DNA from: Paenibacillaceae bacterium
GTDB taxonomy: Bacteria; Bacillota; Bacilli; Paenibacillales; JAWLCZ01
NCBI GenBank assembly: GCA_041686835.1
Contig: JAWLCZ010000040.1
Coordinates: 1 to 24,000 of the forward strand
Direction of reading: 5' to 3'
Length of the DNA: 24,000 nucleotides
The notes under the pieces: model-generated
What the model was told of the DNA's origin: nothing
The model's input: only the letters and a program-made list of their open reading frames with translations
Databases searched by the model: none
Translations under genes and position numbers: made by a program
Part shown: piece after piece, positions 1 through 24,000 of the stretch
Layout of the letters: each line of letters begins with the position of its first letter
Numbering within the stretch: the first letter of the stretch is position 1

Positions 1-467
1 TCCATTTGCCGGAAGATCATTTCCACTCCTTCGGAAAAAGAGTCGAAATCTTTATTGTCCCTGCTGGCGGAAATCGCCCGTTCGAAATTGTCCATGACGG
101 GCAGCAGCCGCTCAAGCAGCTTCATGGAAGCGTATTTGGCAAACTCCTCTTTTTCCTGGCGCGTGCGGCGGCGGAAGTTTTCGAAGTCGGCTTGAACCCT
201 GAGATATCGCTGGTAATGTTCGTCCGCCTGCTTGCGCAGTTGTTCCAGCTGATCCTCCGGGCCGGCAGCGGCGGTATCCTGCTCCTCTCCGCTTTCATCG
301 TTTCCGGTCGGCTGTTCCGTACTGCTGTCCGCCGTTTGTTCGCCGTTTTCAGGATATGTAGCCTCTTCGTTCTCCGCCGCGGACGGTTGTTCGGTTTGCT
401 GCTCTTGTTCCTCGTTTGCCTCGTTTACCGCTTTGGATTCGACCGCTTCCTTGTCCGTGTGGTCCAT
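1..467 (-). CDS. grpE: Nucleotide exchange factor GrpE (partial; C-terminus lies beyond the left edge)
   Basis: Absent from the ORF track because it runs off the window. Reverse translation from ATG (467..465) gives MDHTDKEAVESK...EDQLEQLRKQADEHYQRYLRVQADFENFRRRTRQEKEEFAKYASMKLLERLLPVMDNFERAI..., which carries the GrpE LRxxADFxNxRRR signature after an acidic low-complexity N-terminus. RBS AAGGAGGTGA (473..482) lies 5 nt upstream. It occupies the canonical position downstream of hrcA. Confidence 0.9.
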   Translation of the reverse strand, partial: MDHTDKEAVESKAVNEANEEQEQQTEQPSAAENEEATYPENGEQTADSSTEQPTGNDESGEEQDTAAAGPEDQLEQLRKQADEHYQRYLRVQADFENFRRRTRQEKEEFAKYASMKLLERLLPVMDNFERAISASRDNKDFDSFSEGVEMIFRQM

Positions 468-589
468 TCCTGTCACCTCCTTAATATTTGCAAACCGTTC
501 TCCTTGTTTCGATAGGAATATGCAGGCCGGTGAAAATGCGTGTTAACAGTTTTCCCAGCAGATCAGCATCATAAGCATCCACCGGAACG

Positions 590-2125
590 TTAAGCGTCAT
601 CCGGCTTCATCTTAATGACGCTGTGAATGCGCAGCACCGCGCAGGCCACTTCGCCGGCCGCTTGAAGCGCGTGCGCTTTGACGATGGCCGGATCCGCGAT
701 TCCGTTCCGCAAGCAATCGGTCAATGCCCCGGTGTCGCAGTCGATGCCGATGGCGTCGGAACCTTCGGCAATTTGCGCCGCCCGGACTTCCTCGACCTTT
801 TCCAGCGGATTGAAGCCCGCGTTCACGACGATTTGCGCTAGCGGTTTGCGCAGCGCTTGAGCGACCGCGGCAATGCCGAACCCTTCCATTCCTTTCACGG
901 TTTCCCTGTACCGTTCCAGTTCATGGGCAACGGCGATTTCCACAGCGCCGCCGCCGGGCAAATAACCGCCGCGAACCGCCGCCTGCACGGCCGCAGCCGC
1001 ATCTTTGGCGATTCGGGCCCGTTCTCCGACAACCTCTGCCGTCGCCGCTCCGACGACCACCGTAACGACCGGTTTCCCGCTGCCGCCGGCAAGGCGCACC
1101 CGTTCCAGCTTCGGATCGTAGTACACTTCCTCTGCGCGGCCGAGACAGGACGCGAGTTCCTCGGCGGATTTGTTCAGAGCCATTCGTTTGAGCGGCCTCG
1201 CGCCGGTAAATTCGCAAATGCTTTGCACATCCCGGCGCAGCGCCCTCCGGATGAGCATAATTCCGTGATCGGCGCAAAACTGCTCCGCTTCCGGGGCGGC
1301 TCCCCGCTCAACGACAATAAGCCCTACTCCGATGGAAACGAGCTTTTCCAACTGGGCTTTAAACTGTTGTTTCAATCCGATATATTGAGCGAACCCGGCC
1401 TCGGTCGCCAGCGCTTCCTCATCGAGCGTTTCCGGCTCCAGCGCGTCCTGAACGACAAGAACGGCCGTTCCGCGCGCAGCCGTTTCCGCGTGCGCTTCAA
1501 GCGGCTTGCCGCCGATGAAAATGCCGGGCCACACTTCGTTTGCCGCTTTTTCATGAGCGAAAACCGTATCGGCGAAACGAAACTCGTCATCGAGCAAATG
1601 CCGGGTGCCGAGCCTTTCCGCCGCAGTGATGACTAATTCCGCGATATCGCGCTGCTCCCGACCGGCAATAAGGGCAATCCGCCGCAGCATCGGGTCGTCC
1701 AGCCCCTCAATCGGGCGGGCGCGCGACGTAAGTCCGGCGATGGCGCGTTCGATGCCGTCCCGGATGCCGTGAACGATTTTCGCCGCCGGCACGCCGCGGG
1801 TGACGTGCGCCGCCCCTTCGCTTACCAGGGCGCCGGCAAGCACCGTCGCCGTTGTCGTGCCGTCCCCCACGCGGCTTTGCTGGGAGCGGGCGACCTGGAT
1901 CAGCAGCCGGGCGGCGGGATGCGACACGTCCATTTTATCCAGAATGGTCACTCCGTCGTTCGTGATGATGACGTCCCCTCGCGCTCCGACGAGCATGGCG
2001 TCAAGGCCTTTCGGCCCGAGCGTGCCTTCCACGGCCGAACATACCGCGCGTATCGCGGCGGCGTTGTTGAGCAGCGTCGAGTAGCGTTCTTCCCCTTCCA
2101 TATTCCCTTGCTTCGTTTGGCTCAT
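590..2125 (-). CDS. Thermosome-like chaperonin (Cpn60/TCP-1 family, archaeal-type group II/III), 511 aa
   Basis: ORF-track protein MSQTKQGNMEGEERYSTLLNNAAAIRAVCSAVEGTLGPKGLDAMLV...ITNDGVTILDKMDVSHPAARLLIQVARSQQSRVGDGTTTATVLAGAL...LPGGGAVEIAVA. The motifs GPKG(L/M)D, ITNDG(A/V)TIL, HPAA and GDGTTT fit thermosome/CCT-type rather than GroEL-type chaperonins; xGGGAxE is the shared chaperonin ATP-site motif. ATG at 2125 and TAA at 590. The gene lies 51 nt downstream of the hrcA stop and 122 nt upstream of the grpE start. Confidence 0.9.
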   Translation of the reverse strand: MSQTKQGNMEGEERYSTLLNNAAAIRAVCSAVEGTLGPKGLDAMLVGARGDVIITNDGVTILDKMDVSHPAARLLIQVARSQQSRVGDGTTTATVLAGALVSEGAAHVTRGVPAAKIVHGIRDGIERAIAGLTSRARPIEGLDDPMLRRIALIAGREQRDIAELVITAAERLGTRHLLDDEFRFADTVFAHEKAANEVWPGIFIGGKPLEAHAETAARGTAVLVVQDALEPETLDEEALATEAGFAQYIGLKQQFKAQLEKLVSIGVGLIVVERGAAPEAEQFCADHGIMLIRRALRRDVQSICEFTGARPLKRMALNKSAEELASCLGRAEEVYYDPKLERVRLAGGSGKPVVTVVVGAATAEVVGERARIAKDAAAAVQAAVRGGYLPGGGAVEIAVAHELERYRETVKGMEGFGIAAVAQALRKPLAQIVVNAGFNPLEKVEEVRAAQIAEGSDAIGIDCDTGALTDCLRNGIADPAIVKAHALQAAGEVACAVLRIHSVIKMKPDDA

Positions 2126-2176
2126 GAAATGGCTAATCCTCTCCGTTATGAGTTGAGATAAAACGAGACCCGCCGC

Positions 2177-3202
2177 TTACTTGTACCAGCGCGCGAACAT
2201 AACGGCCAAATCTTTGGACAAATGATCGAGCAGGCTGATCACTTTGCCGTATTCCATCCGGGTCGGTCCGAGAATGCCGATCGTTCCGAGCGACTGGCCT
2301 TCAATCGAATAGGTCGCGGTAATCAGGCTGCAGTTGCTAATCGCATCCACACTGTTCTCCGTGCCGATTTTGACCTGGATGCCTTCGGGCATGGAACTGA
2401 ACAGCCGCATCAGCGTATGCGTTTCGTCAAACAGATCGAGGATGGATTTCACTTTCTCCACATCCCTGAATTCCGGCTGGATCAGCATATTGGACGTACC
2501 GCTCAGGAAAATGCGGTTATCGTCGTCGTTTTCGAACACGGATTCGATCATGCGGATCAATTCTTCATATCTGGACACATATTTGCTCAGTTCCGATCCG
2601 ATTTCGTTGTACAGCTTCGATCTCAGTTGGAAAAGCGGTACGCCGACCAGCTTCGCGTTCAGGATCGACACCACTTTCTCGATTTCCGAAATCGGGATGC
2701 CTTCGGGAATCGTCACCACTTTGTTTTCCACGTGTCCGGTGTTCGTCACGATGATCGCTACGGCGGATTCATCGTTCAAAGGGACGAGCTGCATATGCTT
2801 CAGCGTAGCGCTGAACACTTCGGGACCGAGCACGATCGACGTATAGTTGGTCAAATTGGACAAAATCGTCGCCGCTTGCTGAATGACCTGCTCGGTTTCC
2901 TGAATTTTCTCGGCAAAGAAAGACTTGAGCACTTCCAGCTCATGTCTGGACAAATCTTCCAATTTGATGAGATGATCGACATAATACCTGTAGCCTTTAT
3001 GAGAAGGAATGCGGCCGGCAGACGTATGCGGCTGCTCCAAAAAACCCATCTCCTCCAGATCGGACATCTCGTTGCGGATCGTTGCCGGGCTGAACCCGAT
3101 GTCTCCGCGCTTCGATATCGTTCTGGAACCTACAGGCTCGGCTGAACGGATATAGTCGTCAACGATAATGCTCAATATCATTTTCTGGCGTTGCGTAAGC
3201 AT
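2177..3202 (-). CDS. hrcA: Heat-inducible transcription repressor HrcA (341 aa)
   Basis: MLTQRQKMILSIIVDDYIRSAEPVGSRTISKR... is a typical HrcA N-terminal winged-helix domain. The track ORF (to 3349) has a 49-aa extension; I trimmed it to ATG 3202, which is preceded by CCGGAGGATAATT (GGAGG RBS). A CIRCE operator lies upstream. Confidence 0.95.
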   Translation of the reverse strand: MLTQRQKMILSIIVDDYIRSAEPVGSRTISKRGDIGFSPATIRNEMSDLEEMGFLEQPHTSAGRIPSHKGYRYYVDHLIKLEDLSRHELEVLKSFFAEKIQETEQVIQQAATILSNLTNYTSIVLGPEVFSATLKHMQLVPLNDESAVAIIVTNTGHVENKVVTIPEGIPISEIEKVVSILNAKLVGVPLFQLRSKLYNEIGSELSKYVSRYEELIRMIESVFENDDDNRIFLSGTSNMLIQPEFRDVEKVKSILDLFDETHTLMRLFSSMPEGIQVKIGTENSVDAISNCSLITATYSIEGQSLGTIGILGPTRMEYGKVISLLDHLSKDLAVMFARWYK

Positions 3203-3358
3203 AATTATCCTCCGGAAAGGCATGAAGCCGCGAAGGCGCAGCTTATGCCGAACATCGAGTTTTACGGACGGGGCTTTGCTCCGTCCGGCACAAATCCCGC
3301 CGCAAAGACGGGACTTTACCCGGATCGGGCTTCCGGGACAAAAATCCATCGAAAGTGA

Positions 3359-3385
3359 TTAGCACTCGGATTAAATGAGTGCTAA
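3359..3385 (-). promoter_or_regulatory. CIRCE operator (HrcA binding site), perfect consensus
   Basis: TTAGCACTC (3359-3367), a 9-nt spacer GGATTAAAT, then GAGTGCTAA (3377-3385). This matches the TTAGCACTC-N9-GAGTGCTAA consensus exactly and lies immediately downstream of the candidate promoter. Confidence 0.95.
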
Positions 3386-3396
3386 CCATCAATACA

Positions 3397-3426
3397 AAAA
3401 TATCAGACCGGAACGCTTGTTGTCAA
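3397..3426 (-). promoter_or_regulatory. Candidate sigmaA promoter of the hrcA-chaperonin-grpE operon
   Basis: On the minus strand: TTGACA (3426..3421), an 18-nt spacer, then TGaTATTTT (extended -10; hexamer 3402..3397). The predicted TSS falls at the edge of CIRCE, the usual arrangement for CIRCE-controlled operons. Confidence 0.5.
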
Positions 3427-3427
3427 G

Positions 3428-3898
3428 TCAATCCAGTCTTTTCAACACGGCAATTTCGTCGCAGCAGTGCTGCTTTTTGCAGTGAATGCAGTCGATCCAC
3501 ACCTTTTCGGGGAATATTTCCTTGGGAACGACGGTAAATCCGTTTTTCTGGAAGAAAGCGACCTCATAGGTGAGCGCCATCACTTTCGGAACGCCCATTT
3601 CTTTGGCTTCTTCCACCAAAAAGTCGACAAGCTTCCGCCCGATCCCGGCCCCTTTGTATTGTTCCGTCACGCCAAGGGAACGGATTTCCACCAAATCCTG
3701 CCCGAGCCGGCACAGCGAACCGCAGCCGACAACGACGCCTTCCACCTCGGCCACGACGAAGCTTCCGATTTGCGCCGAGAGCGCCTCCCGCGTTCTCGGC
3801 AGCATAATGCCTTTTTCCGCATAGTGTTGAATAATCGCAAACAAAGAATCGACGTCGGACGCCGCCGCTTTTCTGCAAGTGGCCGTCACTGTGCCCAT
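3428..3898 (-). CDS. GNAT-family N-acetyltransferase (156 aa)
   Basis: MGTVTATCRKAAASDVDSLFAIIQHYAEKG...LGVTEQYKGAGIGRKLVDFLVEEAK contains the GNAT motif A (Q/RxxGxG/A). The track ORF was trimmed to ATG 3898 (M24), which follows a GGGTGGGA RBS. Confidence 0.85.
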   Translation of the reverse strand: MGTVTATCRKAAASDVDSLFAIIQHYAEKGIMLPRTREALSAQIGSFVVAEVEGVVVGCGSLCRLGQDLVEIRSLGVTEQYKGAGIGRKLVDFLVEEAKEMGVPKVMALTYEVAFFQKNGFTVVPKEIFPEKVWIDCIHCKKQHCCDEIAVLKRLD

Positions 3899-4046
3899 AT
3901 CGCATCCCACCCAGGTCAAACTAGAAACATATGAATAAATATACATCATTGCGTATATGGAGCACAAGAGTTTTTTGCCCTTTCGGAACCGTTCCGGTCG
4001 GGTTTATTTCAGGCAGGCCAGACAATGCCCCGGCAGGCTCGGCAGG

Positions 4047-5195
4047 TTATAAAATAAATTCGGCGAAAACTTCGTTTCCGAGCAAAATGCCGCGTTCCGT
4101 CAAACGATACCCTTCCGGCGTCGATTCGAGCAAACCGCGGCCGAGCAAACGGCCGATCTCCCGCCCGAACACGTCGTCGACAGCGCAGCCGAACTGCGCA
4201 AAAAAGTCTTGCCGGCGAACCCCGCGCAGCATGCGCAAACCGACCATCATAAAATCTTCCATCGCTTCTTTCCGGCTTACCTCGCACGACTCCATTCTCG
4301 GCAGCCCTTTCTTCGCCGCGTCGATGTACGGCTGAACCCCCTTGACGTTTACGTGCCTGACGCCGTGCGCGTAGCCGTGCGCCCCCGCGCCGATACCGTA
4401 GTAGCTCTCGTTGCGCCAATACGTCATATTGTGTCTGCTCTCGTATCCCGGCTTCGCAAAATTGCTGATCTCGTACTGCTCGTATCCCGCTTCCTTAAGC
4501 CTTCTCATAATGAGCAAATACATCTGCAGCTCCTCCTCCTCGTCGGGAAGCGGAAGCTGGTTTTTCCGGTACAGCGTATGAAACAGCGTATTTTCCTCCA
4601 CTTTCAGGCTGTAAATCGAATAATGCTCCAGACCGAGCGCGAGCGCGGCCGTCAGGCTGTCGTCCATCATGCCGACCGTTTGTTTCGGCAGACCGAACAT
4701 CAAATCGATGGAAAGGTTGGTAAAGCCGGTTTTCCGCGCATTTTCGATGCTGCGGTACACGTCGTCCGTCGTATGGATGCGGCCGATTCGCTCCAGCAGC
4801 CCGTTATCGAACGACTGTACGCCGAAGCTGATGCGGTTTACTCCGCCGGCTTTCATCACGGCCAGTTTTTCTTCATCCGTCGTGCCCGGGTTCGCTTCCA
4901 TCGTAAACTCGGCCGTGTCGCCGAACGGGAAATAGTTTCTCACGGCACGCAAAAAATAGTCCATCTGCTCGGGCATCAGCACGGTCGGAGTTCCGCCGCC
5001 GACGAAAATCGTCTCGATCCGTTCCGGAGGAATGAGCCGCACCGTCCGCTCCATTTCCCGTTCCAAAGCCTGCAAATATTCCATGACCGGCTGCCCGTTG
5101 ACGATATAGGAATTAAAATCGCAATAATGGCACTTGTTCGTGCAGAACGGTATATGAATGTAAACCGCCTTGGGCGCCGCCGTCAGTTGAATCAT
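4047..5195 (-). CDS. hemW: Radical SAM heme chaperone HemW (HemN-like, oxygen-independent coproporphyrinogen oxidase family)
   Basis: MIQLTAAPKAVYIHIPFCTNKCHYCDFNSY contains the CxxxCxxC radical-SAM cluster motif, and FVGGGTPT is also present. Trimmed to ATG 5195 (GGGAG RBS upstream). Its position in the lepA-hemN-hrcA backbone matches Bacillus. Confidence 0.9.
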   Translation of the reverse strand: MIQLTAAPKAVYIHIPFCTNKCHYCDFNSYIVNGQPVMEYLQALEREMERTVRLIPPERIETIFVGGGTPTVLMPEQMDYFLRAVRNYFPFGDTAEFTMEANPGTTDEEKLAVMKAGGVNRISFGVQSFDNGLLERIGRIHTTDDVYRSIENARKTGFTNLSIDLMFGLPKQTVGMMDDSLTAALALGLEHYSIYSLKVEENTLFHTLYRKNQLPLPDEEEELQMYLLIMRRLKEAGYEQYEISNFAKPGYESRHNMTYWRNESYYGIGAGAHGYAHGVRHVNVKGVQPYIDAAKKGLPRMESCEVSRKEAMEDFMMVGLRMLRGVRRQDFFAQFGCAVDDVFGREIGRLLGRGLLESTPEGYRLTERGILLGNEVFAEFIL

Positions 5196-5274
5196 CGTTC
5201 GTTCACTCCCGCTGGGTCGTTTATATGACATCGTATCACAAAAACGGGAGGAAGGCTAAGCAGGGAAAATTTGC

Positions 5275-6182
5275 CTACTCGTCCGCCAGCCACCGCCTGA
5301 TAGAGGCAAGGAGCCGCTTCTCGGCTTCCGCATCGCCGCTTTTCCGGCAAAAACCGATGAAGTCCGCGGCGAAAATAACGGAATACACGTTCACTATGTT
5401 TCTCTCCCGCTCCGACAAGCCGAAACAGCGGCACAGCTCATCAATGTAAAACAGCGCATTCTCGTTCACGTCACAAACGACGGCGGTTTGCGTCAGCGCA
5501 ATCATATATAAAGGATCGCCGTAACATACGCAGTCGAAATCGATGATCCCCTCCAGCTTGCCGTTTCGGATGATGACGTTTTTCGTCGTCACGTCGTCGA
5601 GGAAACAGACCGGTTCGATCCGGTCAAAATACGGCTGCAGCTGCGAAAGCTTCCGATCCAAACGCCCGATGTCTTCTGCGGTCAGGCTGCCCTGCGCGTT
5701 GGCGACGCTGTTTTTCCTGTTTTCGGCCACCAGGTCTCCCCACGTCCGATACGGGCCGGGTTCATCGTTGATCGGCACCCAACCGTATCCGGCGCCTTTC
5801 GGCAATTCGGCTACCTTGCGTTGAAACGCCGCAATTTGTTCGGCTACGGCCGTCATCTGCTCCCGGGTCATGCTGCCGAGCTCGTAGCCCAGATCGCGGC
5901 CGGGAATTTTTTCAAGCATCATGTAGTCAAAAGGAACCCGCCGTCTGCTCAAGTCGGAAAAAATGACGCGGGGAACGGGAAGCCCGAGCTCCGCCAATAT
6001 GGATATATTTTTAACCGTCGCTTCATGACGTGCGGATTCTCGTTCGCCCGCACGATGATCTCTTTGTCCGGCAGAACGACATTATAGACGGTATTCGCGT
6101 GTCCGTAAGTCATCCTCTCCATGTGAAGAGGCTTTTCCCCCATAATTTCAACGACCCGTTGTTCGATTTGTTCCACGTTCAT
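5275..6182 (-). pseudogene. APH/choline-kinase-family phosphotransferase, split by a frameshift
   Basis: Two overlapping minus-strand ORFs in different frames (5949..6194 and 5275..5997) together resemble one ~300-aa phosphotransferase. The N-terminal part is MNVEQIEQRVVEIMGEKPLHMERMTYGHANTVYNVVLPDKEIIVRANENPHV. The C-terminal part is ATVKNISILAELGLPVPRVI...VCFLDDVTTKNVIIRNGKLEGIIDFDCVCYGDP, which includes the Brenner-type and DFD motifs. Sensible sequence switches frame at about 6021-6031. Confidence 0.7.
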
Positions 6183-6308
6183 TCCGGCGTCCACTCTCCT
6201 TCGTATTGTACAATCATTATAGCGCCGATTCGCAAACGCGTAATAACTCCGGCGTCGGAACTTTTATTTATAGCCGTTTTTTCCGAAGCGGGCCGCGACG
6301 GCAGTGGG

Positions 6309-7265
6309 TTACGGACGGGGAAAATGTTTCCGCAGCCAGTCCGCGATCAACGCGATCAATCTTGAATCTATCGGCTGATCGAGGAGCGATTTGTACTCTT
6401 TTTTCAGCCCCAGCATCGTATGCGGTTTGGCGAATTTCCGCAAAATATGGTTCATCTGCGGGATGATGTGCCATTCCGCTTCGCCGTTTACCGCTTCGGC
6501 TATCACTTTGGCATGCTCCGGCTCCACTTGGATGTCGTTCGAACCGGTTACGGCTAACGTCGGGCACGTTACGCGGCGAAGATGCTCGAAGACGTCATAA
6601 TCGAAATATTCGCGGAACCATTTGGCGTTAACTTTCGCGCCTTTAATGCGGACCGTGTCCGTTGTCGTTCGCCGTATTTTTTCAAATACTTCGTCCGTTT
6701 GCTTTTTCGCCTTGTTCGGGATGTTTAACAGACGAACGAGAAAACCTTTGAAACCGGTTGACGCTTCGAGTTCCCGAATCGCCATTTCCCCTTGTCTGCG
6801 CAAAATCTCATCCATCGGACCCGCCGCTCCCGAAAGCAGGATAAGCCCCTGCACCGGGCGCCTGGAATGAACCGCCGGAGCGATGAAGCATCCTTCACTG
6901 TGTCCGAGGATGATGATGCGGCCGGCGTCGACTTCGGGACGGGATTGCAAAAACCGTACGCACGCTTCCGCGTCGTCGACCAAATCCCATAATCCGGTTT
7001 TGTAATAATCCCCGCCGCTTGCGTGCGTTCCTCTTTTGTCGTAGCGCAGCGTAACGAATCCGAGTTCGCTGATGCGGTGCGCCAATTGTTTGTAAAGGTT
7101 CATGTTCAGCCCGCCGCCGTTGCCGTCGCGGTCGCTCTTTCCCGTTCCGGGAACGATGAGCACGGCTGGGAACGGTTCCGCCTGCGCCGCCGGAACGGCG
7201 AGCGTTCCCGCAAGCGGATAAACGCTCTCGATCGTCACATGGATTTCTTTGAAACGTTCGTTCAT
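6309..7265 (-). CDS. Alpha/beta-fold hydrolase (318 aa)
   Basis: Nucleophile elbow GHSEG within ...RIIILGHSEGCFIAPAV. ATG at 7265. It starts 7 nt downstream of the regulator's stop codon, so co-transcription is likely. Confidence 0.85.
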   Translation of the reverse strand: MNERFKEIHVTIESVYPLAGTLAVPAAQAEPFPAVLIVPGTGKSDRDGNGGGLNMNLYKQLAHRISELGFVTLRYDKRGTHASGGDYYKTGLWDLVDDAEACVRFLQSRPEVDAGRIIILGHSEGCFIAPAVHSRRPVQGLILLSGAAGPMDEILRRQGEMAIRELEASTGFKGFLVRLLNIPNKAKKQTDEVFEKIRRTTTDTVRIKGAKVNAKWFREYFDYDVFEHLRRVTCPTLAVTGSNDIQVEPEHAKVIAEAVNGEAEWHIIPQMNHILRKFAKPHTMLGLKKEYKSLLDQPIDSRLIALIADWLRKHFPRP

Positions 7266-7271
7266 ATTCCT

Positions 7272-7823
7272 CTACCCCTTGTCCGGTTTACGATTTGCTT
7301 CCGGAACGATAATCGTGGCAATCGTTCGGCGCCTCCTGCCGGGAGCCGGACGGTTGGCCATCGCTTTTTGAAAAAGGGCCGCGAGCGATTGGATGAATTC
7401 AGAGAACTCCTCGTCATCGAGATACAAGACGGCCTGCCGGTAACCGCCTCCGTCCCTGGCAAGATCGATGCGATCCTGCTCCAAATAGGTTCCATATTCC
7501 CCCATCATCGTTGCCAAAAACGTCATAAAATAGCGCATATGATCTTCCCGGGTCGCCTGGCGCAAATCTTCCTCCGTCACGTTATCCGCTTGTTCCGCCA
7601 ACGCGTATACTCTTTCCACCGTTCCCCGTATTTGCTTTTGATCCACGACGGAGAGGAGTCCCGCCGCGGTCAATTTATTCAGATGCCTGTACATTGTCGC
7701 CTGAGGGACATCCGGCAGCAGTTCGGCCATTTGCTGAACGGTAAGACGCCTGCCCCCGGCCATCGTTTGAATGATGCGAATGCGAACCGGATGCAATATC
7801 AAATCGGCTTTGCTCAGTTTCAC
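7272..7823 (-). CDS. ArsR-like winged-helix transcriptional regulator (183 aa)
   Basis: N-terminus ...ILHPVRIRIIQTMAGGRRLTVQQMAELLPDVPQATMYRHLNKLTAAGLL is an ArsR/SmtB-type HTH. GTG start at 7823 with an AAGGGGA RBS. Confidence 0.8.
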   Translation of the reverse strand: MKLSKADLILHPVRIRIIQTMAGGRRLTVQQMAELLPDVPQATMYRHLNKLTAAGLLSVVDQKQIRGTVERVYALAEQADNVTEEDLRQATREDHMRYFMTFLATMMGEYGTYLEQDRIDLARDGGGYRQAVLYLDDEEFSEFIQSLAALFQKAMANRPAPGRRRRTIATIIVPEANRKPDKG

Positions 7824-7838
7824 CCTGTCTTCCCCTTT

Positions 7839-7887
7839 TATTATTATTTTATATAATGATAATAATATAAAAATCGATAATACTCAA
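7839..7887 (-). promoter_or_regulatory. AT-rich candidate promoter with overlapping inverted repeat (possible autoregulatory operator)
   Basis: On the minus strand: TTGAGT (7887..7882), a 17-nt spacer, then TATTAT (7864..7859). A 9-bp inverted repeat TATTATTAT (7839-7847) / ATAATAATA (7859-7867), with arms separated by 11 nt, overlaps the -10 box. The patch is strongly AT-rich within GC-rich DNA. Confidence 0.35.
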
Positions 7888-7891
7888 TCGC

Positions 7892-7932
7892 AAAAAACGC
7901 CCCGCCGATGTGCCCGCACGGGCGCGGGGCGT
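7892..7932 (-). terminator. Rho-independent terminator after lepA
   Basis: On the minus strand: ACGCCCCGC...GCGGGGCGT (arms 7924-7932 and 7897-7905, GC-rich, with inner GCCCG/CGGGC pairing) followed by TTTTTTG. Confidence 0.8.
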
Positions 7933-7938
7933 CATTCC

Positions 7939-9753
7939 TTATTCGTCGATTTTCAACACGGCCATGAACGCTTCCTGCGGCACTTCGACGGTGCCGACCT
8001 GCTTCATCCGTTTTTTCCCTTCCTTCTGCTTCTCCAGCAGCTTTCTTTTCCGGGAAATGTCGCCGCCGTAGCATTTGGCCAGCACGTTTTTGCGCATCGC
8101 TTTCACCGTTTCGCGGGCGATGACTTTATTGCCGATGGCCGCCTGAATCGGCACTTCGAACATTTGCCGCGGGATGATCTCCCGCAGCTTCTCGCATAAT
8201 ACGCGGCCCCGCTGGTAGGCGCGATCCCGGTGCACAATGAACGAAAGCGCGTCGACCTTCTCCCCGTTGAGCAGGATGTCCATTTTGACGAGATTCGATT
8301 GGCGGTAGCCGGACAGCTCATAGTCGAAAGAAGCGTATCCTTTCGTGCTCGACTTGAGCTGATCGAAGAAATCGTACACGATTTCGGACAGCGGAATGTC
8401 GTAAGTGAGCGTGACCCGGTTCGTGTCCAAATATTCCATGTTCAGAAATTCGCCGCGCTTCGACTGGCACAATTCCATAATCGCCCCGACATAGTCGTTG
8501 GGCACGATAATCGAAGCCTTGACATACGGTTCTTCGACGCGTTCGATTTTACCGGTTTCCGGCATGTTCGTCGGGTTGTCGATTTCCAGCACTTCCCCGC
8601 TGGTCGTCGTGACCTTGTAGATTACGCTTGGCGCCGTCGTTATGAGCGGGATATTGAACTCTCTTTCAATCCGTTCCTGGATAATTTCCATGTGCAGCAG
8701 CCCGAGAAAGCCGCAGCGAAAACCGAAGCCGAGCGCCGTCGACGTTTCCGGTTCGTACCGGAGCGACGCGTCGTTCAGTTCCAGCTTCTCCAACGCTTCG
8801 CGCAGGTCGTCGTAATCCGACGTGTCGATCGGGTACAGTCCGCAAAACACCATCGGATTGATGCGCCGATAACCGGGAAGCGGTTCTGCGGCGGGGTTGG
8901 CGGCATCGGTGATCGTATCGCCGACGCGCGTATCCTTCACGTTTTTGATTCCGGCGACGACGAAGCCGACGTCCCCCACGTTCAGTTCATCGACGATGGT
9001 CATGCGCGGTTTGAACACGCCGACCTCAATCACTTCGAACGTTTTGTCCGTCGCCATCATTTTGATTTTCGATCCGGGCCTGATTTTGCCGTCCATGATC
9101 CGGACGTAAGTGATGACGCCTTTATACGGGTCATAGTGCGAGTCGAAGATGAGCGCCTTGAGCGGCTTGTCCGCATCTCCGGACGGCGCGGGCACTTTCT
9201 TGACGATTTGCTCCAATATTTCCTTGATGCCGATTCCCGCTTTCGCCGAAGCAAGCACCGCTTCGCTCGCGTCAAGGCCGATGATGTCTTCGATTTCCTG
9301 CTTCACCCTGTCCGGTTCCGCGCTGGGCAGGTCGATTTTGTTGATGACCGGCAATATCTCAAGATTGTTGTCCAACGCCAAATAGACGTTGGCCAGCGTC
9401 TGCGCTTCGATGCCCTGCGCCGCATCGACGACAAGCAGCGCCCCTTCGCAGGCGGCCAAGCTGCGGGATACTTCGTACGTGAAGTCGACGTGCCCGGGGG
9501 TGTCGATCAAATTGAGCACATATTCTTCCCCGTCGTCAGCACGGTAGTTCAGGCGCACCGCCTGCAGTTTTATCGTAATGCCGCGCTCCCTTTCCAGTTC
9601 CATCTGATCCAGCACCTGATCCTGCATTTCCCGGTTGGACAGCGCGCCTGTATATTCCAGTATTCGGTCGGCCAAAGTGGATTTGCCGTGATCGATATGC
9701 GCGATAATGCAAAAATTGCGAATCTTTTGTTGTCTGTTCTGATCGTCAGCCAT
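7939..9753 (-). CDS. lepA: Elongation factor 4 (LepA), 604 aa
   Basis: [34 protein letters not shown]... carries the GTPase motifs [14 protein letters not shown] and NKID and has the LepA-typical C-terminal domain. RBS GGTGGGGG upstream. Confidence 0.97.
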
Positions 9754-9786
9754 TCTTTACCCCCACCAAAGCGCTAAAATAACTTT

Positions 9787-9815
9787 ATTATACCAGTTGC
9801 CGGGTAACGCTTCAA
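9787..9815 (-). promoter_or_regulatory. Candidate sigmaA promoter for lepA
   Basis: On the minus strand: TTGAAG (9815..9810), a 17-nt spacer, then TGgTATAAT (extended -10; hexamer 9792..9787), about 35 nt upstream of the lepA ATG. Confidence 0.5.
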
Positions 9816-9822
9816 TGCGGCA

Positions 9823-10206
9823 TTAATCGAGTATTCCGTCCAGTAACGATACGAATCCTTTAATGGCATAATGCGCCAATATTTGCAGCAGATCGCCCGT
9901 CTTTGCCGCCAGATGGCGCACCAACGGCCGCTCCCCGGAGTCGTGCGGTTCCACGGCTTCGGCACCCGCCAACCGCTCCGGCGGCCTCTCCGCTGCCGGC
10001 GGAGGGGCTTGTACGTTGGGCGCTCGCACCGCGGACGTCCCGGGTTTCCCGGCGACGTTCGCCTTAAGCGGCGCGTCCGCCGCCGTCTGTGCGGCCATCG
10101 GACCGTTGATGCGCTCGATTCCCCGTGTCGCCATGTCTACCCCGAAAAACATGCCCAAAACTACAAGCGCGCCGAGAAACATCATTTTCATCGCATAGCG
10201 AGGCAT
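9823..10206 (-). CDS. YqxA-like small membrane protein (DUF3679-like), 127 aa
   Basis: MPRYAMKMMFLGALVVLGMFFGVDMATRGIERING... has an N-terminal TM helix followed by a Pro/Ala-rich linker. It sits between spoIIP and lepA, as yqxA does in B. subtilis. Trimmed to ATG 10206 on the spacing of the GGGGA RBS. Confidence 0.7.
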   Translation of the reverse strand: MPRYAMKMMFLGALVVLGMFFGVDMATRGIERINGPMAAQTAADAPLKANVAGKPGTSAVRAPNVQAPPPAAERPPERLAGAEAVEPHDSGERPLVRHLAAKTGDLLQILAHYAIKGFVSLLDGILD

Positions 10207-10253
10207 ATTCATTCCCCACGTTTCCGCCATTTATCCGAATCGGACGCCCGCCG

Positions 10254-11597
10254 TCAGGACGTTTTTTTCACCAACGTATCCGCGGGCGCATTCACTTTTT
10301 CCGCCTGCCGATAAATCTCCGCGACGACCTGCGCCAGCACGTCGACGGTACGGTAGCACTCCTCAAGCGTGTTGTCCACTCCGCCAATCTCGATCAATAT
10401 GCTGTGGGGGGAAATCGACTGGTTGTACTCCCCGTGCCCGGAAGATTTATTTTTGCCGAATATGCCCCTCGATAAGCCGGGATACCGCTTGTCCAGCTCG
10501 TCGCTAATCTGCTTGGCAAAATCGTCGTTTTTCCGCCAGTTCGGATTTCCGTGTCCGATGATGAAATACACTTGGGCATACGTTTTGCCGTTAATCGTTG
10601 CCGTCGTTTTGCTGCGTCCCTGCGAATCGCGGTGAATATCGATGAAATACTGCAGATCCGGGTTGACGGCGAACGCTTCCTTCACCGTGGCGGAAGAATA
10701 TTTGTACGAGAAATTCCAGTTGTACCCTTTGATTTCCGTGGCATAATCTTTGCCCGAGTGAACCGCCCCTATGCCTAATCCTTCCAATTTTTCCGCCATT
10801 CTTTTCCCGAGCAGCGTCACGTTGATCTCCGCATCGTTGGCGTCTTTTTTCTTCGTCTTGAGCTCGGGATACCACGATTCCCGATTGTGCGAATGGTAAA
10901 TAAAGACGACCTTTTTCTTTTCCGGCTGTTTCCCGGCCTGCGTGCCTCCCGGCGTTTCGTTCCCGGGCGGGCTCTGCGGATTCGCGCTGCCGCTGCCGGG
11001 TTCCGGCGACTTGCCGCCGTCCGTTCCGCTCAGCGTGCCGCCATCTGTTCCGTTTGGCGCACCTCCGTCTGTTCCGCTTGGCGCACCTTTGCCGCCGTCA
11101 GCCGTACCGCCGTTTGGCTGCGAGGGACGATGGGGCTTTAAACTGTCCGCCGGCGGATGGTAATCCTGAGGGTATACCGAAGTGTTCGTTCCCGAACCTT
11201 TATGCAGCAAAATTGCGCTGTCGCTTCCCATGAGCGGCACTTCTCTGGCGATAAAGCTTTTCGGATCCAGAGGATTTATGCTCGTTAAAAACTGGAATAC
11301 GAATCCGGAAACGTTTTTCGGCGAAAACGTGGAGGCCTTCACATCGCGGTTCATATGGGCGACCTCCATCGCCATCATATCCATAAAAAATTGGCTGGAA
11401 ACCGCCGCAGCGATTCCTTTCATCGAAGATACGGGCGATGTCGTCATTCGGGACTGTAAAAATCCCGCCAGCCCGAAAACGATGAAGAAACATAGCGTGC
11501 ATACGGCCATCAGAGCAAACGCCCGGCCGACCGCACCCATTCTCCGGCCGAACTGTCCCGCTTTGCCGATATTTCTGCTCATCGTCGTCCATTTCAT
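10254..11597 (-). CDS. spoIIP: Stage II sporulation protein P (SpoIIP), 447 aa
   Basis: The C-terminal domain VVFIYHSHNRESWYPEL...YFIDIHRDS...ILIEIGGVDNTLEE is typical of the SpoIIP amidase/endopeptidase family. The N-terminus has a TM segment. The track ORF was trimmed to ATG 11597, which follows GGGAGGAACTGGA. Confidence 0.9.
   Translation of the reverse strand: MKWTTMSRNIGKAGQFGRRMGAVGRAFALMAVCTLCFFIVFGLAGFLQSRMTTSPVSSMKGIAAAVSSQFFMDMMAMEVAHMNRDVKASTFSPKNVSGFVFQFLTSINPLDPKSFIAREVPLMGSDSAILLHKGSGTNTSVYPQDYHPPADSLKPHRPSQPNGGTADGGKGAPSGTDGGAPNGTDGGTLSGTDGGKSPEPGSGSANPQSPPGNETPGGTQAGKQPEKKKVVFIYHSHNRESWYPELKTKKKDANDAEINVTLLGKRMAEKLEGLGIGAVHSGKDYATEIKGYNWNFSYKYSSATVKEAFAVNPDLQYFIDIHRDSQGRSKTTATINGKTYAQVYFIIGHGNPNWRKNDDFAKQISDELDKRYPGLSRGIFGKNKSSGHGEYNQSISPHSILIEIGGVDNTLEECYRTVDVLAQVVAEIYRQAEKVNAPADTLVKKTS
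11013..11108 (-). repeat. Four imperfect 24-bp tandem repeats inside spoIIP encoding a G-T-D-G-G-rich linker
   Basis: Plus-strand units are gccgccgtccgttccgctcagcgt / gccgccatctgttccgtttggcgc / acctccgtctgttccgcttggcgc / acctttgccgccgtcagccgtacc. The corresponding protein stretch is GGTADGGKGAPSGTDGGAPNGTDGGTLSGTDGGKSPEP. Confidence 0.7.
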
Positions 11598-11709
11598 TCC
11601 AGTTCCTCCCGTCTTTCGATTGTCTTTGAATCTATCTAGTAAGCAATCTATGAAACGGAAGAAGTAGATAGAACCGGATAAAAGAAAAACTTTCGGCGTT
11701 CGGGGACAG

Positions 11710-11732
11710 AAAAAAAGCTCCTTACCGGAGCC
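11710..11732 (-). terminator. Weak candidate terminator overlapping the stop of the upstream gene
   Basis: On the minus strand: GGCTCC-ggtaa-GGAGCT (6 bp including one G-U pair) followed by TTTTTTT. The TAA stop (11724..11722) lies in the loop. Confidence 0.35.
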
Positions 11733-12846
11733 GCGCAGAACGGGATATCGTATGAATACAGCCGATTTTCCATCCGTCATTCCATGTTTTTTGCAGTTGA
11801 AAATAGAGCGTCGTTTTTTGTTTCCCCGTACCCACGCGATAAATTTCCGTTTCGACGGGAATTTCCGTCAGCAACAGACCGGCGGTATCGGAGACGGGGA
11901 GAGAGGAACGCTGACGGACGGCCTTCACATTCCCCATGTTTTCCAGAAAAGACTCCAGCTGATTCCCGTTGCCGGGAGCGAAGCTCATTTCAAGCAGCTG
12001 CGAATCTTTTTCATGCAGCGCCGTCATGAACACCCGCACCAATTCGTCCGGGGTCAATCCGCGAAAATATTCCTCCAATTTCCCTGCGGCCCGGTAAACC
12101 ATCAGTTGATGATCCGGGTCTTTGTTGCCGGATCCGTGCGTCACGCTGTCGAGAAAATGGATGCAAAAGTGACCGGAAAACGCGTTGCCGGAAATCCCGT
12201 CTCCGCCGTGCGGCATCCCGTTCATCGACGCGGCGATGAACCGTCCGTCTTTATGGACGAGAATCGCCCTTCTTTTCCAGCTCCATTCCCCGCCGTAAAC
12301 GCGTTTCATCGTCTGCGTATCTTCTTTGGACAAAGGCTGGACATCGGCGTGATGTTTTCCCGCTCTTCGCTGCACGTTGAAGCGGAGCCCCGACTCCAGA
12401 TCGATGACGGTAAACTTGCTTTTTCGCGAAACGATCTCCTTCGCGACGTCCCACGGCATGAGGGTTCCGTAGTGCGCTGCCCTTAACGAATCGGCGTACT
12501 GCCGGAGGCGGGCTTTGAGGGCACCGGGGAATTTCAACGCTTCTCCGTTCTCGGCGTCATATAAGGTGCCGGAACGATCCATGATATACGTCCCTTGCAA
12601 TTTAGGGTGTTCAATCGTAACGTAAACGTCGGATACGGGAATATGACCCGCCTTGCTTTTTACCGATCGCTTTACGATGCGATCGAGCATGGGGCCTGAA
12701 ATGACCGTCAGCTTCGACTGATGAGTCGCTCCCGGCGACGATTGAACGACAATAGCGAGCCGTTTGGCCGGTTCGGCGGAAACGGGATTCGCCGGATAAG
12801 TCAGAAGCATGCAGCCGAATAACAAGGTTGCGATTCTTTGGAGCAT
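11722..12846 (-). CDS. Uncharacterised secreted protein (374 aa) with a His-rich conserved core
   Basis: MLQRIATLLFGCMLLTYPANPVSAEPAKR looks like a signal peptide. The core segment YGGEWSWKRRAILVHKDGRFIAASMNGMPHGGDGISGNAFSGHFCIHFLDSVTHGSG looks enzyme-like, but I cannot assign a family. Trimmed to ATG 12846 (GGAGG 9 nt upstream). Confidence 0.75.
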   Translation of the reverse strand: MLQRIATLLFGCMLLTYPANPVSAEPAKRLAIVVQSSPGATHQSKLTVISGPMLDRIVKRSVKSKAGHIPVSDVYVTIEHPKLQGTYIMDRSGTLYDAENGEALKFPGALKARLRQYADSLRAAHYGTLMPWDVAKEIVSRKSKFTVIDLESGLRFNVQRRAGKHHADVQPLSKEDTQTMKRVYGGEWSWKRRAILVHKDGRFIAASMNGMPHGGDGISGNAFSGHFCIHFLDSVTHGSGNKDPDHQLMVYRAAGKLEEYFRGLTPDELVRVFMTALHEKDSQLLEMSFAPGNGNQLESFLENMGNVKAVRQRSSLPVSDTAGLLLTEIPVETEIYRVGTGKQKTTLYFQLQKTWNDGWKIGCIHTISRSARLR

Positions 12847-12913
12847 TGAACGTTTCCTCCGCAATCGAGTATAGGCTTAAATACGTCCGCTGCGCTGCGC
12901 AAAAGATGCGGCC

Positions 12914-13912
12914 TCAGTGCGTATAGGCCGCCACGTTGTCCGTGTCCACCGCCTCGTGCAGGGCCGCGTTTAATCCGCTGGCGATCATGTTGGCGATATC
13001 TTCAATAAATTGGTCGATTTCTTTCGGAGTGACAAGCAGATCGTGGCCTAGCGGATGGAGCACTTCTTTCACGAGCTGAAGCCGCTCGTTTTCTTCCATT
13101 CCGTCCAGCATCCCGAAAATTTGTTCGGTATGCCGCGTTTGCTTTTTAAAATGGCTGACGATCAATTCGATGCTGTTCGTGACAATCGTGGAGGCGTACA
13201 CGACGGTCGGGACGCCGATCGCGATGACCGGGACGCCGAGCCATTCTTTCGTCAATCCTTTCCGTTTGTTGCCGATGCCCGATCCGGGATGGATGCCGGT
13301 GTCGGCAATCTGTATCGTCGTGTTGACCCGTTCCAGCGCCCGGGAAGCGAGCGAATCGACCGCGATGACCAGATCCGGCCTGGACTTTTCCACGATACCT
13401 TGAACGATTTCGCTCGTTTCAATGCCTGTCGTTCCCAGAACCCCGGGAGCCACCGCGCTCACTTGCCGGAATCCGGGATTCACTTTATCCGGCATCAACT
13501 CGAAATAATGCCGCGTCACCAAGACATTGTCCACCACGAGCGGTCCTAAAGAGTCCGGAGTCACGTTCCAGTTGCCTAACCCGATAATCAACACTTTTGC
13601 GGACGGCGCGATGCCGATTTTTTGCAGGAACGATTCGAACTCCTGCGCCAGCCTCGTCGCCACCCGGTTTTGCAAATCGGAATCCTTCTGCCTGAGCGCG
13701 GGAACTTCAAGCGTGATATAGTGCCCGGGCAATTTACCGATCGCATGCGCTCCTTCGTCCGTCAGCACGTCGATTCTCGTCACCGTAATGTCTCCGTCAT
13801 GCTCCGTTTCCGTACGCACCCCGGGAATCTGGTCGCTGCCGGAGGAACGGGAGGCGATCTCTTTGGCCTCCAGCGCCAGATCGGTTCTTTCCGAAAATTT
13901 GCTCCAATCCAT
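12914..13912 (-). CDS. gpr: Germination protease GPR (spore SASP endopeptidase), 332 aa
   Basis: MDWSKFSERTDLALEAKEIA... is a GPR-family N-terminus (RTDLAxEA). Full-length similarity pattern, AAAGGAGA RBS, and the conserved neighbourhood with spoIIP and rpsT all support the call. Confidence 0.95.
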   Translation of the reverse strand: MDWSKFSERTDLALEAKEIASRSSGSDQIPGVRTETEHDGDITVTRIDVLTDEGAHAIGKLPGHYITLEVPALRQKDSDLQNRVATRLAQEFESFLQKIGIAPSAKVLIIGLGNWNVTPDSLGPLVVDNVLVTRHYFELMPDKVNPGFRQVSAVAPGVLGTTGIETSEIVQGIVEKSRPDLVIAVDSLASRALERVNTTIQIADTGIHPGSGIGNKRKGLTKEWLGVPVIAIGVPTVVYASTIVTNSIELIVSHFKKQTRHTEQIFGMLDGMEENERLQLVKEVLHPLGHDLLVTPKEIDQFIEDIANMIASGLNAALHEAVDTDNVAAYTH

Positions 13913-13947
13913 GATACCCGTCTCCTTTCATTCAAATCGTTCCCACT

Positions 13948-13977
13948 TATTTTGCAATGTTGCCCGGCGTCTTATAC
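13948..13977 (-). promoter_or_regulatory. Weak candidate forespore (sigmaG/F-type) promoter for gpr
   Basis: On the minus strand: GTATA (13977..13973), an 18-nt spacer, then CAAAATA (13954..13948), about 35 nt upstream of the ATG. This loosely resembles GnATA-N18-CATnnTA. gpr is forespore-expressed in Bacillus. Confidence 0.3.
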
Positions 13978-14038
13978 CCGTTTGCTTGTGCGCCTTTTCC
14001 CGCCGTTGCCCCTCTTATCGCATGTGCGCTTTACGCTA

Positions 14039-14067
14039 TTGCATTTTGCCTATGCGCGTGGTAGAAT
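14039..14067 (+). promoter_or_regulatory. Candidate sigmaA promoter for rpsT
   Basis: TTGCAT (14039-14044), a 17-nt spacer, then TGgTAGAAT (extended -10; hexamer 14062-14067). Confidence 0.5.
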
Positions 14068-14132
14068 GTCTAAAGTTGTGAAAAATACCGGTTCAAAATG
14101 GGTAACGGTTGTTTGTCGAGGAGGTGAATGCA

Positions 14133-14405
14133 ATGCCTAACATCAAATCTGCGATCAAAAGAGTGAAAACGAGTGAAAAGCGCCGTCTTCGCAACGCTTC
14201 GCAAAAATCCGCCCTTCGTACTGCGGTAAAGGCTGTTGAGGTTGCCGTAGCGAACAATGACGTGGAAAACGCGAAAGCAGCCCTCTTGACTGCAACCAAA
14301 AAGTTGGACAAAGCAGTAACAAAAGGATTAATCCATAGAAACGCAGCTGACCGCAAAAAATCGCGGCTGGCCAAAAAAATCAATTCGCTCATCGCTCAAG
14401 CTTAA
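14133..14405 (+). CDS. rpsT: 30S ribosomal protein S20 (90 aa)
   Basis: [33 protein letters not shown]... is unmistakably S20. RBS GAGGAGGTG at 14118-14126. The track ORF was trimmed from 14109. Confidence 0.97.
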
Positions 14406-14415
14406 CCGCGAACGC

Positions 14416-14460
14416 AAAAAGTCCATGAACGCTCAAAAGAGCGAAATCATGGACTTTTTT
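14416..14460. terminator. Bidirectional intrinsic terminator between convergent rpsT and holA
   Basis: AAAAAGTCCATGA (14416-14428) pairs with TCATGGACTTTTT (14447-14459). The A-run and T-run flanks give a U-tract on either strand. Confidence 0.8.
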
Positions 14461-14480
14461 CTTGCCTTTCCCGCAGCGGA

Positions 14481-15500
14481 CTAGCCCGCCAATGAAAGCA
14501 CAAACATTTCGAGCCCTAGCACCTTGTCGATTTTACCGCTTTTCATTTGGTAATCAAGCTCGGCCAGCCGCGCCAAAATGGCGTTTAACTGCTGCGGAGT
14601 ATAGGCCCGCCCTTGTTCCCCGGCCAGTTTCACGGCATAGGGATGAAGACCGAGCTTCCCTGCAATCTGCTGCTGGGAATACCCTTGGCGGGACAATTCC
14701 TTTACCTGCAAAATGATGCGAAACTGGCGCGCCATGAGCAACAACAGCTTGATCGGTTCTTCGCGCCGGTTCAGCAGATCGTACAGCATATCGAGCGCTT
14801 TCTTCATTCGCAGCCTGACGATTTCTTCAATCAGGATGAACACGTTCTGTTCCGTGCTGCGGACGACCAGCTGCTCGACCGAATGCTTCGTAATTTCCCC
14901 GTCGGAACCCGCAAACAGGCAAAGTTTTTCGATTTCCCCCGCAAGCGCCTGCAAATTCGTCCCCGCACTGACAATCAAGCTTTCCACCGCGCCGTCTTCG
15001 AAGGTGAAGCCGGCTTTTTCCGCTCTGCGTTTCACCCACTGGACGAGCTCATCGGACGACAACGCCGCAAACGGAACGAGCCCTCCCGACTCTTTGATCA
15101 TTTTCACGATTTTTTTCCGCTCGTCTACTTTTTCCGCATCCACCGTAAAGACGATGACGCTGTAGTCTGCGGGCGATTGCATATATTCCAGCAGCCGTTC
15201 GATTCGGTGTTCCACCTTCGAGCTGTCTTTGGCGGCCGTAAAAAACTGCGCATCCCGGGCGATAATCAGCTTCCTCGGCACCAGAAAAGGAAGCGTCTCC
15301 GCGTCTTCGATGACGGCTTCCACATTCGTCTCCGACATTTCGAACTTGCTTACGGCAAGGTCGCGATGCTCCGGTTCGATTAACCGCTCGGTCAGAAATG
15401 CGAGAAACTCTTGCAGCAAATGCTTTTCCGGCCCGTAGCACAAATAAACGGGAAGAATGCTTCCCTTTTCGATTCGTTTGACCGCCTGTTTGTAGTCCAT
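14481..15500 (-). CDS. holA: DNA polymerase III delta subunit (HolA), 339 aa
   Basis: MDYKQAVKRIEKGSILPVYLCYGPEKHLLQEF...LPFLVPRKLIIARDAQFF is the delta-subunit N-terminal pattern. Convergent with rpsT, as in Bacillus. RBS AGAGGTG. Confidence 0.9.
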   Translation of the reverse strand: MDYKQAVKRIEKGSILPVYLCYGPEKHLLQEFLAFLTERLIEPEHRDLAVSKFEMSETNVEAVIEDAETLPFLVPRKLIIARDAQFFTAAKDSSKVEHRIERLLEYMQSPADYSVIVFTVDAEKVDERKKIVKMIKESGGLVPFAALSSDELVQWVKRRAEKAGFTFEDGAVESLIVSAGTNLQALAGEIEKLCLFAGSDGEITKHSVEQLVVRSTEQNVFILIEEIVRLRMKKALDMLYDLLNRREEPIKLLLLMARQFRIILQVKELSRQGYSQQQIAGKLGLHPYAVKLAGEQGRAYTPQQLNAILARLAELDYQMKSGKIDKVLGLEMFVLSLAG

Positions 15501-15529
15501 CCGCTACACCTCTTCAGCACCATCTTACC

Positions 15530-15570
15530 AATAATAAAGGGATTACGTCAAAATCCGGCGTAATCCCTTT
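15530..15570 (-). terminator. Intrinsic terminator after the sigma/anti-sigma operon
   Basis: On the minus strand: AAAGGGATTACG (15570..15559), an 11-nt loop, then CGTAATCCCTTT (15547..15536), followed by ATTATT. This amounts to a 9-bp GGGATTACG stem with a U-rich tail. Confidence 0.6.
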
Positions 15571-15694
15571 CTATATTAACACACGGCAGAAGGCCTAGGA
15601 ACTTCTGGCCGGGTGGTCACACGACGTTTCACACGTCGCTGACTCTTCATGGATACAATATACGCTGACGCGCGCGATGTGTGCAGGAAATCGG

Positions 15695-16924
15695 TTAATT
15701 TTTCGTTTCGGTCTTCTTATCGACGTCAATGGTGAACTGCTGCTCCGTTTCCCCGGAGACGACCCGGTACGTCAACGTTAAATTGTCCATCCATCGGAAC
15801 AGTTGGACTCTGTCGGATTCCTCCCATTGGTGCTCCGAAACGAAAACGCGCTCTCCCGTCTTCGCATTCGTGATGACGACTTGACGGTTTTCGACTGCCG
15901 CGTTGTAAAGTCCGTCCGGAGAGGTAAGCTGCTGCCGATCCGGCTCGATTGGCGCGAAGAAAGCGGTATGATGTTCCCGGTTTCCCGCTTTTCCCGCATC
16001 CGGAGCTGGCTGTTCCGGCATGATCGTAATCCCGTACAAAGGTTCCTCGGCTTTCCGTTTCCCGTCTTCCTGCCCCACTTGTTCATCTATTCGATTGCCG
16101 GCTGCCGGCTCATCCTCCGGCTGCCGTCGTTCGGGACTATCGCCGGTCGACACGTTGGATGCCGGGTCTTTCTTTATCGTATTTTCATTCGCCGACGCGT
16201 CCGCCGCTTGTTTCTTTCCGTTTCCGGATTCATTTGCCGCCGCGGCATCGGCGGTCTTCTCCCGTTTAGTGTTCGCTGCGGCGGCAGGGGTGTCCTGTTT
16301 ACCGCCCGGCTTCTGATCGAACGTTTGCGCGGATGCGTCGTTATCGGCGCTCGTATCGGCAGTCGTATCGGCGGCAGTCGTACCGGCGATCTCATGATCC
16401 AACGGCGCCTGTTTATCGACTTCACGGTTACTGCCGCTCGCCGGGGCGTCTTCCGCCGCCGAACTGGAGCTTTCGGCGCCGTCCTTGGCCGCTTCGTTCA
16501 ACAGCAGTTCATCGGCTTGTTCAGAAGAAGGACGCTGGCCGATGCCGGCGATAAACATGCCGATAACGATGCCTGCGGCGACGACGCCGCTGACCGTCTT
16601 GAACGGGAACCGAGCAATCCATCTTCGCGTCCGGTTTCCGGATGGGCGTAATGCCGTCGCCCCCGCAGCATTCGCGCGATCAGGCTCGTCCCCGGCAAGT
16701 TGATCGAGTTGTTCCAGCTTCGGAAGGATCGCGTCCACCAAACTGTGCGGAGGAATGACTTTCGGCAAATTGTGCAGTTCGTTAGAAAGGTGCTGCAGAC
16801 GTTCGTACATTTCGGCACACGCGGAACAACGGCGCAGATGCGCAACCATCGCTTCTTGTTCGTTTTCGTTCAGGTCCCCGTCCAGGTCCCTCTGCATCAG
16901 TTCCATCACCTCATCACAAATCAT
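15695..16924 (-). CDS. Anti-sigma factor (zf-HC2 type), single-pass membrane protein with a long acidic low-complexity linker
   Basis: MICDEVMELMQRDLDGDLNENEQEAMVAHLRRCSACAEMYERL carries the H-x3-C-x2-C zinc motif. The TM segment is FKTVSGVVAAGIVIGMFIAGIG. Next comes an A/D/E/T/K-rich region of roughly 170 aa, then a C-terminal beta-rich domain. The start is ATG 16924, or GTG 16930 overlapping the sigma-factor stop (GTGTGA). Confidence 0.85.
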   Translation of the reverse strand: MICDEVMELMQRDLDGDLNENEQEAMVAHLRRCSACAEMYERLQHLSNELHNLPKVIPPHSLVDAILPKLEQLDQLAGDEPDRANAAGATALRPSGNRTRRWIARFPFKTVSGVVAAGIVIGMFIAGIGQRPSSEQADELLLNEAAKDGAESSSSAAEDAPASGSNREVDKQAPLDHEIAGTTAADTTADTSADNDASAQTFDQKPGGKQDTPAAAANTKREKTADAAAANESGNGKKQAADASANENTIKKDPASNVSTGDSPERRQPEDEPAAGNRIDEQVGQEDGKRKAEEPLYGITIMPEQPAPDAGKAGNREHHTAFFAPIEPDRQQLTSPDGLYNAAVENRQVVITNAKTGERVFVSEHQWEESDRVQLFRWMDNLTLTYRVVSGETEQQFTIDVDKKTETKN

Positions 16925-16926
16925 CC

Positions 16927-17469
16927 TCACACACCACCTTTCTGATATTCTTGAAGGAGGGATTGCAATTGCTGCCTCGCCCGGAACAAGTAAGATTTGA
17001 CCGTGTTTAAAGGCAAGCCCAGGGAATCGGCAATCTCGTTATATGAAAACTCCTGCAAATATCGCAAAACAACGACGGCCCGATGATGTTCGGGCAGTTT
17101 GTCAATCGCTTCCCGTATATCTTTCGCAATATCGGAGGACACTACTTGTTCTTCCACATTTCGCTCCGCCGTAAACACCATATTGTGTTCTTCGATGGAA
17201 ACGGTCGCTTTCGTTTTGCGGAATTTGTCAATGCAAATGTTGGTTACAATACGCTGCACCCATGTTTTAAACAGCGCTTTTTCCTCGTATGAATTGATTT
17301 TCGTATAAATGCGAAGGAGCGCCTCCTGGGCCGCATCCATCGCATCCTGTTCGTTTCCAAGAATATAAAACGCGGTGCGGTAAACATGTGTTTCGATTTG
17401 TCGCAACAGAGAAATGAGAGCATCGCGATCGCCCGACTGCGCCGCTCTGATCAGTTCTGGTTCAACCAC
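16927..17469 (-). CDS. ECF (sigma-70 group 4) RNA polymerase sigma factor, 180 aa
   Basis: Region 2 is DAMDAAQEALLRIY...FKTWVQRIVTNICIDKFRK and region 4 is LPEHHRAVVVLRYLQEFSYNEIADSLGLPLNTVKSYLFRARQQL. GTG start at 17469 with a GAGAGGGGG RBS. Translationally coupled to the downstream anti-sigma gene. Confidence 0.9.
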   Translation of the reverse strand: MVEPELIRAAQSGDRDALISLLRQIETHVYRTAFYILGNEQDAMDAAQEALLRIYTKINSYEEKALFKTWVQRIVTNICIDKFRKTKATVSIEEHNMVFTAERNVEEQVVSSDIAKDIREAIDKLPEHHRAVVVLRYLQEFSYNEIADSLGLPLNTVKSYLFRARQQLQSLLQEYQKGGV

Positions 17470-17499
17470 CAGCGGGGCCCCCTCTCTTGCATACTCTTA

Positions 17500-17526
17500 G
17501 ACGTGCAAAAAAGCAAAAATGTTGCA
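17500..17526 (-). promoter_or_regulatory. Candidate ECF-type autoregulatory promoter
   Basis: On the minus strand: TGCAAC (17526..17521), a 17-nt spacer, then CGTC (17503..17500), followed by TAA. This is the AAC-N16/17-CGT architecture used by Bacillus ECF sigma factors. A sigmaA-like pair, TTGCCA (17558..17553), an 18-nt spacer, then TAAATA (17534..17529), lies just upstream. Confidence 0.5.
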
Positions 17527-17580
17527 TTTATTTACGATCACGGAACGTAGCTTGGCAAAAAGCTCTTATAATAGAATAAC

Positions 17581-17630
17581 AAAAAACGGATGACCGGTAT
17601 ACATTCGATTCGCCGGCAACCGGCATCCGT
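17581..17630 (-). terminator. Intrinsic terminator (second of two downstream of the SGNH hydrolase gene)
   Basis: On the minus strand: ACGGATG-CCGG ... CCGG-t-CATCCGT (11 bp with a one-nt bulge) followed by TTTTTTG. Confidence 0.6.
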
Positions 17631-17766
17631 GCAAGCAGCCGCTTTTACTGGATTATCGCTGAAAAACGATGTTGGACGACACCTTTCTGTCTGGTGTACT
17701 ATCTAAGAAACATACGCCGCATAGAATCCGAACGATGCGTTTGTCCGCGAAGGCTTCGACTGGGTC

Positions 17767-17808
17767 AAAAAAATCGCCGGACAGGGGTGAATGTGCCTTG
17801 TTCCGGCG
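17767..17808 (-). terminator. Candidate intrinsic terminator directly after the SGNH hydrolase stop
   Basis: On the minus strand: CGCCGGA (17808..17802) pairs with TCCGGCG (17781..17775). The 20-nt loop is partly self-paired. ATTTTTTT follows. Confidence 0.5.
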
Positions 17809-17814
17809 GCAGTT

Positions 17815-18453
17815 CTAAGCCAACGGGAAATAGCCCGTCCTATGGATTTGTTCGGCGATGACGCGATATCCTTCCGCATTGGGATGAACATGGTCGAAGG
17901 ACAGCAGCTTCTTCTCCCTGCCCAGAAACGCGCCGTATACATCGGCTGAGCGAAAGTGAGTTCCCTGGAAGCTTTGGATGTGCCGGTTGAACTCCCTTAC
18001 CCACAAACCGCCTTTATGCAGCTTCGGAAAAGGGTTGTACAAACCGACCGACCGCACGATATATTTGCCGTTACGGCCTCGCTTCAGCTGCGTTATCATG
18101 CGCGCCATCCGGCTGAAATGCTCCCGGAATTGCTCCAATGCGTGCCGGAAATGTCGGTGTTCCCCGTCTGAAATATACTGCTTTGCCGCTTGTATCAAAT
18201 CGTTCCCGCCCGCCGTAATCGTAATGATGTCCGCCTGCGCAATCTTCAGTCGGATCTCGGCATGGAAAGCGATCAAGTCGGCTACGTCCCGCGCCGTTGC
18301 CCCTCTTCGCCCCGCATTTTCAAAGACGACCGGTTTTTTAACCGTTTGCTGAGCCAGTATGCCGTACCGGTTTACGAAACCGGAGCCCGGCCACGCCCCA
18401 ACGCCTTCGGTAAGCGAATCGCCAATCGCCACATAATAAATTTCAGGTTTCAC
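17815..18453 (-). CDS. SGNH/GDSL-family hydrolase (212 aa)
   Basis: Block I is VAIGDSLTEG, block III is ITAGGNDL and block V is DHVHP. GTG start at 18453 with a GGGGAG RBS 6 nt upstream. Confidence 0.85.
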   Translation of the reverse strand: MKPEIYYVAIGDSLTEGVGAWPGSGFVNRYGILAQQTVKKPVVFENAGRRGATARDVADLIAFHAEIRLKIAQADIITITAGGNDLIQAAKQYISDGEHRHFRHALEQFREHFSRMARMITQLKRGRNGKYIVRSVGLYNPFPKLHKGGLWVREFNRHIQSFQGTHFRSADVYGAFLGREKKLLSFDHVHPNAEGYRVIAEQIHRTGYFPLA

Positions 18454-18529
18454 GCCTTTCTCCCCGCTTCGTCCTCATTTACTACAGATTATGCGCATCC
18501 AAGCGCGCATGACCGCCTGAATCCGGGAG

Positions 18530-18574
18530 CAGCAAACAACCTGCGGGCGGTTCGCTGCCCCAGGTTGTTTGCTG
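18530..18574 (-). terminator. Perfect 14-bp stem-loop between gerPE and the SGNH gene (terminator-like, no U-tract)
   Basis: CAGCAAACAACCTG (18530-18543) pairs with CAGGTTGTTTGCTG (18561-18574). The 17-nt GC-rich loop is itself partly paired (GGGCGG/CTGCCC). Neither strand has a T-run after the stem. Confidence 0.5.
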
Positions 18575-18601
18575 TAGGACGAAAGGCATCGGACGATAAC
18601 G

Positions 18602-19024
18602 TTATGTGACGGCGGCGTCTGCAGCCGGCTTCGGCGTTGTCGGCGGTTCCGGATCTGTGTCGGACGAGATAAGCTGTCGGAAATGTTTGATGCGGGTTTC
18701 CGCGTCGACTATGCCGCAGAAACCGATTTTCAGAACGGAAGCGGCGGAAATGGCCAGCACTCTGATTCCGTTCACTTGAATGAACGGAGAGGCATTGATT
18801 ACCGACATCCTGACTTTTTCCTTGACGATGGGCTGCGGAGCAGGCCGGGAAAATATCGGATAACGGGCAAAATCGCCTTCATCGGCAAGAAAGGCGGGCA
18901 CTTCCCTCTGCACCGCAATCGATTGAGAGATCGGGGCGATGCTGGCGGAATCTCCTACGGATACGGTGGAGGAGAGCAATAATACATTAACCTGAAGGTC
19001 GTGGACAACGGATATGCGCGCCAT
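18602..19024 (-). CDS. gerPE: Spore germination protein GerPE (140 aa)
   Basis: It is the fifth gene of a gerP-type operon and its size matches GerPE. Sequence MARISVVHDLQVNVLLLSSTVSVGDSASI...FIQVNGIRVLAISAASVLKIG. The assignment rests on operon order and family resemblance. Confidence 0.75.
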   Translation of the reverse strand: MARISVVHDLQVNVLLLSSTVSVGDSASIAPISQSIAVQREVPAFLADEGDFARYPIFSRPAPQPIVKEKVRMSVINASPFIQVNGIRVLAISAASVLKIGFCGIVDAETRIKHFRQLISSDTDPEPPTTPKPAADAAVT

Positions 19025-19037
19025 GACGAAACCCGCA

Positions 19038-19244
19038 TTAAATCGGAGCTACAGCGGGGGTTACTCCTCCGCCGATTTCCAGCGGTACCAACGGACCGCG
19101 CGTTATCGCTTCCGGCGGCGTGTCGAACAGGGAAGAAGCGGTAATGATCTGCGTATCCCCGACCAGGAAAACGGTTGAGCTGGCAATGGCGATAATCTTG
19201 ATATCCCCTACGTTAATCCCTTTATTGACTACGGTATAATTCAT
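19038..19244 (-). CDS. gerPD: Spore germination protein GerPD (68 aa)
   Basis: MNYTVVNKGINVGDIKIIAIASSTVFLVGDT... is GerPA/PD/PF-family-like. The ATG overlaps the gerPC stop (ATGA). Confidence 0.8.
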   Translation of the reverse strand: MNYTVVNKGINVGDIKIIAIASSTVFLVGDTQIITASSLFDTPPEAITRGPLVPLEIGGGVTPAVAPI

Positions 19245-19825
19245 GAACCTTCACCTTCCTTATGTTGGAATCGGTTTAAGTATGCGCCCAGCGCGGACCG
19301 GATATCGCGCTTCATATTTTCCACAATCGCTTCCCGCCCGTCTTTCACGTTCATATAGTGGCGTATGCGATCATCCATCTGCTTCAACATGTCGTTGATG
19401 ATCGCTTTCCGCAATTCGTCTCCGAAAATAAAATGATGTTTGTTTTCAAACTGGGCGATTTTCTGTTCCGCTTCCCCCACCAAAAATTTCCGCATTTCCT
19501 GCTGAATTTGTCCGAAGCTGTCCGGCGTTTCCTGCTCAAACTGCACATCTTCAACCGTCTGATCGTTTACCGTCATTTGTTCCAGCGCTCCGGCGCTCTG
19601 GGGGGTAATCCCGATATTCAGCGTCCCTTCCAAAGTTTCCACCTTCAGCTGGTCAAAATTGTATTCGATTTTTTCAATCGTTATCGGCCGCTGCTGTTTT
19701 AATTGTTCCAGCTCGCTTTGCATTTGCCGCAACGATTGATCCAACAGGTTCAGTTTCTCCGCCTGCCATCCCAGCTGATAGTACAGCTGCTGCAAAAATC
19801 GAACCATCTCGGGTCCCATATACAT
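19241..19825 (-). CDS. gerPC: Spore germination protein GerPC (194 aa)
   Basis: MYMGPEMVRFLQQLYYQLGWQAEKLNLLDQSLRQMQSELEQLKQQRPITIEKIEYNFDQLKVETLEGTLNIGITP is a GerPC-type coiled-coil N-terminus with the (E/K)YxFDQLK(V/I)ExLxGTLNIG core. The track ORF was trimmed to ATG 19825 (GGGGGTGA RBS). Confidence 0.85.
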   Translation of the reverse strand: MYMGPEMVRFLQQLYYQLGWQAEKLNLLDQSLRQMQSELEQLKQQRPITIEKIEYNFDQLKVETLEGTLNIGITPQSAGALEQMTVNDQTVEDVQFEQETPDSFGQIQQEMRKFLVGEAEQKIAQFENKHHFIFGDELRKAIINDMLKQMDDRIRHYMNVKDGREAIVENMKRDIRSALGAYLNRFQHKEGEGS

Positions 19826-19893
19826 TGTACGGTCACCCCCTTGCTTCATCCTATGCCATCCCTGTACCAGCCAATGACAACGATTTGCCGCCA

Positions 19894-20106
19894 TCACTCG
19901 CTTGGCGGGGGGAACGGCACGAGAGGCGGAACTAGCGCTCCGGCTCGTTCCGGTAAAGGGGCGGGTCCGGTGAATCCCCCGGTATTGTACGAATTGGACA
20001 AAGCTTTAATGATGCCCGCGCTGCCGATTTGCAATACCGAAGATTGGGTAATCGCATTCACCCGAAAATTGTGGATGACGATATGCTGATGGACGGTAAG
20101 ATTCAT
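19894..20106 (-). CDS. gerPB: Spore germination protein GerPB (70 aa)
   Basis: MNLTVHQHIVIHNFRVNAITQSSVLQIGSAGIIKALSNSYNTGGF is GerPB-like. The ATG at 20106 shares one nt with the gerPA TGA (TGATG coupling). Confidence 0.85.
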   Translation of the reverse strand: MNLTVHQHIVIHNFRVNAITQSSVLQIGSAGIIKALSNSYNTGGFTGPAPLPERAGALVPPLVPFPPPSE

Positions 20107-20345
20107 CACGACACTCTCCCCACATTGCCGGCTCGGGCCTGATCGGCTTCCAGGAGATCCGAGTCGTTCGTGTTCGTAGCGTTAACCGCATTGAAGTTCA
20201 TCGGTATGTCCCCGGTATTGAATGATCCGGAACCTGCGAATGTTTTGGTCGTGCTTTGCGGATTCAATTGAAGGGCGTCGCCTATCTGAACGATTCCGGC
20301 GCTGCCTACGCTGATAATCTTTATGTTTCCGACAATGGCGGGCAT
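20106..20345 (-). CDS. gerPA: Spore germination protein GerPA (79 aa)
   Basis: MPAIVGNIKIISVGSAGIVQIGDALQLNPQSTTKTFAGSGSFNTGD is the GerPA/GerPF family pattern. It is the first gene of the operon. RBS AAAGGATG. Confidence 0.85.
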   Translation of the reverse strand: MPAIVGNIKIISVGSAGIVQIGDALQLNPQSTTKTFAGSGSFNTGDIPMNFNAVNATNTNDSDLLEADQARAGNVGRVS

Positions 20346-20377
20346 AGACGAACATCCTTTATTGGGTATTTATACTT

Positions 20378-20405
20378 CAATGTATGTTTATCCGCGCCCA
20401 GACGT
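20378..20405 (-). promoter_or_regulatory. Candidate sigmaK-type promoter for the gerP operon
   Basis: On the minus strand: AC (20405..20404), a 17-nt spacer, then CATAcatTg (20386..20378), about 33 nt upstream of the gerPA ATG. The consensus is AC-N17-CATAnnnTA. gerP is sigmaK-dependent in B. subtilis. Confidence 0.35.
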
Positions 20406-20428
20406 TCATCGCGCGCCTGCGCTCAATC

Positions 20429-20456
20429 ACTTTCGCCTGCAAGGGCACATATAATA
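20429..20456 (+). promoter_or_regulatory. Consensus sigmaK-type promoter for the Hsp20-like gene
   Basis: AC (20429-20430), a 17-nt spacer, then CATATAATA (20448-20456). This matches AC-N17-CATAnnnTA exactly and lies 90 nt upstream of ATG 20546. Confidence 0.45.
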
Positions 20457-20545
20457 AGAAAAAGCATCTGTCGAAGCCTTTCGAAGATAAGTCACCGCCA
20501 ATCGGGATTTTCATACATCGTGTCAGAGAAGGAGGGAAGCGCGCC

Positions 20546-20995
20546 ATGAGCAAGCCGGACAAAAACCATTTTTTTGATTGGAAAAAGATGGAGAGTATTT
20601 TCGGAAAACAATTTCCTTTCAGCACATTGTCGGGAAACAAGTCATTCGATTTGTCCTGGGTGGAGGACTACGTGAAGAGCGTCATGAAGCAAGCGATGCC
20701 GCAAAATGATCAACCCGACGAGCTTGAAAGCGAGGTGTTCGAAACGCACCGGGACGTCATCGCCAAAATTGCCGTTCCGGAACATATATCGCCCGGCGAT
20801 CTGCGAATTTTTGCCGCCTCAAACCAAATCAGGCTTGAAGGGCTGCCCGGAGGAGCCAAACAGTTCATCCCGCTGCCGGCGCACGTGAATCCGGGAGTGA
20901 GCAGAGCCCTTATGAAGCAAGGCGTGCTGCAGATACAAATGCGCAAGCAAAACAAGGAAGAGCAGTATAAAGAAATATTCATCCGGTATCACTAG
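20546..20995 (+). CDS. Small Hsp20/alpha-crystallin-like protein, probable spore-coat/germination-associated (CotP/GerT-like), 149 aa
   Basis: The C-terminal half EVFETHRDVIAKIAVPEHISPGDLRIFAASNQIRLEG...IPLPAHVNPGVSRALMKQGVLQIQMRK follows the alpha-crystallin domain layout. The track ORF was trimmed to ATG 20546 (AAGGAGGG RBS 9 nt upstream). The spore role is inferred from the promoter and the gerP neighbourhood. Confidence 0.7.
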   Translation: MSKPDKNHFFDWKKMESIFGKQFPFSTLSGNKSFDLSWVEDYVKSVMKQAMPQNDQPDELESEVFETHRDVIAKIAVPEHISPGDLRIFAASNQIRLEGLPGGAKQFIPLPAHVNPGVSRALMKQGVLQIQMRKQNKEEQYKEIFIRYH

Positions 20996-21017
20996 CCCAT
21001 TACAGGGAGGGAGTGCG

Positions 21018-21758
21018 ATGAAGCTCGTTCCGGAAACGGCGGCCCGACGTTTTGTGGAAGCTTATTTTCCTGACGCGGGTGTCGCTATATTGTCGGGAAG
21101 CGTCGTACAGGGCCTGGCCACACCGTTTTCCGATCTCGACATCGTCATATTCGACCCATCGCAAAGAGATTCGTTTCGTAAAACTTTTTTCGATTCGGAT
21201 TGGAAAATCGAGGCTTTTGTATTGAAGCCGGAAGAGTACGAGGATTTTTGTGAAGAAAGCCGCATTGCCGGCATTCCGACGCTGCAGCGGATGTGCGCGG
21301 ACGGAACGGTGATCGTGGACGACGGCTCCGCCGCCTCCATCATCGAGACGGCGAGACAAAACTTGCGGAACGGGCCGCTCCCGTGGACGACGTACGAGAT
21401 AAATCGGGCCAGATATGAAATTACGGAATGTCTGGAGGATTTGTCCGGCTCGAATCACCGTTCGGAAAACTTGTTTGTCGTCAACAAACTGGCCCAACTG
21501 GTTCACGAATTTGCGCTGCGGGCGAACAATCAATGGATTGGCGACGGCAAATGGATCGTTCGTTCGCTGAGAATGTTCGACGAATCGTTTTGCCGCGAAT
21601 TTATCGCCCATCTGGAAACATTTTATCGGGATGGGGAAAAACAAGGCTTGATCGATTTCGTGGACGTTTTATTGGAACGATTTGGCGGTCGGCTGACGGC
21701 AGGATATTTCGAAGGCAATTATTTTGCCTGGGATTGGAGTGAAGAAAAGGCCCCATGA
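21018..21758 (+). CDS. Pol-beta-superfamily nucleotidyltransferase, KNTase/ANT(4')-like architecture (246 aa)
   Basis: The LSGSVVQGLATPFSDLDIVIF segment carries the G-S-x(n)-D-x-D NTase motif, followed by ...DWKIEAFVLKPEEY and a helical C-terminal domain. This layout parallels kanamycin nucleotidyltransferase. RBS GGGAGGGAG; ATG at 21018. Confidence 0.8.
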   Translation: MKLVPETAARRFVEAYFPDAGVAILSGSVVQGLATPFSDLDIVIFDPSQRDSFRKTFFDSDWKIEAFVLKPEEYEDFCEESRIAGIPTLQRMCADGTVIVDDGSAASIIETARQNLRNGPLPWTTYEINRARYEITECLEDLSGSNHRSENLFVVNKLAQLVHEFALRANNQWIGDGKWIVRSLRMFDESFCREFIAHLETFYRDGEKQGLIDFVDVLLERFGGRLTAGYFEGNYFAWDWSEEKAP

Positions 21759-21760
21759 GC

Positions 21761-21797
21761 CGATGTCCCGCCTGTGGCGCGGGACATCGTTTTTTTA
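21761..21797 (+). terminator. Rho-independent terminator after the nucleotidyltransferase gene
   Basis: CGATGTCCCGC (21761-21771), a 7-nt loop, then GCGGGACATCG (21779-21789), followed by TTTTTTT. Confidence 0.85.
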
Positions 21798-21839
21798 ACC
21801 GCCGCAGCCGGCTCCAATATCGTTATTCGACGAGCGATA

Positions 21840-21875
21840 TAGACAACAACTGCTGCATAACCTTATAATAAGGTT
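21840..21875 (+). promoter_or_regulatory. Candidate sigmaA promoter for crcB with a palindrome across the -10 box
   Basis: TAGACA (21840-21845), an 18-nt spacer, then TATAAT (21864-21869). A perfect inverted repeat AACCTTA-taa-TAAGGTT (21859-21875) is centred on the -10 hexamer. Confidence 0.45.
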
Positions 21876-21932
21876 CGGACACCGGCCGGCCGAATTGGCG
21901 CCGGCTATCCTTCTAAAGGTGGTTTTCCGGTT

Positions 21933-22319
21933 ATGATGTATATGGCGATAGGCGTCGGCGGAATCATCGGGGCCCTGCTCCGGTTTTATCTGGGAATCTA
22001 CATACACTCATGGTGGACGGATCCGTTCCCGCTCGGAACGCTTGCCGCCAATTACTTGGGCTGCATCGCCCTCGGCGCGTTCTCCGCGTGGGTTTCCGCC
22101 GTAAAATCGGTGCCCGTTTGGCTGCAGGCGGGAATTTCCACGGGCGTCATCGGTTCGTTTACAACCTTTTCCACATTCAGCATCGAAACGATGGAATTGT
22201 TTCAGAACGGATTGAACGCTCTCGGTTGTATCTATATATTGTCAAGCCTGTTCGGAGGGCTCGCCCTGGCCTGGCTCGGACGCGCCATTGTGGCAAGCCG
22301 GTCCGGCATTCGACACTAG
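21933..22319 (+). CDS. crcB: Fluoride ion channel CrcB/FluC, subunit 1 (128 aa)
   Basis: MMYMAIGVGGIIGALLRFYLG...GVIGSFTTFSTFSIE shows the CrcB GxxGxxxR and GSFTTFSTF motifs. RBS AAGGTGG 10 nt upstream. Confidence 0.9.
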   Translation: MMYMAIGVGGIIGALLRFYLGIYIHSWWTDPFPLGTLAANYLGCIALGAFSAWVSAVKSVPVWLQAGISTGVIGSFTTFSTFSIETMELFQNGLNALGCIYILSSLFGGLALAWLGRAIVASRSGIRH

Positions 22320-22334
22320 GAGGTGCGGCACACC

Positions 22335-22703
22335 ATGATATCCGCTTCGATACTGGTCGCCATCGGCGGGTTTTGGGGAGCGATAGCCCGTTATTCGGTC
22401 AACCGGTGGGCGGCCAGAACGATTCCGTCCGTCTTTCCTTACGGTACGCTGCTGGTCAATGCGCTGGGCAGCTTCTTATTGGGATATCTTATCGGCATGC
22501 GGGCGGAACAAAGGCTCGTGCTTTTGCTCGGGACCGGATTCATGGGCTCGTTCACGACGTTTTCCACTTTTAAAGCGGAGAGCGTTCAACTGGCCAGGAC
22601 GAAACAGTGGTCCGTATTTTACTTGTATATCGCCATCAGCTACATTTCCGGCATCGTCCTGGCGTTCGCGGGATATGCCCTCGGACGGCAGACGTCCGCC
22701 TAA
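22335..22703 (+). CDS. crcB: Fluoride ion channel CrcB/FluC, subunit 2 (122 aa)
   Basis: MISASILVAIGGFWGAIARYSV...GFMGSFTTFSTFKAE. The track's GTG start at 22323 overlaps the AGGAGG RBS (22318-22323), so ATG 22335 is preferred. A paired arrangement is typical of heterodimeric Fluc channels in Firmicutes. Confidence 0.9.
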   Translation: MISASILVAIGGFWGAIARYSVNRWAARTIPSVFPYGTLLVNALGSFLLGYLIGMRAEQRLVLLLGTGFMGSFTTFSTFKAESVQLARTKQWSVFYLYIAISYISGIVLAFAGYALGRQTSA

Positions 22704-23068
22704 TCGGCGTTGAACCATTCCTCCTCCCACTCGTCCCTTTCATGCTCGCTGCACCATTGGTAATTCCGCCATTTGAACGTTTGGACATAATTTTTCAGCA
22801 TCGCCATCCGAGTCCGTTTCTGCGATTCGGTCAGCGCCCCGGCCGAAGCGTAAGTGTGAATCATGTCGAGATAGTCCATATAGATCCGGTGATAGATTTG
22901 ATCCAGCCGTTTTTTCGTTGCTGCAGATAATTTCACTTTGCGCGTGCAGTCCATTTCGTCGCGATCGTCCCGCGCTTGAGCTGAGGACGGTGCGGCCCAC
23001 CCCGCCTGTGGCGCGGCAAGGGACAGGCCGAGAACGAGCAGGATTGCCAATTTCCCCAATTTACCCAT
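22700..23068 (-). CDS. Small secreted protein of unknown function (122 aa)
   Basis: MGKLGKLAILLVLGLSLAAPQAGWA looks like a signal peptide. A helical, charged body follows, ending in WRNYQWCSEHERDEWEEEWFNAD. Trimmed to ATG 23068 (AAGGAGG 6 nt upstream). Its stop codon overlaps the crcB2 stop codon (CTAA). Confidence 0.7.
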   Translation of the reverse strand: MGKLGKLAILLVLGLSLAAPQAGWAAPSSAQARDDRDEMDCTRKVKLSAATKKRLDQIYHRIYMDYLDMIHTYASAGALTESQKRTRMAMLKNYVQTFKWRNYQWCSEHERDEWEEEWFNAD

Positions 23069-23236
23069 ATTCATCCTCCTTGTTGATTGTAGTGCTTTCC
23101 CCACATTGTCCCCCATCATTCGCTTTTCATGTGCGTTTCACCCTATGCATATTTATCCAGTTCGTTCCCGTTTTTTCTAAATATACTGTAGTAGCCGGAT
23201 TGCTCGGTACATCCTTTCCATAACGGGGAGATACGC

Positions 23237-23437
23237 ATGAAAAAGAACATCCTGGTCGTTAAAACGAACCTGCTGCCCTGGTACGACGAGTTAAGCGACT
23301 GCCTTGAGCTGCACCGGGATGATTTTCCGAAAGGCGCGCTGCGGAAAATCGCAAAGTTTGGAACATGCACGCTGCAGCATATCGACAACAAAAAATCGGT
23401 GTTCGTTCGCGACAATGAACGCACGGATGCACTGTAA
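23237..23437 (+). CDS. Hypothetical small protein (66 aa)
   Basis: Strong GC3 bias in this frame, unlike the overlapping minus-strand ORFs. RBS GGGGAG 7 nt upstream of the ATG. I recognise no family. Confidence 0.55.
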   Translation: MKKNILVVKTNLLPWYDELSDCLELHRDDFPKGALRKIAKFGTCTLQHIDNKKSVFVRDNERTDAL

Positions 23438-23470
23438 GACGAACGCATACTTGGAACGGGAGGTGTCTTT

Positions 23471-23902
23471 TTGTTGACGGCAATCATGATCGTCTGTTTT
23501 CTGCTGGTCAAGCTGGCCATGCCGATGTCCGGTTCGTTGAACGATAGATTTGCCGGGGCGGAGGGGTGGTGCTTGAATATCGACAGCCCTGTCGTCTACT
23601 TGAGCAAATTTTCCGTTCCCGACGGCAGTGAACGAGTTCATATGCGCATATGGCAGGAACAGGCCGCGAATCCCGTACGGTATTCCATCGTAAAAAGGAA
23701 GGGATTCGGCAGCCCGGCGTATTTCGCCAGTTTCACGGTTGCCGATAATTATCCCCGGTCCGGGCCGGCGTTTGAGCATTCGTTTGCGGACATTCCCCCC
23801 GGTTCCGGCTATGAAATCGAAGTGTACAATTACGGCGGCAGTTTATGTTACGGGCAGGTAAACGTCGATGTATGCCCGCACATGGACAATGATATGGACT
23901 GA
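23471..23902 (+). CDS. Hypothetical membrane-anchored or secreted protein (143 aa)
   Basis: TTG start 5 nt after a GGGAGGTG RBS (23458-23465). Hydrophobic N-terminus LTAIMIVCFLLVKLAMP. Coding-like GC3 bias. I recognise no family. Confidence 0.55.
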   Translation: MLTAIMIVCFLLVKLAMPMSGSLNDRFAGAEGWCLNIDSPVVYLSKFSVPDGSERVHMRIWQEQAANPVRYSIVKRKGFGSPAYFASFTVADNYPRSGPAFEHSFADIPPGSGYEIEVYNYGGSLCYGQVNVDVCPHMDNDMD

Positions 23903-24000
23903 TTCGTCAGATGGTGCTATCATGGACTTGGTAGATCGATGGATCGAACTTGTCAGAATACTACACGGTATGTGGGAAAGGCAGGAAAAGGCAATGAGGT

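Follow-up and report, generated by a model that had tools for sequence, protein, structure and literature searches.

Group III chaperonins and the bacterial dnaK operon

Group III chaperonins have as their prototype Ch-CPN of Carboxydothermus hydrogenoformans, a 16-mer that has a built-in lid and works independently of GroES. In Bacillus subtilis, the mRNA of the dnaK operon (hrcA-grpE-dnaK-dnaJ) is processed between hrcA and grpE, and in the model for this species GroEL keeps HrcA active, HrcA becoming inactive once GroEL is titrated away. Structural work on Ch-CPN has shown that Group III proteins lack the group II nucleotide-sensing loop, the γ-phosphate being contacted by Arg155 instead of a Lys, and that the two rings meet in a "ball-and-socket" arrangement in which Leu439 enters a groove formed by Lys109, Val111, Met411, and Tyr414 (An et al. 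2017, PMC5635000). According to the same paper, Group III chaperonins are, "with one exception," encoded in the Hsp70 operon, an arrangement attributed to Techtmann and Robb (2010), whose account we follow as relayed in PMC5635000 and in the reviews PMC5220055 and PMC5904260. A 2018 review further describes Group III chaperonins as regulated by HrcA.

The presence of a thermosome-like chaperonin within a bacterial Hsp70 operon is interesting biology; the point dates from 2010, and structural papers and reviews have restated it since then. The chaperonin gene that we describe within a dnaK operon is therefore real but represents an already known, published hallmark of Group III, and the functional link to the Hsp70 machinery that was proposed for it in a first-pass annotation is a previously published hypothesis. 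The 24,000-nt stretch of Paenibacillaceae DNA analyzed here (the window) provides one more example from this family, in which promoter and operator are cleanly conserved, and does not represent a new type of system. For experimental work, any cultivable Paenibacillus species that has the operon would be easier to handle than Carboxydothermus.

Organization of the locus

Read along the minus strand, the locus consists of a σA-type promoter (3426 to 3397), a CIRCE operator (3385 to 3359), a 156-nt leader (3358 to 3203), hrcA (ATG at 3202, end of the stop codon at 2177), a 51-nt spacer (2176 to 2126), the chaperonin gene cpn (ATG at 2125, end of the stop codon at 590), a 122-nt spacer (589 to 468), and the first 155 codons of grpE (467 to 1, ATG at 467), which runs off the window edge. 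The first-pass annotation had placed a thermosome-like gene between hrcA and grpE on this strand, behind a candidate σA promoter and a perfect CIRCE at 3359 to 3385; all of its coordinates and its gene order were correct, the promoter scoring 10/12 in our scan and the CIRCE being unique in the window. The partial grpE was recognized by PF01025 (86 bits) and NF010738. The annotation had also presumed that dnaK follows grpE, and dnaK, which lies outside the window, indeed does so in every relative with DNA at that position, with dnaJ after dnaK in those relatives whose contigs reach so far.

The locus resembles the B. subtilis dnaK operon in its upstream genes (gpr, spoIIP, lepA, and hemN/hemW), in the succession of promoter, CIRCE, and hrcA, and in the grpE-dnaK-dnaJ order downstream, but it differs from hrcA-grpE-dnaK-dnaJ of that species by the 1.5-kb chaperonin gene inserted between hrcA and grpE and by a GNAT acetyltransferase gene between hemW and hrcA. 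With the Ch-CPN system it shares a chaperonin gene that is flanked by hrcA and grpE and preceded by a CIRCE, an arrangement that we confirmed in the congeneric C. pertinax (locus L083). However, the gaps flanking cpn are longer than in Carboxydothermus (51 and 122 nt versus 16 nt and a 17-nt overlap), a structured 156-nt leader separates CIRCE from hrcA, and the host is a spore-forming member of the Bacillales of Paenibacillaceae type (spoIIP, gpr, and gerP are in the window) rather than a Carboxydothermus-type thermophile. Archaeal thermosome genes, in contrast, are not known to lie inside an hrcA-grpE-dnaK operon of this kind.

The chaperonin belongs to Group III

The 511-residue product of cpn (PF00118, 349.7 bits) is a typical Group III, or bacterial thermosome-like, chaperonin. 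It matched the reconstructed Group III ancestor (PDB 9RWQ) with an E value of 5e-184 (615 bits) and the Ch-CPN structure 5X9U with an E value of 1.6e-126 (426 bits), compared with 4e-61 for the archaeal thermosome (210 bits for thermosome 1A6D) and about 150 to 180 bits for GroEL models, the latter under the NCBIfam GroEL cutoffs. Identity as an archaeal (group II) thermosome was rejected, the protein scoring only 268 bits with TIGR02339 (NCBIfam cutoff, 671) and 261 bits with NF041082 (cutoff, 450). In a neighbor-joining tree of 58 sequences, which was distance based and had no bootstrap, the protein was placed beside Paenibacillus proteins in a clade that also held the C. pertinax protein and that was separate from both group II and GroEL.

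The likeness to Ch-CPN extends over the full length of the protein and is gap free through the lid and nucleotide-sensing-loop regions. In the latter, the segment IAGREQRDIA aligned without gaps with IAGRGDERVA of Ch-CPN, R156 corresponding to Arg155, whereas alignment with group II proteins (9RWP and 1A6D) required six gap positions (2 + 3 + 1) and placed R in place of K. Of the residues in the inter-ring contact, L441, V112, and M413 match L439, V111, and M411 of Ch-CPN, and the two substitutions in the socket (R110 for K109 and F416 for Y414) are conservative; across 25 diverse sequences of Group III, at least 90% keep Leu441. The lid region, which in Ch-CPN spans residues 223 to 263 and forms two helices, aligned without gaps with Ch-CPN and with gaps with group II, as judged from sequence alignment only. 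Archaeal group II chaperonins and eukaryotic CCT/TRiC resemble the protein in their membership of the PF00118 fold family, an identity of about 30%, a putative built-in helical lid region, and the expectation that GroES is not needed, but the window protein lacks their six-residue loop extension and its Lys and appears to have deletions in the lid region. Prefoldin is not known from bacteria.

Promoter, operator, and hrcA

The σA-type promoter begins one base past the stop codon of a GNAT gene lying upstream and consists of a TTGACA −35 hexamer (3426 to 3421) and a TATTTT −10 hexamer (3402 to 3397) separated by an 18-nt spacer, which is closed by a TG at 3405 to 3404 (layout, TG-N-TATTTT). The operator, TTAGCACTC-N9-GAGTGCTAA, is a perfect CIRCE and a predicted HrcA binding site; allowing up to two mismatches gave no further match in the window, and 100 shuffled sequences gave none at all. 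It lies between the promoter and the first gene, starting 11 nt downstream of the −10 hexamer and about 5 to 7 nt past the inferred start of transcription. In an alignment of six Paenibacillaceae loci, both hexamers, the TG, and the CIRCE were invariant, and a perfect CIRCE was found at the same position in loci L001, L081, L082, L087, L088, L002, and L083.

The first gene encodes a heat-inducible transcriptional repressor, HrcA, of 341 residues (PF01628 and PF03444), which exceeded the cutoff of the TIGR00331 equivalog model (364 versus 197.2 bits) and is intact by its coverage of that model (residues 3 to 333); it is 65 to 75% identical to the HrcA proteins of the Paenibacillus loci. A GGAGG ribosome-binding site stands 6 nt ahead of the ATG at 3202. 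A longer open reading frame starting at 3349 was rejected because the alignment to homologues opens with residue 1 of the product that starts at 3202.

Conservation of gene order and of the intergenic spacers

The comparison of hrcA-grpE intervals that had been proposed along with the first-pass annotation revealed 15 related loci that show hrcA-cpn-grpE-dnaK-dnaJ in this order, or as many of these genes as the contig retains: those of P. thalictri, P. hamazuiensis, and P. thiaminolyticus, six Paenibacillaceae-like metagenomic contigs, two Peptococcaceae MAGs, a Bacillota MAG, C. pertinax, and two additional distant lineages. One stand-alone chaperonin gene was found as an exception. The hrcA stop codon overlaps the cpn start codon in loci L001, L081, and L085, as ATGA in P. 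thalictri and P. hamazuiensis and likewise by 4 nt in L085, and the two genes are 10 to 20 nt apart in several other lineages; cpn likewise shares bases with grpE in C. pertinax (L083), L085, and L091, and in Carboxydothermus and the other distant lineages this pair of genes either overlaps or lies almost end to end. Overlaps at both junctions imply a single transcript and translational coupling in these relatives, and the overlap or close spacing of hrcA and cpn argues for coupled expression as the ancestral, conserved state.

The spacers on either side of cpn vary in length, from −4 to 58 nt between hrcA and cpn across the relatives and from 44 to 157 nt between cpn and grpE across the Paenibacillaceae loci, and neither is conserved in sequence beyond the ribosome-binding site, which in the window is GGAGAGGA at 2144 to 2137 ahead of cpn and AGGAGGTGA at 481 to 473 ahead of grpE. 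The claim that both gaps lack a terminator and a convincing promoter held up on closer analysis. The 51-nt spacer contains neither a terminator nor a promoter-like site, and its folding is no stabler than that of shuffled sequence (z = −0.08); the 122-nt spacer likewise has no terminator and no excess stability over shuffles (z = −0.14), and its one weak promoter-like match (TTAACA-18-CATATT at 546 to 517, 9/12) is not conserved.

Regulation of the chaperonin gene

Based on the deeply conserved gene order, promoter, and operator, we consider it very probable that the Group III chaperonin gene belongs to a class I heat shock dnaK operon with one σA promoter, repression by HrcA at CIRCE, and joint expression of its genes, cpn being most likely cotranscribed with grpE-dnaK. 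The single promoter would drive the whole operon, which HrcA bound to CIRCE, just past the transcription start, would repress at normal temperature; as unfolded proteins build up, HrcA activity would be lost and the operon derepressed, and the chaperonin would then be produced alongside HrcA, GrpE, and DnaK. The first-pass annotation had likewise seen the chaperonin as being under HrcA control and expressed with the DnaK system, a view that the comparative evidence supports; cotranscription, heat induction, and HrcA control in this particular organism are what we infer from its sequence.

Transcription as one unit could be accompanied by unequal output, with processing or a second promoter in the cpn-grpE spacer leaving the chaperonin at low, HrcA-like levels while grpE-dnaK-dnaJ products are abundant, so that the chaperonin would be coregulated with Hsp70 in nonstoichiometric amounts. 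Extra, partly independent expression of grpE-dnaK-dnaJ, or a difference in mRNA stability, could be suspected from the length of the cpn-grpE gap, from the weak σA-like match within it, and from hairpins in the gap of some relatives. The spacer of the Paenibacillaceae loci contrasts with the overlapping or nearly abutting genes of Carboxydothermus and other distant lineages, hairpins stand straight after the cpn stop codon in loci L082, L086, and L088, and P. thalictri has a weak promoter-like match of its own beside the one in the window. The hrcA-proximal part of the B. subtilis dnaK-operon mRNA is reportedly cleaved off and degraded. However, the promoter-like matches occupy nonhomologous positions and are missing from six of eight loci, a canonical terminator is absent, the structure in the window gap does not exceed that of shuffles, and the gap sequences are unconserved apart from the ribosome-binding site, and we regard unequal output as a possibility of clearly lower probability than joint expression. 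Considerably less probable still is a separate promoter for cpn that lies within the 3′ portion of hrcA or the 51-nt spacer and is independent of CIRCE and HrcA (e.g., constitutive or served by an alternative sigma factor). This spacer is among the longest in the loci examined (only that of L093 is longer, at 58 nt) and would have room for a regulatory site, and our promoter scan covered σA-type consensus sites only; yet σA-like sites were absent in all eight loci from the spacer and from the final 250 nt of hrcA, the window spacer shows no significant structure, and the 4-nt overlap in three lineages and the close spacing in several others speak against a separate promoter.

The remaining reading, that cpn is a recent archaeal transfer or a decaying chance passenger without an integrated function, is effectively refuted by residue conservation, GC content at third codon positions (GC3), and the neighbor-joining tree. 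A foreign origin might be suspected from the overall GC content of cpn, which at 0.63 is above that of its neighbors (0.51 to 0.58), from its thermosome-like annotation, and from the fact that its best matches outside Group III are archaeal. However, the excess is located at codon positions 1 and 2 and is explained by a protein rich in Ala, Gly, Arg, and Pro, whereas GC3 (0.707) falls within the range of the neighboring genes (0.63 to 0.74), which indicates a long-resident gene and not a recent import. In addition, cpn is an intact gene in which the invariant nucleotide-binding residues are preserved (GDGTTT at 87 to 92, D375, and GGG at 391 to 393), it occupies the same position from Paenibacillus to Carboxydothermus, and its product falls into the bacterial Group III clade rather than into archaeal group II.

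Beyond joint expression with the DnaK system, one may speculate, following a question raised in the first-pass annotation, that in the bacteria that have it the Group III chaperonin takes part in the HrcA feedback loop, together with GroEL or in its place, by holding HrcA in its DNA-binding form or by taking it over from DnaK. In that case, the neighbor of hrcA would code for a modulator dedicated to the repressor. Stop-start overlap of hrcA and cpn, which is frequent, would fit a cotranslational pairing of both products, but simple coregulation with Hsp70 accounts just as well for a cpn gene lying between hrcA and grpE, our literature search found no paper on modulation of HrcA by a Group III chaperonin, and the sequence neither supports nor refutes such feedback, which we consider rather doubtful.

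A structured leader ahead of hrcA

The 156-nt leader that separates CIRCE from the ATG of hrcA is predicted to fold into four GC-rich hairpins, with a minimum free energy of −66.2 kcal/mol compared with −48.0 ± 3.8 kcal/mol for shuffles (z = −4.8). It had no match in Rfam and no second copy within the window, and the folding did not predict a temperature-dependent opening of the Shine-Dalgarno region of the kind expected of an RNA thermometer. The corresponding leaders of relatives are 18 to 46 nt long, except in P. thalictri, which carries an unrelated 150-nt insert. The leader is a lineage-specific insert and not a conserved element, and it is the only feature peculiar to this window.

Identity of the chaperonin

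The minus-strand gene at 2125-590 (cpn) encodes a chaperonin of 511 aa that matches PF00118 at 350 bits. The protein scores well short of a true archaeal thermosome (268 bits against a curated cutoff of 671), and its top matches among solved structures were 9RWQ (5e-184) and 5X9U/5X9V (1.6e-126), with archaeal thermosomes next at ~1e-61. The 5X9U structure is that of Ch-CPN from Carboxydothermus hydrogenoformans, the prototype of Group III (PMC5635000). The molecule name of 9RWQ in the PDB is 'Ancestral Group II Chaperonin (ACII)', and the depositing paper describes it as ACIII, the Group III ancestor (PMC12696368); the strength of the match is consistent with the ACIII identity.

The structural signatures of Group III come from An et al. 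2017 (PMC5635000), and every one of them that is readable from sequence was present in a residue-level alignment of the window chaperonin. The catalytic Arg155 of Ch-CPN corresponds to R156, in a segment that aligns with no gaps to Ch-CPN but with six gap positions to group II proteins, which have at this point a longer nucleotide-sensing loop carrying a Lys. Leu439, the "ball" of Ch-CPN, corresponds to L441, and the socket residues R110, V112, M413, and F416 are the same as, or conservative swaps for, those of Ch-CPN. Without exception, 25 diverse members of the family share its nucleotide-binding residues (GDGTTT, D375, and GGG). In a neighbor-joining tree, the protein groups with Paenibacillus proteins, within a clade that holds the Carboxydothermus pertinax protein and is separate from group II and GroEL. 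More than 60 named Paenibacillus species have proteins 59 to 69% identical to it; the source is therefore a Paenibacillaceae bacterium without a very close sequenced relative. Among the matches of the representative search were two double-length proteins, P0153 (1057 aa), which matches the query in its C-terminal half alone (537-1042), and P0172 (1047 aa), for which the match covers the N-terminal half (18-502). Both have additional matched stretches and may represent tandem fusions of chaperonins.

Conserved position of cpn in the dnaK operon

The coordinates and gene order of the operon reported in the first-pass annotation, with cpn embedded between hrcA and grpE, proved correct to the base when rechecked. 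On the minus strand, hrcA extends from an ATG at 3202, preceded by GGAGG, to its stop at 2177 (TIGR00331, 364 bits against a cutoff of 197). It is followed by a 51-nt spacer with a ribosome-binding site, GGAGAGGA, 5' of cpn, and then, after cpn, by a 122-nt spacer with a second one, AGGAGGTGA, 5' of grpE, whose ATG lies at 467 and which continues past the window edge. A longer hrcA open reading frame predicted from 3349 was rejected, because in six loci the homologous HrcA proteins line up with the 3202 start from their first residue.

The interval between hrcA and grpE had been proposed as a point of comparison among Paenibacillaceae genomes, and we compared 15 further Group III loci, with context taken from exact-protein contig look-ups. 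A contig scan with patterns generic to chaperonins (GDGTTT and GPKG.D) mainly picked up loci for GroEL and archaeal thermosomes, with only three Group III loci, and a metagenome scan with a single protein query gave three usable loci. All 15 loci have the order hrcA-cpn-grpE-dnaK(-dnaJ) or the portion of it left on the contig. The order runs through dnaJ in P. hamazuiensis (L081), P. thiaminolyticus (L082), C. pertinax (L083), and a distant uncultured lineage (L085); through dnaK in another such lineage (L091); and through grpE in P. thalictri (L001). One Peptococcaceae MAG (L090) has the full order and another (L002) has hrcA-cpn and then the contig end, a Bacillota MAG (L003) has cpn-grpE, and six Paenibacillaceae-like metagenomic contigs (L086, L087, L088, L092, L093, and L094) each retain a portion. 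Junctions are often tight: hrcA and cpn overlap (ATGA) in P. thalictri and P. hamazuiensis and are 17 nt apart in P. thiaminolyticus, cpn and grpE overlap by 17 nt in C. pertinax and also overlap in L091, and both junctions overlap in L085. In L085, GrpE (L085:6551-7744) is 397 aa long, ~2x the usual length, and its gene overlaps the chaperonin gene on one side and dnaK on the other. The stand-alone exception is P0142, a distant Group III-like chaperonin (37% identity) encoded outside any dnaK operon, where its neighbors are a Gp49/HTH toxin-antitoxin-like pair and a PD-(D/E)XK (Cas4-like) gene.

The GC content of cpn (0.63, against 0.51 to 0.58 in its neighbors) hinted at recent horizontal transfer. 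However, its third-position GC (0.707) is inside the neighbors' range (0.63 to 0.74), and the surplus comes from codon positions 1 and 2, a consequence of Gly, Ala, Arg, and Pro making up 37% of the chaperonin. The normal third-position GC and the conserved position together rule out recent transfer, and we give almost no credence to the idea that cpn reached this place by chance or by recent insertion, which has essentially no support.

The arrangement has been published: Conway de Macario et al. 2017 described Group III genes as "embedded in the DnaK/DnaJ operon". The feature is thus real, well formed, and soundly interpreted in the first-pass annotation, which rediscovered a hallmark of the Group III family. 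The same authors speculated that, without prefoldin, substrates are brought by DnaK, and An et al. 2017 suggested that the chaperonin lid may interact with DnaK (PMC5635000). Our literature search found nothing on expression of the Group III chaperonin gene in Paenibacillus and no paper addressing the possible modulation of HrcA by a Group III chaperonin, which the first-pass annotation had raised.

Promoter, CIRCE, and upstream edge

On the minus strand, a sigmaA-type promoter scoring 10/12 (-35 TTGACA at 3426-3421, an 18-nt spacer ending in TG, and -10 TATTTT at 3402-3397) precedes a perfect CIRCE, TTAGCACTC-N9-GAGTGCTAA, at 3385-3359. This CIRCE is the sole match in the window with two mismatches allowed, and none of 100 shuffles gave a match. 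Across the six Paenibacillaceae loci with a promoter region, the flanking bases vary, but the two hexamers, the TG, and the CIRCE arms do not change. Eight loci with upstream DNA were scanned for CIRCE; seven (L001, L002, L081, L082, L083, L087, and L088) have a perfect copy 5' of hrcA, and L085 has none.

A gene for a GNAT N-acetyltransferase of the PRK07757 type (minus strand, 3428-3898) lies between hemW and hrcA, and one base separates its stop codon (3430-3428) from the -35 hexamer of the operon. With no terminator between this gene and the hrcA promoter, read-through into the operon is possible. The GNAT gene is kept at the hemW-hrcA position in Paenibacillus loci L081, L082, and L092 and is absent in Carboxydothermus. 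Farther upstream, three extra minus-strand genes lie within 5275-7823, between lepA (9753-7939) and hemW (5231-4047), and encode an ArsR-type HTH regulator (7823-7272), an alpha/beta hydrolase (7265-6309), and an APH-family phosphotransferase (5997-5275). In P. hamazuiensis and P. thiaminolyticus the trio is missing and hemW comes directly after lepA.

One transcript or several

The simplest reading of the sequence is that the operon would be expressed as one transcript from the CIRCE-controlled promoter, an organization probably kept since the origin of the family. The first-pass annotation had seen neither a terminator nor a convincing promoter in the gaps, and this held up: no terminator-like site occurs in the hrcA-cpn or cpn-grpE spacer of the window, shuffled sequence folds as well as either spacer does (z = -0.08 and -0.14, respectively), and the sole promoter-like match within the operon of the window, a weak one (9/12), falls in the cpn-grpE spacer at 546-517. 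An independent promoter for cpn is highly improbable and finds little support, as none of eight loci had a sigmaA-like site in the spacer or the final 250 nt of hrcA. Weak 9/12 matches 5' of grpE occurred in two of the eight, at nonhomologous positions, and an internal sigmaA promoter was therefore rejected for both genes.

The window's spacers are longer than those of most relatives. We consider it rather unlikely, but the most credible refinement of the single-transcript reading is mRNA processing or a minor promoter within the long cpn-grpE spacer found in Paenibacillaceae, such that cpn would be coregulated with DnaK and less abundant. The dnaK-operon mRNA of B. subtilis is processed between hrcA and grpE, and processing here would parallel it. 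In three Paenibacillaceae loci, GC-rich hairpins without a canonical U-tract lie right after the chaperonin stop codon (L082:7584-7610, L086:1570-1610, and L088:6524-6595); these could be 3' stabilizers or processing sites dividing hrcA-cpn from grpE-dnaK-dnaJ.

A structured leader 5' of hrcA

The hrcA ribosome-binding site is set apart from CIRCE by a minus-strand leader of 156 nt (3358-3203), versus 18 to 46 nt in most relatives, with four predicted GC-rich hairpins (z = -4.8). From the ATG at 3349 the leader reads in frame with hrcA, probably by chance. An RNA thermometer or riboswitch was rejected as a conserved regulator: the leader had no Rfam match at E <= 1, the predicted accessibility of the Shine-Dalgarno sequence is near-flat (0.36 at 25 °C to 0.41 at 55 °C) and similar to that in short-leader relatives, and the leader is missing from most relatives, including L092, the nearest one with upstream DNA. 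A search for it as a possible repeated mobile element found no second copy within the 24-kb window. Our reading of the leader is that palindromic sequence was inserted here in one lineage, perhaps with an effect on mRNA stability. At this position P. thalictri has a 150-nt insert of unrelated sequence (L001:4829-4978), in which the palindrome GTTTTGC(C/T)TACGCAAAAC occurs twice, and small palindromic (REP-like) elements may land repeatedly at the site between CIRCE and hrcA.

Follow-up and report, generated by a model that had tools for sequence, protein, structure and literature searches.

A predicted Group III chaperonin gene in the HrcA/CIRCE-type heat-shock operon of a Paenibacillus-like sporeformer

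A chaperonin gene of archaeal appearance in a spore-forming bacterium raises the questions of which kind of chaperonin it encodes, how long it has been there and what its product may do. The gene, here called cpn, lies in a window of 24,000 nucleotides (the whole stretch of DNA that was analysed) from a Paenibacillaceae bacterium, and the first-pass annotation had regarded it as a thermosome-like member of the group III chaperonins. Group III chaperonins were reportedly named by Techtmann and Robb in 2010 (PNAS). Crystal structures of Ch-CPN, the prototype from Carboxydothermus hydrogenoformans, followed in 2017 (An et al., PMC5635000), and an ancestor of the group was resurrected in 2025 (PMC12696368). 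The same annotation held that the substrates, the lid mechanism and the relationship to GroEL were largely open questions. For the prototype, the crystal structures (5X9U/5X9V) and the ancestral reconstruction (PMC12696368) have already dealt with how the lid works and how the family is related to Groups I and II, which leaves the substrates, along with the in vivo role.

According to the open reading frame listing of the window, cpn (590..2125, minus strand) is a single intact, full-length frame of 511 amino acids with an ATG start. The N-terminus of its product, MSQxKQxxxEGEERY, was common to 51 homologues, which supports the start codon. The four chaperonin motifs quoted earlier were all present in the translation: GPKGLD at residues 37-42, ITNDGVTILDKMDVSHPAA at 54-72, VGDGTTTATVLAG at 86-98 and LPGGGAVE at 389-396. 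A search with the Pfam profile PF00118 (Cpn60_TCP1), which had been proposed as a check, gave a full-length match far beyond chance (E=3.5e-104; residues 30-508 against positions 3-490 of 490). The best-scoring NCBIfam models were those for thermosomes, TIGR02339 with 268 bits and NF041082 with 261 bits, whereas GroEL models reached at most 179 bits (cutoff 352), another one giving 150 (cutoff 582), and matched two partial stretches only. These scores, together with 24% identity to E. coli GroEL, bear out the view that the protein does not look like GroEL. The thermosome scores were nevertheless far under the curated cutoffs of 671 and 450 bits, respectively. When proteins of solved structure were searched with phmmer, the best relatives were 9RWQ (E=5e-184, 616 bits), which is the reconstructed Group III ancestor ACIII (PMC12696368), and Ch-CPN (5X9U; E=1.6e-126, 426 bits), the thermosomes reaching 4e-61 or weaker and no more than 210 bits. 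Identity was 59% to ACIII, 44% to Ch-CPN, in an almost gap-free alignment over 500 residues, and 29-36% to the Group II references.

In a bootstrapped neighbour-joining tree (135 sequences, 499 columns, Kimura-corrected distances; a distance method only), cpn was found inside a Paenibacillaceae clade (82/100), itself nested in a clade of 60 members together with Ch-CPN and ACIII (63/100). The split between cpn, Ch-CPN and ACIII on one side and ACII, two thermosomes and GroEL on the other was recovered in 169 of 200 bootstraps. Group III as a whole is moderately supported.

The span corresponding to the nucleotide-sensing loop (residues 147-170 of cpn) had 24 residues in all 60 members of the clade and 30 in 67 of the 74 Group II sequences, that is, cpn has a six-residue deletion of this loop relative to Group II. 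The lid span comprised 35 residues, against 39 in Group II, a four-residue deletion, and 15 in GroEL. Residue R156 of cpn aligned with R155 of Ch-CPN and D375 with D373, and the hydrophobic lid residues L239, F245, Y248 and F255 were equal to L237, F243, Y246 and F253 of Ch-CPN. Both D375 and the stretch G87-T92 (GDGTTT) were invariant or nearly so in 52 Paenibacillaceae sequences. The loop and lid deletions, the arginine, the aspartate and the lid hydrophobic residues are the features given for Group III by An et al. 2017 (PMC5635000).

The AlphaFold2 model of cpn (pLDDT 89.7, pTM 0.86) contained a helical protrusion at residues 238-264, in keeping with the built-in apical lid that the first-pass annotation had proposed to look for. 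Foldseek placed 5X9V and 5X9U, the closed and open states of the Group III chaperonin (An et al. 2017, PMC5635000), above every Group II structure, with TM scores of 0.89-0.93 and rmsd of 2.3-2.7 A. The best match was 5X9V (TM 0.90-0.93), Group II structures gave TM scores of 0.78-0.87, and each of the 50 matches listed was a chaperonin of Group III or of Group II. The sequence matches, the tree, the indels and the predicted structure agree with the assignment to the thermosome-like clade typified by C. hydrogenoformans. Nothing was found that contradicts membership of Group III, and cpn is a bacterial Group III chaperonin, neither a GroEL nor a true archaeal thermosome.

Multiple GroEL copies exist in some Firmicutes and many other bacteria (PMC5220055), and cpn might be one more paralogue of this kind (Group I), divergent and working with GroES; the partial matches to GroEL models were significant, at 179 bits, and the 24-residue loop span is equal to that of GroEL. 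The insertion in the apical lid, the missed cutoffs and the low identity described above speak against this possibility, as do the absence of groES adjacent to cpn and of GroEL structures among the 50 Foldseek matches listed. No GroEL gene was found within the window either. The lid insertion and the phylogeny refute the paralogue, to which we give practically no probability.

A true Group II thermosome recently acquired from an archaeon by horizontal transfer could explain why thermosome models were the best among NCBIfam, the closeness of the overall fold to Group II structures and the GC content of cpn (62.8%), which is above that of its neighbours (51-57%). The missed thermosome cutoffs, the missing nucleotide-sensing loop, the Group III deletion in the lid and the separation of cpn from Group II in the tree stand against it, and the best matches were bacterial. 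A protein search detected orthologues with 58-69% identity in over 45 named species of Paenibacillus, where they bear the annotation 'TCP-1/cpn60 chaperonin family protein' or else 'thermosome-like protein', and others in Gorillibacterium and in Bacillaceae/Bacilli MAGs. The arrangement lepA-hemW-GNAT-CIRCE-hrcA-cpn(-grpE) was common to 8 Paenibacillus/Gorillibacterium genomes. A reading of the GC peak over cpn as a trace of horizontal transfer was rejected: the excess was found at the first and second codon positions, the protein containing 16.6% Ala, 9.8% Gly and 7.4% Arg, whereas GC3 (0.707) was in line with the neighbours (0.62-0.74) and, in 7 loci, varied from 0.34 to 0.89 in step with the host genome. 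Pairwise distances of cpn and hrcA were correlated (Spearman 0.85), and this, together with the GC of the codon positions, argues for a long vertical residence of cpn at the locus. Recent transfer from an archaeon is effectively refuted by the indels, the tree, the bacterial best matches, GC3 and synteny, leaving it only a very slight chance, if a little more than the GroEL paralogue.

These findings also bear on the claim that the gene would extend the known distribution of such chaperonins, which does not stand, given that orthologues are already annotated in Paenibacillus and occupy the same locus in 8 genomes. Likewise, 'a few Firmicutes' understates the spread of the family, for which 195 Group III paralogues, and their location in the dnaK operon, had been noted by 2017 (PMC5635000). 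In the supplementary text that accompanies An et al. 2017 the word 'Paenibacillus' does not occur; the list of 195 species may lie outside that text. The description of the host as a GC-rich, Paenibacillus-like sporeformer was correct with regard to the sporulation and germination genes (SpoIIP, Gpr, GerPC and GerPE are encoded in the window) and to the neighbours of cpn, which were 62-89% identical to Paenibacillus proteins; the window is only moderately rich in GC (53.9%).

The order in the window was a promoter-like site, a perfect CIRCE, hrcA, cpn and grpE. The first of these (3397..3426, minus strand) is of the sigma-A type, with TTGACA, a spacer of 16-18 nt and GATATT/TATTTT with TG (10/12 in a consensus scan), and sits 12 nt upstream of the CIRCE; we propose that it may function as a promoter. 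The CIRCE operator (3359..3385) is a perfect match to TTAGCACTC-N9-GAGTGCTAA and a predicted site for HrcA. It was the only perfect CIRCE in the window (0 expected from 100 shuffles), and in 8 of 8 related loci hrcA had a perfect CIRCE in the corresponding place upstream. The hrcA gene (2177..3202, minus strand) would encode a heat-inducible transcriptional repressor of 341 amino acids from the start at 3202. Its longest frame reaches 3349, the alignment to TIGR00331 beginning at residue 52 of that long frame; the ATG at 3202 has a GGAGG ribosome-binding site in front of it, and residues 1-341 aligned over their whole length with the counterparts in the 8 loci. The product scored 363 bits with this hrcA equivalog model of NCBIfam (cutoff 197) and also matched the Pfam families HrcA and HrcA_DNA-bdg.

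Between hrcA and cpn there are 51 nt, containing a GGAGAGG ribosome-binding site for cpn, and 122 nt separate cpn from the 5' part of grpE (1..467, minus strand), of which 155 codons are present before it runs off the window end. The translation of this frame starts MDHTDKEAVE... and is preceded by an AAGGAGG ribosome-binding site. It was 44-68% identical to the frame following cpn in 7 loci; in one of them (L001) that frame is a GrpE equivalog (NF010738, 185 bits, cutoff 137), after which DnaK and DnaJ are encoded. No terminator-like site was detected by scanning the two gaps, and hairpins that could act as terminator, attenuator or processing site were sought in both spacers, where the folds were no stabler than shuffled sequences (z=-0.42 for hrcA-cpn and +0.22 for cpn-grpE). 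A weak promoter-like match (9/12 in the consensus scan) was seen in the cpn-grpE spacer. Because of the gene spacing and the lack of terminators, cpn is most likely co-transcribed with hrcA, grpE, dnaK and dnaJ. All Group III genes but one are located in the dnaK operon (PMC5635000), and the locus conforms to this, with hrcA, cpn and grpE in the window and grpE-dnaK-dnaJ in L001. At the sequence level it also has the layout of an HrcA/CIRCE regulon, the perfect CIRCE lying between the promoter-like site and the first gene, which encodes HrcA.

The dnaK operon of B. subtilis (hrcA-grpE-dnaK-dnaJ) resembles this arrangement in its sigma-A-type promoter, its CIRCE consensus, and in having hrcA first and grpE following. 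It shares with the window the upstream neighbours lepA and hemW (hemN in B. subtilis). In contrast, the window has two additional genes, one for the chaperonin, which separates hrcA from grpE, and one for a GNAT acetyltransferase, which follows hemW and comes before the promoter.

Taken with the identity of cpn, this organisation leads us to consider, with a probability of about nine in ten, that the gene encodes the subunit of a Group III chaperonin, an ATP-driven accessory folding cage independent of GroES and produced from a heat-shock operon controlled by HrcA and CIRCE. By homology with Ch-CPN, identical subunits would form two stacked eight-membered rings. ATP would be bound at the GDGTTT site of the equatorial domain, with Arg156 touching the gamma-phosphate where other chaperonins use the lysine of their nucleotide-sensing loop, deleted here, and Asp375 as the catalyst of hydrolysis. 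The binding of ATP would close the lids over the client protein with little cooperativity, and the cage would need no GroES because each subunit carries its own short helical lid on the apical domain. HrcA would repress the operon at the CIRCE, and heat or protein-folding stress would induce it; co-transcription, repression by HrcA and heat induction are most likely because cpn is flanked by hrcA and grpE and preceded by the sigma-A-like promoter and the perfect CIRCE. The product would then offer an accessory folding chamber beside DnaK and the GroEL/GroES of the cell.

How the subunits would assemble, use ATP, be induced by heat and cooperate with DnaK is modelled on the prototype and the HrcA/CIRCE paradigm. 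Assembly into a homo-hexadecamer of two octameric rings, closure when ATP binds and a Hill coefficient near 1 are known only for Ch-CPN and ACIII (PMC5635000; PMC12696368). Ch-CPN shares with cpn the lack of the nucleotide-sensing loop, the catalytic Arg and Asp residues, the short two-helix lid with its four hydrophobic residues and the gene location in the dnaK operon reported for the family (PMC5635000). It differs by 56% of its sequence and comes from a thermophilic anaerobic carboxydotroph, in contrast to the Paenibacillus-like sporeformer that harbours cpn. What is proposed here on ring assembly, ATPase behaviour and heat induction is carried over from this 44%-identical protein of a thermophilic anaerobe. 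Members of Paenibacillus are mostly mesophilic, and aerobes or facultative anaerobes. ACIII is the closest solved sequence, has the same indels and forms double octameric rings with active ATPase (PMC12696368), but it was reconstructed computationally and does not occur in nature, and only its equatorial domains could be modelled in the map. The Group II thermosomes and CCT/TRiC (1A6D, 3KFB) have in common with cpn the three-domain Cpn60/TCP-1 fold, the built-in apical lid that dispenses with GroES and the GDGTTT and catalytic Asp motifs. They differ in the sensing loop, six residues longer and carrying the Lys, and in the lid, which is four residues longer and has a beta-strand leading to iris-like closure. 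Group II chaperonins close cooperatively on ATP hydrolysis and work with prefoldin (PMC5635000).

Instead of an active cage, cpn could be a decaying or functionless relic, kept in the operon but inactive as a chaperonin. Its sequence diverges more quickly than those of the genes around it (mean p-distance 0.387 vs 0.324 for hrcA, with lepA 84-89% identical between loci), GroEL/GroES are presumably present in the host, and none of the orthologues has a known phenotype in the organism to which it belongs. The faster divergence could reflect relaxed constraint or an accessory role. A relic would not be expected to show an intact, full-length frame with a conserved start, about 100 invariant columns across the 52 Paenibacillaceae sequences (including GDGTTT, R156, D375 and the GGG motif), the retained hydrophobic residues of the lid, a confident structure model, or retention at the same locus in genomes spanning 41-60% locus GC. 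Moreover, both Ch-CPN and the resurrected ancestor hydrolyse ATP and protect client proteins (PMC5635000; PMC12696368). We consider the loss of function very improbable, and the accessory folding cage remains our preferred reading.

A more specific role for this cage can be put forward tentatively, in which the conserved place of cpn between hrcA and grpE would reflect something beyond co-regulation. In Paenibacillaceae the Group III cage might be a dedicated downstream partner of DnaK/DnaJ/GrpE, taking clients directly through the hydrophobic lid tip. The activity of HrcA in Bacillus depends on free GroEL, and for this reason the synthesis of cpn might be switched on when GroEL is saturated, which would make it a back-up chamber wired to the GroEL load. 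We regard this extension as doubtful, if less remote than the relic.

As a discovery cpn matters little, its orthologues being already annotated at the same locus across Paenibacillus; it is an ordinary new member of a family whose structure, like this Paenibacillus locus, is already known. A literature search combining Paenibacillus, chaperonin and thermosome found no study of a Paenibacillus orthologue, and the family itself is barely studied with respect to clients, ties to DnaK and GroEL and physiological role. The Paenibacillus members show that Group III is not confined to extremophiles. Their apparently stable vertical presence, under an HrcA/CIRCE operator, in culturable and mostly mesophilic aerobic sporeformers offers a practical experimental route. 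If the proposed role is true, Paenibacillus, mostly mesophilic and open to genetics, would be the first system for studying what Group III chaperonins do in vivo.

The open reading frame described in the first-pass annotation, here called cpn (590-2125, minus strand), was confirmed to have an ATG start and to encode 511 aa, and all four motifs quoted for it (GPKGLD, ITNDGVTILDKMDVSHPAA, VGDGTTTATVLAG and LPGGGAVE) were found in its translation. The Pfam profile search proposed there gave an end-to-end match to Cpn60_TCP1 (PF00118, E=3.5e-104). Thermosome models were the top NCBIfam matches (268 bits) and GroEL models aligned over two partial stretches only, at no more than 179 bits; all thermosome and GroEL models of NCBIfam stayed below their curated cutoffs (thermosome, 671 and 450; principal GroEL models, 352-582), suggesting that the protein is related to both families and is a member of neither.

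When the protein was compared with the sequences of solved structures, two entries far outscored the rest, the first being 9RWQ (E=5e-184) and the second Ch-CPN, the Group III chaperonin of Carboxydothermus hydrogenoformans (5X9U/5X9V, E=1.6e-126), which aligned almost without gaps over 500 residues; archaeal thermosomes followed from 4e-61. The molecule name of entry 9RWQ in the PDB reads 'Ancestral Group II Chaperonin (ACII)', whereas the data-availability statement of the corresponding paper assigns it to the Group III ancestor, ACIII (PMC12696368), and its sequence bears the Group III indels, so that the entry seems to have been mislabelled on deposition.

A character alignment and a neighbour-joining (NJ) tree were obtained with 135 sequences: the query, 17 Paenibacillaceae homologues, 111 near-full-length representatives (460-600 aa) retrieved when 1.84 billion cluster representatives were searched exhaustively with HMMER, five PDB references and E. 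coli GroEL. The query had every character by which An et al. 2017 (PMC5635000) defined Group III. Its nucleotide-sensing-loop region was six residues shorter than that of Group II (24 residues in 60/60 clade members vs 30 in 67 of 74 Group II sequences) and its lid four residues shorter (35 vs 39); Arg156 aligned with Arg155 of Ch-CPN, Asp375 was the counterpart of the catalytic Asp373, and the four lid-tip hydrophobic residues L239, F245, Y248 and F255 corresponded to L237, F243, Y246 and F253 (4/4). The phylogeny suggested in the first-pass annotation, run as a bootstrapped NJ tree, placed the query inside a Paenibacillaceae clade (82/100) nested, together with Ch-CPN and ACIII, in a clade of 60 members (63/100), apart from Group II and GroEL; in 169 of 200 replicates a split set the query together with Ch-CPN and ACIII against ACII, GroEL and two thermosomes. 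Two members of the representative library, P0153 (1057 aa) and P0172 (1047 aa), were double-length homologues with two full PF00118 domains each and 26-28% identity to the query; they could represent a tandem fusion of subunits or neighbouring gene calls that were joined.

A confident AlphaFold2 model of the query (52 sequences as input; pLDDT 89.7, pTM 0.86) contained the apical helical protrusion expected of a thermosome-type protein, at residues 238-264. Foldseek searches of the PDB ranked the Group III crystals first, the closed form 5X9V (TM 0.90/0.93, rmsd 2.3 A) and the open form 5X9U (TM 0.89/0.91), above every Group II chaperonin. These structural matches, together with the lid insertion, the profile scores and the absence of an adjacent groES, contradicted the possibility that the protein is a divergent GroEL paralogue. 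Every membership test that could be run in silico placed it in Group III, and its earlier identification as thermosome-like, distinct from GroEL and of the Carboxydothermus kind is correct in view of the indels, the tree and the structural matches.

The Group III family was reportedly described by Techtmann and Robb in 2010. A member was crystallised in 2017, when 195 paralogues were counted and their genes were, 'with one exception', assigned to the dnaK operon (An et al., PMC5635000), and the group was re-analysed in 2025 by ancestral reconstruction (PMC12696368). Our protein search gave 3,843 relatives at E<=1e-20; among the best 120 of them the named entries included more than 45 Paenibacillus species, Gorillibacterium and Bacilli/Bacillaceae MAGs (58-69% identity), the Paenibacillus orthologues being mostly annotated as 'TCP-1/cpn60 chaperonin family protein' and in a few cases as 'thermosome-like protein' or 'archaeal chaperonin'. 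The query protein itself was already in NCBI. The order lepA-hemW-GNAT-CIRCE-hrcA-cpn was identical in all eight related loci (seven Paenibacillus, one Gorillibacterium), and grpE followed cpn in the seven that extended past it, the Gorillibacterium contig stopping within cpn; in P. psychroresistens the operon ran on into dnaK and dnaJ. With orthologues already annotated this widely and the same arrangement in eight genomes, the suggestion that this gene extends the known distribution does not stand: the first-pass interpretation is right on identity and wrong on novelty.

In the window, lepA (7939-9753), hemW (4047-5231) and a GNAT acetyltransferase gene (3428-3967; NF005840, 177 bits, cutoff 154), all on the minus strand, were located upstream of the operon. 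The GNAT gene lay between hemW and the hrcA promoter in 8/8 related loci; the classical hemN-hrcA arrangement of B. subtilis is not known to include it. A single sigma-A-like promoter (3426-3397, minus strand; TTGACA, 16-18 nt, TATTTT with TG) and a perfect CIRCE operator, TTAGCACTC-N9-GAGTGCTAA (3359-3385; sole copy in the window, 0 expected by chance), preceded hrcA, cpn and grpE. The hrcA gene (2177-3202, minus strand; TIGR00331, 363 bits, cutoff 197) was separated from cpn by 51 nt containing a GGAGAGG ribosome-binding site, and cpn by 122 nt from the 5' part of grpE, which ran off the window on the same strand; both gaps were free of terminator-like sites and of hairpins of unusual stability. 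The longest hrcA reading frame (390 aa) starts at 3349, 10 nt past CIRCE, but the true start is likely 3202 (341 aa), because a GGAGG ribosome-binding site is found there, TIGR00331 aligns from residue 52 and 8/8 loci align from MLTQRQ; an automatic longest-ORF call would over-extend the gene by 49 codons. A weak promoter-like match in the cpn-grpE spacer (517-546, minus strand; TTAACA, 18 nt, CATATT; 9/12) may drive grpE-dnaK from within the operon or may have arisen by chance.

The GC content of cpn was 6-12 points above that of its neighbours in the window, and also above its neighbours in the 7/7 related loci examined. The excess was found in codon positions 1 and 2 and not in GC3, which ruled out transfer as its source, and is explained by a protein rich in Ala (16.6%), Gly (9.8%) and Arg (7.4%). 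The GC3 of cpn equalled that of its neighbours and tracked the host genome (0.34 to 0.89 across loci), and cpn and hrcA pairwise distances were correlated (Spearman 0.85, 28 pairs), indicating that cpn has long been inherited vertically within the dnaK operon of Paenibacillaceae and is not a recent import. An archaeal Group II thermosome gained by recent transfer was contradicted by this GC3, the Group III indels, the tree position away from Group II, the bacterial best matches and the conserved synteny.

Identity between the window and the related loci was 58-66% for cpn, 84-89% for lepA, 65-72% for hemW and 62-77% for hrcA, with a mean p-distance of 0.387 for cpn vs 0.324 for hrcA, which suggests weaker constraint than expected of an essential chaperonin. 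Such divergence could be that of a decaying relic, although an accessory role also fits a gene evolving faster than its neighbours; the intact reading frame, some 100 invariant columns including all catalytic motifs, and retention in genomes of very different composition contradicted decay.

Elsewhere in the window the gene neighbourhood was typical of Bacillales, with holA, gpr, spoIIP, gerP genes and a sigma/anti-sigma pair of the ECF type; this confirmed a spore-forming Firmicute as host, and neighbour proteins 62-89% identical to Paenibacillus proteins agreed with its description as Paenibacillus-like. The pair adjoining holA (15695-17469, minus strand) comprised an ECF sigma factor (180 aa) and, after it, a 411-aa zf-HC2 anti-sigma factor overlapping it by 4 nt, the sigma gene having the lowest GC (0.47) and GC3 (0.51) of the window. 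Putative ORFs of 135-380 aa had no Pfam match at E<=1e-3 (9823-10230, 11722-12864, 22700-23119 and 23291-23779, minus strand; 20384-20995 and 22010-22573, plus strand); the 380-aa one lay between gpr and spoIIP and overlapped the spoIIP start by 59 nt.

By homology with Ch-CPN (PMC5635000), sixteen identical subunits (a homo-hexadecamer) would build two octameric rings, each ring closing once ATP is bound in the equatorial domains; the short two-helix lids would lie side by side, cooperativity would be low and neither GroES nor prefoldin would be required. Following the Bacillus HrcA/CIRCE paradigm, HrcA would repress the hrcA-cpn-grpE operon until heat or folding stress lifted the repression, and the chaperonin would be produced along with GrpE, DnaK and DnaJ. 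The idea that DnaK passes clients on to Group III chaperonins is so far a proposal in the literature (PMC5635000; PMC5220055). In the literature searched, about 11 papers mentioned Group III chaperonins and none dealt with Paenibacillus, and these proteins are almost unstudied in vivo; culturable Paenibacillus strains, whose CIRCE-hrcA-cpn-grpE-dnaK operon is of textbook form, would be well suited to a search for clients and for the proposed coupling with DnaK.
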